DNA from: Cyanobacteria bacterium J06648_1 | Lineage (GTDB): Bacteria; Cyanobacteriota; Cyanobacteriia; Cyanobacteriales; Xenococcaceae | Direction of reading: 5' to 3' | DNA: 64,000 nucleotides | Assembly: GCA_039817275.1 (NCBI GenBank) | Contig: JBCBWB010000001.1 | Location: 25,344-89,343, forward strand | In this document: piece by piece, positions 1-64,000 of the stretch | Layout of the letters: every line of letters begins with the position of its first letter | Position numbering within the stretch: position 1 is the stretch's first letter | Position numbers and translations under genes: made by a program | Notes under the pieces: model-generated | Told to the model about the DNA's origin: nothing | The model's input: only the letters and a program-made list of their open reading frames with translations | The model's database searches: none

Positions 1-239
1 CCTACTACTATCGACGTAATACTAATCGAACCAATTCCTATAGCCGCTTGGAAATTTCCTCAGAAACCTTATCCGTCATCAAAAAGCACAACGAGCTAGA
101 TCTAGAACTTTATGAATATGCTAACCAAATTTTCACCCGAGACTTAGAACAGCACCATCGAAGTTTAAAAACTTTTCAAATAGCAAACTCTATCTATGGT
201 AGATACTCAGTATTTGCCCAGAAACTGCTCTCGTCATAG
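1..239 (+). CDS. sulfotransferase-family protein, C-terminal fragment (5-prime end outside window)
   Basis: The frame is open from the window edge (codons from nt 3) to TAG at 237-239. The track's M at 48 is a TTG inside that open frame. The tail IKKHNELDLELYEYANQIF resembles the C-terminal helix of bacterial sulfotransferase-family proteins (by eye only). Confidence 0.4.
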   Translation, partial: YYYRRNTNRTNSYSRLEISSETLSVIKKHNELDLELYEYANQIFTRDLEQHHRSLKTFQIANSIYGRYSVFAQKLLSS

Positions 240-397
240 CTTACACCACAATTTAGTCTCAGATATAAATCTATCTATTCAAGATCTTAAATTTGCCGAA
301 CTCTAGCAGAAATTAGCTTTATCCTTCAGCATAACTCAAAGTTTAGTAGACTCTAGCTCAACTAAATTTTGATAACTAAATATTCCAAATAAGCTCT

Positions 398-1411
398 ATG
401 CCCTTACCCCTCGCGTTCATAATTTGTACCGAACCAGGTCGATTAGAAAAACAGTCGCAAATTTTAGCCAAAAGTATTCGCACCTTTGGTGGCAAACTCA
501 AGGACACTCCTATCTATAGCTTTCATCCCCGCCAAGGTGATCCTGTAGCGCCAGAGACCTTGTCAGGCTTTGCTACTTTGGGAGTTGATCATCAGCAGGT
601 GGTATTGAATACCAAATATCATGACTACTACCTGGCGAATAAACCTTATGTTTGCGACTATGCGGAGAGAACTATTGATGCTGAGATTCTAGTTTTCTTA
701 GATAGCGATAAATGTTTCTTTGCTGAACCAGCAGAGTTTTTGCTTCCGAATAACTACAATATTGGTCTGCGAGTAGAATATGGGCGAGGCATTGGCTCGA
801 CAGGCAGCCAAGATATCCAAGACGATTACTGGCAAAAACTATATCAAACTGTCGGCGTGGAGGAAGAGCGATTTGTCACTACACCGATTGGCAACAAAAA
901 GATTAGAGCCTACTGGAATTCGGGAATGGTAGCGGTGCGAAGAAGAGCAGGTATTTTTCAGACCTGGAAAAATAATTTTGAACAGGTTATGGAGGCAAAA
1001 ATTATGCCGAAGCAGGGTAACTACATGCTCGAACAGTCTTCTCTTTCGGCGACCGTATGCGCTTTGCAAGAAGATGTATTTACCTTTTCTCCTGCCTATA
1101 GTTATCCTCTACCATTACATAATCGTTTGTCACCAGAGTTTAAGCTGGCTAGCTTTGATGAGATCGTATCCATTCACTATTTTGGGCTATTTTATTATCG
1201 TAACTGGCAAAAAGAGTTAGATCGGATTGAGCAGATGGATAAAAAGTCGGTTAAATATAATTGGCTACGTCAAACAATATTAGACTATGACCTAGACTAT
1301 AAGCCCATAAGCACTAAATACTACTATCTGCTAAAAAAAATCGAAAAGAGGCTGCGACAATTTAACCTCAAAATTAATGTTTCTGAGCTAATCAAGCCTA
1401 AAAATAGCTAA
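398..1411 (+). CDS. putative GT-A-fold nucleotide-sugar transferase-like protein (function tentative)
   Basis: 337-aa ATG ORF. The only overlapping ORFs are short (76-80 aa). It has a DxD-like LVFLDSDK motif and sits within a glycan-modification gene cluster. Confidence 0.5.
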   Translation: MPLPLAFIICTEPGRLEKQSQILAKSIRTFGGKLKDTPIYSFHPRQGDPVAPETLSGFATLGVDHQQVVLNTKYHDYYLANKPYVCDYAERTIDAEILVFLDSDKCFFAEPAEFLLPNNYNIGLRVEYGRGIGSTGSQDIQDDYWQKLYQTVGVEEERFVTTPIGNKKIRAYWNSGMVAVRRRAGIFQTWKNNFEQVMEAKIMPKQGNYMLEQSSLSATVCALQEDVFTFSPAYSYPLPLHNRLSPEFKLASFDEIVSIHYFGLFYYRNWQKELDRIEQMDKKSVKYNWLRQTILDYDLDYKPISTKYYYLLKKIEKRLRQFNLKINVSELIKPKNS

Positions 1412-1600
1412 TTTATCGGATTTATAAAATGCGCTTTAGCTAGGTGATAGGCAAAACGCTAAAAAAATCAGAGTAGGTAAAAAACGCCAAACGGAATGTG
1501 CAATATTTGCTCACCTATCTCCCCGTCGGCTGAATACAGATCATCACCTACTCAGGCTCAAATAACGACAATATTTTAAATTTCTCCCTGTTGCTAATGG

Positions 1601-2278
1601 TTATTTTACTAACTCAACATAGGTATTTAAGCCGACCTGTTCTTCACGGGTTTCTAAACCTGCTAAGACAGGATAATTGGAGACACCGAACTCCATAAAG
1701 TTGACTTCACTAAATCCAATGTGCTTGGCTACTGCTGTTAGTTCTTCCCGGGAGTAGAAGTGTAAATGCCCCCAGGCAGTATAAGCCTCCTCTTTCGCTA
1801 TTATCACTGTTTCATAATCGGCAGTGGGATAATGTTTTGCCAAGACCCCTTCCAAACCAGGAAAAGCTAAACGCAAAACGCCGCCTGTTTTGAAAGTACG
1901 AAAACATTCGCTCAGGAAAATAATTGAATCGGCCTGCTGTAAGTGTTCTAGGAAGTCTTCCGCGAAGCCAAATTCAAAGTGATCGTCGGGAAAAGGGTGC
2001 TTAGAAGTCAGATCTACCGAGTAGTAAATCATCTCGTCTGGCACGATAAAAGAGTTTTTGCGATGGAAATCAACGTTCAACCAATTTTGCAAGTACTTGC
2101 CACCACAAGCATAGTTAATCTGCTTGATTCCTTTATTATCTAACTGCTTGATTTTATTAGTTTTATTAATGAACTTGCTGCTATTAAAACTGCTATAATT
2201 TTGACCAAATTCATAATCATTAACTAAGGGCAACTTACTCAAAAGCTTAAATAACAGAAATGATCTTGTTTTTATCAT
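1601..2278 (-). CDS. class I SAM-dependent methyltransferase-like protein
   Basis: 225-aa ORF. INYACGGKYLQNWLNVD matches the glycine-rich SAM-binding motif I pattern (xLNLGCG...GWxNVD), and GGVLRLAFP resembles the post-II region. Confidence 0.55.
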   Translation of the reverse strand: MIKTRSFLLFKLLSKLPLVNDYEFGQNYSSFNSSKFINKTNKIKQLDNKGIKQINYACGGKYLQNWLNVDFHRKNSFIVPDEMIYYSVDLTSKHPFPDDHFEFGFAEDFLEHLQQADSIIFLSECFRTFKTGGVLRLAFPGLEGVLAKHYPTADYETVIIAKEEAYTAWGHLHFYSREELTAVAKHIGFSEVNFMEFGVSNYPVLAGLETREEQVGLNTYVELVK

Positions 2279-2694
2279 CTTGCCTCTTTATTTATATCTC
2301 GAACTACGGTTAGTATATTACCATTATCTGCGTTGTGTAATCTAAACTAAAATTAGTATTATATATGTCTCTCTAATTCACTTTTGCTAACAATTATAGT
2401 TTGCTTATTCGACTACCTAAATCAAGTTTGCGATTTCCGAATAAAAAGTGTTAGCAGACAAGGCATTTAAATATTTTTTAACTTTCAATCAAACCAAACA
2501 CGGAGCGTTATAAATTTAATCTTGAGCAAATCATTATGGAATTTCGGTTCTTAATCATCTTTGGGAAACGAGAGAAGTTTAGAGCTGAACTTATATTAAT
2601 ATCTATGTAGCAAAACGTAGGGTAGTTGGTAGGATGATAAGTTATCATCAAATTTTAAAACAATTGATTTAAGCTATTTTATAAAAAGACGGAC

Positions 2695-3606
2695 ATGAGC
2701 AATATTACCGAAGCGGTGAGTGAATTCCGAATAGCCGTAATTATGACCTGCCATAATCGGCATGACATTACGATCGCCTGTTTGCAGCTTTTAGCTCAAC
2801 AGCAGGTAGAACACACAGTATATTTGGTTGATGACGGTAGCTCAGATGGTACTTCCGATACAGTCAGCCAAGATTATCCCCAGGTTAAGCTGTTTCAAGG
2901 AGATGGCAATCTCTTTTGGGCAGGGGGAATGCGAATGGCATTTGGCGAAGCTTTAAAAGGCGACTACGACTATTACATCTGGTTAAATGACGACACCATG
3001 CTAGAGCCAGATGCTTTTCAAAAACTGCTTCATATTCACCAAGATTTGATTCAACGAGACAGTGCCGAGTCGATTGTAGTGGGTTCGACCCAAGATCCAG
3101 TGACGGGGAAACCCACCTATGGCGGTGCCGTAAAGTCCAAGCGCTGGTATTCCAATAAGCTAGAGTTCTTAGAGCCGAGTCAGGAACTTCAGCAGTGTGA
3201 CACTATGTATGGCAACTGTGTTTTAATTCCTCGGGCTGTTGCCCAAAAAGTTGGCAATATTGATTCAGCCTTTATTCATTCCCTGGGAGATATCGATTAC
3301 GGTTTGAGAGCCCGTCAGGCGGGATGTGAGGTCTGGGCTGCCCCAGGATTTGTCGGCACCTGCTCTCAGAATGCCGTTTCAGGTAGCTGGATCGACCCTA
3401 GTTTATCGATTCTGCAAAGACTCAAAAAAGTAGTTCAGGTAAAAAACTTTCCCCTCTCTCCCTGGACCGCATTTACCAAAAGACATTCTGGTGCATTTTG
3501 GTTCTTCTACTGGTGTCTGCCCTACATTAGAGCTATCATCGGCTACAAAGATCTTAGTGTTTCGCCTACTTTTTCTGCTGACGCTGTTGCTGACGAACAA
3601 AATTAA
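2695..3606 (+). CDS. family 2 glycosyltransferase
   Basis: AVIMTCHNRHDITIACLQLL...VYLVDDGSSDGTSD is the classic GT2 N-terminal signature, with a later LNDD (DxD-type) motif. Its stop overlaps the next start (TAATG at 3603-3608). Confidence 0.8.
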   Translation: MSNITEAVSEFRIAVIMTCHNRHDITIACLQLLAQQQVEHTVYLVDDGSSDGTSDTVSQDYPQVKLFQGDGNLFWAGGMRMAFGEALKGDYDYYIWLNDDTMLEPDAFQKLLHIHQDLIQRDSAESIVVGSTQDPVTGKPTYGGAVKSKRWYSNKLEFLEPSQELQQCDTMYGNCVLIPRAVAQKVGNIDSAFIHSLGDIDYGLRARQAGCEVWAAPGFVGTCSQNAVSGSWIDPSLSILQRLKKVVQVKNFPLSPWTAFTKRHSGAFWFFYWCLPYIRAIIGYKDLSVSPTFSADAVADEQN

Positions 3607-5015
3607 TGAACTGGAAAAAGTCTAGATTACTACTCTGTCTTCTCTTCTTGCTGGTTCTTAGCTCTCTCGTTGGCATCTCGATCGCCGCCCCTGAAGAACA
3701 GATAACCGTTGATGTCGAGCAGGTTGTGACCCAGGTAGAACAGAAGCTCGGTATCGGTCTCAATTTTTTGAGCGATCGCCCTGGCATTAGCAAATCGCTA
3801 CAGGGATTACAGGTGGGAACTTTACGCTATGCCACCAACGAATATTATCTTTTTGATAGCCAAGAGCCAAATAAGCCTAAGGTAACCATTCAAGACCCTA
3901 GTATTTGGCAGGTAAACAGCTTTGCTCAAGCAGATGGAACTTGGTGGAGTAAGCTAGACTTTGATCGCTTTATGGAACTTTGCCAAGCAACTCAAGCAGA
4001 GCCATTTATCGTCGTGCCGATCGATGCGATCGCCTATGGGGGAACAGCCCCTCATGTAGCACCAGAAAGAGTAATCGCCGCGGCAGCAGACTGGGTCAGA
4101 TATGCCAATGTAGAGAAGGGATACCAGATCAAACACTGGGAAATTGGCAACGAAAGCGACATCAAACACCACGAGCAGATTGTCTGGACTCCCGAACAGT
4201 ATGCTCAAACCGTGGTGCAGCTAGGAGAGGCAATGAAGGCCGTCGATCCCTCAATTAAAATTGGCGCCAACGGCATGAGAGTCAAAGAGAATGACGACTG
4301 GTGGCAGCGAGTCATGCCCATCATTAAAGATAAGGTAGATTTTTTGGTTACTCACCAATATTCCTGGGAAGAAAATTACTCAACCTGGAAAGATAGCGCT
4401 TATTCTTATGACTACAACCTCAAAGATGCCGTGGAGGCGATCGCCACCTATAATCCTCAGCTCAAGCTTAACGTCACAGAAAATAGTTCCTTTAACCCCA
4501 GCGTTACTCACCCCAACAATACCTGGAAAATGCTCCATAATTTTGAGATGCTGGGACAAACTTTGAGTACGAAACAGGTAGACTATGTTCACTTCTGGAC
4601 ATCGCGGTGGCTAGAATCAGATCCCCTGGCAGAAGACAATAGCGCCTTCGATCAAGACTATCAGCTTACCCCCATGGGCTATCCTCTTAAGGTGTGGAAC
4701 CAATTTCTTCGAGCCAGCTTGGTTCAGTCCACCAAGACCGCTAAAGTTAGTTCCTGGGCAAGCTATGAGCCAGACGATCGCGCTCTGAGTCTGCTATTGC
4801 TCAACAAAGAATCAACCCCGCAAAATATTAGCATAGTGCTAAACAACTACAGACCGAAAGCCAGGTTCCTCAAACCTTGGATACTCCAGGGATCAGCCCC
4901 CGAAGCAACAGAAGTGAGCTGGGGTCAGTCGGGTTCTGCCTGGATTTGGGGTCGTAAAATTAGGGTAAAATTAGAGCCTTTATCCGTCACGGCGATCGCT
5001 CTAGAAGGGAAATAA
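3606..5015 (+). CDS. secreted TIM-barrel glycoside hydrolase-like protein (clan GH-A type NE motif)
   Basis: N-terminal signal-like segment KKSRLLLCLLFLLVLSSLVGISIAAP. HWEIGNESD matches the acid/base Asn-Glu motif of clan GH-A hydrolases. It appears translationally coupled to the GT2 gene. Confidence 0.6.
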   Translation: MNWKKSRLLLCLLFLLVLSSLVGISIAAPEEQITVDVEQVVTQVEQKLGIGLNFLSDRPGISKSLQGLQVGTLRYATNEYYLFDSQEPNKPKVTIQDPSIWQVNSFAQADGTWWSKLDFDRFMELCQATQAEPFIVVPIDAIAYGGTAPHVAPERVIAAAADWVRYANVEKGYQIKHWEIGNESDIKHHEQIVWTPEQYAQTVVQLGEAMKAVDPSIKIGANGMRVKENDDWWQRVMPIIKDKVDFLVTHQYSWEENYSTWKDSAYSYDYNLKDAVEAIATYNPQLKLNVTENSSFNPSVTHPNNTWKMLHNFEMLGQTLSTKQVDYVHFWTSRWLESDPLAEDNSAFDQDYQLTPMGYPLKVWNQFLRASLVQSTKTAKVSSWASYEPDDRALSLLLLNKESTPQNISIVLNNYRPKARFLKPWILQGSAPEATEVSWGQSGSAWIWGRKIRVKLEPLSVTAIALEGK

Positions 5016-5085
5016 GTTTATCAACCCTCATGACCGCAATCAATTAGATTTTAATTTTTTAATTAGCTAGAACAGAATTATTATA

Positions 5086-6279
5086 GTGAAAAGACTAGGT
5101 TTTATTGCTGGCGCACCCAGAATATCGACTCATCCCAACGCCGAAATGTCTGGTCCTCGTTCCCGTGTCTTAGGACTGATTCAAGGTTTTGAGTCTCAAG
5201 GATGGTCGGTTGTGCCTTTTATAGTTGGCGATCGCACGCCGCAAAAGTGGTCGGCAAAGGGGTCTGGAGCAGCAGTAAGCAAAGGATTCCTCCGCACTCT
5301 GGCGATCGACATAGTGCGTATGGGTTTAGGTCTTTACAATAGCTGGCAAAGCTGGCGGGAAATTGGCAGTCAGGTTGATTGGGTCTTTGAATATGCGGCG
5401 ACGCTACAGTGTTTGGGCTGGATCTTTCAGCGTCATGGTGTTCCCTGGATTCTCCAGGTAGAGGCACTGCTTTATTACGAAGCTAAGGCAGAGCGCAAGG
5501 CTTTGGTCTTAGACGGCATTGCTAAAAAATTAGAGCTATGGTCTTATCGTCAGTGTGATGTAATTGCCTGCGTCAGCGCCACTCTTAAGGAAATATTAGT
5601 GACTGAAATTGGTATTGACCCGAGTAAGATTGTGCTGCTGCCCAATGGGGTTGATATTCAGTTTCTCGATCCGCAACTACATCAGCCAAAACGAGTATTT
5701 GCTGATTTTACCATCGGCTTTGTCGGTAGTCTCTATGCTTGGGCAGGCTTGGGTTTGCTGCTCGAAGTGATGGCAGAACTGGAAACCGCAGGTCATAATC
5801 TTTCTTTAGTTATCGTCGGCGATGGAGAGATGAAAGATGCTTGGTCTGAGCAAGCCGACGATCTAGGTTTAGCAGAGCGGGTCAAATTTGTCGGCAGAGT
5901 GCCTTGGCAGGAAGTGCCTCAATATATTGCGGGTTGCGATATCGGCTATTCTGGGCAAATTCAGCTGCAAATGGGCAAAATGTATCTTTCTCCCATGAAG
6001 CTTTATGAATACATGTCCATGGCTAAACCTGTAGTTGCCTCAGCCTTTGAAGATGCCCAAAGACTAGTCCAAGAGGAAGAAACAGGATTTCTATTTCAGC
6101 CAGGAGATAAGCAAAGTTTAAAACAAGCTCTCATCAAGGCAGTAGAAAATCGCGATCGCTTAACCGCTATGGGAACAGCCGCCCGAACCCAGATCGCCGC
6201 CGAGCATAGTTGGGCAAATCGCGTCGAGCATCTGCTTCAAGAAACCCAGACTATTTTAGAGGCAAAACAAGATCAATAA
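5086..6279 (+). CDS. family 4 (GT-B) glycosyltransferase
   Basis: GTG start, 397 aa. The C-terminal half (FVGSL...GDGEMKD...VKFVGRVPWQEVPQYIAGCDIG...SPMKLYEYMSMAKPVVAS...EEETGFLF) fits the GT4/GT1 E-x7-E region. Confidence 0.75.
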   Translation: MKRLGFIAGAPRISTHPNAEMSGPRSRVLGLIQGFESQGWSVVPFIVGDRTPQKWSAKGSGAAVSKGFLRTLAIDIVRMGLGLYNSWQSWREIGSQVDWVFEYAATLQCLGWIFQRHGVPWILQVEALLYYEAKAERKALVLDGIAKKLELWSYRQCDVIACVSATLKEILVTEIGIDPSKIVLLPNGVDIQFLDPQLHQPKRVFADFTIGFVGSLYAWAGLGLLLEVMAELETAGHNLSLVIVGDGEMKDAWSEQADDLGLAERVKFVGRVPWQEVPQYIAGCDIGYSGQIQLQMGKMYLSPMKLYEYMSMAKPVVASAFEDAQRLVQEEETGFLFQPGDKQSLKQALIKAVENRDRLTAMGTAARTQIAAEHSWANRVEHLLQETQTILEAKQDQ

Positions 6280-6581
6280 TTTGCTTAAGGCGATCGCCCG
6301 TTGCTGCCCAAGTAATCGATGTAGTGACTCGCATAGTTTTATTATCACGAGCTGAGAGCTTGTCATAGTCATAGTTTGCCCAGACTTTATTTAACAAGCT
6401 TACTTCACCAAAAACTTAAACATTTTTTGCTAGCCTTCATACTTCTTAACAGCATACAGATCAATCATCATAGCGAAGGCGGAGATCTCCATCACATCAG
6501 AGGCGGCATGGGAGTCACACGGACTTCATAGTAACTTCACTAAATTGGTTCTGTAAGTTACAGAAATTTTAGACAAAGACT

Positions 6582-9014
6582 ATGACGGTTATTACAGTTA
6601 CTAACAACTCTGATTACGGCAGCGGAACTCTTAGACAGGCAGTTTTAGATGCTCAATCGGGAGACACCATTAAGTTTGATTCTAGTCTAAGCAATCAGAA
6701 AATCACTCTCAGCAGTGGTCTATGGCTCAACAAAAGTTTGACTTTTGATGGTGCAGATGCTCCCAATCTAACTATTAGTGGCGGTAATACATCCAATATT
6801 TTCTGGATGGGTGGGGTTGATGCCAGTCTAGAATTAAACGTCAAAAATTTGACCCTTGCCGACAGCTACTATGAAGCCGCAGCGGGGGGAGCAATTTATG
6901 CCCAAGACAACAGCATTATCAATATCGATAACGTTGACTTTATTGGTAACGTCTCTGATGGTGGGGCAATCCATGCTCAACAGGGCAGCTACATTACCGT
7001 TAATAACAGCAATTTTGACAGTAACGACGGGGCGAGCATCAGTGATAAAGAATTCGCGACGGGGGCAATTAGTCTTTTTGCTTTTGGCGAACTAAGAGTT
7101 AGCGACAGTACCTTTACTAATAATAAAGGCTTCAATGGTGGAGCAATCCACGTCACCTCTAGCGATCTCTTTGTGGAAAATTCCACCTTTATTGGCAACG
7201 ACTCTACTCCAGGCAAAGATCGAATCAACTATATTCCTGGTGCGGGGGGAGCGATTTATGCCGATGCGGCTACTGTACCTCGCGACGAAAAATTCTATGG
7301 CTTGCTGCCCGAACACGAACTACAGGGCGAGCAACAAGGGGGAATAATTTCCGTCAACAACAGCTACTTTGAAAAGAATAGAGCATCAGGACAGGGTGGA
7401 GCATTGGCACTCTGGGGCTACTCCCAAGATGAGGTCTTTGTTACCAACAATGTCATCGTCGATAACGAAGTCATTCTTAATAAGGACAACATGGCTGAAG
7501 GCGGCGGTGTCTGGCTGATGGGCTACGGTACGGTAGAAAATAATACTATTGCCAACAACAGATCCGAAGACAAAGGTGGTGGACTGTTTATTTGGGGAGA
7601 AGTACCCACAACCGTTACCAATACGACTTTTTCCAATAACCAAGCCGCTAAGGGTGGCGCAATCTACAGCGACATTTGGGATACTCAGCTCAACGTCAAC
7701 GATAGTAATTTTGATTCTAATTCTGCCTCAGTTGAAGGGGGAGTTCTCTACACCAACAAAATTCGTCCTGTTTATATCGAAAATTCTCAAATCAGCAACA
7801 ATACAGCAGCCGACATTGCCAACGTCAACAACAGTAGCGATCTTTCAGGCTTTACTTATGACGCTGGTTCACCCCAAGTAAATCTTGAGTCTCCAGTAGA
7901 GCAAAGTTTCACTCCTGAGCCTATACCCGAAGTGGTTGACCCAGCTCCTGTAGAGCAAAGCTTTACTCCTGAGCCTGTACCCGAAGTGGTTGACCCAACT
8001 CCTGTAGAGCAAAGTTTCACTCCTGAGCCTGTACCCGAAGTGGTTAACCCAGCTCCTGTAGAGCAAACCTATGAACCCAGCAATTTCAATCCTTTCATCG
8101 ATTCGGGAACGGTCAAGTTAAGCTCAGATTCTCAGTTCGCTGGTAAGCCTAACTATACTCCTGCCGATAATACTGGTATGTATGTGTGGCAAACTGGTAA
8201 CACCTGGAATATTGAAGTAACGGGTGACTGGGATGCTTCCCACTTCAGAGGCAAGATCGTTGCCGACCAAGCAATTCAAAATGTAACTGAGCAAAGTTTT
8301 GAAGCTAATGACTCTGTCTGGCACACAGATGCTTCCCACCATTCGATTGAATTTTCCATGATTGTGGGCAACGATTGGACAGACGGCATTTCCTTCGATG
8401 TAGCTTATCAGGCAGATGCGACTCTGTATCTAGAAATGGAAAATGGCGAAGCTTTACCAATTAAAATTGGTTCTGCAATGATCGACGGTTACAATCTTGA
8501 TTCGGTAGTTACCACTCCCACCGTCGAGCCTAGCTACAGTCCTGAGCCTCAGCCCGAAGTGGTTTATGCAGCGCCAGTCGAGCAAAACTATGGTGATAAT
8601 AATTTAATGTCAGCACCTATCTCGGCAGGCTTAGAACTCAATCAGGATGCTCTGTTCTCTAGCAAACCCAGCTATAATCCCAGCGAGCAAAGTGGCTTGA
8701 TTGTCTGGAATACCGAAGATGTTTGGCATATGGAAGCCACGGGTACTCCCGCCACTGCTCACTATCGTGGCAAGATTGTTTCTGATCAGGTGATCGAAGA
8801 TTTATCCACCTTTAGCTTTGAAGGAAGTGATAGCCTTCAGTATGCAGATGACACTTATAAAGTAGTGGAATTCTCGATGATTGTGGCCAACTCTGGCGTA
8901 GACGGTATCTCGTTTAAAGCTCCTGATAATGCTTCGGTGTTCTTAGAGTTGGAAGACAGCAATAATGTTCCTGTACAGGCGGGAACTTCTCTCCAAGAGA
9001 TTAATTTGGTTTAA
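6582..9014 (+). CDS. parallel beta-helix protein with Pmp-type (FxxN / GGAI) repeats, proline-rich linkers and a duplicated C-terminal module
   Basis: 810-aa ORF. The N-terminus VTNNSDYGSGTLRQAVLDAQSGDTIKF is typical of CSLREA / choice-of-anchor-Q type beta-helix proteins. GGAIY/GGAIH tetrapeptides recur, each preceded by FxxN. There is no obvious signal peptide. Confidence 0.7.
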   Translation: MTVITVTNNSDYGSGTLRQAVLDAQSGDTIKFDSSLSNQKITLSSGLWLNKSLTFDGADAPNLTISGGNTSNIFWMGGVDASLELNVKNLTLADSYYEAAAGGAIYAQDNSIINIDNVDFIGNVSDGGAIHAQQGSYITVNNSNFDSNDGASISDKEFATGAISLFAFGELRVSDSTFTNNKGFNGGAIHVTSSDLFVENSTFIGNDSTPGKDRINYIPGAGGAIYADAATVPRDEKFYGLLPEHELQGEQQGGIISVNNSYFEKNRASGQGGALALWGYSQDEVFVTNNVIVDNEVILNKDNMAEGGGVWLMGYGTVENNTIANNRSEDKGGGLFIWGEVPTTVTNTTFSNNQAAKGGAIYSDIWDTQLNVNDSNFDSNSASVEGGVLYTNKIRPVYIENSQISNNTAADIANVNNSSDLSGFTYDAGSPQVNLESPVEQSFTPEPIPEVVDPAPVEQSFTPEPVPEVVDPTPVEQSFTPEPVPEVVNPAPVEQTYEPSNFNPFIDSGTVKLSSDSQFAGKPNYTPADNTGMYVWQTGNTWNIEVTGDWDASHFRGKIVADQAIQNVTEQSFEANDSVWHTDASHHSIEFSMIVGNDWTDGISFDVAYQADATLYLEMENGEALPIKIGSAMIDGYNLDSVVTTPTVEPSYSPEPQPEVVYAAPVEQNYGDNNLMSAPISAGLELNQDALFSSKPSYNPSEQSGLIVWNTEDVWHMEATGTPATAHYRGKIVSDQVIEDLSTFSFEGSDSLQYADDTYKVVEFSMIVANSGVDGISFKAPDNASVFLELEDSNNVPVQAGTSLQEINLV
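7893..8070 (+). repeat. 54-bp in-frame tandem repeat x3 plus a partial fourth copy (PVEQSFTPEPxPEVVDPx linker)
   Basis: Units start at 7893, 7947 and 8001 and are near-identical at DNA level. A degenerate linker copy (VEPSYSPEPQPEVVYAAPVEQNY) recurs at about 8524-8590. Confidence 0.9.
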
Positions 9015-9111
9015 TAGTTAGTTTAATAGCGATCGCCCTGACGCTGAATGTTTCTGTAAAATGTTAGAACAGATAATTTTCCGTAAATAAAATTTCAATC
9101 AATTTACTGTA

Positions 9112-9161
9112 ACCAACGGTCAGAGCAGGCTCCGTCGTTTTACGGCGGAGTAATCTCTGAC
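9112..9161. repeat. 50-nt imperfect hairpin element (empty copy of the element at 47153-47355)
   Basis: The outer stem GTCAGAG...CTCTGAC encloses the inner stem CTCCGTCG-TTTT-ACGGCGGAG. It lies between convergent stops at 9014 and 9181. Its reverse complement matches 47153-47169 and 47327-47355. Confidence 0.8.
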
Positions 9162-9180
9162 TACCCACCGTCTTTCGATC

Positions 9181-10248
9181 CTAACTAGGGATTGGAGGGC
9201 GGTGTTTGCTTTGTCTTTCTACTGCCTCAAATAAGGCTTTAAAGTTACCCTGACCAAAGCCTTGAGCCGACTGGCGGCGCTCGATAAATTCTAAAAAGAA
9301 AGTTGGCTGCTCAAAAATGGGCTGAGTAAAAATTTGCATTAGTAAAGACTGGGGCGATCGCCGATCGCTATCTACTAAGATCTGCTGTTTTTTGACTGCT
9401 GCTTGCTCTGCCAAAGTCAAAGAAGATAGAGATTCTAGCTGCTGATAATAGGCTTGAGGAACATCAAGAAAAGTTAGACCGCCCCGCTGTAGGCGAGCAA
9501 CATCGGCGATTAAATCGGGCGATCGCAAGGCTAGATGTTGAATCCCCGAACCGTGATTGAAGTCAATAAACTCTTGAATCTGGGAATTAGCGTCAGTCGG
9601 CTGGTTGATATTGAACTGCACCTCTCCCGTGGCGTCAATTAGAGCCTGGCTGGTCAAGCCTGACTTGTCAGTTTGAATCAGAAAACTTTGCTGTACTCTC
9701 AGGTCAAATAGCTTTTGGTAGAGCTTCACTGCCGAATTTAGCTGACCCTGAGCTACATTTAAAACCACGTGGTCGATATTCGTAATTTGAGATGAAACAA
9801 GACCTTCTAGGGGAGAAGGTCGAATCTCTACAGGCAAATAAGACGATTGCTCAGGCTCATCTGTTGTCTCGATCAGAGTGTGGCGTAAATCCTGCCAGCC
9901 ATTAATTTGAGCCAGCTTGAAGTCCCCTCTGGGCGATCGCCTAGTTTGCTGCTGCTGTAGTATCTCCACTCCTAAATCTGGGGCGCGCTCTATAACTGCG
10001 GCTAGATTCTGCACCCGAAAAGCAATATCTGCTACACCCGCAGGATGACGGGCTAGATATCGCCCGACAGGACTATCCGCGGTCAGAGGAGCAGAAATCA
10101 AAAAATGAGCCGCATTGAGGCTAACTAATTCCGTATGGGTATCTTGAGTGATCCAGTTGCCAATTCCCTTAAAGCCAATCTGGTGAATAAACCAATCTCT
10201 AGTTCGTGCCGCATTTCTACAGTAGAAATGAACATGATCGATCTTCAT
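9181..10248 (-). CDS. hppD: 4-hydroxyphenylpyruvate dioxygenase
   Basis: Two VOC-type halves. The C-terminal FLEFIERR...GFGQGNFKALFEAVE motif is characteristic of HPPD. It is adjacent to gamma-TMT, as in Synechocystis slr0089/slr0090. Confidence 0.9.
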   Translation of the reverse strand: MKIDHVHFYCRNAARTRDWFIHQIGFKGIGNWITQDTHTELVSLNAAHFLISAPLTADSPVGRYLARHPAGVADIAFRVQNLAAVIERAPDLGVEILQQQQTRRSPRGDFKLAQINGWQDLRHTLIETTDEPEQSSYLPVEIRPSPLEGLVSSQITNIDHVVLNVAQGQLNSAVKLYQKLFDLRVQQSFLIQTDKSGLTSQALIDATGEVQFNINQPTDANSQIQEFIDFNHGSGIQHLALRSPDLIADVARLQRGGLTFLDVPQAYYQQLESLSSLTLAEQAAVKKQQILVDSDRRSPQSLLMQIFTQPIFEQPTFFLEFIERRQSAQGFGQGNFKALFEAVERQSKHRPPIPS

Positions 10249-10280
10249 AAAATTACTGCTGCCTATGTCCTCAAGCCTTA

Positions 10281-11138
10281 TTATTTACTGGCACAAATTA
10301 AGCCAAAACGAACCAAGCCCCTAGCATAACCGCGACTCATCAAATTGAGTGATAATGCTCCCTGAATTGTTTGCCAGCCAGCCTTAAATAAGCCCGCAAT
10401 TGCCTGGGGTGCGATCGCCGAATCAATTACTACATCCCAAAAAGGTTCAACCGCCGCCGACCAATCATCGGACTTGAGATCCTGGAAACCGCATTCCGTG
10501 GCAATTTGACGATACTCCGAAAGTGAAATCACATAGGGTAGACAGTAGACGCGATAAATTTCCTTGAGGTGAGCTACCTCGCTAGCAGTTAAGTCTCCTG
10601 CCAGAGAATCTGTTTCTCGGTGACACCAGGTAGCAAAAATCAGCTTTCCGCCTGGCTTGAGGACACGATAACATTCCCCTAAAAACTGAGCCTTATCGGG
10701 CATGTGTTCGCCACTTTCCAACGACCAGACCAAATCGAAAGTATCGTCAGCAAAGGGCATTTCTAAAGCATTTGCCACCTCAAAATCAAGGCGATCGCTC
10801 AAGCCTGCTTCGGCGGCTCTTTCCTTCGCTCTTGATGCCTGAACGGGAGAGAGGGTAATTCCTGTGGCGCTGCTGCCAAATTTCTGAGCTAAATGCAAAG
10901 TGCTGCCGCCAATGCCGCAGCCAACATCAATAATATTTTGCGGCGGATTATCTGGGGTACAGTCTGCCCACAACAAAAGTTCTTCGATTAAATCTATCTG
11001 AGCTTGTCGGCGTTCAAGCCGATAGTTGCCATTTTTGCCGTAGTAACCATGGTGCATATGTTCTCCCCAGATAGACTCCCACAGTCCACTAGATGCATCA
11101 TAAAACTGACGAATATCCTGATATAGGCTATTACTCAT
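10281..11138 (-). CDS. gamma-tocopherol methyltransferase
   Basis: YDASSGLWESIWGEHMHHGYYG...RRQAQIDLIEELL...DVGCGIGGS...SLESGEHMPDKAQFL...LKPGG.LIFATWCHR...YCLPYV is nearly collinear with my memory of Synechocystis slr0089. Confidence 0.85.
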   Translation of the reverse strand: MSNSLYQDIRQFYDASSGLWESIWGEHMHHGYYGKNGNYRLERRQAQIDLIEELLLWADCTPDNPPQNIIDVGCGIGGSTLHLAQKFGSSATGITLSPVQASRAKERAAEAGLSDRLDFEVANALEMPFADDTFDLVWSLESGEHMPDKAQFLGECYRVLKPGGKLIFATWCHRETDSLAGDLTASEVAHLKEIYRVYCLPYVISLSEYRQIATECGFQDLKSDDWSAAVEPFWDVVIDSAIAPQAIAGLFKAGWQTIQGALSLNLMSRGYARGLVRFGLICASK

Positions 11139-11315
11139 AAGAAAGAAAATAAGATAGCGATCTGATCTACGTTTACCTTAACTAAATCAGTTATTTCTCG
11201 CCGATAATCGTGCTATTTGATCAATAATCGTGAATAAATTTAATGATTTTCGAGGACATATTGCAGCAAAGGCTAAAACTTTACACTGAAACGTCGTTTA
11301 CCAGTAGCACTTTAA

Positions 11316-12476
11316 TCATCGTGGGATAGTGACTAAAATTTGCGTTCCTTTACCTGGTGCGCTATCTATATTTAGCTCACCGTTGAGCGCCTGTACTCGC
11401 TCCTGTATACCCTGAAGACCAAATCCTGAACTTATCTGCTGGCGATCAAAACCAACACCATTGTCTTGAAGCTTTAAGATAATTTGTTTCGCTGTTGAAT
11501 ATCCTTGGAAACTCACTTTTGAGGCACGGGCGTGCTTTTGCACATTAAATAATCCCTCTTTTACTACATAGTAGATTTGATGGGAGCTTAACAAAGCTAA
11601 ACTAGGTAAGCTTATCTCATACTTTACTTGGAAAGAATAGTCATTTCTAGACTGTTCGAGCAAATTGTGTAAAGCTCGATTGAGGTCAAAATTATTCCGC
11701 CTCATCGTCTGTACCGCATGGCTGACATCTTCAATACACTGAAAAGAAAGTATTGCTGCTATATCTATAGCTTCAAAAGCTTGATCCAAATCGCTATCGC
11801 GCAACTTTTGAGCAACTTTTAACTGGATATTTAAATTGGTTAACGTATGTCCCAAAGAATCGTGAATATCACGGGCAATTCTAGTTCTTTCTAAGTTTTG
11901 CGCCAAAATTTCAACCTGCTCAGTTAAAGCCTCGGCTCTTTTGCGACTTTTTTGCTCGGCAATTATTGTCGAACCAAAGAAAATTACAAAAACGCTACTT
12001 GCAATGTAAATTCCTGCTGAAAAAACAAAAATCGTGCCTAAATTGTATTTAATATACCCAAATGGTGGTTCATAACGGATTAAATTCAAATGCTCAATCT
12101 CATCAATACACTCACTAGCAACCCAGCCTATTCCTGCTAGGATTGAGAAATATATAGTATGTTTCCCTTCAACCAAGAAAAGACTTTTGGCAAGATATAG
12201 ATAAAGTAGTAAATCCAGGCTAATATCTTGAAAATTGGCAAATATGATTAGTGATAAAGCTAGTGATATATAAATCTGCCTGTATTTTAGAGAGCATTTT
12301 ATTGGTAGCGTCAAGCTAAATAAAATAGCGATCAAATAAACGAAAAAATGTAGAGTAAATTGAATATTACCACTGGCTATTGTTAGCATCAAATGAACTG
12401 ACAAAAATAACCATTCTAGGTAACGCAATCTCTTAATTAGATTAGGAGATAAATTTTCAACCGAATCTATATTCAT
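11316..12476 (-). CDS. membrane sensor histidine kinase (HisKA_3 / NarL-partner type)
   Basis: Multi-TM N-terminal half. H-box ARDIHDSLGHTLT, N-box NVQKHARAS, and G-boxes DNGVGF and GFGLQGIQERV. No response regulator lies next to it. Confidence 0.8.
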   Translation of the reverse strand: MNIDSVENLSPNLIKRLRYLEWLFLSVHLMLTIASGNIQFTLHFFVYLIAILFSLTLPIKCSLKYRQIYISLALSLIIFANFQDISLDLLLYLYLAKSLFLVEGKHTIYFSILAGIGWVASECIDEIEHLNLIRYEPPFGYIKYNLGTIFVFSAGIYIASSVFVIFFGSTIIAEQKSRKRAEALTEQVEILAQNLERTRIARDIHDSLGHTLTNLNIQLKVAQKLRDSDLDQAFEAIDIAAILSFQCIEDVSHAVQTMRRNNFDLNRALHNLLEQSRNDYSFQVKYEISLPSLALLSSHQIYYVVKEGLFNVQKHARASKVSFQGYSTAKQIILKLQDNGVGFDRQQISSGFGLQGIQERVQALNGELNIDSAPGKGTQILVTIPR

Positions 12477-12813
12477 TGACTAAAATTGATTAATTTAAAA
12501 TCGACCAGAATCGGAACTTCGATATTATAAAATATCGACGACGCTTGAAGTATGTGACCCTGGTCATGGTTTTGTCTGACTCTAGCCAATGGGAAATTTT
12601 TTTCTACAAATATGATCAATAATGTAACGACTATCGACCTATAGAATAAAATTAGCTCAATTCATCCTAGCTTGGGCTACTATCGCTGTAATCGATATTG
12701 CGCCTATTTCTTCTGCTTTACCTCAGGGGGTATTTGACCCAAACTTTCATCACTTCAAATAGCTAATACTATCAGCGGTCATCACATTATTGAGGATTCA
12801 TCTAGGACAAGTA

Positions 12814-13989
12814 ATGATGCAAATTGCCAATCTAGCTCAACTATATAAAAATACTTTATTCAACAATGTTTTGCCCTTTTGGTCGCAACATTCTCTAGAT
12901 CATCAATATGGAGGCTATTTTACCTGCCTGGATCGAGCAGGCAAGGTCTACGATACGGATAAGTTTATTTGGCTGCAAAACCGCCAAGTATGGACATACT
13001 CAATGTTCTATAATCGCCTCGAACCCGAGTCAGAATGGCTGGATATTGCCCATCATGGTGCTGATTTTCTGGCAAAACATGGTCGAGACGAAGAAGGGAA
13101 CTGGTATTTTGCCCTAAATCGAGCAGGACAGCCTTTGGTGCAGCCCTATAATATCTTTTCTGACTGTTTCGCCGCTATGGCCTTTAGTCAATATGCTCTG
13201 GCTTCGGGAAAAGATTCGGCACGGGAAATTGCCCTACAGGCTTACAACAACGTATTGCGTCGCCAAAAGAACCCCAAGGGTAAATATAACAAGACTTATC
13301 CCGGCACGCGATCGCTCAAAAGTTTAGCCGTACCGATGATCTTGGCAAACCTCTCTTTAGAAATGGACTGGCTACTGGCAAGCAGTCAGCTAGAGTCAGT
13401 CTTGGCTCAAACTGTCGAGGAAGTAATGCAGGATTTTCGCGATCAAGAGACAGGGTTGATGTACGAAAACGTAACCCCTGAAGGCGAACATCTCGATTGC
13501 TTTGATGGTCGCTTAATTAATCCTGGTCATGGCATTGAGGCGATGTGGTTCGTGATGGATATTGCTCAGCGCCAGAATGATTTGGATTTGATTAATCAGG
13601 CAGTGGATGTGGTGCTAAATATCCTAGAGTTTGGCTGGGACAAGGAATACGGCGGGATTTACTATTTTATGGATGCCCAAGGACATCCTCCGCAGCAGCT
13701 AGAGTGGGATCAAAAACTCTGGTGGGTGCATTTAGAAACTCTAGTTGCCCTGTTGATGGGTTTTAATTTGACAGGTAGGACAGAGTGTCTGGAGTGGTTT
13801 AAACAAGTGCATAACTATACCTGGACTAACTTTGCTGATTCAGAGCAGGGGGAATGGTTTGGCTATCTTAACTGTCAGGGCGAGCTATTACTAAATCTCA
13901 AGGGGGGTAAATGGAAAGGCTGTTTTCATGTGCCTCGCGCCCTGTATTTATGTTGGCAACAGCTATCTAAGTTGAAATATAGCGGGTAG
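12814..13989 (+). CDS. N-acylglucosamine 2-epimerase (AGE) family protein
   Basis: The track ORF starts at TTG 12790, and I prefer ATG 12814 (MMQIANL...). [23 protein letters not shown]..., IEAMWF and [13 protein letters not shown] are AGE/renin-binding-protein-like. Confidence 0.8.
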
Positions 13990-14074
13990 TTTTATTGAAC
14001 ATGTCCCGTTTTTTGCCTTTGACATTATCCTGGCGATCTCACTCTCTATTATTGCGAGGCACAAACCAAAGTCA

Positions 14075-14653
14075 TTAGGCAGACCAGGGATCTTTGTTTA
14101 ATGCTTCCTGTAAGACGGTAAAGAACGATTCCTGCCAGGGATACCATAGCTTACTCATTAGTTGATGAACTTCATCTATTTTGTTCATATTGATGGGACG
14201 CATTTGATACTGCCAGTTAACGCGGGTGCGCGGACCAAAAGAAGATAGACAGAAAGTAGAAATACCCAGGTCGATCGACTCTTCAAACCAACCGCCGACA
14301 AAATCGGTGAGCATGTACTGAAAAAGGTAGGGTCTTTGGCAGTCAATAATTGTTTCGCGAATTTTAGCATCTCCCTCAAAGCTGCTGATTCTCGTAGCGC
14401 CAATCTGATTCCAGAACTCGCCGTCGATCTCATAACCCAGCATTCTTGGCGTCCGAATCGGAGAGTCATTATTGGCAGCTTCTGATCCCGACAGATTTGT
14501 TCTACCTTGTAAAAAATTAAGATCGACATCTTCTGCCACAATAAAGTCGTATACTCGCTCAATATTGTTGTCAATAGTCGCTGTCAGAGCATTTGAAACC
14601 ATGAAGCTGGTCTTACTTTCTACATGGGGCAAAATCATAATTTTTTTCTGCAT
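14075..14653 (-). CDS. hypothetical protein, possibly SRPBCC/START-like fold
   Basis: 192-aa ORF. ATIDNNIERVYDFIVAED resembles the first strand/helix of SRPBCC proteins, and there is a long C-terminal helix. The assignment is weak. Confidence 0.4.
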   Translation of the reverse strand: MQKKIMILPHVESKTSFMVSNALTATIDNNIERVYDFIVAEDVDLNFLQGRTNLSGSEAANNDSPIRTPRMLGYEIDGEFWNQIGATRISSFEGDAKIRETIIDCQRPYLFQYMLTDFVGGWFEESIDLGISTFCLSSFGPRTRVNWQYQMRPINMNKIDEVHQLMSKLWYPWQESFFTVLQEALNKDPWSA

Positions 14654-14827
14654 TTTTTTGCATTATAGTTGAAGTAATTTGTGAGTATGTTTTAATATTT
14701 TAGCAGCGATCGCCTTTTTTAATCGCTTCTGGCAAGATCAACAACGGTCAAAATTATTTCTCTGGAGGTTAGCGATTTCAACTAAGATAACGATCTAGGC
14801 TTCGCCGTCCCAGCAGACAGATTACCC

Positions 14828-15352
14828 ATGAACCAACCACAGCCAGAAATAGATGAAGAACTGCTATTACAGCAGGATATTGTCGAAGGTCGTCCCTATT
14901 CTCTAGCAGAGGCAATCGGTCGAGAAGGCGGTACTTTTCTCAAGGGAGAATCTACTGTCCCCAAGCTGGTGCAGGTCATCACCCAGATCAATACTTTTAT
15001 TGATCGCAATTTAAAAGATCCCCCAGCGGCGCTGCAAGCAATACTCCATCAATGGGTAAAAGGCGATCCCAGAGTCAGTCAGTATAAGGAAACTCCTTTA
15101 GTCGCTCTGGCAGAGATTCTACAGACTATTTTAGATAACCCGAATCTACTGTATGAGCTGGTGCGGCAGGTAGATATCAAGTGGGGACAAATGTATGGTG
15201 AGCGTCCCCACTTTCAGCAGCCAGGAGAGCCGCCTCACCCCGACGATGAGTATACCCATGAGTCAGTCAGACAAAACATTTTGGATTTGCAGACCGATTT
15301 ACAGGTAAGTATGCAGCTTGAATTGCGATCGCTAAAGTTATCCAATCCATAA
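14828..15352 (+). CDS. conserved hypothetical protein
   Basis: 174-aa ATG ORF with no competing frame. I recognise no domain. Confidence 0.5.
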   Translation: MNQPQPEIDEELLLQQDIVEGRPYSLAEAIGREGGTFLKGESTVPKLVQVITQINTFIDRNLKDPPAALQAILHQWVKGDPRVSQYKETPLVALAEILQTILDNPNLLYELVRQVDIKWGQMYGERPHFQQPGEPPHPDDEYTHESVRQNILDLQTDLQVSMQLELRSLKLSNP

Positions 15353-15368
15353 TCTTGGTTGCTGGTGA

Positions 15369-17783
15369 TTATGCTTCAAAATGAGGATAAATCTCTTCTT
15401 CGAATAGCTGACGAACAGGGTCTTCTATGGCGGGTTGACATTTAATCAATTCTTCTACTAATTCTTCGTGGTCTTGGCGCACATCATAAGCTAAACGTCG
15501 CTCGGGAGACTTGACCTCTGACATCCAGGTAGTGTGGAAAGAGAAGCCGATATTTAGCTTGGGATGACTAAGTTTATATAGAGGTCCCTGGTTTAAGGCT
15601 TGAGCATCGAAGACCCAAATCTCGCTATTTTGCGACCAGTCAGGATCGTTATCGGCTTCGGTCGGCTGGGCTAAAAAGCGATCGCCAGTCAGGACAGCAC
15701 ATACTATATAACCGTCGGTTTGGTCTTCGCTACCAGGACGCGGAATAAACTGCGATGAAGTACCCAAACAGCGTTTATCAAACTGGTAAAAATTGTCCTC
15801 ATTGAGTTCGATTTGAGTCCCCTGACCAGGATCGGATGTGATTTTTAGATGACATATGCTTGAAGGTATACCCTCATAAGTTAAATCAATTACTTTTTGC
15901 AAATCGACCAATCGCCCAGGATAATCCTGGTATGCCTCAATCGCTCTGGTGGTTAAGGTATCGGGCCAAGCCCCCCAGCTATTCCAGAAGATATCGGTTA
16001 GTCGTCTGGTGGGTCGGTGGTCGGGATAGATATAAAACGCTGTAGACCAGGTAAGTAGATATTTCGGATCGATCTGATTTCGGGGGTCTAAATTGTGGTC
16101 TGCCAGCTGCTGATTGATCTCCCAGCGGTTTGTTTCATCAGGAAATAGCCGCTGTTCGATTACCTTACCCTGTTTGGCATCAATTACAAGGCGACCCAAT
16201 CGGCTAATATCCAAAGGTCCAACTACATTGCCAGCAAGTTTTTGTAAACGATAGGTTAATTCTGGGTCGTTATAAATATCTCCCAGTTCATCGGCATCGC
16301 GGTCACCATAAGCAGAGCGGTCATAAATATGGATGTATTCAGCAATATCGGCGGCGGCTAAATGAGAAGCATGGAGCACGATTTGATCTTGATCGTTATC
16401 GTAATCTAGGAGGTAGTGGGAAAATTCGGGCTGAATTTCTACTTTCCGAGCGACAACCTTGGGTAAATGTTTAAACTCAGTGCGATCAAACAGATTCGTG
16501 ATTCTGGTCAGCAGGCTAGTGCTTTCTCGAGCTAAGTCTGCCTTACTAACAATATATAGATTAGTGCTAGGGAACTGAGGATAATTGAGAAAATCCGTAA
16601 TAAAGATAACAAAGGAACTAAGCAAGGAGCTTCTTTGAAAAGGAATCGCGTTTTCTAGGGAAAACTTGAAAGATGTTTCGGCAAATACAATATAGTCTTG
16701 AGTAATGCCCATTTGATGGACAGTCTGCCCAATGCGTAAGGGACGATTATAGGGCAAAACAATATTCCATTTTTTGCCGATTTCTACCTGTTCACCATCC
16801 CATTCCACTAGATGAACAAAATCGTGACCTCCAACGAAAAACTTGAAAACGCTAATTAAGACCTCAAATACGGAAATCGCGACCTTGAGCGCCAACAAAA
16901 TTACCGAATAGAGCAGAACCAGAATATTATTAAAATCTTGGGTAACTCGGAAATCGCGATCGCCAAAAAGTTTGCCCATCAGAGATTTGAACGCCTTGCT
17001 ATTTTCGGCTTCCCTTACTTCAACTGAGCGCTTGAAAGACAGCATCGTCGAGAAGGACTTGCCGACGTTGAGAGTATATAGTTTCTCGGCATCATAATCG
17101 AAGACAGGGTGAGCCGAAGCCATGATACTTTTGAAAGGAACTGGCTGCTGTGCTGGTAATAAATTTGACCAGCTCTCATTTTGTCCTACGGGGGTTAACG
17201 TCTCTAAAGTCTCAGGATCTATTTCGTAGGGGCGACCAACATCCCAAGTAACTAGTAAACGTTCACTGGCATCGTCCTTGAGCTTAAAGGGAACAAACGC
17301 CGTATTTAGCTGGTTTCGGATACCCAGCTGATTAAATGAGCCACGGGTAATGCCCAGATTATGAAACTTTAGTCTGCCGTAGCGATCGCTATTGGCGGGA
17401 TCTGCCGTGGCGCGATCAGCGAAAAAACAGGGCGGCTTAACCAAGCGGGTTTTCAATCGCGCCTTGCCCTCAGCGAAGTCCAGGCGGTAAATTAGACCAT
17501 CACCGTTATAAAGAGCTGTCCAGCCGTCTTTACTAACCCAGACTGTCTGCGGATCTCCATCTACCTGAGCCGAATCAGTTGAACCAACAGGACCAATCAT
17601 AAAATAGTGACCCGTAAGAGCTTCTGGCAGGGTAGTGATATTGCCCGCCGCATCACGAACCGTCAATTCAATTGGCTGAATAAATTCTTCTCGGCTAACT
17701 GCCACAACGGTTTGCGGAAATCTCGATGGTGGTATGGGTTCATCTCGTGCTGTAGTTGCAGTTTCTAGAGGCAGATTATTCAT
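15369..17783 (-). CDS. carotenoid cleavage oxygenase (RPE65/CCD) family protein, atypically long (804 aa)
   Basis: Family anchors seen by eye: GHYFMIGPVG...NGDGLIY, NTAFVPF...ERLLVTWDVGRPYEIDPETLET, ASAHPVFD, VHQMGITQDYIVFAETS, FIPRPGSEDQTDGYIVCAV, EIWVFDAQAL and GFSFHTTW. Confidence 0.75.
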   Translation of the reverse strand: MNNLPLETATTARDEPIPPSRFPQTVVAVSREEFIQPIELTVRDAAGNITTLPEALTGHYFMIGPVGSTDSAQVDGDPQTVWVSKDGWTALYNGDGLIYRLDFAEGKARLKTRLVKPPCFFADRATADPANSDRYGRLKFHNLGITRGSFNQLGIRNQLNTAFVPFKLKDDASERLLVTWDVGRPYEIDPETLETLTPVGQNESWSNLLPAQQPVPFKSIMASAHPVFDYDAEKLYTLNVGKSFSTMLSFKRSVEVREAENSKAFKSLMGKLFGDRDFRVTQDFNNILVLLYSVILLALKVAISVFEVLISVFKFFVGGHDFVHLVEWDGEQVEIGKKWNIVLPYNRPLRIGQTVHQMGITQDYIVFAETSFKFSLENAIPFQRSSLLSSFVIFITDFLNYPQFPSTNLYIVSKADLARESTSLLTRITNLFDRTEFKHLPKVVARKVEIQPEFSHYLLDYDNDQDQIVLHASHLAAADIAEYIHIYDRSAYGDRDADELGDIYNDPELTYRLQKLAGNVVGPLDISRLGRLVIDAKQGKVIEQRLFPDETNRWEINQQLADHNLDPRNQIDPKYLLTWSTAFYIYPDHRPTRRLTDIFWNSWGAWPDTLTTRAIEAYQDYPGRLVDLQKVIDLTYEGIPSSICHLKITSDPGQGTQIELNEDNFYQFDKRCLGTSSQFIPRPGSEDQTDGYIVCAVLTGDRFLAQPTEADNDPDWSQNSEIWVFDAQALNQGPLYKLSHPKLNIGFSFHTTWMSEVKSPERRLAYDVRQDHEELVEELIKCQPAIEDPVRQLFEEEIYPHFEA

Positions 17784-18027
17784 GAGTGCAGTAAATAAGA
17801 ATCAAGTTTTACGTTTAAATACAACAGTCTTATCGCTTAACTAGGGAAGAACCATGATGGGTTATGCAAAAATGTTTTTTTTGTTGTAAAAGTTAATGTT
17901 ACTGAGCAAACAGCATGATGGATTAAAACTAGAGGTGACCAACTGTCCTAGCCCTCAGCCCTAGTTTCTGTTCCCGTAGCTGGAAAATCTAGAACTGAAA
18001 ATTGCTATCAAAGAAAATCATTGCCAA

Positions 18028-18507
18028 TTAACTAGCTGGTGCTGGAGCAACATCCTCAGCTTTTTTGCTGTCTGGAGAGCTACCATCATCGTCATTTTTA
18101 TCAAAGATAGCGGCGGTGATGATGTGAGACAGCAAACCAACAGGTCCAAAGAAGAGACACAAAATCAAGGAATGAGCCGTCCATATTTGCTTTGATTGCC
18201 CCTGCCAGTAAATCCATCTGCCGACAAAGAGATCCATTGCTAGGAAATGCGTCCATCCTGCTCCTGCTGCGCCCTCAATCGCAAAGAAGTTGGCAATATC
18301 ACTGAGCTGCGGATTAGCCAAAGTAGCAGCCGCTTCGGGATCGACAGTAAAGATTAAATAATAAAGATAGATGCCGATGAGAGGCACGACAAAAAAGTAA
18401 GAATTCATCACTTTTTTGGTAAAGTTCCGATTTGGCAACAGAATCATAATTAGCCAAAAGGGTAAGATATAGGCATTAGCAAGATTGAATAGTAAAGCAG
18501 AAGACAT
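18028..18507 (-). CDS. DUF4281 (ABA4-like) integral membrane protein
   Basis: LFNLANAYILPFWLIMILLPN...VMNSY...PLIGIYLYYLI matches the ABA4-like/DUF4281 N-terminal pattern. There are about 4 hydrophobic segments. Confidence 0.7.
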   Translation of the reverse strand: MSSALLFNLANAYILPFWLIMILLPNRNFTKKVMNSYFFVVPLIGIYLYYLIFTVDPEAAATLANPQLSDIANFFAIEGAAGAGWTHFLAMDLFVGRWIYWQGQSKQIWTAHSLILCLFFGPVGLLSHIITAAIFDKNDDDGSSPDSKKAEDVAPAPAS

Positions 18508-18629
18508 AATTTTTGGCAGTAGAACTAAGAATTTGTCTGTATTATGGCAAAATTCTAGAGATCTCGATGTCTGTCTGTCTTCCCGCTGCTAAGCTAAACG
18601 TGGTGTTGGAGTTGCGAGCGCCAAGGAAG

Positions 18630-21215
18630 ATGAATCTTAAATTATTACTGCTGATAATACCTGTGACCTACTTGGCACCTGTTTCTGCCGCCCAAGGACA
18701 GGTAGTCGAAGATCAAAGTCTGGGAACCCAAGTGAGGACAGAAAATAACCGTGACTTTCGGGTCAATGGGGGAGAGCTTCGAGGGGGCAATCTGTTTCAT
18801 AGCTTTGAGCAATTTTCCGTCCCCGATGGTGGCTCGGTCTTTTTAAATAATGCCGCGAGTATCGATAACATTATCGGTCGCGTTACGGGGACAGCAATTT
18901 CTGAGATCAACGGTTTGATCCAGAATAACGGTGCTGCCAATCTTTTCTTAATCAATCCCAACGGCATTGTCTTTGGTGCGAATGCGACTCTAGATATCGG
19001 CGGCTCGTTTGTTGGCACTACTGCCGAGAGTCTTATCTTTGAAGACGGTACAGAATTTAGCAGCAATCTGGCTCAAGATTCTGCCCTATTAACCGTCAAT
19101 CTGCCTCTGGGTTTACAGTTTGGCAGTAGTTCTGGCGAGATTATCAACCAAGCCAGTCGATTAATTGCCGATCCTCTCGATCAGACAGGTCAAAATTTAG
19201 TTAGATCGGGTCTAGCGACTAAGAGCGATCGCACTTTGGCTTTATTGGGCAATGGCATTACTTTTGATGGTGGTGTGGCTAACTCAGGCAACCTAGAATT
19301 AGGTAGCGTTGCCCCCAATAGTTTTGTGGGTTTAGAATCCATTGCTCAAGGCTGGAGAGCAAATTATAACGATGTCAATCAGTTCCAAAATATCGAGTTT
19401 ACCAATCTGGCGCTGGCTGATGCTAGTGGGGCTGGCGGGGGGAACATAAATATCGTCGGCAACAATATTCGGCTTTTGGCGGGTTCGGCGATCATCTCCA
19501 ATACATTAGGAAACCTTGATGGCGGCACAATTCAGATTAAAGCCACTGATTTACTGCAAATTGACGGCAGCGACTCTAGCAATACCGAAGTGGATGACCT
19601 AGCCGCTAATTTCACCGAGATTTTTTTACCCGCTGCCAGCCGCATCTCCAGCCGCACAGTAGGTACAGGAAACGGCAGTAATATTAATATTGTTGCGGAC
19701 GAGCTACAAATAAGTGATGGCGGCGCGATTGAACTACAGACATTTTCGACTATAGCTGGCAATGGCGGCGATCTAGCTATTGATGTCAACAATTCAATTG
19801 AATTAAGTGGTAATCGACCACTGTTGGGGTTTAGCGAGAATGCGGTCAATCTTATAGCGCCGGGAATTGACTTGGATACGGCGATCGACCTAAATCAATC
19901 AAGCAAAATAACTATTATCTCCTTGGGTAGCGGTAGTGCTGGCAATGTTAAGGTCATGGCAGCTAATTTAAGCTTAGAAGAGGGGGGACTGATTGCTGTG
20001 AGTCCTTTTGCCAGTGGGGATGGTGGCAACATTGATCTGAACATCGCCGAGTCATTAGAAATTACGGGAATATCTCCGAGAACAGGCAGCGTTAGTAGCC
20101 AAATTACGGCTAGTACCTTAGCCGATGGCGATGCTGGCGATATTAATCTGACAACCGATCTCTTAGCACTAAAAGATGGCGGACTGTTGATCTCGACCAC
20201 GGCTTCGCTAGGTGATTCTGGCAATCTCACCATCAATGCGGCATCGGTTCAAATCAGCGGCATCAGCCGAGCTAATCTTACCCCCAGCCTGATTTCAGCT
20301 CAAACAGACAATGGCGGAGCTGGGGGCAATATCTTGCTCAATACAGATAGTTTAATCGTTAGCGATCGCGCTAGTTTGAGCGTCAGTGGTTCAGGTTCGA
20401 GCATTCCAGGCAACCTAACTGTCAATGCGAAAACGGTTGAGGTGAGAGACTCAGGGATCATTACGGCAACTACACAATTTGAGGCAGGAGGCAATATTGA
20501 ATTAAATGTTCAAGATAATTTAACCTTAAGAAATAACGGTACTATTTCCGCTCAGGCGTTCAATGCGGCTAATGGAGGCAACCTAGAGATTGCTGCCAAT
20601 TTTATCCTGGCATTTCCGCAGCAAAATAACGATATCCTAGCTAATGCGGTCTTTGGTAATGGCGGAAACATAAATATTAATGCCGAAGGTATTCTCGGTA
20701 TCGAAGAAGGAAGCTCTGACCCGCCAAATTTGAGCAATGATATTGATGCTAGCTCTGAGTTTGGGGAGGGAGGAACAGTCAGCCTCGAATTCCCCGATAG
20801 TAGCTCGAACAATACTCTTTTTAGGTCAGACAGCGATTTTGTTGACGTTGCCTATTTGTTTGCCAATACTTTTTGCAAGGTTCGAGGTAATAGTAAATTT
20901 GTGGCGACAGGTCGTAGCGGAATTCCCCTGATTCCTGATGATGCCCTACTTCCTGAACATACGTGGTCAGACTGGCGTATCGTCGAAGACGTAGCAGAAA
21001 CAGAGTCGGGTGAAGAGTTGGCAGAAATTGCCGCCCCAAGGGCAGCTGCCGCACCAGCTAAACTTGCCATGATCCAAGGCTGGATGACCGATGCTCAGGG
21101 CAACGTAATTTTGACCGATAAACCTCTCACGGCAACTGTTCGTCAACCAGCATTAAACAACCCCAACTGTAATGATCTTCAGGATCGGCAGTCTTCAAAA
21201 ATGAGCCATAAATAA
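18630..21215 (+). CDS. two-partner-secretion (TpsA) type filamentous-haemagglutinin N-terminal-domain protein with beta-helical repeats
   Basis: TPS-domain signature NGGELRGGNLFHSFEQFSVPDGGSVFLNN...IIGRVTG...SEINGLI...ANLFLINPNGIVFG. I place the start at ATG 18630, which gives the signal peptide MNLKLLLLIIPVTYLAPVSAAQG. The track's TTG at 18513 adds a non-signal-like 39 aa. Confidence 0.8.
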   Translation: MNLKLLLLIIPVTYLAPVSAAQGQVVEDQSLGTQVRTENNRDFRVNGGELRGGNLFHSFEQFSVPDGGSVFLNNAASIDNIIGRVTGTAISEINGLIQNNGAANLFLINPNGIVFGANATLDIGGSFVGTTAESLIFEDGTEFSSNLAQDSALLTVNLPLGLQFGSSSGEIINQASRLIADPLDQTGQNLVRSGLATKSDRTLALLGNGITFDGGVANSGNLELGSVAPNSFVGLESIAQGWRANYNDVNQFQNIEFTNLALADASGAGGGNINIVGNNIRLLAGSAIISNTLGNLDGGTIQIKATDLLQIDGSDSSNTEVDDLAANFTEIFLPAASRISSRTVGTGNGSNINIVADELQISDGGAIELQTFSTIAGNGGDLAIDVNNSIELSGNRPLLGFSENAVNLIAPGIDLDTAIDLNQSSKITIISLGSGSAGNVKVMAANLSLEEGGLIAVSPFASGDGGNIDLNIAESLEITGISPRTGSVSSQITASTLADGDAGDINLTTDLLALKDGGLLISTTASLGDSGNLTINAASVQISGISRANLTPSLISAQTDNGGAGGNILLNTDSLIVSDRASLSVSGSGSSIPGNLTVNAKTVEVRDSGIITATTQFEAGGNIELNVQDNLTLRNNGTISAQAFNAANGGNLEIAANFILAFPQQNNDILANAVFGNGGNININAEGILGIEEGSSDPPNLSNDIDASSEFGEGGTVSLEFPDSSSNNTLFRSDSDFVDVAYLFANTFCKVRGNSKFVATGRSGIPLIPDDALLPEHTWSDWRIVEDVAETESGEELAEIAAPRAAAAPAKLAMIQGWMTDAQGNVILTDKPLTATVRQPALNNPNCNDLQDRQSSKMSHK

Positions 21216-23917
21216 TGGATATAATTCTTTGCCATCAAACCGCAGACTTTGACGCTTTAGGGTCGGCAATTGGCTTATCTCGACTAAAACAGGGAGCGAA
21301 AATTGTGCTGACAGGAGGCGCCCATCCTGCGGTCAAAAATTTTTTGGCGCTCTACCGAGATGAATTTGACTTTATAGAGCTGCGGAGCATTACCCCAGAA
21401 GCGATCGCCACAATTTATATTGTCGATACCCAAAAAAGCGATCGCCTGGGGGCAGCGGCAGAATGGTTTTCCTTACCAAACATTCAGGAAATTGAGGTGT
21501 ACGATCATCACGTGGATGCTGCTTCAGATATTGCGGTGACAAAAATCCATACCGAAGCGGTTGGTGCAATCACCACCTATATTACTGAATTATTACAAAA
21601 TCAAGATATCAGCCTCACTCCTTTTGAGGCGACAGCGATGGCGTTGGGCATCCATGTCGATACAGGCTCCCTCACCTTCGAGCAAACTACTCCCCGTGAT
21701 GCGAGGGCGATCGCCTGGTTGATGGAGCAGTCGGCAAACCTGAGCATCATTGCCGAATATAACGAACCAGGACTAAATAATCAGCTACAGGAATTATTTA
21801 AAAAAGCGCTTAATAATTTGCAGCGGGTTAAGGTGCAGGGATATACCGTAGCCTCCGTCTTATTGCAAACAGATAAGTTTGTCGGTGGTTTGGCAACCCT
21901 GACTGCCAGATTAATTGACCTGACGGAAAGCGATGTACTCCTGGTGGGTCATCAATATCAGAAAAGTAAGAGCCAAAAACTGGTGGTAATCGGGCGATCG
22001 CGTTTAGCAGCAACTAATCTTAATCAGCTGTTTACGCCTTTTGGTGGTGGGGGACACGCTCAAGCCGCTTCTATGTCTCTGAGTACTGACCAACCCCAAG
22101 AAATTTTTCAGGACTTACTCAGTCAACTAAGCGCTCAGATTCCGCAACCGCCAACGGCAAGAGATTTAATGTCGTCTCCTGTCCGTACAATTCGCCCAGA
22201 AACAACTATCGAACAGGCTCAAAGAACCTTATTTCGCTATGGTCACTCTGGTCTTTCCGTCGTCGATCAAAGCGATCGCCTGGTGGGAATTATTTCCCGC
22301 CGCGACCTAGACCTAGCAATTCATCATGGCTTCGAACATGCTCCCGTCAAGGGCTACATGAGCCGTAACCTCAGAACAATTGTTCCCGATACTCCTTTGC
22401 CCGAAATCCAGTCAATTATGGTGACTTACGACGTAGGCAGACTACCTGTAATTGAGTCAGGAGAGTTAATTGGCATCGTGACGCGAACCGATGTCCTCCG
22501 ACAGCTTCACGATCAAAGCCAGGCTACTCCGAGCGAGGTCAATAACAAAAATTTGACATCTCATCTGCTGCCAACTCTCCAGAACCGACTGGAACCAGCT
22601 ATTTGGCAACTGCTTCAGGAAGTTACCGCCGCGGCTCAACAACGGGGCTGGAATCTATATCTGGTAGGCGGTGGGGTACGAGATGTTCTACTGACCAAAG
22701 ATAGTGAACCTCTATTGCTTCAGGATATCGATCTGGTGGTAGATGGCTATCATCGTTCCCAAGATGACCACGCAGGAGTAGAGCTGGCAGAGGTGATTCA
22801 GCAAATGTATCCCCAGGTAAAAGTCTCAATTCATGGCGAGTTTCAAACCGCCGCCCTCGCCTGGCGTCATGATCCAGTTTTTGGCAGTCTGCTGATGGAT
22901 ATTGCTACTGCTCGTACCGAATTTTATCCCTATCCCGCCGCTAATCCCCAGGTTGAGGCTAGTTCGATTCGTCAAGACCTCTATCGCCGCGATTTTACCA
23001 TCAATGCCCTTGCCGTTAGACTCACTCCTCCCAAAAGAGGTGAATTTTCTCGCAAAGGAGACCTATTAGACTTTTTCGGTGGTTTAATCGACTTGCGATC
23101 GCGTCAGATTCGAGTTTTACATGCCAATAGCTTTATTGAAGACCCAACGAGAATTTTCCGTGCCGTTAGGTTTGCAGTACGCCTGAACTTTCGGATCGAA
23201 TCGCAAACTGAAGCATACATCAACTATGCAATTCAGAGTGGAGTATATGAGCAGCTACGCATCAGCGATCGCCAAACCCCCGCCTTAAGCACTAGACTAA
23301 GAGCCGAATTGAAATATATTTTTCAATCTCGCTATTGGCAGCCAGCCCTTAAATTGTTGGCTCACTTTGATGCTCTGAGCTGTATAGATGGAGATCTCAG
23401 CCTCTCTGGGGAATTAAACCGAGAAATACACTGTGTTTCTAAATGGCTGACCTTACTAGAACCAAAGGTAGACGAACACTGGTTGATTAGGCTAGAAACC
23501 CTAATTGCCTCTTTAGCTCTAGAAATAAGAATAACCGTCGCTAAAAATCTTCAGCTACCCAAAGACAGTCTGCAAAGGTTCCAGCAGCTAGAAACATTAG
23601 AAACTCAGGTAATTACCGCTCTTGATCAGACTAGTTCTCCTAGCCAAATCTATCAGCTACTATCTAACTTTAAATCTTTATCATTAATTATTTTTGCAGC
23701 TAGAAACAATAAGTATCGTCGTTTAGTTTGGCAATATCTCACTGTTTTTTCTCAGGCTAAACCCTTGCTTAATGGCAGCGACTTAAAAACCCTGGGTTTT
23801 AAACCAGGGCCTTTGTATAAACAGATTTTGGATGATGTTTTTGCGGCTACTTTAGATAACCAAATTAGCGCTCATACTCAGGCGATCGAGTATGTGAAAT
23901 CTAAATATCAGGTCTAA
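21215..23917 (+). CDS. DHH/DHHA1-CBS-poly(A) polymerase-family tRNA nucleotidyltransferase (CCA-adding-type) fusion protein
   Basis: N-terminal DHH-like part (HQTADFDALGS...DHH), a tandem CBS pair (MSSPVRTI...GLSVVD...GIISRRDL; MSRNLRTI...LPVIE...GIVTRTDV), then the nucleotidyltransferase head LYLVGGGVRDVLL...DIDLVV...RRDFTINALA. Confidence 0.8.
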   Translation: MDIILCHQTADFDALGSAIGLSRLKQGAKIVLTGGAHPAVKNFLALYRDEFDFIELRSITPEAIATIYIVDTQKSDRLGAAAEWFSLPNIQEIEVYDHHVDAASDIAVTKIHTEAVGAITTYITELLQNQDISLTPFEATAMALGIHVDTGSLTFEQTTPRDARAIAWLMEQSANLSIIAEYNEPGLNNQLQELFKKALNNLQRVKVQGYTVASVLLQTDKFVGGLATLTARLIDLTESDVLLVGHQYQKSKSQKLVVIGRSRLAATNLNQLFTPFGGGGHAQAASMSLSTDQPQEIFQDLLSQLSAQIPQPPTARDLMSSPVRTIRPETTIEQAQRTLFRYGHSGLSVVDQSDRLVGIISRRDLDLAIHHGFEHAPVKGYMSRNLRTIVPDTPLPEIQSIMVTYDVGRLPVIESGELIGIVTRTDVLRQLHDQSQATPSEVNNKNLTSHLLPTLQNRLEPAIWQLLQEVTAAAQQRGWNLYLVGGGVRDVLLTKDSEPLLLQDIDLVVDGYHRSQDDHAGVELAEVIQQMYPQVKVSIHGEFQTAALAWRHDPVFGSLLMDIATARTEFYPYPAANPQVEASSIRQDLYRRDFTINALAVRLTPPKRGEFSRKGDLLDFFGGLIDLRSRQIRVLHANSFIEDPTRIFRAVRFAVRLNFRIESQTEAYINYAIQSGVYEQLRISDRQTPALSTRLRAELKYIFQSRYWQPALKLLAHFDALSCIDGDLSLSGELNREIHCVSKWLTLLEPKVDEHWLIRLETLIASLALEIRITVAKNLQLPKDSLQRFQQLETLETQVITALDQTSSPSQIYQLLSNFKSLSLIIFAARNNKYRRLVWQYLTVFSQAKPLLNGSDLKTLGFKPGPLYKQILDDVFAATLDNQISAHTQAIEYVKSKYQV

Positions 23918-23936
23918 AACATTAAATTAAACAATC

Positions 23937-24371
23937 TCAATCAGCAAAAATGCTAGCGATAGGCAGGCTAGGATTATTATCTACCTTAAAGACAACATCC
24001 TGCATATCAAAAGCAGCACTGTTACTATTAGTCGAACCAAGTTCTACTAGAAATAGTTCTTCGTATTCGTCTAAACCACTAAGTAGAGTTTGTACGGAAT
24101 CTTGTTCATAAACCCCGTCCATATCTGGAAGTACCGCACCAGGCTTTAACGCTGTTTCTGTCGGAGTTGCCAAACTACAGGTAGCATTATTACCAACTGC
24201 TCGATACTCAAAATCCAAATCGTTGACAGAAGCCACATCAATTAAGGTACTGTCATTGAGACTCATGGTTTGCACTAGTTCTTGCTGATGATAGACATCA
24301 ACCTCAATATTTAGTAAGCCAGTATCGGCACTACATTGAATTTGAGATGCTAAAAATAAAAGTTCGATCAT
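23937..24371 (-). CDS. hypothetical protein
   Basis: 144-aa ORF with no convincing domain. The C-terminal AAFDMQDVVFKVD weakly recalls DUF4114-type motifs. The upstream RBS is poor. Confidence 0.35.
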   Translation of the reverse strand: MIELLFLASQIQCSADTGLLNIEVDVYHQQELVQTMSLNDSTLIDVASVNDLDFEYRAVGNNATCSLATPTETALKPGAVLPDMDGVYEQDSVQTLLSGLDEYEELFLVELGSTNSNSAAFDMQDVVFKVDNNPSLPIASIFAD

Positions 24372-24893
24372 AATTAATTAAAGAGGGTAAACGATAAAAT
24401 TCATTTGTTGTAGTTACTATCGCCAAACTCAACTCAAAGAAAATAAAGATTATTCAATGATCAGCAATTTCATTAAGTATTTAGCCGATTACCTTTTTGG
24501 GCAATTGCCATTATGACAGCGACAGCGTTTAAGTTAGTTACTATAATCACCTACCTTATTTAATATTGGGTGAATTTCTAGTGAATTATCAGCATAATTA
24601 ATTAAAGCTTAGATGAACTTATGGTTGTTTTTCGCTAATAAAGTCTTTTATCATACTCAAAAAATAAGTAGACATATGTATATTTACAAAATAGAATTAT
24701 GCTCAATAATCTTGTCTCTGCCGATGCTCATATTTCATAATCTAAGAATAGACGATGTTTAATATTAGTAATGTAATTATCGGCAAATGATAGTATATTT
24801 TTATTGTCTGGAAAATAACTATGATTTATTAATTCATAACCTCGGTTTCTTAGAGATAGAAAAAAGCCGAGTAAAAACAGTCAAATAATAAGT

Positions 24894-25757
24894 GTGACAG
24901 AGAAAATGTGGCAAAAATTCAGCGCAGTTGGCTTAGGAGTTACGATAACTTTATATCTTACTATTTGTTTATTGCTGCGTTTTAGGCAAACCAAATTAAT
25001 CTTTCTCCCAGACAGCCAAATAAAATCTACACCCCAAGAATACGGCTTGGCTTATCAAGACGTTTGGCTTAAATTAGGGCAAGATCTGGTTCATGGGTGG
25101 TGGATTCCTGCGGCACAGGCTAAAGCTCCTGCCCTGCTGTATTTTCATGGTAACGGTAGTAATAATGGTGATCTGACAGAAATTGCGGCGATCTTTCATC
25201 AGCTGGGTGTCTCTGTACTGTTGATCGACTATCGAGGTTATGGTAAGAGCAGTCCTGTATTTCCCAATGAAACTAGGGTGTATGAAGATGCCGAAGCAGC
25301 GTGGCAATATCTAATTCAAGAGCAGCAAATTGAGCCGCAGCAAATCCTGGTCTATGGGCATTCCTTAGGGGGAGCGATCGCTATTGAACTAGCCACCAAA
25401 CATCCTGATATGGCTGGTTTAATTACCGAAGGAACTTTTACCTCAATTGAAAATATGGCTGGTTTGATGCCAGGAATCAAGCTGTTTCCTCTGGGCTTAC
25501 TGGTAAATCAACGTTTTGACTCTATCACTAAAATTAAGTCTCTAGAAACCCCGATCTTGATTCTCCACGGCACAGCCGATGAGGTTATTCCCCTATTTAT
25601 GTCCGACGAACTTTTTGCCGCCGCACCAGAACCCAAGCACCTAGAAATCTTTCCCGAGGCAGGACATAACAATCTACCTGAGTTTGATCAGGAAAAATTT
25701 TTACTAACTCTACAGCAGTTTATCAATTCAGTAATCAGTAATCAACGCTTAATGTGA
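24894..25757 (+). CDS. alpha/beta hydrolase (BEM46/S9-like)
   Basis: N-terminal TM segment, HGNGSN oxyanion-region motif, nucleophile elbow GHSLGG, LHGTADEVIP and a late GHNN histidine. The real start may be ATG 24906. Confidence 0.75.
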   Translation: MTEKMWQKFSAVGLGVTITLYLTICLLLRFRQTKLIFLPDSQIKSTPQEYGLAYQDVWLKLGQDLVHGWWIPAAQAKAPALLYFHGNGSNNGDLTEIAAIFHQLGVSVLLIDYRGYGKSSPVFPNETRVYEDAEAAWQYLIQEQQIEPQQILVYGHSLGGAIAIELATKHPDMAGLITEGTFTSIENMAGLMPGIKLFPLGLLVNQRFDSITKIKSLETPILILHGTADEVIPLFMSDELFAAAPEPKHLEIFPEAGHNNLPEFDQEKFLLTLQQFINSVISNQRLM

Positions 25758-25924
25758 ATTAGCTTTATAATATGAATCTTAAAAATCCTCACCATTCATG
25801 AAGTGTTGTGATGCCCGCCAATGTAGCCCAGTATATTAAGGCTTGGCTTTTATGTCAGTATCTAAAAACCAGTTTCAACTGTTTAATTTATTGAGCCGAT
25901 AAGTAAGACTCTTGTACGGGAGGA

Positions 25925-26291
25925 GTATCCTAAAGGATACCGCTTCGCATATGAGGAAGTCGTAACGTCCTCATCAGGCGAGCGACCCACAGAGCCGCGG
26001 GCGCATTCGCGCCCAGTGCCAGCGAAGCTGGTCAGATGCTTCGCATCGCGCTCAAAGTTGCTTCGCAACGCTGGCGCAATGCGCCGTTCGCGCGGAAGCG
26101 AAGCTTCCTAGTCGTGCGAGGCCTCTGGCTTCTAGCCCGCCAGGGCGGACTGCCCCGAAGGGGCTACGACGACGATCTGCCGCATAACAAAGGCTTCGCC
26201 TTAGAGCCTCTTTTAGAGGCGATGGTGCAACGCACCGTGCTGCGGCGCAAGGGAATGCGCGAGATTGGGGGTTGGGGGAAAGTTCCCCCAA
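25925..26291. repeat. GC-rich island of at least 14 concatenated mini-hairpins (mosaic of small dispersed modules)
   Basis: Perfect short stems at 25925-40, 25951-74, 25999-26014, 26019-31, 26035-47, 26057-69, 26073-85, 26094-108, 26152-64, 26190-202, 26206-20, 26224-36, 26245-60 and 26272-91. GCGAAGC/GCTTCGC occurs six times. Individual modules recur at 42.9, 46.3 and 47.2 kb. Confidence 0.8.
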
Positions 26292-26385
26292 TACAGATCT
26301 TATCTTTAAAGATAACTTCTATAGGGCAGAAAAAGATGCCAAGTCTTTTATCTAATTCGCATTAGACGTAATCAGTCATCATCAA

Positions 26386-26625
26386 TCACCAAGTTGGATC
26401 TTCATAAAGATTAATCGTCAATTCAGCTTGATCTCCTGGGATAGAGCTGATACAGGCACAGACAGCATCACCATTGCCTAGCTCTACTTCACAGGCATGA
26501 CAAGAACCCATTAAACAGCCAGTAGCGATCGCCACTCCTGCCCTATTTGCTACCTCTAGCATCGGCTCTCCTGGTTCTGCTGTCACGATAATATTATCTG
26601 GTAAAAAGCAAACCTTAACACTCAT
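26386..26625 (-). CDS. small plant-type [2Fe-2S] ferredoxin-like protein
   Basis: 79 aa with a C-x4-C-x2-C motif (GCLMGSCHAC) and a later CAC cysteine. It lies immediately downstream of cobQ on the same strand. Confidence 0.7.
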   Translation of the reverse strand: MSVKVCFLPDNIIVTAEPGEPMLEVANRAGVAIATGCLMGSCHACEVELGNGDAVCACISSIPGDQAELTINLYEDPTW

Positions 26626-26645
26626 ATACTCTGGTAGTTTGATCG

Positions 26646-28136
26646 TTAATAATAGCTAGATAAAAATTCGGTTAGGTCGAGGTTTTTTTCGACTAAATCT
26701 GCCAGATTATTGAGAGTTGTTTCTCTTTGATCGCGGTAATTAGAAATTCCTGTTGCTAAAGATGACATTCCCCGCTGCTTCCGCAGTTGATTGATCCAAG
26801 ATCGCCGCCAAGCACCGTTATCAAACAAACCATGAACATAACAACCCCAAATAGATTGGCTTTTATCTACTAGCCCTAATCCTGGATCGTCAAAGATAGG
26901 CTGATATTCGTCTGCGCCTTCTCGCAAACGGCGACTAATACGACTACGTCCCTGATGGATCTCATAACCGTCTACAGGTAATCCAGGTTGCGGAAACTGA
27001 GAAATTACCTGTCTTTGGCGGGCAACCTTATTGGGCGACAAAATTGTTGTGATCGGAAGCAGGTTTAAACCGTTAAATTCTCCCGCTTCGCCTTCAGATC
27101 CCTCTGGATCGATAATCCGCTGACCTAGAATTTGGAATCCGCCACAGATACCCAAAACTGTTCCCCCTGCTGCGGCATAGTTTCTGATCTGCTCTGCCAT
27201 ACCGCTTCTTTCCATGGCTAATAGATCGGGAATGGTAGTTTTGGTTCCAGGAATAATTACCGCGTCGGGATGTCCCAGAGAATCTTGAATATCGACATAG
27301 TTTACGCCGACGCTAGATTCAGCTTCTAAAGGATCAAAATCAGTAAAGTTAGCAATTCTTGGTAATCGGATGACGCTAATGTTGAGATCCTGACTGCTAC
27401 GACGACGATTTCTTTCTAGCAAGTCGAGAGAATCTTCTGCGGGAAATGGCTGATTGCTCCAGGGAATTACCCCTAGTACAGGTACTTTAGTCTTTTCTTC
27501 TAACCACTTGATGCCTGAGTCTAGCAGCTCTTTTTGTCCACGAAATTTATTAATCACGATTCCTTTAACCAGCGATCGCTCTTGCGGATCGAGTAGTTCT
27601 AAGGTTCCTACGACGTGGGCAAAGGCACCGCCTCGTTCAATATCAACGACCAAAATTGTGGGTGCGTTTAGATGTTTTGCCACTCGCATGTTAGTCAAGT
27701 CGCGGTGCTTGAGATTGATTTCCGCAGGGCTTCCTGCTCCTTCACAGACTACCAGATCGAATTCTAAAGAAAGACGATATAAGGATTCTTGGACTACTTC
27801 CCAGCCCATGTCAAAATATTTTTCGTAGTATTCTGTTGCCTTGACTGTACCTGCTGGTTTACCCTTGATAATGATCTGAGAGGTCATATTACCCTGGGGC
27901 TTGAGCAGAATGGGATTCATTTCTACTCTCGGAGCAACTCCCGCCGCCCACGCTTGAACCGCCTGAGCGTGACCAATTTCTCCCCCAGTTGAAGTAACGT
28001 AAGCATTGAGCGCCATATTTTGTCCTTTAAAGGGAGTAACACGCCAACCATGTCTGGCTAAAATGCGGCAAAGCGCAGCAGTCAGAAAAGATTTTCCTGC
28101 ATGAGATGTTGTTCCGACCACCATAATCGCTTTCAT
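26646..28136 (-). CDS. cobQ: cobyric acid synthase
   Basis: MVVGTTSHAGKSFLTAALCR P-loop-like N-terminus and a C-terminal GATase-1 domain (GICGGFQILG...YEIHQG). Confidence 0.9.
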   Translation of the reverse strand: MKAIMVVGTTSHAGKSFLTAALCRILARHGWRVTPFKGQNMALNAYVTSTGGEIGHAQAVQAWAAGVAPRVEMNPILLKPQGNMTSQIIIKGKPAGTVKATEYYEKYFDMGWEVVQESLYRLSLEFDLVVCEGAGSPAEINLKHRDLTNMRVAKHLNAPTILVVDIERGGAFAHVVGTLELLDPQERSLVKGIVINKFRGQKELLDSGIKWLEEKTKVPVLGVIPWSNQPFPAEDSLDLLERNRRRSSQDLNISVIRLPRIANFTDFDPLEAESSVGVNYVDIQDSLGHPDAVIIPGTKTTIPDLLAMERSGMAEQIRNYAAAGGTVLGICGGFQILGQRIIDPEGSEGEAGEFNGLNLLPITTILSPNKVARQRQVISQFPQPGLPVDGYEIHQGRSRISRRLREGADEYQPIFDDPGLGLVDKSQSIWGCYVHGLFDNGAWRRSWINQLRKQRGMSSLATGISNYRDQRETTLNNLADLVEKNLDLTEFLSSYY

Positions 28137-28189
28137 CGATTGCTCCTGTGCTGAGATATATACACTGTTATAGCAAGCAGTTAACTACT

Positions 28190-28594
28190 CTAAAGCGACA
28201 ATTTTAACCAACGATTGAGCCAATGTGAAAGTCTATTTGTCCAGGTTGGGGCAGGAATGTCTGTTTCTGACTTTTCCCATTCTGCTACGATCTTTCTGCC
28301 CAAAGGCGTTAAGCGAAAACTATCGGTTAATCCCTGTCCGTCAACTTCTCGTCGCAATAGACCGACATTAATCAACCAGACTAATTTGTCTTCAGTGCGT
28401 GATTCACTAAAAGCTTCTTTGATATAACCTTGTTTGATTCCTGTAGACTCGGCGATTTGCTGAATCGGTACGCTCTGATTCCGCATAGCTTGAAATAGCT
28501 TGAGTCGAAATGGAGAGCAAGATAATGCAATTTTGGCTCTTGCTACTGTCTTGGGATCATAATCAAAAGTTGTATCCTGATATTTAGTGGTCAT
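28190..28594 (-). CDS. conserved cyanobacterial hypothetical protein (possibly winged-helix-like)
   Basis: 134-aa ORF directly upstream of cobQ on the same strand. It resembles small conserved cyanobacterial proteins I recall being annotated as the Npun_F0494 family (uncertain). Confidence 0.5.
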   Translation of the reverse strand: MTTKYQDTTFDYDPKTVARAKIALSCSPFRLKLFQAMRNQSVPIQQIAESTGIKQGYIKEAFSESRTEDKLVWLINVGLLRREVDGQGLTDSFRLTPLGRKIVAEWEKSETDIPAPTWTNRLSHWLNRWLKLSL

Positions 28595-28695
28595 TCTGAA
28601 TGGAGATATGGGCTTGAATTTTAGCGATCGCTCGTAATTTTGAGAAAGCTAATAGATCTCAATAAGACGGTCTATAAAGCTATGTCTGATAGTTA

Positions 28696-28767
28696 AGCTC
28701 TCGACGGGATTTGAACCCGTGATCTCCTCCTTACCAAGGAGGTGCTTTACCCCTAAGCCACGAGAGC
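28696..28767 (-). tRNA. tRNA-Thr (anticodon GGU)
   Basis: The reverse complement folds as a 72-nt cloverleaf: acceptor GCTCTCG/CGAGAGC, D-arm GCTT/AAGC, anticodon stem CCTCC/GGAGG with loop TTGGTAA, T-arm ACGGG-TTCAAAT-CCCGT, discriminator T. CCA is not encoded. Confidence 0.9.
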
Positions 28768-28933
28768 GCATTCGATTATTCATCATATAACATTGAACGC
28801 TATTCGGGTACTTTTTTTTGTGCCAAAACCAGAAAATATAGTATTGGGGATATTTTGAACTTAATTTGTCCAGAAATTGGTCGAGATAGTTCTACAATTT
28901 GGATTGATATTTCAAGAAACTGGCGATCGCCTT

Positions 28934-30103
28934 ATGCTAAAAAATCTGCAACTGCCGCAAAGAATTATGCTTCTGGGTGCAGGAGAGTTAGGCAAAGAAT
29001 TTGTCATTGCGGCTCAACGTCTAGGAAATTTTGTCATTGCCGTTGACAGTTATGCTAATGCCCCAGCAATGCAGGTGGCAGATGTCGCCGAAGTTATCTC
29101 TATGCTCAATGGCGATGATCTAGAACGGGTAGTGCAGCAATATCAGCCCAATTTCATCGTCCCAGAAATCGAGGCGATTCGAACCGAAAAGCTAGTGGAA
29201 TTTGAACAGCGAGGCATTACCGTAATTCCCACGGCGGCGGCAACCAACTTCACCATGAATCGTGATCGCATTCGCGAACTAGCAGCCCAAGAACTGGGTG
29301 TCCGCACCGCAAAATATGCCTACGCGACAACTCTTGAGGAGCTAACCCAGGCATCAGCCGAGATTGGCTTTCCTAACGTAGTCAAACCCGTGATGTCTTC
29401 TTCGGGTAAGGGTCAATCGATTGTCAAGTCTCCCGCAGAGGTAGCATCAGCCTGGGAATATGCGATCGCTGGCGCACGAGGCGACACTCAAAAGATTATT
29501 GTTGAGGAGTTTATTGATTTTGAATTAGAAATCACCCTGATGACGGTTAAACAGTGGGCAGCAGAGACAATTTTCTGTCCGCCGATTGGTCATCGTCAAG
29601 AAAGAGGAGACTATCAAGAATCTTGGCAACCCGCTGGAGTCGCCCCTGAGAAAATCAAAGAGGCAGAAGCGATCGCCATCAAAGTTACCGATGCCTTGGG
29701 TGGTGCAGGTATTTTTGGGGTAGAGTTCTTTATTACCCAAGATGAGGTAATTTTTTCTGAACTATCTCCTCGTCCTCACGATACAGGCATGGTGACTCTA
29801 ATTTCCCAAAATCTCAATGAGTTTGAACTCCACCTCAGAGCAATTTTGGGCTTACCTATTCCTCAAATCGAAATTTTCTCCCCTGCTGCTAGCGCCGTAA
29901 TTTTGGCAGAGAAGAATTCAGAGCGGATTGAGTTTAATAATGTTGCCGCCGCCTTGACTGAAATAGGTACAGATCTACGCCTGTTTGGTAAACCAAATTC
30001 TCGTCCCTACCGTCGCATGGGAGTAGCCTTGGCAACGGCAGAAACAACCGAGTTGGCTAGACAGAAAGCGCTCAAAGTTGCTAGTACAGTTACTTTAAAT
30101 TAA
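28934..30103 (+). CDS. purT: formate-dependent phosphoribosylglycinamide formyltransferase
   Basis: ATP-grasp enzyme: [13 protein letters not shown]..., [21 protein letters not shown] and RRMGVALA. I prefer ATG 28934 over the track's TTG 28877. Confidence 0.9.
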
Positions 30104-30117
30104 TTGATGGATCATCC

Positions 30118-31272
30118 CTATGATGGTAGAGGCTTTAATTCGCCGATATAGGCAACACCAATTATATTCAATCTCCATTGCTGGGGATTTTGCTTGACTG
30201 GCGCTTGCTTGATATAGTCCAGCTCAAAATTAGCAGAATACTTCTGACAGCAGGAAACTGAAGCAGTTTCAAAGTCGGCGGCTGGGGTAAATCGTCGCAG
30301 AGGCAGAGTAATTAAATTAATATTATTGGGTCTAATCTTTGTCACCCACTCAGAATAAGAACTGACGACGATGCGCTCTGTGCCAAACTTGATTTCAATC
30401 AAACCATCATTTAGATCGGACTTAATATATAGACCGACAAATTTGCCTTTTAATAAAAACTGGAGGGAATTTCCTGGGGTGAGGGTAAAGTTTTGCTCCC
30501 GAAACACAGAATTCTGATAAATAGAGACTTTCGGCTGATCTGGGAAATAATTTCCTTGCTTGAAATTGGCAAAAAAGCGGAGATTTTCCAGGTTATCCTG
30601 ATAAATTGGCTCAACCCCATTGCTTCTAGGGGAGTTTTTATCAGACTTTAGACTATTGACTATGCCATTTTTTTCTAGTTGTGCAGCAATTATTTGGGCG
30701 ACTGTCTGTACACCATGGGGTCTGCTGTAGTGAGCTATGTCGTCTCCACTATACAAAGATTGAATAAAACCCAAACCTCTTTGTTGGCGCAGAATCTCGG
30801 TTATATTGACTACTGGCAGACAATAATGTTCTCCAATTGATTCGTACAGTTCCGATACAGCACAGTTTTGCTGATAATAGTCTTCTTTGTTGACACCAAA
30901 GATCAACAGTACGATTAAACAGTAGGGATTCGATTTTTGGCACTTGCGAATAAACCCTTCTAAAGATTTTCCTGCCAATTCAAGATTATAGTGGTCAATT
31001 TCAATTGCATGGCGATCATTGACGCAATATTCAAAGAAGATGATCTCGCTCTTTGCCGCAATATCATGTCGATCTTCCTGGATTGCCGCAAAAATATTAG
31101 TCACGCCGCCCAAAGAGTAGGATCTTACCGAAGTCTTTTGCTTGGTCAATTTCGCCAGATGATCGCCCAGATACTTGGTATATCCTCGTCTCATCACGGA
31201 ATTAGACCCTCCCACCACAGAAATTTTTAGTTCAGCTTGCTTTCTGCTACTGAGGGGGTTTCTAAAAAACAT
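30118..31272 (-). CDS. SGNH/GDSL-hydrolase-like protein with an uncharacterised C-terminal domain
   Basis: Block I-like VVGGSNS, block III-like FEYCVND and block V-like DDIAHY. The C-terminal ~180 aa is unassigned. Confidence 0.45.
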   Translation of the reverse strand: MFFRNPLSSRKQAELKISVVGGSNSVMRRGYTKYLGDHLAKLTKQKTSVRSYSLGGVTNIFAAIQEDRHDIAAKSEIIFFEYCVNDRHAIEIDHYNLELAGKSLEGFIRKCQKSNPYCLIVLLIFGVNKEDYYQQNCAVSELYESIGEHYCLPVVNITEILRQQRGLGFIQSLYSGDDIAHYSRPHGVQTVAQIIAAQLEKNGIVNSLKSDKNSPRSNGVEPIYQDNLENLRFFANFKQGNYFPDQPKVSIYQNSVFREQNFTLTPGNSLQFLLKGKFVGLYIKSDLNDGLIEIKFGTERIVVSSYSEWVTKIRPNNINLITLPLRRFTPAADFETASVSCCQKYSANFELDYIKQAPVKQNPQQWRLNIIGVAYIGELKPLPS

Positions 31273-31375
31273 TTAAGTTTTACAAAAATTGCTAATTAGG
31301 TTTTCAAGGGCTAATGTAGCAGCCTTATAATATGCTTAACTGTATTGATTTGATGAAGAAATTAAGCAAAACTCT

Positions 31376-31642
31376 ATGGCAACCTTTGTCAAAATAGAAA
31401 CAGGCATTGTTGATAAATCAGTTTTTGATCGCTACGTAGCCGCACACCAATCTTTCGTACGTCAATTAATTGAGCAAGGACATAAGGCGAAAACGGGCTA
31501 TTGGAGCGAATTAGGCGGTGGAATGCTCGTATTTGAGGCAAGTTCACTCTCTGAGGCGCAAGCAATTGTGGCTCAAGATCCTCTAATTATAAATAATTGC
31601 GTCAACTATGAATTACACGAGTGGTGCATTGTAGTTGAATAA
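31376..31642 (+). CDS. YciI-family-like small protein
   Basis: 88 aa. The pattern ...AHQSFVRQLIEQGH...G.....GGMLVFEA.S..EA..IV..DP... fits the YciI-like fold. Confidence 0.5.
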   Translation: MATFVKIETGIVDKSVFDRYVAAHQSFVRQLIEQGHKAKTGYWSELGGGMLVFEASSLSEAQAIVAQDPLIINNCVNYELHEWCIVVE

Positions 31643-31768
31643 AGTTTTGATAAAGTTGCTAATTACAATGCGGATCGAAAGTCAGAAAATACTGATTCTA
31701 TAAGCAGCTTGCCAGCTGGGAACTTCTGCTCTGAGAAATAAACAACAATCAATAGTGCAGACTAAAAA

Positions 31769-32446
31769 TTATGACTTGAGCTGCCGATGATTGAGTAATT
31801 TCAAGAGGCTTAAACTGAGCAATAGCCAACAGTAGCCAAAAATATAGCCTCCCAAAATATCTGTTGTCCAATGAGCCTTGACGTAGATGCTGCCAAAGCC
31901 AATGAGCAAAACTAGAAAAGTAGAAAACCCATAGACATATTTGGCACACTGAGGATAAAGAGTCGCCAAAACAAAAGAAAGATAAAAATAAAAGACTAAG
32001 TTCCCAGATGCATGTCCACTAGGAAAGCTATCTGGACTCAAATCACTTACTAGTCTGGGTTTGGGAGGGCGATCGCGATCAAAGAAAGGCTTTAAGATTT
32101 TATCTACCAGAATTAAAATACCCAGGGTGGCGAATACTAACGCCTTAACTTCGTTCCAACAGCGTAAACGGATTAAGGCAATCAAAGCAGTAAGGACGAT
32201 CGCTCCGGTAACGTAGGTGTTGCTAATTAGATAGATACTAGTAAAAATTAAATTCAGGAAAGAGTTTTGCCGACTTTCCAGAAAATGCAAAATATCGAGA
32301 TCAAAAGCGTAATAGTTTTCGTTGTACGTTCGATAGCAAAGCTGAAGAAACGGTAACAAAAGGAGTAAAAGGAGATAAAGGTAATTACGGCTTATCCTGG
32401 GGTATTTTGGCATTGAAGTTGATGAAAGACACCTTAACTCTGGCAA
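31769..32446 (-). CDS. PAP2-family membrane phosphatase
   Basis: The three PAP2 motifs are present: KPFFDRDRPP, PSGH and the HWTTD-type C3 region. It has multiple TM segments. Confidence 0.75.
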   Translation of the reverse strand: MPELRCLSSTSMPKYPRISRNYLYLLLLLLLPFLQLCYRTYNENYYAFDLDILHFLESRQNSFLNLIFTSIYLISNTYVTGAIVLTALIALIRLRCWNEVKALVFATLGILILVDKILKPFFDRDRPPKPRLVSDLSPDSFPSGHASGNLVFYFYLSFVLATLYPQCAKYVYGFSTFLVLLIGFGSIYVKAHWTTDILGGYIFGYCWLLLSLSLLKLLNHRQLKS

Positions 32447-32613
32447 TTATAGTCACTTTGAACCTTGTTGTGATTAGATCAGCGTGTTTTAAGCATTGAT
32501 CCTAGCTAGCGATCGCAATCAGCTAGCTAAAAGTATATTTACAATCTGATTGAGCCTACCAAATTCATTTATGATAAGAAGCTAACCTCTCTCAATCGAT
32601 TCATTTCTCAGCT

Positions 32614-33141
32614 ATGTCTAAGCAAACTATTTCTGTCTTAGTAGAAGACGAAGCAGGAGTTTTAACCCGTATTGCGGGATTATTTGCCCGTCGTGGTTTT
32701 AATATTGAAAGCTTAGCGGTAGGACCTGCCGAACAATCAGGGGTATCGCGCATTACTATGGTTGTCCCTGGGGATGAGAAAGTGGTGGAACAGCTAATTA
32801 AACAGCTATATAAATTGATTAGCGTGCTGAAGGTACAGGATATCAGTCAACAGCCCTGTGTTGAAAGAGAGCTGATGTTGATCAAGATTAATGCTACTGC
32901 CTCAAATAGAGCCGAAGTGATTCAGGTCGCGCAAATATTCCGCGCTCGCGTAGTCGATCTGGCAGAGGACGCTCTGACCCTAGAAGTAGTGGGCGATCCT
33001 GGCAAGATTGTGGCGATTATCAAAATGCTGACTAAGTTTGGGATCAGAGAGATAGCCAGGACAGGAAAGATAGCCCTCGTGAGGGAATCGGGAGTCAATA
33101 CAGAATATTTAAAATCCCTCGAAGCAAAAGTTACTTTGTAA
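32614..33141 (+). CDS. ilvH: acetolactate synthase small (regulatory) subunit
   Basis: ACT domain [32 protein letters not shown] followed by the ALS_ss_C-like half. Confidence 0.9.
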
Positions 33142-33287
33142 ATAAGCAAATTCGGAAATGTGCCGCAGCGGCAGCGGCAGGGAATAAGGCTACATTGAGC
33201 AATTATGTAGTAGATATATAGAGCTGTAAGCTATTCAGTTATGTTGCTAGTCAAGCCTCTAAGATATTTCTACCCCAGACTAGAGAC

Positions 33288-34094
33288 TTATACTTTGAAT
33301 AGCAGTTTAGCTGGGGCATTAATAAAATTTTGCTCTGCTAGAATCTGATGCAGGTTAATATCTGTTTCTAAAAGACAAGCATGACCACTCTGGGGCAAAA
33401 CTGCCATTTGCCCTCTGGGTAGCAAACCAGTCAGCTTCTTGGCTTCTTCTACTGAAGGTAATAATCCATCGGCTGCTCCAGCCAAAATTAAGCTAGGAAT
33501 ATTGAGACTGCGTAGTTCTTCATCTAATACTTTGAAATCTCGCAGTAAAGATAGTCGCCAGCTCACCACATGGGGGGGAATAGATTTCATACTGGCAATC
33601 AGGCGATCGCGATCGCAGTCGCTAATCCGATTCAGACGAGCCAAAAAAGGTAGGAGTCCTGCCGCTGAATAACGATGCACCCAAGATGGCACTAAGGCGG
33701 TAATATCAGCACCCCAGCTCAAAATTGGTAGCTGATTAAAACAGGAAGCAGGATTAACCAAGATTAACCGACTAATTAAGTCTGGTGCCGCCAAAGCAGT
33801 TTTTAAAGCCAAACAGCCACCAAATGATTCACCACATAGATAAACTTGCCGCGCTGGCTGTTGAGCCAGCTCTGCCCGAATAAGAGTTACGGTATCTCTC
33901 GCTAAGTCTTGCCAGGTACTATAGTTATCGGTGCGAATTGCGATACAGCGCAGATCAAAATCGGCCGCTAAGTCATCAGATTGAGTTTGCAATAATCTTC
34001 CAGTGCCGTCCATTCCTGGCAGGTAGATAAATAGCGGTCGTTCAGCATTGCCCTGCTTTGAATCAATAAAATCTACGCTAAGTTCAAAACCCAT
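33288..34094 (-). CDS. alpha/beta hydrolase resembling the hydrolase domain of plant phytyl-ester-synthase (ELT) proteins
   Basis: PLFIYLPGMDGTGRLL...LRCIAI...VYLCGESFGGCLAL...LILVNPASCF. The nucleophile elbow is GESFG. Confidence 0.65.
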   Translation of the reverse strand: MGFELSVDFIDSKQGNAERPLFIYLPGMDGTGRLLQTQSDDLAADFDLRCIAIRTDNYSTWQDLARDTVTLIRAELAQQPARQVYLCGESFGGCLALKTALAAPDLISRLILVNPASCFNQLPILSWGADITALVPSWVHRYSAAGLLPFLARLNRISDCDRDRLIASMKSIPPHVVSWRLSLLRDFKVLDEELRSLNIPSLILAGAADGLLPSVEEAKKLTGLLPRGQMAVLPQSGHACLLETDINLHQILAEQNFINAPAKLLFKV

Positions 34095-34242
34095 AAAAAT
34101 GTATGAAGAAATAATATAAAACTTAAGACTTTTTAATACTTATGATTTTCTGACATTTCTCAATTAAGTTTTGTTTCCCCCCACTTTTCTTTAGATTCGC
34201 CTGGATAACTGATAAGCAAGCAATCAGTAGTCGGTAATCAAT

Positions 34243-34965
34243 TTAGTAACACCCTTCCTTGAGTAAATCAGTGATTTGCTCTTGACAATAGTGGGTTAGA
34301 TCCAGCGCCAATTTTTTGGCCTCTCTACCCTTATATTCCCGTTTTTGAGCTGTATTAATCAAGTAGGGTCTGCCGACCGCGACATGGGCGCGATGATAAA
34401 CTAGCATCGGATGCAGTCCCTGTCGTTCAAAAAATGGTTCATGGCGATCAAATCGCTTGAGCCAGCGAATCGGAATACTCGGATAATTAGTTTCCGACAT
34501 AGAGGCGATCGCTACTGGCAAAACAGTTAAATTGGCGACAGGTGCTTTCCAAGCCAAATGAGCAAAGCCACGATGAAAGGGATTAATTTCCTGAGGAGCC
34601 GTTGGCTCAATCATCGGTTTCGTGCCTTCGGGAAATAGACCCACCCACTGTCTACAGGTTAGGAGCTGACTAGCTTGCTCAAAAAAATCTTTTTGTCGAT
34701 GTTCCACCGATCCCAAAGGAAAACAGCCTAGAGAATCGACGACTTCTCGCACAATTGGGGTCTGTCCCATGTAGTGATGACAGGCAATTCGCAACGTGTT
34801 GGGAATTGTTTTGATTAAAATTGGCGCATCTAAAAAACTGCGGTGATTGCTAACTACAATTGTCGGCGTGTCTTGAGGAATGCGCTCGCAGTAAGACTTG
34901 GTTAAACTCAGGTTAACTGCTGATATCAAAGATTGGGCGATAAAATGTGGTGTAAATGACTGCAT
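34243..34965 (-). CDS. PlsC-type lysophospholipid acyltransferase family protein
   Basis: HX4D motif NHRSFLDAP and block III FPEGT. Confidence 0.75.
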   Translation of the reverse strand: MQSFTPHFIAQSLISAVNLSLTKSYCERIPQDTPTIVVSNHRSFLDAPILIKTIPNTLRIACHHYMGQTPIVREVVDSLGCFPLGSVEHRQKDFFEQASQLLTCRQWVGLFPEGTKPMIEPTAPQEINPFHRGFAHLAWKAPVANLTVLPVAIASMSETNYPSIPIRWLKRFDRHEPFFERQGLHPMLVYHRAHVAVGRPYLINTAQKREYKGREAKKLALDLTHYCQEQITDLLKEGCY

Positions 34966-35408
34966 TCAATAAATTATTAGCATATTAAACCTAGAGAAGC
35001 TATATATCTGTTTTTTCTACTTCGACAGGTCTACTTATAGTATGGAGGAATACTTAACCTTTAACAAAAATTTCGGATTAAACTCCCCCGACAAAGACCA
35101 AAATATATAGGACGACCTTAACTATCTTGTTTGCTTTGGCAGATTGGGAGCGGTTTGTTAACGAAATCGAAAATTTATTAAGTATTTTCCTTAACGTTAA
35201 TTTAAAGCTCTGTTGTAATTGATACTGTAATGATTGGGTCATCAAAATATAGAAAAAATACGGTTCCAGAGCCGTTTGCTAATTTAAGCTTGCTACTGGC
35301 AAACATTAACATCTATAGATTGCGATCGCTCTGCATCAACATTCAGAAAGTTGCTACTGATTCAAGAAACAACTGCTTGTCTTTTCTGGCTCTGGCAATT
35401 GCTCGCTA

Positions 35409-37013
35409 ATGCAAATGAATAATACCGACCATCACCAAAAATTTTCTTTAACCACTCCCCTTTATTACGTTAATGGAGTTCCCCATATTGGCAGTGCCTA
35501 CACTACCATGGTGGCAGATGCCATCGCTAGATTCCACCGTCTACAGGGTAAATCAGTCCTTTTAATTACGGGAACGGATGAGCATGGGCAAAAAATTCAG
35601 CGCACCGCCGAGACGGAAAATGTCGCACCTCAGATTCATTGCGATCGCATTGTCACTAGTTTCCAGTCTTTATGGGCAAAATTAGAGATCAAATATGATC
35701 GCTTTAGTCGGACGACTGCACCAAAACATCAGCAAATTGTCAACGAGTTCTTTGAGCGAGTCTGGCAAAAAGACGATATTTATTTAGATCGTCAGCAGGG
35801 TTGGTATTGCGTCTCTTGTGAAGAGTTTAAGGAAGAACGCGAACTGCTCGAAGATCATTACTGTGCTATCCATACCAATAAACAGGCGGAATGGCGCGAT
35901 GAAGAGAACTACTTTTTTCGGCTTTCTAAATATCAACAGCAGCTAGAAGAACTATATGAGTCTCAGCCCGACTTTATCCAGCCACCCAGTCGGCGTAATG
36001 AAGTACTCAACTTTGTTAAGCAGGGTTTAAAAGACTTCTCTATTTCTCGCGTCAATTTAGACTGGGGTTTTCCCGTTCCCGTAGACGAAAAGCATACGAT
36101 CTATGTCTGGTTTGATGCTTTGCTCGGCTATGTTACAGCTTTGCTCGAACCAGAACAAGAGCCGACCCTCGATAATGCTTTGGCCCAGTGGTGGCCGATT
36201 GATCTTCATCTAATAGGTAAAGATATATTACGATTTCATGCAGTTTACTGGCCAGCCATGTTAGCTTCTGCTGGTTTGCCTTTACCAAAACAAGTTTTCG
36301 GTCACGGTTTTTTGACCAAAGACGGGCTAAAAATGGGTAAAACCTTGGGTAACACCATCGATCCAATTGAGTTGGTTGATAGATACGGCGCCGATGCTGT
36401 GCGCTATTACTTTCTTAAAGAAATCGAGTTAGGTAATGACGGCGATTTTAATGAAGCTCGTTTTATCAACGTGCTAAATAACGATCTAGCTGACGTGCTG
36501 GGAAATTCGCTTAACCGTAGTCTGGGAATGTTGAAAAAATATTGTCAGAGCAAGGTACCGCAGTTATCCAGTGCTGATTATAGTCCAGACCATCCTCTAA
36601 AAAGTGTTGGTATGACTCTGGGCGATCGCGTAGTCAAAGCTTACGAAAATCTCCAAGTTAGTCAAGCCTGTACCGAGGCTTTAGTCTTGGTGCGAGCTGT
36701 CAATAAATATATTGACGATAGTGCGCCTTGGAAACTATTTAAACAGGAGCAGCAGAGCGAAGTCGAACAAATTTTGTATGCTGTTTTAGAATCTATCCGT
36801 TTATCTGCCTATTTGTTGTCTCCCGTAATTCCCACGACCAGCAGCAAGATTTACCAGCAGTTAGGATTCGACGGGAATTTTAATCAAGATTCTACAGCCG
36901 AGTCGGGATGGGATTTCCAAATCCACTCCCAATGGGGTGAACTCTCAAACAGTAAGACTTTAGATAAGGCTAGCCCTGTGTTTTCTAAATTAGAATTACC
37001 TGTAGAAGATTAA
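35409..37013 (+). CDS. metG: methionine--tRNA ligase
   Basis: HIGS (HIGH-type) motif PHIGSAYT, KMGKT (KMSKS-type) motif, and the zinc knuckle region CVSCEEF...HYCAIH. Confidence 0.92.
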   Translation: MQMNNTDHHQKFSLTTPLYYVNGVPHIGSAYTTMVADAIARFHRLQGKSVLLITGTDEHGQKIQRTAETENVAPQIHCDRIVTSFQSLWAKLEIKYDRFSRTTAPKHQQIVNEFFERVWQKDDIYLDRQQGWYCVSCEEFKEERELLEDHYCAIHTNKQAEWRDEENYFFRLSKYQQQLEELYESQPDFIQPPSRRNEVLNFVKQGLKDFSISRVNLDWGFPVPVDEKHTIYVWFDALLGYVTALLEPEQEPTLDNALAQWWPIDLHLIGKDILRFHAVYWPAMLASAGLPLPKQVFGHGFLTKDGLKMGKTLGNTIDPIELVDRYGADAVRYYFLKEIELGNDGDFNEARFINVLNNDLADVLGNSLNRSLGMLKKYCQSKVPQLSSADYSPDHPLKSVGMTLGDRVVKAYENLQVSQACTEALVLVRAVNKYIDDSAPWKLFKQEQQSEVEQILYAVLESIRLSAYLLSPVIPTTSSKIYQQLGFDGNFNQDSTAESGWDFQIHSQWGELSNSKTLDKASPVFSKLELPVED

Positions 37014-37409
37014 ATAATGGCAAGTAATTCCGCTCCTTTTATTTTTTTACTGATATAAAGGATAAATGCTAAATCAGACAATTTTTAGATTAATCAAGGC
37101 TTTTGACAGTTAAATATTAGTAGTTAATTTGTAGTGAAATAACTCTAGGCTCTAACTGAAAAAATTTTTAAAGCGCCGTCATTAATAAAAAGTAAGATAC
37201 CCGAACTAAACCTCGACCTGCTCAAGAGATTATTTTTTCTCTCAGGACAATCGAGCTACAAAAACAGCAAAAAACAATACATGGGTTAAAACTGCTGGCT
37301 CTCAATTTCTATCAGAGTTTCTACGCTCTAAGCGTTTGGCAGTCAGCAAATATAGGACTAATCCACCCAAATAGAATAAATTTTTTTCATAAAATTGAGG
37401 CTTAAGACA

Positions 37410-38003
37410 ATGCTAGATAATTTCGGCAGCGATCCTATTTTTACCCCCGAACAAATTCTAGAAAACAGAGGACGTGTAGCAATTTTCATTGACGGTTCTA
37501 ATCTATTTTATGCGGCGCTACAGCTAGGCATTGAGATTGACTACAGCAAGCTTCTATATCGCCTCACTGGTGGCTCTCGACTATTGAGATCGTTTTTTTA
37601 TACAGGGGTTGATCGCACCAACGAAAAGCAGCAGGGTTTCTTGCTGTGGATGCGCCGCAATGGCTATCGTGTAATTGCTAAGGATTTGGTTCAGCTTCCC
37701 GATGGCTCAAAAAAGGCTAATTTAGACGTGGAAATCGCTGTGGACATGATGGCTTTGGTTTCCGCCTATGACACGGCTGTATTGGTCAGTGGCGATGGGG
37801 ATTTAGCCTATGCCGTTGATGCGGTTAGCTACCGTGGTGCCAGAGTGGAAGTTGTGAGTCTGCGTTCGATGACTAGCGACAGCTTGATTAATGTGGCAGA
37901 TCGCTATATCGATTTAGATCAGATTAAAGGAGATATTCAAAAAAGCAACAAGCATAGCGATCCCTATCGCAGCTTTTCTGGTTTTGGAATCCTTGATGAC
38001 TAG
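37410..38003 (+). CDS. NYN-domain (LabA-like) protein
   Basis: VAIFIDGSNLFYA...FFYTG...LDVEIAVDMM...VLVSGDGDLAYAV is the LabA/NYN pattern. I prefer ATG 37410 over TTG 37395. Confidence 0.75.
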   Translation: MLDNFGSDPIFTPEQILENRGRVAIFIDGSNLFYAALQLGIEIDYSKLLYRLTGGSRLLRSFFYTGVDRTNEKQQGFLLWMRRNGYRVIAKDLVQLPDGSKKANLDVEIAVDMMALVSAYDTAVLVSGDGDLAYAVDAVSYRGARVEVVSLRSMTSDSLINVADRYIDLDQIKGDIQKSNKHSDPYRSFSGFGILDD

Positions 38004-38225
38004 TCTTTGATTTGCGATCGCCCTATTGGCGAAGGTTAAGTTGGCAGGTTCTGAGGTAAAACTTAGAATCTTTTTTTTAGATCCTGCGTCGATATCTTCC
38101 CCCAGTCTCATCTGGCAATCTCGAAAGAGATATTTCGACGCAATCTTGCTAAATAGTCGGCAAATCGGTCAATTGCAGAATTGAGAGTATAAGGTAGGTT
38201 TAATAATTATTGCTGCTTCAAAAAT

Positions 38226-39362
38226 TTGAGCGTATCAAAATTTATCTTTAAGCGAACGAATATATCATTGCTGCTCCTGTTAATGATTACTACAGGCTGT
38301 CAGCCTGGGAATGAGCAAGCTGACTCCGTCTCAGACGTAAGCCGCGTAGATACTCAACTACTGCTAAACAATGCTGTCTTAGAGCAATCGAACCGAGACG
38401 AAAATACAGTTTGGAAAATTAAAGCAGATAATATTACCTACAGCGAAGATAATCGAGTTGCCACTTTGACAAAAGTAGTCGGAAATTTATGGCAAAATGA
38501 CTCGGTGATTCTCAAGATTCGCGCTGAAGCAGGAGAAGTAAAAGATAACGGCAACATAATTGTCTTAAATGGCAACGTAATTGCTAGCGATCCGCGCAAT
38601 GGCAGCACTATCAATAGTGAAGTGGTCGAATGGCGACCTCAAGAGAATTTGTTACTGATCCCGCAACAGTTGACGGGGACGAATGCTAATTTACAGGTTG
38701 TTGCCGATTCGGGACAGTATCGTACGGATTTCGAAAAGCTAGAGTTAGAAAAAAATGTAGTTGCTACCAGTGAGAAACCTGCTTTACAGCTTACGAGCGA
38801 TCGCCTGGAGTGGGATCTCAAACAGCAGCAAGTTATCAGTCCTGGTGCTGTCAAGTTAGTCCATTACAACCAGAATCAAACGATTACCGATAAACTAATT
38901 AGCGATCGCGCTGAGTTGAATTTGGCTACGAATCAGGCAACCTTAAACAAAAATATCGAACTAATCAGCCTCGATCCACCCCTACAGGTAGCTACAGACT
39001 CACTTACCTGGAACTATCTAACGCGAATCGGCAAAAGCGATCGCCCAATTCAAATTCTTGATCGCCAGCGGCAAATTAGTCTGACGGGGAATAGGGGTGA
39101 AGTAAATTTACTCCAACAGCTAGCCACACTAAAGGATGGAGTCAAAGGAATTAATCAGCTTGAATCAGCCGAAATATTTGCTCGTCAAATGACCTGGAAG
39201 ATGGATACCAAAGAAGTAGAAGCCAAGGGTAATGTAATCTACGAACAAATCGATCCCCAAGCGCGTTTGACAGGAGAAAAAGCGATCGGCACTTTGGGTA
39301 GCAGCAACATCGTAGTTACGAGTGACGGTGAACAGCAGGTAATAACAGTGATTGAGAATTAA
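38226..39362 (+). CDS. periplasmic lipoprotein with LptC/OstA-like repeats (function tentative)
   Basis: The TTG start gives the lipoprotein-like leader KRTNISLLLLLMITTGC. The repeated 'W.I.A..I.Y..D...A.L..V.G.L' pattern resembles LptC-family proteins. Confidence 0.45.
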   Translation: MSVSKFIFKRTNISLLLLLMITTGCQPGNEQADSVSDVSRVDTQLLLNNAVLEQSNRDENTVWKIKADNITYSEDNRVATLTKVVGNLWQNDSVILKIRAEAGEVKDNGNIIVLNGNVIASDPRNGSTINSEVVEWRPQENLLLIPQQLTGTNANLQVVADSGQYRTDFEKLELEKNVVATSEKPALQLTSDRLEWDLKQQQVISPGAVKLVHYNQNQTITDKLISDRAELNLATNQATLNKNIELISLDPPLQVATDSLTWNYLTRIGKSDRPIQILDRQRQISLTGNRGEVNLLQQLATLKDGVKGINQLESAEIFARQMTWKMDTKEVEAKGNVIYEQIDPQARLTGEKAIGTLGSSNIVVTSDGEQQVITVIEN

Positions 39363-39422
39363 ACTTGCTGTTAAACTAAATATGTACATCAATACGTACA
39401 TTAACTATCAATTTTTCCATTT

Positions 39423-39725
39423 ATGTTCTCTTACGAAATTACCAATCCGACTGATGCGAGAAATGGTTTTTTTAAACTGCTAGAACAAGTAGCAGAAAAT
39501 CACGAAGTATTTATTGTCAATCGACGTGATGGCGAAAATGTTGCTCTAATTTCTGAGTCAGATTTAACTAGCTTAGTAGAGACAGTTTATCTTCTGCGTT
39601 CTCCTGCTAATGGTCGTCGTTTATTAGATGCCATAGCTGAATCGAGATCGGGCAAAATCAAACCTCAAACTATAGATGAACTAAAACAAGAGTTAGGTAT
39701 TGATGGCAAAGAGGAAGAAGAATAA
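39423..39725 (+). CDS. yefM: Phd/YefM-family antitoxin
   Basis: 100 aa. ...FFKLLEQVAENHEVFIVNRRDGENVALISESDLTSLVETVYLLRSP is typical YefM. It overlaps the downstream toxin gene. Confidence 0.8.
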   Translation: MFSYEITNPTDARNGFFKLLEQVAENHEVFIVNRRDGENVALISESDLTSLVETVYLLRSPANGRRLLDAIAESRSGKIKPQTIDELKQELGIDGKEEEE

Positions 39726-40017
39726 AGATCAGAACAAATCGCTTCAGCCTATCATTAATCGTGTTCCTGGCTTTAGTTCTCAGTTCAAAGAAGATTTGGG
39801 TTGGTGGTTTAGGGAAGATCCGAGGAAAGCTAGTAAAATTTTGGATCTAGTAACAGCAGTAATGCAAGATCCATTCAAAGGCATTGGTAAACCTGAGCCA
39901 TTGAAATATATGGATTCCAACATTTGGTCAAGAAGAATTGACTTGGAACATCGGTTTATTTATCAGGTTAATAAAACTCAAATTGACTTTCTCGCCTGTC
40001 GATTTCACTACGAATAG
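39703..40017 (+). CDS. yoeB: YoeB/Txe-family toxin (mRNA interferase)
   Basis: DPFKGIGKPEPLKYMDSNIWSRRIDLEHRFIYQV...IDFLACRFHYE is collinear with E. coli YoeB (...[31 protein letters not shown]...ACRYHY). It carries a basic ~24-aa N-terminal extension. Confidence 0.85.
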   Translation: MAKRKKNKDQNKSLQPIINRVPGFSSQFKEDLGWWFREDPRKASKILDLVTAVMQDPFKGIGKPEPLKYMDSNIWSRRIDLEHRFIYQVNKTQIDFLACRFHYE

Positions 40018-40362
40018 ATTTGATCGTAGATTTGGCGATCGCAAATTTAAGATCGAGTTAAAAACACTCAATTAAACAATCTCTTTTTTCAACCACTCCA
40101 CAACCTCCGAAGCATTTTTTTGAGGCGGAAAAACAGGATAAAACACCTTTAAGATATTCTTCCAGCGTATATTGGTGGGACAGTTGTTCGGCAGACAGCA
40201 TTCTTGGTAAATGTTGTACGGATAATTCAGTTATTTTTATTTTACTGAAGTGATCGATCGCTGACGGTCAATGATTATTGTCACACTTCAATTAAGCTAC
40301 TAATCGTAGTCCATTTGTAAGATCGAGGCGACTCTAGAGTTAGTCTCTACGAGTTAAATATC

Positions 40363-40731
40363 ATGCTATTTAAAAAAGCGTTAATCTTATCAGTTACGAT
40401 TATTTTGAGCTGCGGCTATATTTCAGCAGCAAAAGCAAGTACAACCTGTCAAGATAAATTTTCCTATGCTGCTTTTGGTAGTTTGGAAAAAAGCGACATG
40501 GATCGCTTAAAGCAGAAGTTTTTAGCTGTTCGGCGATCGCCTAAATTTGCGACACCAGTTTATCTCGGCGACGTGCAGGGTATCTTGGGTTTTTCTGGTC
40601 AACAAACAAAAGTTACCAGCAACGGTAAGGTAGAACATCGTATTTGGGTCGATCGCAATAACTGTAAGCGTCAGGTTAAAGGTTCATTTATAGATCGTAA
40701 ATTGGTCAAGATTAAAAGCTACGGATTTTGA
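40363..40731 (+). CDS. small secreted hypothetical protein
   Basis: 122 aa with the signal-like N-terminus MLFKKALILSVTIILSCGYISAAKA. No domain recognised. Confidence 0.45.
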   Translation: MLFKKALILSVTIILSCGYISAAKASTTCQDKFSYAAFGSLEKSDMDRLKQKFLAVRRSPKFATPVYLGDVQGILGFSGQQTKVTSNGKVEHRIWVDRNNCKRQVKGSFIDRKLVKIKSYGF

Positions 40732-40799
40732 GCTAGCTTCTATGTTTTTCTAGATCCTTATTTCTGTAAATTGATTGTTTGAGGGAGTGATATTCACGC

Positions 40800-42854
40800 C
40801 TACGAGTTATTAACCTGCTCGATCTGTTCTAACACTTGTCCTAAGTTGATCGCAGGCTCTAAACAGGATGAACTGATACATACTAGAGCGATCGCCTGTT
40901 TGGGTAATTCACTTTCTATTCTGTATACGGTAGTAGGCAGGTAATGAGAACTCAATTCTATTATTTGCTCGACGCTGGTTTTGACGCTCGTACCCTGTAG
41001 CCACCAATCTAAAGCTACAAACAGGCTGGGACAGGCGGTAGGGGATTTTTCCATGACGATATTAAATGCCTGGAGTCCTTGTTCGGCGCGATCGCGATAT
41101 TCTAAGTTATCGGTTAATAAAGATAAACGGATCAGATTGGCGATCGCAATACCGTTAGCCGCAGGAGTCGCATTGTCCATATAGCTACGCTCTCGCACGA
41201 GCAGCTCTTTCCCCGCATCGGTAGAATTGTTGTAGTAGCCACCCTGTTCAATACTCCAAAGTAAATCATCAAACTCTTCCTGTACGGCGATCGCTTTTTC
41301 CAACCATTGGGGATCTTCAGGACAGGCAGCCTGTAAATCGAGCAAGGCTTTGATTAACAAAGCATAATCTTCCGACTGCGCCGAAACTGTGGCAATACCG
41401 TCATAATTGAGACGCTGCAATCTACCGTCGAGCCACTGGTTTTGCAGAATAAACTGAACTGCCCCCGTGGCTAAATCTAAATAAGATTGTTCTCTAAATA
41501 CAGCATAAGCTCTAGCTAGCCCCGATATCATCAAAGCATTCCAAGCGGCGATCGCTTTAGTGTCGGTAACGGGAGGTATACGTCCCTGCCAGGCTTTGGT
41601 TTTTGCTTCCTGGTTATTCTTAGCGGGAGGAAAAATCTCAACTTCAGCTTCTGGCTGTCCATAGCGTACGGTAAAAAGTTTTCCTAGCGCCTGTGCCAAA
41701 CTGTCCAAAAGTTCTGAGGTAGAAAGCCTTTGCAGCACGTTTTTACCTTCAAAGTTGCCTTTTGGGGTGACAGTAAATTCTCGCTCTAATTCAGCTAATT
41801 CTGAGGCACTGAGTAATGATTCTAATTCCTGATAACTCCAGACATAAAAATCTCCTTCCTCTGGCTCGATCTCTTCAGGAGTCTTAAAGTTATCGGCATC
41901 TTGCGCGGCATAGAAATATCCTCGTTCGTGAGTCATTTCCCGCTTGAGCCAGCTTACCGTTTTGGCGATCGCGTTTTTTATTGCGGGTTGCTGTACGCCA
42001 CTACTCCAGAGATTTGCCAGATATTCGACAATTTGCCCATTATCATAGAGCATCTTCTCAAAATGCGGCACAGTCCAGGTATTATCGACGGTATAGCGGT
42101 GGAATCCTCCCGCTACATGGTCATAGATGCCTCCCAAAACCAAATCTAAGCCCCTTTGGGTTGATAGAGCCTTGGTATCATAATCATATTCCTGTTTAAG
42201 TCTACTGCCCTGTAAAGCAATAGTAGAGTAGGGAATCATCGGGAAACTGGGACGACCAAGATCGTTGGGCTGTAGTACTGCGGTATTGGAGTTCAACCCG
42301 CTAGCGAATAAATCTTGGTTTAATTTTGCTTCTTGATTAACGGGTAAAGCAGCAGACTGCTGGAGATTGCCCAGTATTTCGCTTTTGAAAGCTAACAACT
42401 TTTCGGGTTCCTGGTCATAGAAACGCCGTATCGACTTGAGAATTTCCATAAACCCAGGACGACCGTATTTAGGAGTGACAGGAAAATAAGTTCCGCCATA
42501 GAAAGGGACAAGATCTTCGGGATTGAGAAAAATATTGAGGGGCCAGCCACCCTGTCCCGTCATCATCTGTAGTGCCTGCATGTAAATGCTGTCGATATCT
42601 GGTCTTTCTTCACGATCTACTTTGATTGGCAGAAAGTTAGCGTTAAGATAATCGGCGATCGCCAGATCGGAAAAGGCTTCTCCTTCCATTACCGTACACC
42701 AGTGGCAGCTAGAATAACCAATCGAGAGAAAGATCGGCTTATTCTCCTGTTTTGCCTTGACTAAGGCTTCATCGCACCAATACCACCAGTCTATCGGATT
42801 ATCAACGTGCTTTTGTAGGTAGAGACTTTGGGTTGATTGCAGGTGATTGGGCAT
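40800..42854 (-). CDS. thioredoxin-domain (DUF255, YyaL/SSP411-like) protein
   Basis: NPIDWWYWCDEALVKAKQENKPIFLSIGYSSCHWCTVMEGEAF is the hallmark N-terminus. A six-hairpin glycosidase-like C-terminal region follows. Confidence 0.85.
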   Translation of the reverse strand: MPNHLQSTQSLYLQKHVDNPIDWWYWCDEALVKAKQENKPIFLSIGYSSCHWCTVMEGEAFSDLAIADYLNANFLPIKVDREERPDIDSIYMQALQMMTGQGGWPLNIFLNPEDLVPFYGGTYFPVTPKYGRPGFMEILKSIRRFYDQEPEKLLAFKSEILGNLQQSAALPVNQEAKLNQDLFASGLNSNTAVLQPNDLGRPSFPMIPYSTIALQGSRLKQEYDYDTKALSTQRGLDLVLGGIYDHVAGGFHRYTVDNTWTVPHFEKMLYDNGQIVEYLANLWSSGVQQPAIKNAIAKTVSWLKREMTHERGYFYAAQDADNFKTPEEIEPEEGDFYVWSYQELESLLSASELAELEREFTVTPKGNFEGKNVLQRLSTSELLDSLAQALGKLFTVRYGQPEAEVEIFPPAKNNQEAKTKAWQGRIPPVTDTKAIAAWNALMISGLARAYAVFREQSYLDLATGAVQFILQNQWLDGRLQRLNYDGIATVSAQSEDYALLIKALLDLQAACPEDPQWLEKAIAVQEEFDDLLWSIEQGGYYNNSTDAGKELLVRERSYMDNATPAANGIAIANLIRLSLLTDNLEYRDRAEQGLQAFNIVMEKSPTACPSLFVALDWWLQGTSVKTSVEQIIELSSHYLPTTVYRIESELPKQAIALVCISSSCLEPAINLGQVLEQIEQVNNS

Positions 42855-42895
42855 TTGGTGTTCGAGGTAGATTAGCTTCGTTGAAATGTGTTTGT

Positions 42896-42977
42896 TTTTA
42901 GCTTTTAGCTTTTAGCTTTTAGCTTCTAGCCCGTTTAGGGCGGTCTGGTGCAAAGCGCCTACGCTTTTAGCTTTTAG
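42896..42977. repeat. TTTTAGC heptamer tandem array interrupted by a 34-nt GC-rich hairpin module (42931-42964)
   Basis: Units start at 42896, 42903, 42910 and 42917, with a variant TTCTAGC at 42924. The array resumes at 42965 and 42972. Confidence 0.85.
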
Positions 42978-43197
42978 TAAGGATTCGTGGTTATTTTCTG
43001 TTATTGACCCTTGTGTGGCGAGAAGTCAGTTTAGTGAAGAGTCAGAGCTTAAAAAATGGCTGAAACTGTATCCGCTTGCTTATAAATTAGTATACGAGAG
43101 AGCTATGGCAGCAAATTTGTCAGAGAATGATTGAGCCACAATTTGCCATTCTCAAAATTCAATCGTAAGTTTATTTTAGCCATACCGAGTCACTTCC

Positions 43198-43839
43198 ATG
43201 ATCAGTTACCTCAAGGGTACAAAAGTAGATATCACGAAAACCACTCAAAATCGCCTATTTTTGATCTTAGATGTCAATAATATTGGCTATGAAATGCAGA
43301 TCTCAACTCGTTTTGCCCAAAAGCTTGAGGGAGAAGAAGATGAGCCGATCCAGGTTTATACTCACCTCCAGATTCAGGAAGACAAACAAATCCTCTATGG
43401 TTTTCCTACCGCCGCCGAGAGAGATTTATTCCGTCAGCTAACCGCCGTTAGCGGGATTGGCATGCAGCTTGGTATTGCTCTGATCGACACTTTAGGTATA
43501 TCTGATTTAGTCGGTGCAATCGTTACTAGTAATATTCCTGCTTTGACTAAAACTCCTGGAGTAGGGAAGAAAACCGCCGAAAGAATCGCTCTGGAATTAA
43601 AAACCAAGCTGGCACAGTGGCGCAAGATATCAGGAATGGAGGTTCAACAGCCAGAAGCGGTATTTTCTCCCCCACCTGAGATCAAAGAGGATTTGGAGAT
43701 GACATTGATGGCTTTAGGCTATACCAACGACGAGATCGAGCAGGTGCTCGCTGCCTTAAGTCAGGATAATATTCTGCTGAAAAACAAGAATGTCGAAGAA
43801 TGGATCAGAAGTGCGATCGCTTGGCTGAGTGGCGAGTAA
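43198..43839 (+). CDS. ruvA: Holliday junction branch migration complex subunit RuvA
   Basis: MISYLKG...IGYEMQIS..., the helix-hairpin-helix region L..VSGIGMQLGIALI and PGVGKKTAERIALELK, and a C-terminal domain III. Confidence 0.9.
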   Translation: MISYLKGTKVDITKTTQNRLFLILDVNNIGYEMQISTRFAQKLEGEEDEPIQVYTHLQIQEDKQILYGFPTAAERDLFRQLTAVSGIGMQLGIALIDTLGISDLVGAIVTSNIPALTKTPGVGKKTAERIALELKTKLAQWRKISGMEVQQPEAVFSPPPEIKEDLEMTLMALGYTNDEIEQVLAALSQDNILLKNKNVEEWIRSAIAWLSGE

Positions 43840-43841
43840 AT

Positions 43842-43907
43842 CAGTAATCCTCCTTCGACAAAGGCTCTATGCCGCATGTACGTAGTCAGTAATTAGTAAT
43901 CAGAATC
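43842..43907. repeat. CAGTAAT-type heptamer array interrupted by a 38-nt non-repeat segment (43849-43886)
   Basis: CAGTAAT at 43842, then CAGTAAT 43887, TAGTAAT 43894 and CAGAATC 43901. The array begins right after the ruvA stop. Confidence 0.6.
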
Positions 43908-44070
43908 TACTTGATTTTTCTTAATGTTCCTAATCTAAAACTCATAAATATTGTTTCTAATGGAAGTTAAATGCTACATCAAGTAAGCAATTAGCAATTT
44001 TGCTATTGCTATGTTATCTATTGAACCTGCTTATATTTACTTGTCGAATGGAATGAGGAGACAATCAATT

Positions 44071-44625
44071 ATGAAATTTAAACATTTTCCTACCATGGCT
44101 ACTGCCTTTGCCTTAATTCTAGGTTTCTCAGCGGCTGTCACTGGCTGTAATTCTGCTGTTAGTGAGGGAGAGAAGACGACCGCGGATGCTGTGGCTCAAG
44201 AGTCTGATATTGCGCCTCCAGTTTATTCAGAATCATTTAGTGGCTTGGCACTTCGCGGAGCGGATCCTGTCGCTTATTTTACTGAAAGTCAAGCTGTAAA
44301 AGGAAATGCGGAATTTGAGCATGAGTGGAATGGCGCTACCTGGAGATTTTCTAGCCAAGAAAACTTAGATCTTTTTACTGCTAATCCCGAACAATATGCG
44401 CCTCAATATGGTGGCTACTGTGCCAAAGCAGTCAGCGAAGGAAATTTAGCTTCTATCGATCCAGAGTCTTGGAAGATTGTCGATGATAAGCTCTATCTAA
44501 ACTACAGTCCCGCAGTTCAGCAGCAATGGTCATCAGATATACCTGGCAATATTGCTCTAGGAGATGAAAATTGGTCGGGGGTTTTGAACGGCACCAAAGT
44601 CCACGAAAACAAAATTGACTATTAG
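44071..44625 (+). CDS. YHS-domain protein, probable lipoprotein
   Basis: ATG 44071 is preceded by GGAG (44057-60). The leader is ...LILGFSAAVTGC. GADPVAYFT...GATWRFSSQENLDLFTANPEQYAPQYGGYCA is the YHS-type pattern. The track's upstream ATG 44011 adds a non-signal 20 aa. Confidence 0.7.
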   Translation: MKFKHFPTMATAFALILGFSAAVTGCNSAVSEGEKTTADAVAQESDIAPPVYSESFSGLALRGADPVAYFTESQAVKGNAEFEHEWNGATWRFSSQENLDLFTANPEQYAPQYGGYCAKAVSEGNLASIDPESWKIVDDKLYLNYSPAVQQQWSSDIPGNIALGDENWSGVLNGTKVHENKIDY

Positions 44626-44652
44626 TAATTCCCTTGCCTGGTTGAACGGATA

Positions 44653-44701
44653 GTTGATGGTTGATAGTTGATGGTTGATGGTTGATGGTTGATAGTTAAT
44701 A
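44653..44701. repeat. uninterrupted GTTGATG/GTTGATA heptamer tandem array (7 units)
   Basis: Units start at 44653, 44660, 44667, 44674, 44681, 44688 and 44695. The array fills the gap between the convergent stops at 44625 and 44703. Confidence 0.9.
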
Positions 44702-44702
44702 A

Positions 44703-46247
44703 CTAAACTCCCTCGTAAAGCTCAGTAATTTTAGCAATTACTTGCTCTATGGTCAGATTGTCGGTAATTAGCTTGATCGCATCATCAGCTTTTTTGAGCG
44801 GTGCGATCGCCCTATTGCTATCCTGCTCGTCTCGGTGCTTAATATCCTGTTCTAGCTGCTGGAGATCGATATCATCTCTGCCCTGAGCTTGGAGATCCTG
44901 CATGCGTCTTCTGGCTCTTTCTGCGGGAGTTGCGGTCAGAAATATCTTTAGTTCGGCATCAGGAAAGACATTCGTGCCAATATCTCGCCCTTCAGCAATT
45001 AAGCCCCCTTTTTTTCCCCATTGCTGCTGCATCTGGACTAATTTTTCACGTACCGCAGCCTGGGCAGCGATCGCCGATACGTTAGCAGTAACTTCGGGAG
45101 TCCGAATGGCGGTAGTGACCTCCTTACCATTCACATGAACTACGGTCGGTAGATCCATCGTCTCAGGAGAGGTTAGTTTAAGCTCCAAATCTTGCAGTAA
45201 AGTGGCGATCGCTGCTTCATCATCAAGCGCCAATCCTGCCGACATTACCAGCCAGGTAACGGCGCGATACATTGCTCCTGTATCTAGATAGAGCAAACCC
45301 AACTGATGCGCCAAAGAACGAGTGACGGTAGACTTTCCTGCACCCGCAGGACCATCGATAGCAATGATAGGCTGACGTTTTTGCAACACAATATTATCTA
45401 TTAAACGAGTAGAACCAACATAAGCAGCGATCGCCAGTAATCCAGCCTGTCTAATATTGGTAATTGGCTGTAAAGTAGCTGGCTCGACTAGCTCAACGTA
45501 TTGAATTTTAACCTCTGGTGCCGCCTTTAATTCGTGCTGGACTAAGTTAATTAAAAATTGTGTATCTGTTTTACCCTGTAAGAAAGCTGATTGTGCCTGT
45601 TGCAGACTACGATAAATTGACGCTGCCTGCTTTTTTTCCCACTCGGTTAAGTATTGGTTGCGCGAGCTTAATGCTAGTCCAGACTCTTCCCGAATAATAG
45701 GACAGGAGACAATTTCTACAGGAATATTTAGATCGCAAACAAGACGACAAATAATTGCGAGCTGCTGTGCGTCCTTCTGTCCAAAATAGGCTCGATCTGG
45801 CTGAACTATATTTAACAATTTGGCAACAATAGTGGCGACACCCGTAAAGTGCGCGGGGCGATGTTGACCACACAGCATGTCCGTCATTTGGGGAGGGGGA
45901 ACAATCTTGGTTGTTTGGTTTGGCGTCTCCGTATTGCCCTGGCTATTCATTTCCGTCGATGTAGGAGCAAAAACAAAATCTACTCCCATAGACTCACAGA
46001 GCTTGAGATCTTGTTCTAGCTGACGGGGATAGCTACCCAAATCTTCAGTTGGCGCAAACTGGAGCGGATTGACAAAAATACTAACTACAACCAGCTTGTT
46101 TGTCGCGATCGCTTTTTGGATCAGGCTCAGGTGTCCTTGGTGCAGCGCTCCCATCGTTGGCACTAAACCAATTTCGCCTTGACCAGTTTGACGATGCGTC
46201 TTCAGATGAGAGCGTAGTTCGGAAATTGTCCGTAACAAAAGCACCAT
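44703..46247 (-). CDS. panC: bifunctional pantoate--beta-alanine ligase / cytidylate kinase
   Basis: PanC half (VPTMGALHQGHLSL..., FGQKDAQQL) fused to a Cmk half (IAIDGPAGAGKSTV...YLDTGAMYR), the known cyanobacterial fusion. I prefer ATG 46247, because the track's TTG 46292 would read through the heptamer array and an inserted module. Confidence 0.9.
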   Translation of the reverse strand: MVLLLRTISELRSHLKTHRQTGQGEIGLVPTMGALHQGHLSLIQKAIATNKLVVVSIFVNPLQFAPTEDLGSYPRQLEQDLKLCESMGVDFVFAPTSTEMNSQGNTETPNQTTKIVPPPQMTDMLCGQHRPAHFTGVATIVAKLLNIVQPDRAYFGQKDAQQLAIICRLVCDLNIPVEIVSCPIIREESGLALSSRNQYLTEWEKKQAASIYRSLQQAQSAFLQGKTDTQFLINLVQHELKAAPEVKIQYVELVEPATLQPITNIRQAGLLAIAAYVGSTRLIDNIVLQKRQPIIAIDGPAGAGKSTVTRSLAHQLGLLYLDTGAMYRAVTWLVMSAGLALDDEAAIATLLQDLELKLTSPETMDLPTVVHVNGKEVTTAIRTPEVTANVSAIAAQAAVREKLVQMQQQWGKKGGLIAEGRDIGTNVFPDAELKIFLTATPAERARRRMQDLQAQGRDDIDLQQLEQDIKHRDEQDSNRAIAPLKKADDAIKLITDNLTIEQVIAKITELYEGV

Positions 46248-46253
46248 AATTAT

Positions 46254-46318
46254 CAGTGAACAGTAAACAGTCCTAAAGGATAAGCTTCGCAAATAAACAG
46301 TAAACAGTAAACAGTTAT
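46254..46318. repeat. CAGTAAA heptamer tandem array split by a 23-nt insertion
   Basis: CAGTGAA 46254, CAGTAAA 46261, CAGT(46268-71)|23 nt|AAA(46295-97), CAGTAAA 46298, CAGTAAA 46305, CAGTTAT 46312. Confidence 0.85.
46272..46294. mobile_element. 23-nt mini-hairpin module CCTAAAGGATAAGCTTCGCAAAT inserted inside one heptamer unit
   Basis: Removing it restores the CAGTAAA register. The same module (TCCTAAAGGATA..GCTTCGCA) occurs at 25928-25949. The boundary is ambiguous by 1 nt. Confidence 0.55.
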
Positions 46319-46365
46319 CAAGGTGCTTTGTAGGAAAAATAATATAGAGGTGAAATTTCGCTTCT

Positions 46366-46956
46366 CTAGCGACCTAAAACAGTAACTGTTACTGGTGCTA
46401 CTCCCGAATGCATCATATTCAATGTACGTGCCGCCGCTGCCGAGAGATCAATTACCCGACCTTTGACAAAAGGGCCGCGATCATTAATTCTGACTACTAC
46501 CGAACGACCATTATGCAAATTTGTTACCTTAACTCTTGTGCCAAATTTTAGATATTTATGAGCCGCAGTCATAGCATTTTGATTATATCTTTCGCCATTG
46601 GCGGTCAGACGACCATGAAACCCAGGGCCATACCAAGATGCTTTGCCACTAAAAGAACTAGCTATTAGAGGTTGATTGCGCAGAGGAATTATCTGCTGAG
46701 GACTACCCAATTCAAAGTTGTCTTGCAAATCTATTTGAGATGTCTCGTTAGCAAAACTTCTGGCAAGAATCAGGTGCAAATCTAGCGATTGATTTTCGGC
46801 AGTATCTAGAGTAGATATGCTTAAAGTCTGTTGTCTAGAAGTACTAGTCTCTGCCGTAGCTTTAGAACTATTGAATAAAAGATTAACAGTTAAGCAAAAA
46901 GCGATCGCCAGGTAGTTACTATATTTTGAGTATTTAGATAAGTATTTAGATTTCAT
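46366..46956 (-). CDS. rlpA: septal-ring lytic transglycosylase RlpA-family (DPBB) protein
   Basis: [60 protein letters not shown] is the RlpA double-psi beta-barrel signature. A signal-like N-terminus is present. Confidence 0.8.
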
Positions 46957-47152
46957 ATTTTTAAAAGTTTTTTAAATTAACGGTCGGTTGATTTAATAGA
47001 TTTGCTTTGTAACAGATAATTTATATTTGCATCTATCTTAGGATTGATAAATGCTATGGCAAAATTGTATATCCACCCAAATTATTTATAAAGTTTTCAA
47101 CAACTAACATCTAATTCAGCCTTGCTGTCGCCAAAAAAACGACGGTAATTTA

Positions 47153-47355
47153 GTCACAGATTACTCCGCGCACAAAGCGGAGCTTTGCCAGTCTCCGCAG
47201 CACGTACGTGCAGTCCGCCGCCAAGGCGGCTAGCAAATCTTCGATTTGCGCGAGATGATGAGGGCGGTGCTTACGCACCTGACCGTCCGAAGGACGGCAC
47301 TGGACGCATTCGCGTCTGCGCCTCGCAAACGACGGAGCCTGCTGTGACCGTTGGT
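47153..47355. mobile_element. composite element: arms of the 50-nt hairpin element separated by 157 nt of seven further mini-hairpins
   Basis: The arms 47153-69 and 47327-55 match the reverse complement of 9112-9161 at 16/17 and 28/29 positions. Internal hairpins lie at 47164-82, 47200-11, 47217-30, 47233-49, 47266-79, 47283-97 and 47303-16. Confidence 0.6.
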
Positions 47356-47572
47356 CAAATCGCTCAGATAAACTTCTCTGTTACTCTATTGAGAATTGAC
47401 AGCAAGAATCAAAATTACCCCGATGTCCATAGCGTGCAATCATTCATTGGTTGTAAAGAAGCATAATTGTTGTTCAGAACTATACTCACTCTAGACAGCA
47501 ACATTTAGACGATTTCTGGTTTAATATTTCTAGGCTACGGCAAATACTTACCTTTGTTAGGCAATAATACTT

Positions 47573-48598
47573 ATGGACTATAAAGACGCTGGTGTTGATG
47601 TAGAAGCGGGACGTTCTTTTGTCAACCAAATTCGTCAGGATGTTGAAAGCACCAAGCGACCAGAGGTATTGGGTGGTTTAGGCGGCTTTGGTGGTCTATT
47701 TCAAATGCCTTCTGGCTATGAGCAACCCGTTTTAGTTTCAGGTACAGACGGTGTAGGGACAAAGCTAAAAATTGCTCAAGAAATAGGTTGCCACGATACG
47801 GTGGGCATTGATCTGGTAGCGATGTGCGTCAATGACATTCTGACCTCTGGCGCAGAACCGCTCTTCTTTCTAGACTATTTAGCTACTGGAAAACTCAACC
47901 CTCAGCAGTTGGCGGAGGTAGTAAAGGGTATTGCTCAGGGTTGCCGTCTGAGCGGCTGTGCGTTGTTGGGAGGAGAAACAGCAGAAATGCCAGGGTTTTA
48001 TCAGCTAGGAGAATACGATCTGGCGGGGTTTTGCGTTGGCGTAGTCGAGAAAAGCAGGCTGCTAGATGGTTCGCAGGTACAGATTGGCGATGTAGCGATT
48101 GGTTTGGCTAGTGCGGGAGTTCACAGTAATGGTTTTAGCCTGGTACGAAAAATTGTGGCAGCAGGGGGATATAAATGGTCTGATACCCCAGAAATCTTCA
48201 ATGGTAGTAGCCTCGGTGCAGAGTTAATTAAGCCAACTCAAATTTATGTCAAACCTATCCTCGAACTGCTCAAAACAGAAATAGAAGTTCACGCCATGGC
48301 TCACATCACAGGAGGTGGCTTACCAGAAAATTTGCCTCGCTGCTTGAATCAGGGGCAGTCCATTAAAGTGAAACAAAATAGCTGGGATGTTCTTCCCGTG
48401 TTTGAGTGGCTAGCCGAAGCAGGAAAAATTCAATCCGAGGCTATGTTTAATACTTTTAATATGGGTATTGGCTTTGTGGTAATGGTGTCGCCAGAACAAG
48501 CTCAATCAGCCCTAGACTGGTTTAAATCACAAGACATCGCCGCTGCGGAAATTGGCACAGTGATTGCAGGAGACGGGACTTTATCAATTGATAGTTGA
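47573..48598 (+). CDS. purM: phosphoribosylformylglycinamidine cyclo-ligase (AIR synthetase)
   Basis: [12 protein letters not shown]..., [23 protein letters not shown], and GGETAEMPG. Confidence 0.92.
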
Positions 48599-48642
48599 TC
48601 GCAAAGTATATTGATAACTGTCAGTCATTATCAATTATTTAT

Positions 48643-49560
48643 TCAATGTTGGAAAACTTCCTGAGCAGCACGGTGTAATAAGGAATGACGATAAACTAAT
48701 GCAGACATATCCTTACCATAGCCACCACCAATTACGCTTGCCACAGGATATCCTTCTGCTTTACAGGTACTTAAAACCATTCTCTCACGCCGATAAATTC
48801 CCCAGTCTGTCAGAGCTAGTTTACCCAAGCGATCGCTTACATGAGTATCAACCCCTGCATCATACAAGACCAAATCAGGTTTAACTTCAGCTAATAAATC
48901 GCCTAAATGACTGGCAAGAATTTGTAGATAGCCGTCGTCGTCCAAGCCTTTTGGTAGGGGAACATCCAAGTCACTCTGCTGTTTGCGACCAGGAAAATTT
49001 GCTTCGCAATGCATCGAAAAGGTAAAAACACTATTGTCTCCCTGAAAGGTATAGGCGGTACCGTCTCCTTGATGGACATCACAATCGATAATCAAAATTT
49101 GCTTGACTAGCTGCTGCTGCTGCAAGACACGGGAGGCGATCGCCAGATCGTTAAAGATGCAAAATCCCGATCCATAGCTAGGAAAAGCATGATGAGTCCC
49201 CCCAGCAGTATTACAGGCACAGCCATACTCCAAAGCTAACTTTGCCGCCAATATTGTTCCGCCAATAGCAATTTGAGTCCGATGGGCTAAAGCCTGGCTC
49301 CAGGGCAAACCTATACGCCGTTGCGCTTTATGCTCTAACGTACCATTGCAATACGCCTGAACATATGCGGGAGTATGAACGAGCTGAATTAATTCTCGAT
49401 CTGGTAATTCGGGCGCAAAAATTTGTTCTGGTTCAACTATTCCGTCCTTTAGCAGTAGATCTCGGAGAATTTTGAACTTCGGCATGGGGAAGCGATGAAC
49501 GTCAGGCAAAGGCGCGACATAATCAGGATGATATACCAGAGCGAAACCGTATTTGCCCAT
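48643..49560 (-). CDS. histone deacetylase-family (AcuC/Aph-like) deacetylase
   Basis: GGTHHAFPSYGSGFCIFNDLAIA, the metal ligands DCDVHQGDGT, and GGGY near the C-terminus. Confidence 0.85.
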   Translation of the reverse strand: MGKYGFALVYHPDYVAPLPDVHRFPMPKFKILRDLLLKDGIVEPEQIFAPELPDRELIQLVHTPAYVQAYCNGTLEHKAQRRIGLPWSQALAHRTQIAIGGTILAAKLALEYGCACNTAGGTHHAFPSYGSGFCIFNDLAIASRVLQQQQLVKQILIIDCDVHQGDGTAYTFQGDNSVFTFSMHCEANFPGRKQQSDLDVPLPKGLDDDGYLQILASHLGDLLAEVKPDLVLYDAGVDTHVSDRLGKLALTDWGIYRRERMVLSTCKAEGYPVASVIGGGYGKDMSALVYRHSLLHRAAQEVFQH

Positions 49561-49973
49561 TGATGAGGGTTAATAAAAGATTAAATTAAGGAAAAAAAGT
49601 TTTAGCGATTTTGACAGGATGGATTTCCTGATCTCAATAACCATCTCAGGCTTTGATGGCTATTTAATACCTGAGCTTAAGCTAGCGATATGTAAGATCT
49701 GCACTCATAGCTGTATACTTACTTATCTACATATATTCTGACATCTGACAAAATTATTATCCCTAGATATACCGTCTCATCTTGGAGAATCTAGTCGACT
49801 CGATAGACAACTGCCTTAAGCAGTAGCGATCGCAACAACGCAATCATCATGATAAGTATCATCTGATACAAATTTCTGCCAAATTGTAAAAAAATTTCTA
49901 ATTTTTTACAACAAGATGAGAAAATCTGTGAAGGATAAATGAAACATATTGAATACTTTTATTAGGTAAAATC

Positions 49974-51908
49974 ATGCTAATCAACGGTAATGCAGGTAAT
50001 AATAGATTAATAGGTACATCAGGAGATGATACCTTAAATGGTCTGGGCGGTGCTGATAGCCTGGTTGGTAGAGCGGGAGATGATTCCTTAGTCGGAGGAG
50101 GAGGAAATGATACTCTGCGCGGCGGTTTAGGAGAAGATATTCTTTTAGGCGGAGCTGGCAACGATCTAATCAGCTTTAATGTTGGTGGTAAATCCGTTGA
50201 CGGCGGAGCAGGAAATGACACAGTATCGCTCAATTTTGCTCCCGAATCTGATGATTTTACTCTAATTTATAACAGCACCGATGGTGGAGTAACTAGCGAC
50301 GGTATCCTGAGCGGAACTCGTATTGAGGGTGTCGAGCAGGTAAATGTTAGATCTGGTTCGGGTGAAGACAGTATCAACACTTCGGGAGCGTCTATTGGCG
50401 GCACGATTATCACCAACAATGGTGCTGACCTAATTATCGCCAGCGAGGGCGATGATAGTATTGATGGCGGTTCTGGTGATGACACTATCAGTGGTGGTAA
50501 TGGAGACGATAGTATTGACGGCGGAGTCGGCGCCGATATTATTAACGGTCAAGATGGTGATGATGTAATTACCTTTGGCGGAGGTGCCAAAACTGTTGAC
50601 GGTGGTGGTGGAAGCGATCGCATCGTACTAGACTTCTCAAACCTCGATGAAGATTTTGTTCTGACTTACAATCAGTTTGAAGAAGCCAGTCCCACAGTTG
50701 GAGGCATTCTAGACGGTACAGAAATTGAGGAAATTCAGCAGGTTGATGTTGAATCAGGTGCAGGAAACGACCTGATTGATATAGCCGTAGCAACGGTTGG
50801 CAGCACGCTCCTGGGCGGTGCGGGCTTAGATTCTCTAATTGGCGGTTCGGGAGACGATACCCTTGATGGTGGTGCGGATAACGATATCTTTTTTGGTAAT
50901 GCAGGTAGCGATGAAATTATCGGTGGTGGCGGAGACGAAGACGTTGCCGTCTTTGCTGGCAGTGTAGACGACTACGAAATTACCTTGGGCGAAGAAACTG
51001 TAACTTTAGAAATTGATGAGGATATCGATACCTTGACCGATATCGATTTTCTGCGGTTTGATGATGGCGATATCGAAGTTGCAACCGAAGAATTTTTCGA
51101 CCTCGAACAGCGTGCAGAACGCGAAGCTATTAGTGCAGCAGCCCGTGCAGCAGCAGAGGCAGAGGCAGAAGCCGAAGCGGAGGAAGAAGCAGAGGATAAC
51201 GAAGATCCTGATGCTGACGACTCCGTTGAAGATGACGAAGATACTGATGCCGATGCTGATACAGACACCGACGATGAGGATGCTGATGCCGATGCTGATA
51301 CAGACACTAACGACGAAGATGCAGACGCAGAAGAAGATGCAGAACTAGAAGAAGATTCCGACGCTGAAACTTCCGATACAGTACAAGATGTGGATCTAGG
51401 TGGTTTGGTAGATGCTGATGCTACCGATGGTGAAGAAGGTGAACCTGTCTTTCAACTTGTAAATGTAGACGGTTCGAGCCAGTTTTATACCACTAGTGAA
51501 ACAGAAAGAGATTTAATTCTGGAGAGTGATTCTAGTTTTGAATCTAGAGGGGTTTCTTTCCTCGGTGCTGAGGCACCATCAGAGGGTGATGAGTTGGCAG
51601 GGATTTCTTCTGTATCTCGCTTCCTAAATACTGATAATGATACTTATCTCTATACAACAGACGACAATGAGATAGCAGCAATCAACAGTAATCTAGATAA
51701 TTTCGTCTTTGAGGGTACTGCCTACTATGCCTTTGATAGCCAGGAAGCAGGAACTATACCTGTCTATCGCGTTTATAACAGCGAGCTTGACCAACACTCC
51801 TTTACTACCTCGGTAGCAGAACGAGATAGTCTAATCAGTGCTGACTTTGTTCAGCAAGGCGGAGAAGACGGTATTGCTTTCTATGTCGAACCTGCGACCG
51901 AACTATAA
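49974..51908 (+). CDS. RTX-type (GGxGxD nonapeptide) calcium-binding protein with an acidic low-complexity spacer and a C-terminal triple-motif domain
   Basis: Many GGAGNDxL/GGSGDDTI nonapeptides and no signal peptide. A D/E/A-rich block spans about 51130-51400. The C-terminal repeats have the form F/YTT...ERD (QFYTTSETERDLI, YLYTTDDNEIAAI, HSFTTSVAERDSLI). Confidence 0.8.
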   Translation: MLINGNAGNNRLIGTSGDDTLNGLGGADSLVGRAGDDSLVGGGGNDTLRGGLGEDILLGGAGNDLISFNVGGKSVDGGAGNDTVSLNFAPESDDFTLIYNSTDGGVTSDGILSGTRIEGVEQVNVRSGSGEDSINTSGASIGGTIITNNGADLIIASEGDDSIDGGSGDDTISGGNGDDSIDGGVGADIINGQDGDDVITFGGGAKTVDGGGGSDRIVLDFSNLDEDFVLTYNQFEEASPTVGGILDGTEIEEIQQVDVESGAGNDLIDIAVATVGSTLLGGAGLDSLIGGSGDDTLDGGADNDIFFGNAGSDEIIGGGGDEDVAVFAGSVDDYEITLGEETVTLEIDEDIDTLTDIDFLRFDDGDIEVATEEFFDLEQRAEREAISAAARAAAEAEAEAEAEEEAEDNEDPDADDSVEDDEDTDADADTDTDDEDADADADTDTNDEDADAEEDAELEEDSDAETSDTVQDVDLGGLVDADATDGEEGEPVFQLVNVDGSSQFYTTSETERDLILESDSSFESRGVSFLGAEAPSEGDELAGISSVSRFLNTDNDTYLYTTDDNEIAAINSNLDNFVFEGTAYYAFDSQEAGTIPVYRVYNSELDQHSFTTSVAERDSLISADFVQQGGEDGIAFYVEPATEL

Positions 51909-52389
51909 TCAGAAATTACTAACCGCAACAAATTTAATAAATCACTAGGACAGTGAATATAGGCTAGGTGAGGTAGATGCTGGGATTTCTACTTTCCTAG
52001 CTTTTTTTTCGCTCTAAGAATTATTCGATCCAAGTTTGGAGAACTGTCCAATTTTGTGCTGACTGTAGCGAATATTACACTATGAAGATTTCGTGTTGTT
52101 AGAAGATGCTCGACACAAACATGATACAAATACAGGGAAGGCGCTAATCCCCCTAATTAAAAGGTTTCAGGGTTAATATCTCGAAATAATTAGTGAATGT
52201 TTATCTTAACGTTTACAAATTTGACATTGAAACGAATACATTTATTCGGTCTAAGATACCTGTTCGATAAACAAAGGGAATTAGAGGCAAAAGATTTTAA
52301 TTACTGGCAAAATCTCTCCTGAATTTGGAGAGGACGATCAATCCGACATCAAAAGATCCACCAAATCTATCTCAACGACAAACAAAAAA

Positions 52390-54234
52390 ATGGATATCAA
52401 TTTTGGTCAAGTTGTACTGGTTAAGGATATTAATCCCAATGTCACAAATGGCTATTACGGGGGTGTTTATCCCCAAAGCTCTTTTCCAGATGGTCTTATT
52501 GAATTTGATGACCAGCTTTATTTTTCCGCCGACAACGGCGTAAATGGCGATGAACTATTTGTTAGTAATGGAACGGCAGAAGGGACGCAACTGCTGATAG
52601 ATCTTAATCCTGGTTCGAGTAACTATGGCTTTGCCTATAGCTCAACTGTCAGTTACCTGACCGAGTTCAACGACAAGCTTTATTTCTCGGCTAACGACGG
52701 CGAAAGCGGGAGAGAATTATTTGTTAGCGATGGCACAGCAGAAGGTACTCAACTACTAGTAGATTTACGTCCTGGTTCGGGCAATTATGACTACGGTTCT
52801 GGCTACAGCTATAGCTCTTATCCTGGAGATTTGACTGAGTTTAACGGCAGACTTTATTTCTCGGCTGATGATGGTGAAAATGGCAGAGAATTATTTGTTA
52901 GTGATGGTACAGCAGAAGGTACGCAACTGCTAGTAGATCTCAATCCTAATTCGGGCTATGGCTATAATTCTGGTTCTTATCCTGATAACTTTACCGAGTT
53001 TAACAGCAGACTTTATTTCTCTGCGGACAACGGCGAAAGTGGCAACGAAATATTTGTTAGTGACGGTACAGCAGAAGGTACGCAACTGCTGGTAGATCTA
53101 CGTCCTGGTTCGAGCAGCTATGGCTATGATTATGGTTCTAATCCTAGTGACTTTACAGAATTCAACGGTAAGCTCTATTTCGCTGCGGATAATGGTGAAA
53201 GTGGGAATGAACTATTTGTCACTGACGGAACGGCAGAAGGGACTCAGCTACTAGTAGATCTGCGTCCTGGTTCGAGTAACTATGGCTATAGCTACGGTTC
53301 CAACCCCAGCGATCTAGTTGAATTTAACGGTAAGCTTTATTTCACTGCGGATAATGGTGAAAGTGGCAGAGAACTGTTCGCTACGGATGGGACGGCAGAG
53401 GGAACTCAACTAGTTGCCGATTTGCGCCCTGGTTCGAGTAGTTACGGCTATAGTTACGGCTCCGATCCTAGTGATTTAACCGTAGTTGGCGATGAGCTAT
53501 TTTTCTCCGCCCGTAATAGAGAAGTAGGAACTGAACTATTTAAACTAACTTTTGAGGATACATCAATCTCAATTGACGGTACAAATGGCTCGGATAATCT
53601 CTTGGGCGGCGATCGCTCTGAGCAAATTCAGGCTTTGAATGGTCAAGATACGGTTGATAGCGGTGGCGGTAACGATACAATCGATGGCGGTAATGGCGAT
53701 GACTCCCTGAGTAGTTTTTCTGGCGACAACAGCCTAATTGGCAATAACGGCAACGATACCCTCGATAGCGGCGGCGGCAACGATATTCTCAGCGGTGGCA
53801 ACGGTAGTGATGTTCTCACTTCAGGCAGCGGCAACGATAGCTTGAGTGGCGGCGGGAATAACGACACTCTCGATGGGGGAGATGGTATCGATACTTTGTT
53901 TGGGGATAATGGGGATGATCGCCTGGTTGGCGGTAGTGGTGACGACTTCCTGACGGGAGGCAGCGGGAATGACTTTCTCGACGGTGGAATCGGCTTCGAC
54001 AACCTCGAAGGCGGCAATGGAGACGATCTGTTTGTCCTCAGTTCTGGTGATGGGACAGATACGATCACCGACTTTAATGTTAATGGTGGCGATCGCCTTG
54101 GTTTGGCTGATGGACTACAGTTTGAGTTTCTGACTTTCTCTGGCAACGATATTTTATCGGCAGGAGAGGTCTTAGCTAGTCTTGATGGAGTCAATACAGA
54201 ACAGCTAACGGCAGTTCAGTTTCGAGAAATCTAG
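52390..54234 (+). CDS. ELWxxDG-repeat (predicted beta-propeller) protein fused to an RTX calcium-binding C-terminal module
   Basis: Six full ELF(V/A)(S/T)[10 protein letters not shown](V)DL(R/N)PGS units plus a terminal partial one, then GGxGxD nonapeptides. No signal peptide. Confidence 0.8.
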
Positions 54235-54419
54235 TAGCTGGTAGAAGGGGGTTTGCTTCGTCGAATTCATTCTTGAGTAGGCAATCAAGATAATTCAAGA
54301 ATAATTACAAGATCTTTAGTTACTGGCAAAGCTTTCTTAAAAAAGGCGATCGCCCTTTGGGTACGCTGCGCGATCGCACTCAATACAAGTAATTAATTTA
54401 AACTATCTCAAAAAAACAA

Positions 54420-56423
54420 ATGGATACTAATTTAGGTCAAGTCGTATTAGTCAAAGATATTAATCCGATAGTTTCTAATGCAGAAAATGGCTCTTCTAGT
54501 ACTTATGATTCTTTTCCTCAAAATCTTACTGAATTTGACAACAAACTGTTTTTTTCTGCCGACAATGGCGAAAGCGGTACGGAATTGTTTGTTAGTGATG
54601 GCACGGTGGAAGGCACTCAGCTAGTAGTAGACCTCAATCCAGGAGTAGATCCCTTTGGCTATTTTATTTACAGTTCTTCTCCTAGCGATTTTGCAGAATT
54701 GAACGACAAGCTGTATTTCGCTGCTGATAATGGCGAAGATGGCAGAGAATTGTTTGTCAGTGACGGAACCGCAGAGGGTACTCAGCTACTAGTAGATCTC
54801 AATCCTGGTAGTAGCGATTATGGTTTTGCCTACAGTTCTTCTCCCAGCGGTTTGACTGAATTGAACGGCAAACTGTATTTCGCTGCTGATAATGGCGAAA
54901 GTGGTACGGAATTATTTGTTAGTGATGGAACCGCAGAGGGTACTCAGCTACTGGTAGATCTCAATCCTGGCAGTAGCGATTATGGTTTTGCCTACAGCTC
55001 TGATCCTGCCTACATTGCTGAGGTCAACGGCAAACTGTTTTTTGCCGCGGATAATGGTGAGAGTGGTACAGAGTTATTTGTCAGTGACGGAACCGCAGAG
55101 GGTACTCAGCTGCTAATAGATCTTAATCCTGGTAGTAACAATTATGGTTCTGCCTATAGTTCTTTTCCTAGCGGCTTTAATGAATTTAACGACAAATTGT
55201 ATTTCACCGCCAGAGGTGAAGATGGTGGTTTTAATTTATATGTCAGTGATGGAACCGCATCAGGTACTCAAGTAATCTTCGATCTAAATCCAGGTTCTAA
55301 TAGATATCGTGTTCCTAATTCCTACTACAGTGAGCTAATCGTATTTGACGACCAGCTTTATTTCGTTGCGGAAGATAACGAAAGTGGTAGAGAGCTGTTT
55401 GTTAGCGACGGCACCGCAGAAGGTACTCAACTGCTTGTAGGTCTTAACCCTGGGGGCAACGATTATGTCAGCTATAGTTCCGCTCCAGGCGACTTTGCTG
55501 TATTTGACGACCAGCTTTATTTTGCTGCTGATGATGGCGAAAACGGCAGAGAATTGTTCGTCAGTGATGGAACGGCAGAGGGTACTCAATTAGTAGCAGA
55601 TCTCAACCCTGGAGAAGATAATTATGGTACTCGCGGTTCATATCCCAGGTATCTTACTGTTGCTGGCAACGAGCTGTTTTTTAACGCCGATAATGGTGAA
55701 ACTGGAGCTGAACTATTCAAATTAACAATTGAGGATCTGACTCCAGAAGCACCAATATTAATCGATGGTACAAATGGCTCGGATAATCTCTTGGGCGGCG
55801 ATCGCTCTGAGCAAATTCAGGCTTTGAGTGGTCAAGATACGGTTGATAGTGGTGGCGGTAACGATACAGTCGATGGCGGTAATGGGGATGATCGCCTGAG
55901 TAGTTTTTCTGGCAACAACAGCCTAATTGGTAATAACGGCAACGATACCCTCGATAGCGGCGACGGTGCCGATCTTCTAGATGGTGGCAACGGCAGTGAT
56001 GTTCTTAGTTCGGGTAGTGGTAACGATAGTTTGACTGGCGGCGGCAATAATGACACTCTCGATGCTGGCGACGGTATCGATACTTTGTTTGGCGATAATG
56101 GCGATGATCGCCTCTTTGGTGGTGGTGGTGATGATCGCCTCTTTGGTGGCAATGGTAATGACTTCCTCGATGGAGGAATTGGTCACGATACCCTCAACGG
56201 CAGCAATGGTGATGATCTGTTTATCCTGAGAACTGGTGATGGGACAGATACGATCGCCGACTTTAATCTCAACGGTGGCGATCGCCTTGGTTTGGCTGAT
56301 GGACTCCAGTTTGAGTCTCTGACTTTCTCTGGCAACGATATTTTATCGGGTGGAGAGGTTTTAGCTAGTCTTGATGGAGTCAATACAGAACAGCTAACGG
56401 CAGTTCAATTTCGAGAAATCTAG
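54420..56423 (+). CDS. ELWxxDG-repeat / RTX protein, tandem paralogue of 52390-54234
   Basis: Seven full [14 protein letters not shown] units plus a partial one. The C-terminal ~219 aa are collinear with the upstream paralogue without indels (constant offset of 2189 nt). Confidence 0.8.
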   Translation: MDTNLGQVVLVKDINPIVSNAENGSSSTYDSFPQNLTEFDNKLFFSADNGESGTELFVSDGTVEGTQLVVDLNPGVDPFGYFIYSSSPSDFAELNDKLYFAADNGEDGRELFVSDGTAEGTQLLVDLNPGSSDYGFAYSSSPSGLTELNGKLYFAADNGESGTELFVSDGTAEGTQLLVDLNPGSSDYGFAYSSDPAYIAEVNGKLFFAADNGESGTELFVSDGTAEGTQLLIDLNPGSNNYGSAYSSFPSGFNEFNDKLYFTARGEDGGFNLYVSDGTASGTQVIFDLNPGSNRYRVPNSYYSELIVFDDQLYFVAEDNESGRELFVSDGTAEGTQLLVGLNPGGNDYVSYSSAPGDFAVFDDQLYFAADDGENGRELFVSDGTAEGTQLVADLNPGEDNYGTRGSYPRYLTVAGNELFFNADNGETGAELFKLTIEDLTPEAPILIDGTNGSDNLLGGDRSEQIQALSGQDTVDSGGGNDTVDGGNGDDRLSSFSGNNSLIGNNGNDTLDSGDGADLLDGGNGSDVLSSGSGNDSLTGGGNNDTLDAGDGIDTLFGDNGDDRLFGGGGDDRLFGGNGNDFLDGGIGHDTLNGSNGDDLFILRTGDGTDTIADFNLNGGDRLGLADGLQFESLTFSGNDILSGGEVLASLDGVNTEQLTAVQFREI

Positions 56424-56515
56424 TAGCTGGTAGAGGAGGTTTGAGTTTAATTGAGCTTTCACTTACCTAAAAATGGCGATCGCCTGTAATCTTATCGAGC
56501 ATTTATTTAAGATCA

Positions 56516-57598
56516 ATGTTTCAACCAACAAATAAGATCAAAGCTGAGGAAAAAGATAAGCTGCGGGAGGTGAGTTACGAATATAGTAATAATCTAGAGG
56601 ATATTCTCAAATACCTCAAAATTACGCTTTTTTTCTCTACTTATCAGGCGGGAAAATTGGGAGTTGTCACCGTTAAGAATAATACCCTCAATCTTGCCTT
56701 TCACAATTTTGAACGAGCGATGGGTATGGCGGTTAGTGCCGCACGAATGGCGGTAGGAGGTAGAGACTGGGTTTATTTTTTGCGGAACGATAGGAGTTTG
56801 GCAGCACAAATCGAACCTCCTGGCAGTCACGATGCCTGTTTTTTGACCAAAAGCGGGCAGTATACAGGGGATATTTCGATTCACGATCTCGCCTGGGGCG
56901 GTAAAGAGCTGTGGATCGTTAATACCAGATTTTCCTGTCTTTGTACCCTCAGTAACAACTACAACTTTTTACCCCAGTGGCGACCAAATTTCGTCAGTGC
57001 AATCGCGCCTGAAGATCGCTGTCACCTCAACGGCATGGCAATGGTGAACAACATGCCCAAATATGTCACTGTTTTGGGTCAAACTGATACTCCAGGGGGT
57101 TGGCGAGCCAACAAAGCTAGTGGCGGCTGCATTCTGGAAGTTCCCAGCAGCAAAGTTATTACCAGTGGTTTATCAATGCCTCACTCCCCCCGCATCTACC
57201 AAAATACTCTCTGGGTACTCAATTCAGGTAAGGGAGAATTAATTACGGTAGATCTTAATTCGGGGAAACAAGAGCTAGTGGTTGCTTTGCCTGGATACAC
57301 TCGCGGCATGGCGTTTGTGGGCAATTTTGCTTTCATTGGTCTGTCAAAAATTCGCGAAACGGCTATTTTTGGTAATTTACCTATCAGCGATCGCTTTCAC
57401 GACTTGAAGTGCGGCATTGCCATTGTCGATCTACAGGCAAAGAAAATGATCGGCTGTCTAGAGTTCAAAGCGGGAGTTGACGAAATCTTCGATGTACAGA
57501 CGGCAGCCTTCAATCGAGCCATGATTTCTGGCCCCTACGCCGTAACAGACGGTGCCAGCCAGATCTGGTCGCTCCCCGCTAGCGCCGCGAGTAGTTAA
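56516..57598 (+). CDS. DUF4915 / TIGR03032-like uncharacterised protein
   Basis: 360 aa. LFFSTYQAGKLGVV..., DRCHLNGMA and SMPHSPR match my memory of the invariant motifs of this uncharacterised family (not verified by search). Confidence 0.55.
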   Translation: MFQPTNKIKAEEKDKLREVSYEYSNNLEDILKYLKITLFFSTYQAGKLGVVTVKNNTLNLAFHNFERAMGMAVSAARMAVGGRDWVYFLRNDRSLAAQIEPPGSHDACFLTKSGQYTGDISIHDLAWGGKELWIVNTRFSCLCTLSNNYNFLPQWRPNFVSAIAPEDRCHLNGMAMVNNMPKYVTVLGQTDTPGGWRANKASGGCILEVPSSKVITSGLSMPHSPRIYQNTLWVLNSGKGELITVDLNSGKQELVVALPGYTRGMAFVGNFAFIGLSKIRETAIFGNLPISDRFHDLKCGIAIVDLQAKKMIGCLEFKAGVDEIFDVQTAAFNRAMISGPYAVTDGASQIWSLPASAASS

Positions 57599-57634
57599 GT
57601 TTATTCTGGTTCTCGATCACAACTAAACCACCCT

Positions 57635-59380
57635 CTAGTTCAACACTTCTTTTAGCTGATGCTGTTGCCAAAGAGACTGATAAAGTCCCTGTTCTTCGAC
57701 TAGGATTTCGTGAGTCCCGTTTTGGACAATTTTGCCTTGATCCATCACTAAAATGCGATCGCACGCTGCCGCTGCGGATAGCTGGTGAGAAATAAAGATC
57801 ACCGTCTTTTTGGCTCTTGCAGGAGAAAGGCTATCGAGTATTCTCGTAGCTGTCTCGTTATCAACGCTGGATAGAGCATCATCCAAAATCAAGACTTTAG
57901 CATCTGCCAATAATGCCCTAGCCAAAGCCGTGCGCTGCCTTTGACCTCCAGATAGAGTAATTCCTCTTTCACCTACCAAAGTGTCGTATTCCTGCGGAAA
58001 AGTCAGGATTTCTGGGTGAATTTGGGCTTGCTTGGCTGATTGTACTACCTCTGCTGTGTCGGCTAAAGGCTCACCGTAGCGAATATTGTTCTTGATCGAG
58101 GTGCTAAACAAAAAGCTGTCTTGGGGAACATAGGCGATCGCCTGACGTAGGCTTGCCAAGTCTAATTTAGTAATATCACAGCCGTCTAAAAATAGCCCTC
58201 GCTCGACGTTGAGTAAGCGGGGAATGGCGTTTGCTAAGGTAGATTTACCAGAGCCGATTGAGCCGACAATAGCTACAGTTTCCCCTGGCTTAATATCGAA
58301 GTTGAGATCATATAGAGCAGGAGTATCGGAACCTGGATAGGTATAGCTAAGATTGCGCGCTGAAATTTCTCCTTTGATTTCTGCTGCTGGTAAAACAATT
58401 GCCTGGGGCAGGTTTTTGATCTTGGGTTCGGCTTTGGTAATTGCCTCTACCCGATCAATACTGACCTCTCCCTGCTGATAGGCAGTAATGGTAAAGCCCA
58501 ATAGAGCAGTGGGAAACACTAGTCTTTCGACAAACAGCACTAAAGCAATAAAATCACCCACGGTAATTTCGCCGTTGGCGATCGCCTTGGTGCCGATAAA
58601 GAGCAGAATCAACAGACTGATGTAGGAAATGCCCTCAATCACGGGAAACAATAGGTTTCTCGTTCTGGCTAATTTGAGATTTGCCTCTAATAGCTGCTGA
58701 TTTTTCTGCCGAAATGCTTCTCGCTCCTGATTCTCTTGGGCATAAATCCGAATTAGCGCCATGCCGCTCATATCTTCTTGGATTAGCTCACTGAGATCCG
58801 ACAGCTTAACCTGAATCTCTTCCTGGTAGCGGCGCAGTTTGCCACTGAATAGCTGTACCGTAAGCAGCATGAAGGGATACACGGCAATCGCCAAGATAGT
58901 TAGACGGGCGCTGATCTTCAGCATTACGGGCAGGGTAAAGGCGTAGGCAAAAATGATATTGATAAAGCTCAACACCGCAAATCCCACTAGACGACGAATA
59001 TTGTCCACGTCACTGGTGGCGCGATTGATCAAGTCTCCTGAAGTGTTATTGGAGAAATAGTTGGGTTCAATCTTTAAGAGGTGCTGAAAAATCCGCTGCT
59101 TCAGACCAAATTCTACCTGTCTACCAACCCCAAAGATACTGGTGCGGGAAAACATCCGAAAGCACCACATAATCGCCGAGAGCAATAATAACCACAGTGC
59201 CGTGCGGGAAAGCTGGTTAAAGCTAAACTCTCCCTGTAGCTGGTCGATACTGTCTCTGATCAATAGGGGAATATAGACTCCTAAAATATTGACAATTAAG
59301 AGTGCGATCGTACCGAATAAGACCGTTCGCCAGTGGGGACGAAGGTAGCTGCCTAATTTTTGTAGCCGAGAATTTGCCAT
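57635..59380 (-). CDS. ABC exporter, fused permease/ATPase (MsbA/MdlB-like)
   Basis: Six-TM N-terminal half, Walker A GSIGSGKST, signature LSGGQRQR and Walker B LILDDALS. Confidence 0.85.
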   Translation of the reverse strand: MANSRLQKLGSYLRPHWRTVLFGTIALLIVNILGVYIPLLIRDSIDQLQGEFSFNQLSRTALWLLLLSAIMWCFRMFSRTSIFGVGRQVEFGLKQRIFQHLLKIEPNYFSNNTSGDLINRATSDVDNIRRLVGFAVLSFINIIFAYAFTLPVMLKISARLTILAIAVYPFMLLTVQLFSGKLRRYQEEIQVKLSDLSELIQEDMSGMALIRIYAQENQEREAFRQKNQQLLEANLKLARTRNLLFPVIEGISYISLLILLFIGTKAIANGEITVGDFIALVLFVERLVFPTALLGFTITAYQQGEVSIDRVEAITKAEPKIKNLPQAIVLPAAEIKGEISARNLSYTYPGSDTPALYDLNFDIKPGETVAIVGSIGSGKSTLANAIPRLLNVERGLFLDGCDITKLDLASLRQAIAYVPQDSFLFSTSIKNNIRYGEPLADTAEVVQSAKQAQIHPEILTFPQEYDTLVGERGITLSGGQRQRTALARALLADAKVLILDDALSSVDNETATRILDSLSPARAKKTVIFISHQLSAAAACDRILVMDQGKIVQNGTHEILVEEQGLYQSLWQQHQLKEVLN

Positions 59381-59501
59381 CTACAAATCTTAACAATTTT
59401 TTCACCGATGGCAAAATACTTCTAAAGTATGAAAGACTCTAGGTTCAAATTGGCTATGTTAATCTGCACTGTCCAAAGACGGCACGAATCTTGAGATGCT
59501 G

Positions 59502-60644
59502 CTATCTTTCCTCCATGGGAATATAGGGAATTTTGTGCTTCCCCGTATAAACCTGAGTCGGACGAAAAATGCGGTTAACGGCTAATTGTTCTTTCCAGTG
59601 GGCGAGCCACCCTGCCACACGAGCGATCGCAAAAATGGGGGTGAATAAATCGCTAGGAATACCCAGCTTGCTGTAGACCAAACCAGAATAAAAATCGACG
59701 TTAGGATAAATGCCTTTATGACCGAGTTTTGCCTCAATTACCTGCTCAAGTTTGAGAGCCAGGTCATAATAGCGATCGTGTCCCGTTTCGCTAAACAGCT
59801 CTACAGCAAGCTCTTGCAAGATCTTAGCTCTGGGATCTTTAACCTTATATACTCGATGCCCAAAACCCATAATTTTCTGCTTGTTGGCAATTAAATTAGC
59901 AACATAAGGTTCAACTTCGCTCACTGAACCAATATTCTCTAGCATAATCAACACTTCTTCGTTCGCTCCACCATGAAGCGGACCTGCCAAAGTCCCAACC
60001 GCCGAAGCAACTACAGCATAGGGATCTGTCAGTGTCGAAGCAGTTACCATTGCCGAAAAAGTCGAGGCGTTAATCGTATGTTCTGCATGTAGAGTCAAAC
60101 AGGTATCAAAAATTCTCGCCTCCAGAGGATGAGGCACCTTCTCCGTCAGCATGTAGAGAAAGTTGGTGGCATAGTCTAAATTATCATTGGGCTGAATTGC
60201 ATCGTTACCCCGACGCATCTGGTGAAACGCAGCTACCATCGTCGGAATTTTTGCCAGAATTCTGACTACTGCTTTACGAATATATTCAGGATCGTCCAAA
60301 GCCCGACGAGCGTAAAATAAACCTAGCGCTGCCGCCGATGTTTGCAAAGCATCCATGGGATGTCCTGATTCAGGACAGCACTTCATCATGTCCCGAATGC
60401 GGTATTTAATCCGACGGTGAAACAGAATTTGAGTCTGAAATTCCTTTAGCTGCTGGGCGCTGGGCAACTGCCCCCAGATCAGCAAATACGCGGTTTCGAG
60501 AAAACAGCCTCGTTTAGTTAGCTCTTCGATCGCAATCCCACGATACTCCAAAATCCCTTTTTGACCATCAACAAAACTAATGCTAGATTTCGTTGCGGGG
60601 ATGCCTTCTAAACCTGGCTTGTATTCGCAAAATGTTGCCGTCAT
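59502..60644 (-). CDS. gltA: citrate synthase
   Basis: LHAEHTINASTF, GPLHGGANE, GFGHRVYK.DPR, and PNVDFYSG. Confidence 0.92.
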   Translation of the reverse strand: MTATFCEYKPGLEGIPATKSSISFVDGQKGILEYRGIAIEELTKRGCFLETAYLLIWGQLPSAQQLKEFQTQILFHRRIKYRIRDMMKCCPESGHPMDALQTSAAALGLFYARRALDDPEYIRKAVVRILAKIPTMVAAFHQMRRGNDAIQPNDNLDYATNFLYMLTEKVPHPLEARIFDTCLTLHAEHTINASTFSAMVTASTLTDPYAVVASAVGTLAGPLHGGANEEVLIMLENIGSVSEVEPYVANLIANKQKIMGFGHRVYKVKDPRAKILQELAVELFSETGHDRYYDLALKLEQVIEAKLGHKGIYPNVDFYSGLVYSKLGIPSDLFTPIFAIARVAGWLAHWKEQLAVNRIFRPTQVYTGKHKIPYIPMEER

Positions 60645-61170
60645 AGACTTTCCTGTATAAATTTTTAAGATAATATATGTGTTGTATGTTCTGAAAATAC
60701 CCTAGATCGAATCTCCGAAGGGTCGTGAAAGTTACCGAAAATCAGATCTTGATCTACAAATGTACGCCTCGTGATTTCATTTGTAGCTACCAGACTTACA
60801 CTTTTTGAGATAGATGCTATATAAAGCAGTATACTATTATGTCGTAGGCTAGAGGAAAAGCTAAATCTATGGCATCAGTACCATTTCCCTCATCATAGCT
60901 TGGGTCTGTCCCCAATATTTAGCTACAAAAATTCAGTGACAGAATTTTGCTCCTGTTCAAATTATTTGTGCCAGAAAGACCAAAAGAGCGATCGTCAGCT
61001 CGACAAGCTAAGCTAACTATTTAAAATTTCTAACAATCTGGTTAACTTACCAACGGTGATCCGTATCATAATAAAAGGTCACTGACATTATCACGTCCTT
61101 ACATAAACTCATATCTTTAACTTAGAGATATACCTTAATACACACTCACTTTAATTAAAGGAGACAATAT

Positions 61171-62472
61171 TTGGTTTCTACAACTTCCTTTAAAACAGCC
61201 AAATCAGAAGAAATTTTTAATGCTGCTCAAAAACTAATGCCTGGTGGGGTAAGTTCCCCCGTCCGTGCCTTCAAATCCGTTGGTGGTCAGCCGATTGTCT
61301 TTGACCACGTCAAGGGAGCTTACATCTGGGATGTTGATGGTAATCAATACATCGATTATGTCGGCACCTGGGGACCTGCGATCTGTGGTCATGCAAACCC
61401 TGTCGTCATTGAAGCTCTACATGCAGCTCTCGAAAAAGGTACTAGCTTTGGCGCTCCCTGTACCTTAGAGAACGTCCTAGCAGAGATGGTGATTGATGCC
61501 GTTCCTAGTATCGACGTGGTGCGCTTTGTCAACTCAGGTACGGAAGCCTGTATGTCAGTGCTGCGGCTAATGCGAGCCTTTACTGGCAGAGAAAAAATCG
61601 TCAAGTTTGAAGGCTGCTATCACGGTCACGCAGACATGTTCTTGGTCAAAGCAGGATCAGGAGTGGCAACTCTCGGTTTACCCGATTCTCCAGGGGTACC
61701 AAAATCGACGACTGTCAACACTCTGACCGCTCCCTATAACGATTTAGAGACAGTCAAAAAACTCTTTGCGGAAAATCCCGATCAAATTGCAGGTATTATT
61801 CTCGAACCCGTAGTCGGTAACTCTGGTTTCGTAACCCCCGATGCTGGATTTCTCGAAGGATTGAGAGAAATCACCAAAGAACATGGTGCGCTGCTAGTCT
61901 TTGACGAAGTGATGACTGGTTTCCGCATCTCCTACGGTGGCGCACAGGCTAAGTTTGGCGTGACTCCCGACCTTACAACTCTAGGTAAGGTAATTGGTGG
62001 CGGTTTGCCCGTAGGTGCTTACGGTGGTCGTGCCGATATCATGTCCATGGTTGCACCCGCAGGTCCTATGTATCAAGCAGGTACGCTTTCGGGTAATCCT
62101 CTGGCAATGACAGCGGGAATAAAAACCCTAGAATTGCTCAGTAAGCCTGGCACTTACGAACAGCTTGAGCGCATCACGGCTAAATTAGCGTCGGGTTTAC
62201 TCTCCGTAGCCAGAGAAGCAGGACACGAAGTAACTGGCGGCAATATTAGCGCCATGTTTGGCATGTTCTTTACTGCTCAAGAAGTTCATAACTACGATGA
62301 TGCCAAAACTTCAGACATGAAGAAATTTGCTCGCTTCCATCGCGGCATGTTAGAAAGAGGCATCTATCTGGCTCCTTCTCAGTTTGAGGCTGGCTTCACT
62401 TCTCTGGCTCATACCGAGGAAGATGTTGAGCGCACTTTAGCAGCAGCAAAAGCAGTTTTAGCGGAAATTTAA
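61171..62472 (+). CDS. hemL: glutamate-1-semialdehyde 2,1-aminomutase
   Basis: The TTG start is preceded by AGGAG (61151-55). The N-terminus (M)[28 protein letters not shown] matches the HemL N-terminus. [11 protein letters not shown] and the PLP lysine region TLGKVIGGG are present. Confidence 0.92.
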
Positions 62473-62520
62473 GCTAGGAAACCTAACTTAAGCTTGAATT
62501 TAATACAACATAAACAATTA

Positions 62521-62543
62521 GGCGGGGTTACACCCGTCTTTTT
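62521..62543 (+). terminator. candidate intrinsic terminator of hemL
   Basis: GGCGGG-GTTACA-CCCGTC stem (one G.U pair) followed by TTTTT, 49 nt after the hemL stop. Confidence 0.5.
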
Positions 62544-62568
62544 GCTGAAAGGCGGTAAATCCGCTTGC

Positions 62569-62803
62569 TTAGATCGATAAAGCTGCATATTGAAGAGATT
62601 GCTCAAGATCGTTTAATTCCAAGTCTGGATATTCTGCCAAGATCTCCTCGAAAGGTTTACCATTGGCTACTAAATTCACAACTAAGGATACGGGGATACG
62701 CATCCCGCGAAACAAGACGTGCTACGCACGCTGTAACCTGTCCAGCCATAATCCGAGGATTGAAGGTGATACGCTCTAGATTTTCGAGTCGATAGTCATT
62801 CAT
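62569..62803 (-). pseudogene. DUF433-family small gene, frameshifted by a mini-hairpin insertion
   Basis: From ATG 62803 the reading is MNDYRLENLERITFNPRIMAGQ..., then a GC-rich hairpin. A different frame then reads RGMRIPVSLVVNLVANGKPFEEILAEYPDLELNDLEQSLQYAALSI* (stop at 62569-71). The total of 235 nt is not a multiple of 3. Confidence 0.65.
62713..62731. mobile_element. ~19-nt GC-rich mini-hairpin (CGTGC-GTA-GCACG on the coding strand) inside the DUF433 gene
   Basis: Removing 19 nt (or 28 nt) restores a single reading frame of 216 (or 207) nt. The stem and trinucleotide loop have the same style as the intergenic modules. Confidence 0.5.
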
Positions 62804-63370
62804 GTGATATTTTTGTCTCGAACGATAGAAAATATTTTCAGGTATTAGTGATTCATTAACCTTGGTCTATTAATTCAGAAGCATTAGATAGAAGAATGTA
62901 AGGCTATTTCTTGATGCTAAGATTAGTAATACATATTGGCTATCGCTTATAAATACGTCGATAAGCAGCCTCTTTGTTTTTAATAAAATTGACCTGCAAA
63001 GATTTGGAGGAATTATCCATGTTGTTTCGGGCGATCGCTTCATTAATGAAGATTTAACTATCATAAAGTTTTCCGTTTATTTGAGTATGGAATACTTTTA
63101 GACGCAGAGCATTTAAAGTTAAACCAAGTACTAGAAATTATGTTCCGTTTGTTTTTGTTGAAAATTTACGGATTCTGGGGAGATCCAGAAATTTGTCCTG
63201 TTTAAATTTAAATTCCTATGTATTTCTGAATTAGGCTCTACATCATTTTTCAAATGGTTACATTTTGAGCATAAACCGATTATATTTTACTGGGTCGATC
63301 GCTAATTACTATAATTGTTCTCAATAAAACCCTTTGCGCCTCTGCGTCTCTGCGCGAAACTAATCTGCAC

Positions 63371-63400
63371 AAAAAAAAAGGCAGGTAACTTACCCACCTT
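63371..63400 (-). terminator. intrinsic terminator of clpC
   Basis: On the minus strand, AGGTGGGTAA-G-TTACCTGCCT (8 Watson-Crick plus 2 wobble pairs) is followed by nine T, about 20 nt after the clpC stop. Confidence 0.6.
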
Positions 63401-63422
63401 TAGAATTCAATTATGTAATCAA

Positions 63423-64000
63423 CTAACGAGTTGCTTCTACCAACACCTGCTCTTTAACCGCAGTCACGGTAGTGTTGCCGTCTTCATCCAGGTCAACTAA
63501 AGCATTATCGCCATCGTTGACGCTACCAGTTAAAATCGCTTCGGCGAGACTATCTTCGAGTAGACGCATAATTGCGCGACGTAGAGGTCTAGCACCATAG
63601 CTAGGATCGAAGCCTTCCTCAATCACCTTGTCTTCAAAAGCAGTAGTTACTCCTAAAGTAATCTCGCGCTGTTCTTCTAGGCGATTAGAAATCTCTTTTA
63701 AGAGAATACTCGCAATCTGTCTGACTTCAGGTCTAGTCAACTGACGGAAGACAATAATCTCATCTAGTCGGTTGATAAATTCAGGGCGGAAATAGTTTTT
63801 CAACTCTTGATTTACCAATTCCTTAACACGGTTATACTGCGCTTCATCTTTGTCGCCAGAGAACTCAAATCCTAAGCCGCTACCGCCTTTTTCAATTACC
63901 TTAGACCCAATATTAGAGGTCATAATAATTACGGTATTTTTAAAGCTAACGGTGCGTCCTTGAGCATCTGTTAGACGACCATCATCCAGCATTTGCAGCA
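63423..64000 (-). CDS. clpC: ATP-dependent Clp protease ATP-binding subunit ClpC, C-terminal part (5-prime end outside window)
   Basis: [45 protein letters not shown]...[33 protein letters not shown]...GARPLRRAI. The frame stays open to the window edge. Confidence 0.85.

Follow-up and report, generated by a model that had tools for sequence, protein, structure and literature searches.

A GC-rich hairpin island beside the fer2 gene of a cyanobacterium is probably selfish palindromic DNA built in layers

The window that we analysed, namely the whole 64,000-nucleotide stretch of DNA from Cyanobacteria bacterium J06648_1, contains between a hydrolase gene and the fer2 gene a non-coding, MITE-like unit of 625 bp (25745–26369; here and below a strand is given only where one is assigned), which unit sits in phase in an array of the heptamer CAGTAAT and, on the minus strand, lies immediately downstream of fer2. 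The unit is bounded by 18-bp terminal inverted repeats (terminal repeat sequence ACGYYTAATGYGAATTAG): the left one, ACGCTTAATGTGAATTAG, at 25745–25762 (+), and the right one, whose reverse complement is ACGTCTAATGCGAATTAG, at 26352–26369 (−), with 15 of the 18 positions matching. The left repeat provides the stop codon of the hydrolase gene along with the three codons before it, and the C-terminus of the hydrolase in the window differs from that in the relative L011. Flanking the unit, the pentamer AATCA (25740–25744, with its partner at 26370–26374), as read from the sequence, is a possible 5-bp target-site duplication, though an ambiguous one because it is indistinguishable from the heptamer periodicity. 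Inside the repeats lie an AT-rich left arm (25763–25924, GC 0.36) and an AT-rich right arm (26292–26351), with a subterminal inverted repeat formed by 25838–25856 and 26329–26347; and between the arms is the GC-rich hairpin island (25925–26291), which an earlier note made from the sequence alone had taken to be assembled in a plain spacer and which is instead the core of the 625-bp unit.

A mechanical count (stems of at least 5 bp, loops of 2–6 nt) yielded 15 perfect hairpins in the 367 nt of the island, compared with a mean of 2.45 ± 1.59 and a maximum of 8 in 1000 dinucleotide-preserving shuffles; and the island is the densest hairpin site of the window, a median stretch of 370 nt having 2. 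The motif GCGAAGC/GCTTCGC occurs six times (0.28 in shuffles, with six or more in 0 of 5000), that is, at 16 per kb versus 0.14 per kb elsewhere in the window; the GC fraction is 0.62, as against 0.32–0.36 in the adjoining arms and 0.43 in the whole window; and the folding z-scores are −4.2 for RNA of the plus strand, −5.6 for RNA of the minus strand, and −6.0 for DNA, no shuffle having folded equally well or better. The earlier note, in claiming at least 14 mini-hairpins in an island more GC-rich than its surroundings and in proposing a comparison of folding energies with shuffled controls, was therefore borne out (15 hairpins; 0.62 versus 0.32–0.36; z between −4 and −6), and all the hairpins that it listed are present, among them those with GAA loops (26019–26031, 26094–26108, and 26152–26164) and TTC loops (26035–26047, 26057–26069, and 26190–26202), as are the six motif sites (25942, 26022, 26038, 26060, 26098, and 26193). 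It went too far in assigning nearly every base to a hairpin, the perfect hairpins spanning 208 of the 367 bases (57%), and in describing the island as free of ORFs, there being one of 109 aa at 26036–26365 (+) and two more on the minus strand. We rejected the ORFs of 109, 79, and 61 aa as genes: the 52-nt indel in strain L004 shifts the 109-aa frame, and the only database relatives of the island ORFs are ORFs called in other islands.

Comparison of this spacer among related strains, which the same note had suggested, disclosed a difference of presence versus absence. The unit, and with it the island, is absent from the close relatives L011 and L005, in which Fer2 is identical and the flanks are 97.5–98.9% identical, and whose spacer of only ~100 nt has, at the same heptamer array, a small hairpin insert of another kind. 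The 18-bp ends of the unit coincide exactly with the borders of the indel defined by comparison with relatives, and the heptamer phase is regained once the 625 bp are removed from the sequence.

Copies or partial copies of the unit were found in L151, L010, L003, L059, and L092. In L151, a sister MAG with other neighbour genes, the same left repeat, arm, and backbone surround a core of ~190 nt; in L003 and L010 diverged arms adjoin other genes, and the left arms of these three copies, homologous to that of the window, are by our estimate by eye ~65–70% identical to it. On an unrelated metagenome contig (L059: 2595–2696) an island-free element of ~102 nt is bounded by the same ends, the 21-mer of the left repeat recurring there unchanged, and has the flanks TTAAC and TTACA, which do not match each other; and in L092 another element ends with the terminal repeat of the unit. 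A single consensus for a target-site duplication was sought, but none was derivable. Between L151 and the window the core has diverged far less than the AT-rich arms, which pattern is unusual for a MITE and could, as judged from the alignment, reflect some function of the core.

Contigs frequently end in this DNA (7 of 12 inside the 625-bp unit and 8 inside the second island described below), and the copy numbers given here for the unit and its modules are lower bounds. Searches with a 20-mer of the backbone in the GTDB representative genomes returned one match, a chance one within a Planctomycete coding sequence; those with a backbone 21-mer in the JGI metagenomes returned zero; and a BLAST of the whole island against plasmids gave nothing beyond the module A match. 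A 31-mer of the terminal repeat found only noise among plasmids (Borrelia, Vibrio), so that no autonomous element with these ends was recovered there; and the ORFs of the 64-kb window include no transposase, as previously remarked, and no RAYT or IS200 gene.

The first hairpin of the island is the 24-nt module A (TCCTAAAGGATACCGCTTCGCATA; element sequence YCCTAAAGGATACCGCTTCGCATA; 25928–25951, +), which we recognised as a mobile element from its metagenome copies and precise insertions. At least 120 metagenome stretches carry it, and the 80 metagenome loci that we examined contain 84 copies with unrelated flanks. Removal of the 24 nt regains the heptamer phase in six loci (L055, L057, L045, L058, L066, and L067); in Chondrocystis an IS1 transposase gene is split, relative to the Stanieria copy, by exactly this 24-nt module; and within annotated Chondrocystis genes the module is translated through as LKDTASH or CEAVSFR. 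Its stem comprises only 4 bp, and its fold is weak when alone. Some copies contain further sequence in the loop, amounting to ~75 nt in L011 and L147 and to 20 nt in L092. Among named organisms we found module A only in Chondrocystis (Chroococcales), and it is absent from all the Nostoc plasmids in PLSDB; a search of the literature for the module sequence likewise gave no match.

The recurrences of island sequence elsewhere in the window that the earlier note had pointed out were of unequal worth. The one at 46271 (TCCTAAAGGATA..GCTTCGCA) is highly significant and corresponds to a stand-alone 23-nt variant of module A (TCCTAAAGGATAAGCTTCGCAAA; 46271–46293, +), located in an array of the heptamer ACAGTAA, which variant also occurs in heptamer arrays in L038, L045, L072, and L103. 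That at 42923 (CTTCTAGCCCG..AGGGCGG.CTG) is significant: module B (CTAGCCCGCCAGGGCGGACTG; 26132–26152, +) has there its second copy (42926–42947), which, together with a GGTGCaaaGCGCC hairpin, makes up a 41-nt insertion (42921–42961, +) in an AGCTTTT heptamer array. That at 47306 (GCATTCGCG) is at chance level.

Two further modules have copies in other loci. Module C (CGCAAGGGAATGCGCGAG; 26246–26263, +), which often adjoins module A in other cyanobacteria, recurs with at most two mismatches in L070, L091, L108, and L132 and as shorter exact matches in L034, L014, and L081; and module D (GAACGGCGCattGCGCCAGCGT; 26068–26089, −) has variants in L010 (GGTGCgaaGCACC) and L147 (GGCGCtaatGCGCC) and another copy in L118. 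In a census of 11-mers from the island modules over 414 kb of module A loci, repeats were confined to module A and a portion of module C, and most hairpins of the island were not encountered again in 0.85 Mb of related sequence. Nor did hairpin-dense islands occur in 414 kb of other module A-bearing DNA or in 150 kb of Chondrocystis plasmid, and possession of module A is therefore insufficient for the building of an island.

The alignment of the window with the L151 copy resolves the difference in core length into two gains. Expansion 1 (25997–26049), absent from L151, consists of 53 nt with three hairpins in the loop of the backbone hairpin GAGCC-tatc-GGCTC, and forms part of a 109-nt block that L147 has in common with the window at 96% identity, between different flanks, with a compensatory change in the adjacent backbone hairpin; expansion 2 (26092–26244), of 153 nt and about eight hairpins, replaces the 6 nt CGTAAG of L151. 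In strain L004, furthermore, 52 nt with three hairpins lie within the module D hairpin, bringing the core to 419 nt versus 367 nt in the window. Whereas growth by single modules had been proposed, additions thus also come as multi-hairpin blocks of 52, 53, and 153 nt. The stems stay perfect by compensatory double changes, as in ATGAGGA/TCCTCAT to ATGGGGA/TCCCCAT, GGCGC/GCGCC to GGTGC/GCACC, GTTGC/GCAAC to GTCGC/GCGAC, and GTCACAG/CTGTGAC to GTCAGAG/CTCTGAC. Imperfect hairpins, scored for G-T versus A-C mismatches as a test of strand, divided evenly, in too few cases.

The last of those pairs relates two hairpins of the window itself. Island 2 (47153–47348, +), located between divergent genes, is a hairpin element with the outer stem GTCACAG/CTGTGAC and with an apical loop swollen by ~155 nt of mini-hairpins, as appears from comparison with an unexpanded 43-nt copy (9119–9161, −), whose outer stem GTCAGAG/CTCTGAC is a compensatory change relative to island 2. 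Islands 1 and 2 have no sequence in common, their alignment scoring 21 versus 19.4 ± 2.3 in shuffles.

We consider it probable, at roughly 0.7, that the island consists of non-coding, palindromic, selfish DNA that was built up layer by layer, in the manner of nested MITEs and small dispersed repeats. In the first layer a MITE-like element with 18-bp ends would have inserted itself, in phase, into the heptamer array that separates the hydrolase gene from fer2; the second would be the GC-rich hairpin backbone carried at the centre of this family, beginning with the 24-nt mobile module YCCTAAAGGATACCGCTTCGCATA; and both these layers are demonstrated as far as sequence comparison reaches. In a third layer, blocks of one to eight GC-rich hairpins would have been added inside older hairpins or in their place. 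The aligned copies display the resulting swelling of the core by added blocks, from ~190 nt to 367 nt in the window and 419 nt in L004, and five cases suggest a preference for the hairpin loop as target. The upkeep of the stems might be owed to hairpin-templated correction, to gene conversion between copies, or to selection on the single-stranded form. The mobilising enzyme is not in the window and would most likely be a trans-acting function that recognises single-stranded hairpins. Any effect on the neighbouring genes, the element providing the stop codon of the hydrolase and lying just downstream of fer2, is a by-product. With respect to the pile-up of small mobile modules that the earlier note envisaged, the modules are indeed mobile and nested; but, since most hairpins are unrepeated and islands 1 and 2 are dissimilar, independent mobility is shown for a few modules only.

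A more specific proposal, which we regard as possible but doubtful, is that 24-nt elements such as YCCTAAAGGATACCGCTTCGCATA are moved by a trans-acting activity, perhaps one of hairpin-tip break-and-copy, and that islands grow from within as recombination breakpoints. The hosts would then be a clade of non-heterocystous, largely marine cyanobacteria, and the targets would be sites after G in heptamer arrays, genes (often in-frame), and, preferentially, the loops of hairpins.

Alternatively, the hairpins could have been made in place, by breakage or stalling at the tip followed by fold-back (snap-back) synthesis or by intramolecular template switching, so that new short perfect palindromes would arise atop older ones and the same process would keep the stems perfect; islands would then be mutational outgrowths of palindromic elements, and only a few modules such as A would be truly transposed. 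Several of the observations are congenial to such a process: the stems all differ while the architecture remains constant (5–6 GC-rich bp, with a loop of 3–4 nt); the lack of a second copy for most hairpins and the dissimilarity of the two islands mean that copy-and-paste is not demonstrated for most of them; GAA and TTC loops number three each, as strand-symmetric events or loop inversion predict; the left arm of island 2 reads CTCCGC, then the complementary GCGGAG, with a second CTCCGC beyond, which arrangement resembles an inverted duplication; and stems that remain perfect through paired double changes are in keeping with quasi-palindrome correction. Modules A, B, C, D, E, and F and the 109-nt block of L147, however, are common to unrelated loci and organisms, and copying between sites is therefore needed; moreover, the 52-nt insert of L004 has no obvious local template, and a direct signature of template switching was not demonstrated. 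On balance we judge formation in place to be unlikely as the general explanation.

We would give considerably less credence to a cluster of the REP/BIME type, whose hairpins would be cut-and-paste substrates of a Y1/HUH (RAYT) or an IS200/IS605-type transposase encoded elsewhere. Loops of the d(GCGAAGC) type, which are characteristic of highly stable hairpins in single-stranded DNA, count in its favour, as do the clustering of GC-rich extragenic palindromes in both orientations and their stability as single-stranded DNA; the module A-bearing Chondrocystis plasmid encodes IS200-family and IS605 OrfB proteins, in what is a co-occurrence only. Yet the stems of the island are diverse and conform to no single palindrome consensus of the REP kind, the window contains no RAYT or IS200 gene, the 4-bp stem of module A folds weakly by itself, and the unit, unlike IS200/IS605 elements and REPINs, bears terminal inverted repeats. 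The island has in common with REP, BIME, and REPIN sequences the clustering and two orientations of GC-rich extragenic palindromes, and also the character of a hot spot for insertion and rearrangement, REP loops being insertion targets of IS1397 and ISKpn1 (PMC3116915, PMC3733652). The earlier note's comparison with these clusters and with the small dispersed repeats of Nostoc was a fair account of the mode of working.

The reading that we find hardest to credit, and which the same note had offered as its alternative, is that of one functional structured RNA, either a 3′-UTR stabiliser or terminator of the cobQ-fer2 operon or an element-borne sRNA: the strongly non-random fold of both strands, the position that it takes, on the minus strand, just downstream of fer2, and the better conservation of the core than of the arms when L151 is compared with the window, where some pairs are compensatory and some are G-U intermediates, would accord with it, but a conserved RNA gene is unlikely, given that the island is missing from the close relatives L011 and L005 despite flanks 97.5–99% identical, that its content differs by blocks of 52–153 nt between strains and paralogues (L004, L010, and L151), that copies lie in unrelated contexts (island 2 between divergent genes), that loop orientation is strand-symmetric, that covariation affects 2 of 32 predicted pairs among four copies, that a consensus scan found promoter- and terminator-like sites at shuffle frequency and no T-tract after the hairpins, and that a tRNA was all that Rfam 15 returned at gathering score, with nothing credible up to an E-value of 10.

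Selfish DNA of the layered, palindromic kind that we favour is already known, and what is new here is its form and its lineage. The 625-bp unit is like a MITE in having terminal inverted repeats and no coding capacity, in having multiple copies and sites that are filled or empty among close relatives, and in its stable predicted fold, intergenic location, and fusion to ORF ends; bacterial MITEs, among them Correia, ERIC, RUP, and those of cyanobacteria (Nezha and others), have been reviewed (PMC3184786). The unit is large for a MITE because of its GC-rich modular core, which in different copies measures anything from 0 to over 400 nt, and it departs from that class in the better conservation of the core than of the arms. 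Pneumococcal BOX elements, which are modular (boxA-boxB(n)-boxC) with a few conserved modules in tandem, offer a parallel in that their length depends on how many internal modules lie between the conserved ends (PMC3049150), whereas the modules of the island are diverse hairpins, nested rather than simply tandem.

At the scale of the modules, the likeness is to the small dispersed repeats (SDRs) of Nostoc, which are tiny non-coding dispersed elements of 21–27 nt: module A has 24 nt and its variant 23, and its insertions are precise, as filled and empty sites attest. The elements SDR1–8 of Nostoc punctiforme and its relatives, treated by Elhai et al. in 2008, reportedly have hairpin potential, nest within one another, and are associated with heptamer repeats. 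The modules described here differ in building GC-rich islands of 200–370 nt inside larger elements; and, by its presence in Chondrocystis and its absence from the Nostoc plasmids of PLSDB, module A is set apart in host occurrence and probably represents a family other than SDR1–8. According to later papers that cite that study, SDR-like repeats occur only in Nostocaceae (PMC4390886, PMC5861425, bioRxiv 10.64898/2026.06.24.733823). The present elements extend that range to Chondrocystis and to unclassified MAGs of the type 'Cyanobacteria bacterium J066xx'. There is also a behavioural analogy with the GC clusters of yeast mitochondria, GC-rich palindromic mini-elements in an AT-rich genome that are nested, strain-polymorphic, and promote recombination, and with the palindromic elements of Rickettsia, which reside in-frame within protein-coding genes, as does module A in Chondrocystis; the analogy is one of behaviour only, the host domain and the sequences being unrelated.

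Copies of the unit behave as dispersed repeats at which short-read assemblies break, and they stand at junctions where the contigs of relatives run on into different genes, which junctions may be real rearrangements or chimeric joins. Because the islands break short-read assemblies and mark divergent contig junctions, they lead to misassembly, or else to real rearrangement, in MAGs of cyanobacteria; and they give rise to spurious ORF calls that enter protein databases. How elements of ~24 nt move was asked for Nostoc in 2008 and, to our knowledge, has never been answered. The lineage studied here makes the question testable by supplying dated, base-precise events, namely the 24-nt insertion into IS1, the gains within hairpins (52, 53, and 153 nt) that distinguish near-identical strains and paralogues, and the expanded and unexpanded copies of one hairpin within a single 64-kb window. 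Should the movement of such elements by a trans-acting activity, with growth of islands from within, prove true, it would amount to a separate way for DNA to move, or for templated mutagenesis to occur.

When the island at 25925-26291 was searched mechanically for hairpins with a perfect stem of 5 bp or more and a loop of 2-6 nt, 15 were counted, against 2.45 ± 1.59 (maximum 8) in 1000 dinucleotide-preserving shuffles, which density is the highest anywhere in the window. The 15 include all six GAA or TTC triloop hairpins listed in an earlier note on this DNA, and the six GCGAAGC/GCTTCGC sites reported there are indeed present, where the shuffles predict 0.28 and none of 5000 reached six. The island was also correctly described as more GC-rich than its surroundings (0.62 versus 0.32-0.36 in the DNA flanking both sides), and it folds clearly better than shuffled controls (z-scores of -4.2 and -5.6 for RNA on the two strands and -6.0 for DNA), so that the refuting condition set in that note, folding no better than shuffles, does not apply; but the statement that nearly every base lies in a stem was exaggerated, perfect hairpins accounting for 57% of the bases.

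We compared contigs encoding an identical ferredoxin or hydrolase. In two close relatives (L011 and L005), whose flanks are 97.5-98.9% identical to those of the window, the spacer between fer2 and the hydrolase measures only about 100 nt and consists of a TGATTAC heptamer array broken by a different small hairpin insert, of which modules E and F form part. The window has this array too, but broken by 625 nt (25745-26369)—a unit ending in 18-bp inverted repeats (ACGCTTAATGTGAATTAG and ACGTCTAATGCGAATTAG) that match at 15 of the 18 positions—and the heptamer phase is regained once that unit is removed. AATCA occurs at both borders, which pentanucleotide is indistinguishable from the heptamer period, and the hydrolase gene takes its final three codons and its stop codon from the left repeat. 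The same terminal repeats bound an AT-rich, island-free element of about 102 nt in unrelated metagenome DNA (L059:2595-2696), and also end a different element, likewise in metagenome DNA (L092), within which lie a heptamer array and a split copy of module A. The indel relative to L011 and L005, the terminal inverted repeats, and the recurrence of those repeats elsewhere together show the island to be the GC-rich centre of a MITE-like element whose two arms (25763-25924 and 26292-26351) are AT-rich, with the MITE characteristics tested being found except for a target-site duplication and a cognate insertion sequence.

Further islands were sought in protein databases with the translations of spurious island ORFs, through which search two others were recovered. 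A paralogous copy in the sister MAG 'Cyanobacteria bacterium J06621_12' (L151), located between GDPD and COR-domain genes, shares its left repeat with the window, has a comparable arm, and is built on the same backbone—namely, module A, an ATGrGGA...TCCyCAT hairpin, CAGGCGAGCGACCCACAG, GTTGCttcGCAAC, GGCGCaayGCGCC, GCGCAagggaaTGCGC, and a 9-bp GGGGGAA hairpin—with a core of only about 190 nt. Relative to that copy, the window carries 53 additional nt (25997-26049, three hairpins) within the loop of GAGCC-tatc-GGCTC and 153 nt (26092-26244, some eight hairpins) where L151 reads CGTAAG. The near-identical strain L004 (99.2% identity overall) carries another three hairpins, 52 nt in all, within the GGCGCaatGCGCC hairpin; and in 'J06607_15' (L147) a block of 109 nt that matches 25984-26091 at 96% identity, and that bears the compensatory change GTTGC/GCAAC to GTCGC/GCGAC, lies between different flanks. 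Two contigs (L010 and L003) match the window exactly over the fer2-side half, beyond which the far half and the arm are diverged (with an identity of about 65-70%, as estimated by eye) and lead on to different genes. Whether those contigs are recombinants between copies or chimeric joins, other copies of the unit must exist. As paralogues, L151 and the window resemble each other far more closely in the GC core than in the arms; gene conversion, selection for structure in the single-stranded state, or a function could be the reason.

Module A, the first hairpin of the island (25928-25951), is a discrete element in its own right. A pattern scan (CCTAAAGGATAN{1,2}GCTTCGCA) located it in at least 120 metagenome stretches, and the 80 loci examined contained 84 copies, with unrelated flanks around a conserved unit of 24 nt (YCCTAAAGGATACCGCTTCGCATA) or a 23-nt variant (TCCTAAAGGATAAGCTTCGCAAA), usually preceded by a G. 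In many loci the module lies between heptamer units (the host arrays including AGCAAGT, GAACAGT, AGGGAGT, AGGGCTG, and GGAGTTC), and taking out the 24 nt brings the phase back. In the Chondrocystis plasmid AP018282.1 an IS1 transposase gene is split by exactly those 24 nt with respect to the Stanieria copy. Three more copies on that plasmid (L148/L149; 32872, 38030, and 98916) sit in annotated, uninterrupted coding sequences, where they read LKDTASH or CEAVSFR; four of the six frames of the module have no stop codon, and this stop-free residence in genes recalls the Rickettsia palindromic elements.

Within the window, the 23-nt variant stands alone at 46271-46293 in an ACAGTAA array, and module B (26132) has its second copy at 42926 in an AGCTTTT array. 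Tandem heptamer arrays (AGCTTTT, GATAGTT/GATGGTT, ACAGTAA, and CAGTAAT) occupy 42896-42980, 44649-44700, 46260-46314, 25725-25744, and 26370-26390, and look like preferred landing sites because none of the small-element insertions observed in the window lies outside them. About 100 nt upstream of the L151 unit, a variant of module A (CCTAAAGGATACCGCTGCGCATAT) directly adjoins an AGCTATC array (L151:1746-1815), which is the same association. Module C (CGCAAGGGAAYGCGCGAG; 26246) is also found at several metagenome loci, often adjoining module A, while module D is a GAACGGyGC-loop-GCrCCAGCGT hairpin. A further member of the vocabulary, GGTCAGCGTTCACGGATAAACCGCAC, is an exact repeat common to L147:196-221 and an unrelated metagenome contig (L076:1829-1854), adjoining module A or module C contexts.

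Nesting of hairpins within hairpins is the rule. The loop of module A holds some 75 nt of other hairpins in L011, L005, and L147, and 20 nt in L092. Island 2 (47153-47348), upstream of purM, consists of a hairpin element enlarged at its apex by about 155 nt of mini-hairpins; its unexpanded 43-nt copy lies on the opposite strand (9119-9161, minus) between a Chlam_PMP-repeat gene and a glyoxalase-family gene, as a two-tier hairpin GTCAGAG..CTCCGCCGTaaaaCGACGGAG..CTCTGAC whose outer stem forms a compensatory pair with the GTCACAG/CTGTGAC of island 2. The short-read contigs of relatives terminate within both islands. In the MAG GCA_038531525.1, island 2 (L021:2581-2776) is bordered on its left by another gene, one for a peptidase M50, and island 1 is joined to a PPC/RTX gene (L003); these junctions represent either genuine rearrangement at the islands or chimeric assembly of the contigs.

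The window contains other repeats as well: three adjoining RTX (HemolysinCabind) genes (49974-56423) contain long tandem repeats internally, the unit being about 162 nt and present in 12-13 copies across two genes, and share near-duplicate 300-nt segments (89% identity), and the 810-aa Chlam_PMP-repeat ORF contains 54-nt tandem repeats (92-94% identical) at 7891-8070 and 8518-8589. A YefM/YoeB type II toxin-antitoxin pair (39423-40017) and an NYN-domain gene (37395-38003) are also present.

Modules A, B, C, and D recur elsewhere, in keeping with the notion of mobile hairpin modules, but for most of the island hairpins the 0.85 Mb searched contained no other copy. The two islands are alike in architecture and not in sequence; no comparable island was found in 414 kb of other module A-bearing DNA or in 150 kb of Chondrocystis plasmid; and the backbone motif gave only a chance match among the GTDB representatives and no match in metagenomes. 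Considering the single-copy hairpins, the lack of sequence in common between the islands, and the island-free module A DNA, the import of pre-existing modules is demonstrated for some parts of the island only, and the formation of palindromes in situ, through fold-back synthesis or template switching at the tips of hairpins, is a rival still in play or else a process that contributes, which the single-copy hairpins and the unrelated sequences of the two islands favor.

The likeness to REP/BIME clusters does not extend to the classical form: the hairpins have no common palindrome consensus, the unit possesses terminal inverted repeats, and the 64-kb window contains no Y1/HUH gene. A single structured RNA, the alternative offered in the earlier note, is disfavored, since the island is missing from the orthologous spacer of the close relatives instead of being conserved there base for base, differs in content by large blocks, has copies in unrelated contexts and a strand-symmetric loop orientation, and among four copies exhibits covariation in only 2 of 32 pairs; it has no relevant match to known RNA families, and a consensus scan of the island found promoter and terminator signals at chance level only. 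As to coding capacity, the island is not strictly ORF-free, but its GC-rich ORFs of 61-109 aa are not credible as genes, the 52-nt indel of L004 falling within the 109-aa one and the sole 'homologues' being ORFs of other islands. Such translations have been entered in public databases by gene callers as 'hypothetical proteins' (26036-26365, plus strand; P0001, P0002, and P0003; MAGs J06607_15 and J06621_12), which entries are almost certainly non-coding artefacts.

The MITE-like unit works as a modular MITE does, and its resemblance to the small dispersed repeats of Nostoc is borne out in mode of working: those repeats are reportedly tiny, precise, nested, and tied to heptamer arrays, and so are the island modules. 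Membership of module A in SDR1-8 is nevertheless unlikely in view of its distribution, since among the PLSDB plasmids it occurs in Chondrocystis only and in no Nostoc plasmid. Yeast mitochondrial GC clusters and, again, the Rickettsia palindromic elements are behavioral analogues of the island. The main value of these observations lies in the clean, datable events that they provide, which events bear on a problem still without a solution: the mechanism by which elements of about 24 nt move.

Follow-up and report, generated by a model that had tools for sequence, protein, structure and literature searches.

A probable composite mobile hairpin element in the rlpA-purM spacer of a cyanobacterium

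Introduction

How repeats that are too small to encode anything are moved has been an open question since the small dispersed repeats (SDRs) of Nostoc. These repeats, SDR1-8, occur in Nostoc punctiforme and its relatives. PATEs, which belong to the IS200/IS605 systems, have two different subterminal hairpins and are longer than 100 nt. SDR-like repeats were reportedly not found outside the Nostocaceae (PMC5861425). The Rickettsia palindromic elements (RPEs; Ogata et al. 2000) are described as palindromic selfish repeats that lie in frame in unrelated genes as well as in spacers (PMC10969869). Cyanobacteria also carry RAYT subclasses 2.4, 2.7, and 2.8 with "long" REPs (PMC3116915, PMC3733652, PMC6006769).

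Here, a stretch of 64,000 nt from Cyanobacteria bacterium J06648_1 (the window) was analyzed with a focus on a dense cluster of hairpins between rlpA and purM. A first-pass annotation had described this cluster as a 50-nt hairpin, also present elsewhere in the window, whose arms are held apart by seven additional mini-hairpins. The 203-base feature is probably a tiny mobile DNA hairpin of 48 bases, the tip of which was enlarged at least three times by further small hairpins. On balance, the evidence favors a single copy of a composite, non-autonomous mobile hairpin element. The 48-nt hairpin is referred to below as the host, the DNA at its apex as the fill, and the whole structure at 47153-47357 as the island.

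Results

Anatomy of the Island

Apart from one mismatch per arm, the left arm (47153-47169, GTCACAGATTACTCCGC) and the right arm (47327-47355, AAACGACGGAGCCTGCTGTGACCGTTGGT) of the island agree with 9112-9161 read as its reverse complement. The two mismatches are mutually complementary (GTCACAG/CTGTGAC in the island vs GTCAGAG/CTCTGAC at 9112-9161), and the arms are 157 nt apart in the island compared with 4 nt at 9112-9161. A covariance model of the host, run over the 64-kb window, found only the island (in split form) and the copy at 9107-9163, in line with the first-pass identification of the two pairs of arms as the same. The left arm also matches 73 other copies among the matches listed. 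Four other assemblies contain the copy at 9107-9163 in identical form, and its edge is where short-read contigs end.

All seven mini-hairpins that had been proposed (47164-82, 47200-11, 47217-30, 47233-49, 47266-79, 47283-97, and 47303-16) are perfect stems, and their intervals cover 103 of the 157 nt of the insert. None of 2000 dinucleotide shuffles reached seven such intervals (mean 1.1 +/- 0.9, maximum 5), so that the observed number lies far above the shuffled sequences. The RNA fold of the island has a z-score of about -4 on both strands, and the G+C content of the insert is 62-65% compared with 22-33% in the flanking spacer. In outline, the nested arrangement was thus recovered: a host hairpin repeat carries extra hairpin DNA in its apical region. 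Readings of the island as an attC site, a CRISPR repeat, or a terminator were rejected on anatomy. The parts of the island are given in table 1.

Table 1. Features of the island and of the second host copy (positions are those of the window)
Feature	Position	Strand	Remarks
Left GTCA of bracketing 4-nt direct repeat	47153..47156	+	target-site repeat or preferred target; also first 4 nt of basal stem
Host left arm	47153..47169	+	basal stem GTCACAG 47153-59, internal loop ATTA 47160-63, upper stem CTCCGC 47164-69
Level-1 fill, 5' part	47170..47196	+	CAAAGC-GGA-GCTTTG 47173-87 (hairpin A); GTCTCC 47191-96 (hairpin B, left half)
Block B, net 51 nt, at tip of hairpin B	47197..47251	+	GCACGTACGTGC 47200-11; GCCGCC-AA-GGCGGC 47217-30; GCAAATC-TTC-GATTTGC 47233-49
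Level-1 fill, middle	47252..47266	+	GAGAT 47252-56 (hairpin B, right half); GAGGGCG 47260-66 (helix C, left strand); from alignment A3 and MFE structure
Block C, about 48 nt net, in helix C loop	47267..47318	+	GGTGC-TTAC-GCACC 47266-79 (first base, 47266, overlaps the preceding part, the middle of the level-1 fill); CCGTCC-GAA-GGACGG 47283-97; GACGC-ATTC-GCGTC 47303-16
Level-1 fill, 3' end	47319..47326	+	helix C right strand CGCCTC 47319-24, then GC; from MFE structure and alignment A3
Host right arm	47327..47353	+	AAAC (loop remnant), GACGGAG 47331-37 (upper stem), CCTG 47338-41 (internal loop), CTGTGAC 47342-48 (basal stem), CGTTG 47349-53 (tail)
Right GTCA of bracketing direct repeat	47354..47357	+	can pair with basal-stem TGAC: TGACC-GTT-GGTCA 47345-57
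Spurious 93-aa ORF	47185..47466	+	read-through of the family's conserved stop-free sense frame into the flank
Empty (unfilled) host copy, GTCAGAG/CTCTGAC subtype, between convergent genes	9107..9163	-	84.8 bits to host model

The Host Family

A genome scan with an exact 17-base right-arm pattern yielded a family sample of at least 106 loci; since the sample consists of exact matches to this pattern among the matches listed, the conservation of the family is overstated. Among the copies listed, at least 50 are empty and at least 23 are filled, with fills of 26-161 nt that all lie at the apex. They add 18 to 153 nt to the empty host, and the apex is the sole variable region. The empty copies have exactly the same length throughout and are nearly identical across genera; the fills are unrelated between lineages. 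The nested reading had depended on the existence of empty and intermediate copies in relatives, and besides the 50 or more empty copies there are intermediate fills of 26-152 nt, with a paralogue in a sister assembly that has 110 nt (vs 161 nt in the island).

The host is built on a basal stem of 7 bp. Above it lie a 4x4 internal loop (ATTA/CCTG) and an upper stem of 8 bp in which a C.A mismatch is conserved. The apical loop is A-rich, and the 3' tail reads CGTTG-GTCA, of which CGTTG is conserved on one strand of the element only. The structure is reflected in covariation: a basal pair is GC in 30 copies and CG in 18 with no mismatch, the closing pair is GC, CG, or UA, and the C.A mismatch is kept in 47 of 48 copies. 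The consensus of the left end is nAGTCAGAG, the base preceding AG not being conserved. Copies are single and strand-asymmetric (model scores of about 85 bits for one strand vs about 25 for the other). They occur in at least 25 species-level genomes, mostly of the Pleurocapsales together with some filamentous genomes of the Oscillatoriales type (Lyngbya, Microcoleaceae). Copies in spacers are found in either orientation, without orientation bias relative to the neighboring genes.

A full-text literature search for the host sequence returned no match. Rfam 15 gave no match at gathering score in the whole window, and at E <= 10 the best hit in 47050-47600 scored 16.5 bits (E = 1.5, gathering score 44). 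The host is apparently an undescribed dispersed hairpin repeat of the Pleurocapsales and some Oscillatoriales. Two weak covariance-model hits (17933-17997 and 61044-61084) were rejected as having only a GTTGGTCA-like tail in common with the host, and a metagenome scan with the left junction AGATTACTCCGCGCACMAAGC gave a single chance match inside a coding gene.

Insertion Site and Boundaries

Three orthologues with 88% identity lack exactly 16 residues that a kinase of Waterburya (P0124) contains. At the DNA level, one orthologous pair reads TCTA GTCA ACAG when empty and TCTA GTCA[48 nt ending GTCA]AAAG when occupied. As read from this one orthologous empty site, the host enters at a GTCA, lengthens the DNA by 48 nt, and is then bracketed by GTCA on both sides; the host and both GTCA together measure 52 nt. 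The GTCA repeat may represent a true duplication or an insertion beside a preferred GTCA. Rare variants of the left end match the tail in two out of three cases (GCCA/GCCA in L108 and CTCA/CTCA in L057), and in about 10 of 50 copies the tail varies independently with the left GTCA fixed. The ends inside the GTCA repeat, CAGATTAC... and ...GACCGTTG, are not inverted repeats.

Preservation of the Reading Frame

Of the 74 listed copies, 23 fall within stop-free frames that span 200 codons or more, which places about one third in frame within genes. Eight of these frames were scanned for Pfam domains, and six of the eight have domains that flank the element on both sides or one domain that spans it. 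The settings include an NRPS A domain, a PKS KR-ACP linker, Pkinase, cNMP-binding, and CHAT. Within these proteins the element is predicted to add 16 to 35 or more residues, for example to NRPS adenylation domains and kinases; among the predicted peptides are SHRLLRRKTTEPAVTVGQ and DQRSEQAPS...GGVISD.

Length events among the copies listed are multiples of three in 13 out of 14 cases (P = 6e-6). Stops inside the fills number 15, 24, and 1 in the three sense frames, and 8, 14, and 0 in an independent subset (P = 1.3e-4). The host itself is open in one frame per strand, and across the island span (47153-47357, 205 nt) there are 2, 3, and 0 stops in the sense frames and 3, 0, and 2 in the antisense frames, which leaves both host-open frames free of stops. 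Because the fills keep to multiples of three and avoid stops, the family can occupy spacers and genes alike without doing harm. We know of no description of such a rule, combining length in multiples of three with a stop-free frame, for bacterial repeats.

Growth of the Fill

Alignment A3 provides a growth series that runs from the empty host through Hyella patelloides (locus L019, 62 nt) and L114 (110 nt), the paralogue from a sister assembly of the same species, to the window (161 nt). The island was built up from three or more blocks, of 54, 48, and 51 nt, and every block brought three hairpins to the tip of a hairpin already present. The 54-nt three-hairpin unit was the first and gave the state seen in Hyella; about 48 nt at the tip of its third hairpin (again three hairpins) followed, as seen in L114, and the last step was 51 nt at the tip of its second hairpin (likewise three), the state shared by the window and L113. 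Fills in the family are nested up to three levels deep.

The 5' part of the level-1 fill is homologous to the Hyella fill and to L114, and its hairpin A covaries (CAAAGC-GGA-GCTTTG in the window vs CCAAGC-AAA-GCTTGG in Hyella). The conserved covarying hairpin at 47173-87 is CAAAGC-NNN-GCTTTG. The overlapping CTCCGC/GCGGAG stem, which had been taken for a possible variant core copy of the host, turned out to be specific to the window variant; L114 and Hyella have GCAAAG at this place. Block B, also found in L113, L001, and L002, is missing from L114/L115, where a perfect hairpin GTCTCC-TTC-GGAGAC stands in its place. The B step was not a clean single insertion but reads as 43 nt on one side of a retained TTCG and 8 nt on the other, and the TTCG at 47240-43 may be the original loop. 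Helix C of Hyella is GAGC-CTAACT-GCTC with a plain 6-nt loop and no block C. Within block C of L113, the loop GAA of CCGTCC-GAA-GGACGG is replaced by its exact reverse complement TTC, that is, the hairpin is flipped.

Apart from island copies, blocks B and C have no other copies in the related DNA compared, and none of the seven mini-hairpins (12-17 nt) recurs above control level in 875 kb of related DNA. The idea that the seven are independent repeated elements has to be given up in favor of entry as three-hairpin blocks of 48 and 51 nt on a 54-nt three-hairpin base. By their likeness to other fills, blocks B and C may themselves be inserted elements. A filler module (CCTAAAGGxxACCGCTYCGCATA) that occurs in host loops was also found at position 25928 of the window and in L001, L007, L041, and L094, and a 23-nt filler module is shared by L123 and L094. 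The filler module CCTAAAGG..ACCGCTYCGCATA adjoins tandem hexamer/heptamer repeats in L007, L094, and at 46270-46315 of the window. The likeness to the small repeats of Nostoc that had been drawn from the sequence is apt in this respect, one filler module lying also outside host loops beside heptamer tandem repeats.

The rlpA-purM Locus

The island lies on the purM strand, 213 nt upstream of the purM start codon. The composite is present in several copies: it is found upstream of both purM and an HhH-GPD gene, and a shorter form lies between two crp-like genes; the island copies in L113 and L114/L115 are at other loci. Assemblies break inside the island, and in L001 the synteny is lost exactly at 47151 and the arm pair is mismatched. 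A comparison of the rlpA-purM spacer across relatives revealed a decayed, unfilled host at the orthologous position in a related species (L123, score 49 vs 29 +/- 4.2 for shuffles, maximum 44), which agrees with the nested reading. The island is absent from the corresponding spacer of L124, and the purM-proximal 80 nt downstream of the island are conserved in relatives. A three-way alignment of the spacers gave no pre-insertion site, the middle of the spacer being too diverged. No terminator-like site was found in the spacer, where a promoter/terminator scan was uninformative. The element is probably without function for rlpA or purM at this locus.

Just outside the left arm, AAAACGACGG (47135-44) is present as the first-pass annotation described it; as it aligns to native spacer in the relatives (AATAAAACAA in L123, AAATCGACTG in L124), it is poor evidence of the further partial copy that had been suggested. 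The ORF at 47185-47466 had been called an artefact of the island. It is indeed not a gene, given that its sole homologues among 5.8 billion proteins (P0001-P0003) are translations of island copies elsewhere, but it is not a random artefact either, because the element family preserves the reading frame and is often intragenic.

Discussion

Comparison with Described Repeats

To our knowledge, frame preservation, copies inside genes, and a defined 4-nt flanking repeat have not been described for the SDRs, with which the host was compared by description only. The SDRs resemble the host in that they are very small, have hairpin potential with compensatory changes, are nested in one another, lie beside heptamer tandem repeats, and are present or absent between relatives; the mobilizing mechanism is known for neither. 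The host differs by adding 48 nt compared with 21-27 nt for the SDR units, and by its range, which covers Pleurocapsales and Oscillatoriales compared with Nostocaceae for SDR-like repeats (PMC5861425). The RPEs share with the host the character of a palindromic selfish repeat that is found in frame in protein-coding genes and in spacers and adds a peptide without breaking the gene. They are, however, about 100-150 bp long and confined to Rickettsia (PMC10969869), whereas the host is a 48-nt cyanobacterial repeat that is unrelated in sequence, is open in one frame per strand, and grows by nested, frame-keeping apical additions.

REPs and REPINs, including BIME mosaics, are also short imperfect hairpins with conserved mismatches, high copy number, vertical persistence, and presumed mobilization in trans as single-stranded DNA (PMC3116915, PMC3733652, PMC6006769). 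In contrast to REPs, the host has no conserved 5' GTAG or CGTC tag, consists of one hairpin and not of an inverted pair of REPs (REPIN), and is often intragenic where REPs are essentially extragenic. A RAYT gene flanked by host copies was not found in 940 kb of collected loci.

The PATEs of IS200/IS605 are likewise strand-asymmetric and hairpin-based, and the GTCA beside the left end and at the 3' end of the host, which is complementary to the internal TGAC, resembles their pairing of cleavage site and guide and their insertion 3' of a fixed tetranucleotide. The host differs by having one hairpin instead of two and in that no TnpA was found in the collected loci; moreover, a true duplication fits better than a PATE-like target logic because two left-end variants co-vary with the tail. 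Integron attC sites resemble the host as imperfect single-strand hairpins with conserved unpaired bases and an apical "variable terminal structure" of very different lengths. In contrast to attC, the host tail GTTGGTC fits GTTRRRY (R') in six of seven positions with no complementary RYYYAAC (R'') at the left end, and host copies are dispersed singly and not in cassette arrays. A classical MITE differs from the host by its terminal inverted repeats, which are not seen inside GTCA, and by a parent IS, none of which was seen.

Alternative Explanations

Alternatively, the inner hairpins could have arisen on the spot, through template switching during replication or through fold-back synthesis at the extruded hairpin tip (quasi-palindrome "correction", inverted duplication), with selection then keeping the in-frame, stop-free products. 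Such a history would suit mini-hairpins that do not recur above control level, blocks B and C without another copy, and stems that are all perfect though each sequence is unique; the GAA to TTC inversion in L113 is a signature of intra-hairpin strand switching, and block B flanks the retained TTCG symmetrically with GCAAATC/GATTTGC in the manner of a templated stem extension. However, fold-back should give one long inverted duplication of adjacent sequence and not steps as large as 48-54 nt with three unrelated hairpins each, the filler of other lineages is demonstrably shared DNA (the CCTAAAGG... module and the 23-nt module of L123 and L094), and template switching does not account for the dispersal of the host. 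We consider growth in place unlikely, though not far-fetched. Internal deletion is the usual history of MITE families, and the long form might accordingly be ancestral, a MITE-like derivative of a larger element from which the 50-nt copies and the intermediates arose by internal deletions that retained the terminal inverted repeats. The arms can be read as imperfect 19-nt inverted repeats and there is a short flanking direct repeat, yet this derivation is improbable in view of the majority of empty copies (50 of the 73 listed) with their one exact length and near-identity across genera, the unrelated fills of different lineages, and the lack of an encoded transposase in any fill. It is further opposed by the unfilled remnant at the orthologous site of L123, by the short hairpin B of L114, a perfect 6-bp hairpin unobtainable by simple deletion of the window sequence, and by element ends that are not inverted repeats beyond GTCA.

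Two functional readings are weaker still. The island could be a structured RNA, either a purM leader or riboregulator or a small RNA gene, in which variable peripheral stems are kept by selection; its position on the purM strand upstream of the start codon, the strong folding (z about -4), the covarying stems, and the UUCG or GNRA-type loops of some fills would be expected of such an RNA. The copies nevertheless show no orientation bias to neighboring genes, a third of them lie inside ORFs in either orientation, and RNA-stable tetraloops are not favored among the fill loops when these are read on the element strand, one paralogue loop even being flipped. With the island missing from the L124 spacer and decayed in L123 although the purM-proximal 80 nt are conserved, no Rfam match near the gathering score even at E <= 10, no terminator-like site, and a multiple-of-three rule that an RNA role leaves unexplained, we hold this to be very improbable. 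That ORF 47185-47466 is a real small protein gene in which the hairpins are incidental is scarcely credible: it does offer a stop-free frame of 93 codons, and similar ORFs were called in other assemblies, but the three homologues share the island-encoded part only while their flanks diverge, the product is low-complexity, rich in Arg, Pro, and Ala, starts at TTG and has no Pfam domain, and the ORF is missing from the orthologous spacers.

A Possible Mechanism

For a composite mobile hairpin element, a trans-acting enzyme would recognize the conserved basal hairpin and the tail. The best guess for such an enzyme would be a transposase of the HUH/Y1 type (IS200/IS605 or RAYT) that works on single-stranded DNA and relies on pairing of the element TGAC with GTCA. 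The apex would be dispensable for recognition and single-stranded upon extrusion of the hairpin, and would therefore be a place open to additional DNA. Further spread would be limited to composites that retain the arms, a length in multiples of three, and a stop-free frame, because these would be tolerated wherever they land, genes included. The high G+C content of the filler may have its cause in the scarcity of stop codons in G+C-rich DNA. Clustering of the flanking ORFs of 72 loci revealed no recurrent neighbor, only housekeeping and multidomain proteins, and a crude regular-expression search for the HUH...Y motif found no HUH/Y1 ORF in the 940 kb of collected loci.

Significance

The host family offers a tractable case of mobility in very small repeats, with sharp boundaries (48 nt, GTCA on each side), a resolved empty site, and many fill states, and cultured strains such as Hyella patelloides LEGE 07179 and Lyngbya aestuarii BL J carry it. 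At a practical level, the elements break short-read assemblies, mark synteny breakpoints, and yield false ORF calls such as 47185-47466. A bolder interpretation, which we put forward tentatively and regard as rather doubtful, is that the host represents a new class of ultra-small (48-nt) mobile element that selects its target through base pairing between the TGAC it carries and GTCA. It would be a translatable, orientation-independent "protein insertion module" that grows recursively by hairpin triplets at hairpin tips under a strict frame rule and is moved by an enzyme or RNA-guided system that has so far not been connected with such repeats. If this were true, the host would continually supply cyanobacterial proteins, NRPS and PKS enzymes included, with new surface peptides.

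Structure of the island between rlpA and purM

A 616-nt spacer separates purM from a divergent rlpA-like gene and contains the hairpin island at 47153-47355. The outer arms named in the first-pass annotation (GTCACAGATTACTCCGC at 47153-69 and AAACGACGGAGCCTGCTGTGACCGTTGGT at 47327-55) are real and match the reverse complement of the short host copy at 9112-9161, and the arm spacing given there (4 nt at 9112-9161 and 157 nt in the island) was confirmed. Each island arm differs from the reverse complement of 9112-9161 at one base and these two differences complement one another (GTCACAG/CTGTGAC in the island vs. GTCAGAG/CTCTGAC in 9112-9161). All seven inner hairpins listed in the annotation are perfect stems at the coordinates given there, and the seven hairpin intervals cover 103 out of 157 nt; dinucleotide-shuffled controls contained 1.1 ± 0.9 intervals and none out of 2000 reached the observed number. 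The insert has a G+C content of 62-65%, compared with 22-33% for the spacer, and the island displays a folding z of about -4 on both strands. A search of Rfam at the island found no family.

Distribution and consensus of the host repeat

With the right arm of the host as query, a scan covering a single genome for each species returned at least 106 loci. At least approximately 70 of the matches listed are full host copies, and the remaining ones are chance 18-mers in unrelated bacteria. The copies derive from at least 25 cyanobacterial species, mostly Pleurocapsales (Waterburya, Hyella, Pleurocapsa, Myxosarcina, and Xenococcaceae), and include Lyngbya and other filamentous cyanobacteria. The nearest relatives of the window PurM are found in marine cyanobacterial MAGs, and Waterburya and Pleurocapsa share 80-85% identity. 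The host consensus is (A)GTCAGAG-ATTA-CTCCGCCG-TAAAA-CGACGGAG-CCTG-CTCTGAC-CGTTGGTCA(A). Its basal pair is G-C in 30 copies and C-G in 18 and is never mismatched, G-C, C-G, and U-A are all found at the closing position, and 47 out of 48 copies retain a C.A mismatch within the upper stem. The element is asymmetric between strands, with model scores of ~85 bits on one strand and ~25 bits on the other. Neither a preferred orientation relative to the adjacent genes nor a recurrent neighbor among the flanking genes compared was found. A full-text literature search with the host sequence gave no paper with a match; the host is a widespread repeat that apparently has not been described so far.

Diverged relatives of the host were identified at four positions (L025:4078-4119, L101:5758-5807, L023:446-502, and L023:7698-7741). 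Their stems differ in sequence and remain complementary (e.g., GTCGAAG...CTTCGAC and CACCGCC...GACGGTG) and some of them directly adjoin a canonical copy, which suggests that the host is part of a broader superfamily. Two window segments on the minus strand (17933-17997 and 61044-61084) score 16.6 and 13.3 bits with the covariance model; the sole shared feature is a GTTGGTCA-like tail that follows a hairpin, and these hits are probably chance matches.

Successive fill states and growth of the island

Among the copies listed, 50 have the plain 8-nt inter-arm interval and 23 carry extra DNA of 26, 31, 32, 50, 53, 59, 62, 65, 83, 143, 152, or 161 nt. Empty and intermediate copies thus both exist, and the nested architecture that had been proposed is not refuted on this count. 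The extra DNA is located at the apex in all filled copies, which retain the 3' portion of the host loop beside the right arm. Three pairs of loci (L081 with 53 nt and L038 with 143 nt, L020 with 32 nt and L012 with 50 nt, and L063 with 59 nt and L084 with 83 nt) are successive states of further nesting.

A protein search with the translated ORF 47185-47466 identified three relatives only, all of them translations of other island copies, and their contigs led to two further island loci. The first, L113, is from another assembly, lies upstream of a HhH-GPD gene and shares 97% identity with the window island; the second (L114/L115) is flanked by two crp-like genes. L114 belongs to the same assembly as L001, the locus with the purM copy. 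The window island was aligned with L114, with L019 from Hyella patelloides, and with the empty host. The first level, which is the Hyella state, adds 54 nt net with three hairpins. In L114, a further ~48 nt with three hairpins (47266-47316) lie inside the loop of helix C, and in the window and L113 the tip of hairpin B carries another 51 nt, again with three hairpins (47200-47249). As judged by this alignment, the four states form a clean growth series. Two additional proposals were not supported: the supposed variant core hairpin CTCCGC-7-GCGGAG is not conserved, L114 and Hyella carrying GCAAAG there, and AAAACGACGG just outside the left arm, read as a hint of a partial copy, corresponds to native spacer sequence when aligned with L123 and L124. 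In L123, a relative whose PurM is 90% identical, the orthologous rlpA-purM spacer holds at this position a decayed host remnant that lacks a fill (score 49 vs. 29 ± 4.2 for shuffles, maximum 44); no remnant was found in the corresponding spacer of L124 (88% identity).

Genes and hairpins of the island region and host copies within genes
Feature	Position	Strand	Remarks
rlpA-like gene	46366-46956	minus	divergent from purM
purM	47573-48598	plus	
Hairpin A	47173-87		CAAAGC-NNN-GCTTTG; covaries with CCAAGC-AAA-GCTTGG in Hyella
Hairpin B			GTCTCC...GAGAC in the window; perfect GTCTCC-TTC-GGAGAC in L114
Helix C			GAGGGCG...CGCCTC in the window; GAGC-CTAACT-GCTC in Hyella
In-gene copy	L074:4201-4312		NRPS adenylation domain
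In-gene copy	L073:5536-5590		PKS KR-ACP linker
In-gene copy	L078:4262-4361		Ser/Thr kinase
In-gene copy	L083:1755-1809		cNMP-binding domain
In-gene copy	L108:1092-1146		CHAT domain

Reading frame and copies inside genes

The length gained is 48 nt for the host itself, 18, 24, 45, 51, 54, and 57 nt for the fills, and 18, 24, 48, 51, 90, and 102 nt for further nesting steps. Overall, 13 out of 14 length events are multiples of three (P = 6e-6). Within the fills, the sense frame that is open in the host contains 1 stop, compared with 15 and 24 in the two other sense frames; the corresponding numbers for the subset of independent families are 0, 8, and 14 (P = 1.3e-4). The window island has no stops in the two host-open frames and two to three in each of the four other frames. 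ORF 47185-47466 had been dismissed as an artefact; there is indeed no gene here, but the frame is not random and represents the conserved open frame of the host continuing into the flank. We infer that the high G+C content of the filler fits stop-codon avoidance.

About a third of the copies (23/74) lie within stop-free frames of at least 200 codons. The host has a single open frame per strand (sense, S[QH]RLLRRKTTEPA[LV]TVGQ; antisense, DQRSEQAPS..YGGVISD). A Pfam scan of eight long frames with a host copy identified real genes in every case: in six, which include the in-gene cases of the table, domains flank the element on both sides or the element lies within a domain, and the other two are histidine kinases with domains downstream of the element only. 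The in-gene copies in the table are in frame, and some already carry a fill of 45-57 nt. A Waterburya kinase (P0124) contains exactly 16 extra residues (HRLLRPKRTEPAVTVG) compared with three 88%-identical orthologues. The empty orthologous sites read TCTA-GTCA-ACAG (L127) and TCTA-ATCA-ACAC (L126) and the occupied site reads TCTA-GTCA-(CAGATTAC...CCGTTG-GTCA)-AAAG, so that in this one resolved case the element adds 48 nt with GTCA on both sides. Left-end variants equal to the tail occur (GCCA/GCCA in L108 and CTCA/CTCA in L057), and tails also vary independently of the left end; the GTCA bracket may be a true 4-nt duplication or reflect insertion beside a preferred GTCA.

Probable recombination between copies and origin of the filler

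From 47151 on, L001 and the window share 99.5% identity; upstream of that point the genes of L001 are entirely different, with an M50 peptidase region in place of rlpA (window 47151/L001:9579). The arms of L001 form a mismatched pair, GTCAGAG with CTGTGAC; its left arm belongs to the other subtype, as would be expected if element copies had recombined. The mismatch in L113 is the opposite one. Both look like exchanges between copies, with an assembly join at L001 as another possibility. In several samples, short-read contigs break off within the island or at the left edge, precisely where the paralogues diverge, and short-read and Logan contigs also end at the edge of the 9107-9163 copy. Contigs ending at or inside these two elements (9107-9163 and 47153-47360) comprise L003-L005, L116-L120, and L132-L134, indicating that the host family fragments assemblies of this organism. 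The composite is multi-copy and appears to be recombinogenic.

A shared filler module, a hairpin with a TAAA loop followed by ACCGCTYCGCATA, is present inside the host loops of L020 and L012 and outside host loops at window 25928 and in L001, L007, L041, and L094, often adjoining tandem hexamer or heptamer repeats. Furthermore, L123 and L094 have a 23-nt module in common, and filler in other lineages is thus partly shared DNA. Neither the ~48-nt nor the 51-nt block of the island, nor any of its seven hairpins, recurred in ~875 kb of related DNA, and the insertion of foreign mini-elements is therefore inferred for the island by analogy. Growth of the fill in place via template switching is a live rival. 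The hairpin CCGTCC-GAA-GGACGG has its loop GAA (47289-47291) exactly inverted to TTC in L113, between otherwise identical stems; this hairpin flip is indicative of DNA-level strand switching.

Other hairpin islands were observed. A larger G+C-rich island between genes (25905-26300) contains ~20 short perfect hairpins, including GTATCC-TAAA-GGATAC, GGGCGC-ATTC-GCGCCC, GCCCC-GAA-GGGGC, and GGTGC-AAC-GCACC, and no recognizable host arms; it is spanned by stop-free ORF calls on the plus strand (26036-26365) and on the minus strand (26052-26291). L001 contains a related island (~1700-2100) whose stems show compensatory changes. The panC/cmk-rlpA spacer of the window (46270-46315) carries a GTCC-TAAA-GGAT module with three tandem AAACAGT heptamers after it, and the same spacer in L123 (1780-2020) holds a ~230-nt hairpin-chain island that is missing from the window and includes the 23-nt module of the L094 fill.

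Possible mechanism and relation to known repeats

The basal hairpin and the tail of the host are conserved and the apex is variable, in-frame copies persist inside genes, and the composite is present at several loci. A trans-acting enzyme may recognize the basal hairpin, while the apex, dispensable and single-stranded, would accept added DNA, and frame-keeping composites would spread because they are tolerated anywhere. An HUH/Y1 single-strand transposase is favored as the mobilizing enzyme because the element is asymmetric and forms a single imperfect hairpin, TGAC can pair with both GTCA sites, and cyanobacteria are rich in such genes (PMC3116915, PMC3733652, PMC6006769). No HUH/Y1 gene was found near host copies among the flanking genes or by motif search.

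The host lacks the defining tag of REPs (GTAG or CGTC) (PMC3116915, PMC3733652, PMC6006769) as well as those of attC sites and of classical MITEs. The nesting and the tie of the filler module to heptamer repeats resemble the SDRs of Nostoc; SDR-like repeats have reportedly not been found outside the Nostocaceae (PMC5861425). The in-frame behavior resembles that of the Rickettsia palindromic elements (PMC10969869). Overall, the host can be described as a small hairpin repeat that is nested, explicitly frame-preserving in its design, and resolved at an insertion site.

Follow-up and report, generated by a model that had tools for sequence, protein, structure and literature searches.

On the minus strand of the window, the 64,000-nt stretch of cyanobacterial DNA analysed here, we describe a locus that is probably a decaying orphan antitoxin gene, left from a DUF433/DUF5615 type II toxin-antitoxin (TA) pair beside the hemL terminator. 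The alignment to intact relatives is best explained by an insertion of 20 nt together with the loss of 1 nt, a net gain of 19 nt, and the sequence is most likely that of a pseudogene of fairly recent date, with no bypass of the insert. The inserted DNA can form a hairpin, and its source may be either a pasted or copied hairpin module or a replication template switch or complex indel.

Reading frames, gene identity and the missing partner

The features of the locus are collected in Table 1. From the minus-strand ATG at 62803, frame 0 passes through 22 DUF433-like codons and continues beyond them as VTACVARLVSRDAYPRILSCEFSSQW to a stop at 62657-62659, which gives 48 codons in total and not the 39 reported by the sequence-only reading that first drew attention to this DNA. 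The remainder of the domain lies in the +1 frame, where it can be read from a TTG at 62715 as (M)FRGMRIPV...QYAALSI, with a stop at 62569-62571; the full +1-frame translation is (L/M)FRGMRIPVSLVVNLVANGKPFEEILAEYPDLELNDLEQSLQYAALSI, and its C-terminal segment holds 46 residues where 45 codons had been counted. Both halves are joined by GTTACAGCGTGCGTAGCACGTCTTGTTT (62710-62737), within which lies a perfect hairpin, CGTGC-GTA-GCACG, at 62718-62730, and a TAG stop of the +1 frame is found inside the insert. The whole locus measures 235 nt, and only 96 nt, with terminator-like hairpins, separate the stop codon of the remnant from the convergent hemL. An antisense ORF described earlier at 62565-62795 is present.

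Table 1. Features of the DUF433 locus and its surroundings (window coordinates)
Feature	Position	Strand	Basis or remark
DUF433 (COG2442) antitoxin-like gene remnant	62569..62803	-	two frames; 13-14 codons short compared with 82-aa relatives
N-terminal 22 codons, MNDYRLENLERITFNPRIMAGQ, frame 0	62738..62803	-	translation
Predicted 20-nt insertion, placement ambiguous by 2 nt	62715..62736	-	DNA alignments to intact relatives
Mini-hairpin, G·T + CGTGC-GTA-GCACG, then CTTGTTTC	62717..62731	-	terminator-like score in sense orientation
Predicted 1-nt deletion site	62711..62712	-	relatives TGT-A-TTCGC, window TGT-TTCGC
C-terminal 46 codons + stop, +1 frame (RGMRIPV...QYAALSI)	62569..62709	-	
Polymorphic site beside insert, coding-strand T/C; pairs with G62737 in outer stem (G·U or G-C)	62715	-	
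Polymorphic site beside insert, coding-strand T (GTT, Val) or C (GCT, Ala)	62736	-	
Promoter-side DNA homologous to upstream region of intact DUF433-DUF5615 pairs	62804..62925	-	alignment
hemL intrinsic terminator; last DNA in common with sister species	62520..62550	+	

No single unbroken ORF covers the DUF433 domain, the halves being in different frames. Once 19 nt are deleted, the product matches Pfam DUF433 (PF04255) over the entire profile (positions 1-56 of 56) at 73.6 bits and E = 1e-20, the gathering score of the family being 23.6 bits. The C-terminal half by itself matches profile positions 14-56 at 56.2 bits, and the N-terminal frame-0 ORF by itself has no match to the DUF433 profile. 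Layout and profile match together confirm what had been read from the letters, namely that a DUF433 gene is split into two frames by hairpin-forming DNA and that removing 19 nt from the 235-nt locus yields a DUF433 product.

A search for relatives returned 3116 proteins at E ≤ 1e-10, and the closest of them, with up to 93% identity and lengths of 82-93 aa, come from Pleurocapsa, Waterburya and marine cyanobacterial MAGs. Each closest relative is followed, 6-10 nt 3′ of it, by a 120-aa DUF5615/Mut7-C/PIN-like gene. COG2442 has been predicted to be the antitoxin of PIN toxins (Makarova 2009, PMC2701414), and the COG2442-PIN pair has been catalogued in Synechocystis, stand-alone DUF433 antitoxins included (Kopfmann 2016, PMC4963859). 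At our locus no PIN-like gene lies adjacent downstream. Homology of the window to the intact pairs extends from ~120 nt before the ATG through codon 68, ending at ~62577, and the 13-14 tail codons and the entire toxin gene are absent from the window. Tblastn of the partner toxin against the window gave chance matches only and no partner remnant, and since the relatives do have the partner, the earlier remark that the usual DUF433 neighbour is missing holds. The locus resembles orphan or decaying type II TA loci in being a DUF433 member whose closest relatives are antitoxin-toxin pairs. Unlike stand-alone DUF433 antitoxins, the window copy is also frame-broken and 3′-truncated, which points to a pseudogene and not to a solo antitoxin.

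Other DUF433 copies among the relatives have been truncated independently (P0035, P0058 and P0041). No pre-insertion allele ending in ...YAALSI was found among 5.8 billion proteins. We also considered whether an intact copy seen in the same metagenomes could be a paralogue of the same genome, and rejected this, as the ratio of its depth to that of the main contig varied from 0.3 to 1.5 among runs.

The neighbourhood of the remnant differs between genomes. In the sister species, whose HemL is 97% identical, similarity to the window ends just past the hemL terminator, at ~62550, a cation ATPase gene comes next, and the DUF433 remnant is absent. An orthologous empty site was sought by synteny through the relatives of HemL, and the order downstream of hemL was different in each of them. 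Because these neighbours differ and no intact relative lies between hemL and clpC, the locus appears to be a lineage-specific fragment of a mobile TA module at a rearrangement-prone spot.

Anatomy of the lesion

The relatives run through the junction ungapped as ...IMAGQ-ACI-RGMRIPV, with Q22 and R26 invariant and A23, C24 and I25 at least 90% conserved. The same picture was obtained at the DNA level, where all 58 of the 58 relatives compared read GGN-CAR-GCN-TGY-ATH-CGN with no gap and no insert, so that none of them carries the extra 19-28 nt in frame as ordinary coding sequence. The insert has no counterpart in the 3116 protein relatives, and its boundaries are precise, though compared without a true orthologous empty site.

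The two nearest relatives (L084 and L086) read GGACAGGCT followed directly by TGTATTCGCGG, and the window at this junction reads GGACAGG(T/C)T-ACAGCGTGCGTAGCACGTC(T/C)-TGT-TTCGCGG. A clean insert of 19 or 28 nt had been proposed at first; alignment to these nearest relatives instead favours +20/-1, a reading that leaves no substitutions against them, compared with 3-4 for a clean 19-nt insert. The lost base would be the A of ATT, 3 nt downstream of the insertion. The 20 nt can be placed as TTACAGCGTGCGTAGCACGT at 62717-62736 in the T-T haplotype, or as ACAGCGTGCGTAGCACGTC(T/C) at 62715-62734 in the C-C haplotype (haplotypes are named by their coding-strand bases at 62736 and 62715). Because one base has also been lost, removing any contiguous 19 nt cannot bring back Ala-Cys-Ile, the best products being QVLF, QALF and QVTF.

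There is no target-site duplication at the insert. In intact genes a short palindrome is centred on the insertion point; it reads ACAAG/CTTGT in 19/58 relatives and AAGCTT in 34/58. The palindrome adds an outer stem to the hairpin, and a bipartite RNA or single-stranded DNA hairpin of ~15 bp is possible, at -21 to -24 kcal/mol, a fold not significantly better than that of shuffled sequence (z -0.9 to -1.6). The inner hairpin is mildly non-random, as a perfect stem of at least 5 bp is found in just 3-5% of random or shuffled 20-mers.

Mini-hairpin repeats of this genome and the source of the 20 nt

The genome harbours a modular family of mini-hairpin repeats. Two GC-rich intergenic islands, at ~25,900-26,300 and 47,152-47,358 (59-65% GC, against flanks of ~40%), consist of strings of differing hairpins with 5-7-bp stems and 3-4-nt loops, mostly GC-GAA-GC or GC-TTC-GC. 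Metagenome-contig depth on the islands rises from a single-copy level of 8-47x to 1000-4750x over conserved segments, and the family numbers roughly 100 copies per genome. The islands contain many "joints" where other copies have different internal modules, and they have 10-mers in common with order and orientation shuffled. A short hairpin form of the family, of ~54 nt, also exists, and in strain X7, at single-copy depth, 196 nt are missing from island 2.

A discrete 24-nt unit of the family, TCCTAAAGGATACCGCTTCGCATA at 25928-25951, recurs in four genomes. It is found exactly in an intergenic spacer of L089, adjoins a CTGACCT heptamer array in L093 and, with 1 mismatch, forms a clean in-frame addition of 24 nt in the DUF5615 toxin ORF of the related MAG L004, which reads MKF-FLKDTASHI-ADMG where four relatives have MKFLADMG; no target-site duplication accompanies the L004 insertion. 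The occurrence of this unit in L089, L093 and L004 indicates that very small units of the family are individually mobile and able to land in coding DNA.

Small dispersed repeats (SDRs) of cyanobacteria, which Elhai and colleagues are said to have described in 2008, are reportedly 21-27 nt long. In two published accounts (PMC4390886, PMC3116915), SDRs are hairpin-forming modules that nest in each other, in minitransposons or in heptamer arrays, and that insert precisely, with target duplication not obvious. Set beside the published families by description only, the islands and the 24-nt unit of our genome behave alike in their nesting and precise insertion. The 20-nt insert shares the size and structure features of SDRs and, with a single copy in the DNA searched, does not show their dispersal there. 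REP/REPIN elements, palindromic repeats of 20-40 bp, lie mostly between genes and 3′ of them, with some within ORFs (PMC3116915; PMC3733652), and REPs occur in cyanobacteria (Bertels & Rainey 2011, PMC3116915; Di Nocera 2013, PMC3733652). Compared with these, the insert has no canonical 5′ GTAG/CGTC tag-stem, GTAG being present only as the loop and first stem base; no RAYT gene is found in the window, the copy number of the insert is 1 in the searched data, and the insert breaks the frame. Rickettsia palindromic elements (RPEs), of ~150 bp, are in frame, and MITEs also insert in genes (review PMC10969869). The in-frame 24-nt event of L004 is a miniature analogue of these elements, whereas the DUF433 insert has 20 nt and is out of frame.

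Where the 20 nt came from is a separate matter from the fate of the gene. They could have arisen when replication went wrong once at the pre-existing palindrome, through a template switch or snap-back or through a complex deletion-insertion, with nothing mobile involved; we give this origin somewhat less than even credence. The insertion site is the palindrome centre of the intact genes, and the insert ends in 9 nt (AGCACGTCC) that repeat, inverted and with 7/9 agreement, the 9 nt immediately upstream (GGACAGGCT), although with a shuffle p of ~0.05 the statistics are marginal. The nearby loss of 1 nt, a common companion of complex indels, and the uniqueness of the insert wherever we searched agree with such an event, but both arms of the inner hairpin are new sequence, and no local template of at least 8 nt was found from which its 5′ half could have been copied. 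When a duplication or template-switch source was sought, no repeat of at least 8 nt was detected within ±450 nt.

More tentatively, the 20 nt may be a single module of the mobile hairpin repeats of this genome (SDR/REP-like) that was inserted alone, an origin that would fit the pseudogene verdict as well. The repeat family is real, abundant and modular, its two islands share shuffled 10-mers, and its 24-nt unit, known from four genomes, lies in frame within the L004 DUF5615 ORF. The insert has the structural type of the family, with a 5-bp stem (6 with the G·T), a GTA loop and 20 nt, and resembles it further in that GC/GC closes the GC-rich 5-bp stem and the 3-nt loop is G-N-A. Its length is about one module period (16-22 nt), a GTGC-loop-GCAC hairpin is present in both islands, and target-site duplication is lacking, as in the L004 event. 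Sequence identity, however, does not extend to the recurring modules or terminal segments of the family: the best match to any module is 10/11 bases (GTGCGTAGCAC versus GTGCGTTGCAC), with E ~1 and an alignment score at background level, and a second copy of the 19-mer is absent at up to 4 substitutions from 820 kb of cyanobacterial DNA. Within the window neither the exact hairpin nor the 28-mer occurs a second time, and exact and fuzzy searches across the window and all loci returned the locus itself only. Scans for the 19-mer in a metagenome collection and in a viral collection, both without this species, produced one chance match each, on a high-GC contig and a 60%-GC contig, respectively, that is, in unrelated DNA of ~60% G+C. 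A search of four whole metagenomes with 60 nt around the insert returned only the locus, using a method that a 24-nt control shows to be near-blind at 20-24 nt, so this outcome has no bearing on copy number. The window also holds no excess of the heptamer GCGNAGC (27 observed, 27.3 expected).

Membership of the insert in the mini-hairpin family is therefore plausible on structural grounds and unproven. The sequence-only reading had placed the hairpin in an intergenic family and seen in it a module that had landed in coding DNA. The family has turned out to be real, abundant, modular and mobile, and a 24-nt unit does stand in frame in the L004 toxin gene; for the DUF433 insert itself no module match was obtained, so that part of the proposal is not established. 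We consider it rather unlikely that the 20-nt hairpin is a lone family module pasted into the gene in the same kind of event as the L004 unit, and the extension of this idea, in which such inserts are tolerated via ribosomal bypass, is far less likely.

Strains, constraint and the fate of the gene

An identical HemL protein led us to a GenBank MAG contig (L081, GCA_038531525.1) and a Logan contig (L082), both of which have the same insert, with one base differing just 3′ of the hairpin. The locus is also present in same-species contigs of 8 marine and plastisphere metagenome runs from 4 studies, at 7-56x depth, and the contigs of those 8 runs show no indel at the insert. Three haplotypes can be distinguished at 62736 and 62715 on the coding strand: T-T in the window and X1, T-C in L081, L082 and X3, and C-C, the majority, in X2 and X5-X8. 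At 62715, L081, L082 and X2-X8 have C, and the window and X1 have T. At 62736, the C of X2 and X5-X8 (GCT, Ala) matches all relatives, and the window, L081 and X1 have GTT (Val). As all three haplotypes carry the insert, it is older than the sampled strain diversity and is fixed in the species.

We compared SNPs at the strain level over 60400-64000. In hemL there are 12 SNPs in 1302 nt (0.9%), of which 10 are at third positions and 9 are synonymous, and the part of clpC compared has 3 in 578 nt (0.5%), all synonymous. The intergenic spacer between the remnant and clpC has 13 in 619 nt (2.1%), and the DUF433 remnant has 5 in 235 nt (2.1%), with none at a third position and at most one synonymous. 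Small as a sample of 5 sites is, the remnant differs from hemL in third-position SNPs (0/5 versus 10/12, Fisher p = 0.003), and synonymous SNPs make up 12/15 in the neighbouring genes versus at best 1/5 in the remnant. Four of its changes are non-synonymous (R17Q, V/A23, V-to-I and P-to-L), and the fifth, TTG to CTG at 62715, leaves the amino acid of the downstream (+1) frame unchanged. The polymorphism of the remnant has the pattern of unconstrained DNA.

Both halves are otherwise pristine, with 0 extra stops or indels and two lineage-specific residues only, and over the long term their dN/dS to intact relatives is 0.02-0.07, no different from the value between two intact genes. All that follows from so low a dN/dS is that the gene was inactivated recently in comparison with the divergence from known relatives (dS at least 0.8), and in that sense the earlier suggestion of a recent inactivation stands. 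Given the pristine halves and the low dN/dS, the sequence by itself would also be compatible with a recoded gene that still functions.

In such a gene the insert would be bypassed, through a ribosome hop or a +1 frameshift, or cut from the RNA, and a functional DUF433 protein would still be made. We regard this as very improbable. Translational bypass of short inserts is known from T4 gene 60 and from the "byps" of Magnusiomyces mitochondria, where there are 81 (Atkins 2016, PMC5009743). The window is like these in having a short GC-rich hairpin-capable block in a coding frame, a superficial likeness, whereas its population data suggest no constraint. Codon pairs that would restore the frame do exist (GTT-to-GTC over 19 nt, GTA-to-GTC over 7 nt and CGT-to-CGC over 10 nt). 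The first of them, a Val-to-Val hop that would give QVLFRGMRIPV, is available in 2/3 haplotypes, but the majority haplotype has GCT and not GTT, so a 19-nt hop would there be without matched codons. Every haplotype permits the GTA-to-GTC and CGT-to-CGC hops, yet neither take-off codon is followed by a stop or rare codon; across the candidate hops the codons after take-off are ACA, GCA, CTT or CCT, none of them stop, rare or unused. The insert thus lacks the marks of a programmed bypass of the gene 60/byp type. The hairpin of -21 to -24 kcal/mol would lie across the gap, but is not significantly more stable than shuffles, and the 62715 SNP, although synonymous in the +1 frame, belongs to an intergenic-like SNP pattern. 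Each rescued product would be without the nearly invariant Ala-Cys-Ile, and with the partner toxin gone there would be nothing left to neutralise. For removal at the RNA level, no bacterial system is known that excises a 19-20-nt segment, and Rfam at gathering and permissive thresholds gave no match at the locus or at the islands. A search for RNA-seq runs containing the locus returned none. Rescue at the RNA or translational level, which the sequence-only reading had offered beside inactivation, is thus disfavoured by the intergenic-like SNPs, the lack of a take-off stop or rare codon and the codon mismatch in the majority haplotype.

Least tenable is an assembly or sequencing artefact, which is effectively refuted and excluded for practical purposes: some unitigs do end near 62714-62755 in X3 and X4, but these breaks fall on SNP sites of mixed populations, and the identical insert stands in two independent assemblies and in all 8 runs, without indel variants.

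For the decaying orphan antitoxin gene that we favour, loss of the toxin would have made the predicted antitoxin unnecessary, and frame-breaking lesions could then have been tolerated and become fixed. If the inserted hairpin and the T-rich tail behind it have any further effect, it would be to stall or end transcription in the sense direction, and no rescue at the RNA or translational level would be expected. In annotation, the locus should be given as a DUF433 pseudogene (toxin-antitoxin remnant), and the antisense ORF and the two short sense ORFs should not be called as genes.

The finding is real but ordinary, and the mini-hairpin repeat family and the in-frame 24-nt insertion of L004 are more interesting. 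The locus has some value as an example, dated and population-fixed, of a tiny insertion able to form a hairpin within a coding sequence, in a genome that abounds in mini-hairpin repeats. Should the 20-mer prove to be a family module, the locus and the L004 event would be clean "before and after" cases in which movement and target choice could be followed, and Pleurocapsales-type cyanobacteria would possess an active machinery that moves units of ~20-24 nt without target duplication, such units entering both intergenic "nests" and coding sequence.

Mini-hairpin islands and other repeats

Island 1 is a chain of about 14 differing mini-hairpins, predominantly of the forms GC-GAA-GC or GC-TTC-GC, and a comparison with Rfam gave no family match. 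Metagenome depth places its conserved segments 25934-25985 and 26272-26297 at about 100 copies per genome; other internal modules are present in many paralogous copies of the island, the most frequent short form of which joins 25951 to 26273. Island 2 has TIR-like ends (GTCACAG...CTGTGAC) and an internal 12-nt palindrome, GCACGTACGTGC, at 47201-47212; its short form is a hairpin about 54 nt long, with a folding energy of -21 kcal/mol. The two copies of a 9-nt direct repeat, AAACGACGG, occupy 47137-47145 and 47327-47335, and positions 47146-47341 are missing, at single-copy depth, from X7, a strain of the same species recovered from a metagenome run.

The large repeat-rich coding region combines arrays of a 159-162-nt unit (52446-53451 and 54476-55626), 27-nt repeats encoding a GGxGxD-type (RTX-like) nonapeptide, and a 2.19-kb duplication (53457-54102 versus 55634-56291).

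Repeat features of the window and of loci from other cyanobacterial genomes (L numbers)
Feature	Position	Remark
Mini-hairpin island 1	window 25900-26300	intergenic, 59-65% GC
Mini-hairpin island 2	window 47152-47358	same kind as island 1
24-nt unit TCCTAAAGGATACCGCTTCGCATA	window 25928-25951; L004:5267-5290; L089:2499-2522; L090:4098-4121; L093:3717-3740	
Repeat-rich coding region, large	window 49900-56300	
54-nt tandem repeats (family D6)	window 7891-8070 and 8518-8589	in coding DNA
Short tandem array GATAGTTGATGGTT, 14-nt period	window 44649-44700	similar to cyanobacterial short tandem repeats

The 24-nt unit is discrete and was found repeatedly among several cyanobacterial genomes. In L093 it is adjoined by an array of the heptamer CTGACCT. 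In L004, a metagenome-assembled genome, it forms a clean in-frame insertion of eight codons close to where the DUF5615 (PIN-like toxin) ORF begins, and the DUF433 pair is otherwise intact.

The region downstream of hemL

Every relative examined differs in gene order downstream of hemL (window 62473-63423 compared with L087-L091): the gene is followed by clpC in the window and by a cation ATPase, endonuclease III or IleRS in other genomes. Because gene order varies in this way, and because similarity between the window and the sister species stops directly past the hemL terminator, sequence comparison marks 62473-63423 as a rearrangement hot-spot. Five substitutions within 13 nt (63024-63036) distinguish X8, another same-species metagenome strain, and overlap a HIP1 site, GCGATCGC, at 63031-63038; the cluster looks like a small replaced patch instead of independent SNPs.

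Breakage of the DUF433 gene

Of the five SNPs found in the remnant of the frame-broken DUF433 antitoxin-like gene, a probable pseudogene, two (62736 and 62715) are spaced exactly 21 nt apart and occupy equivalent positions on either side of the 19-nt core (YT-core-YT). Each is C/T, with three of the four possible combinations seen, and the arrangement could reflect coincidence, or hairpin-associated mutation or conversion. Three other DUF433 relatives (P0035, P0041 and P0058) end or diverge at nearly the same point, past ...SLQY/KY. DUF433 modules seem to undergo frequent independent breakage at the junction between antitoxin tail and toxin.
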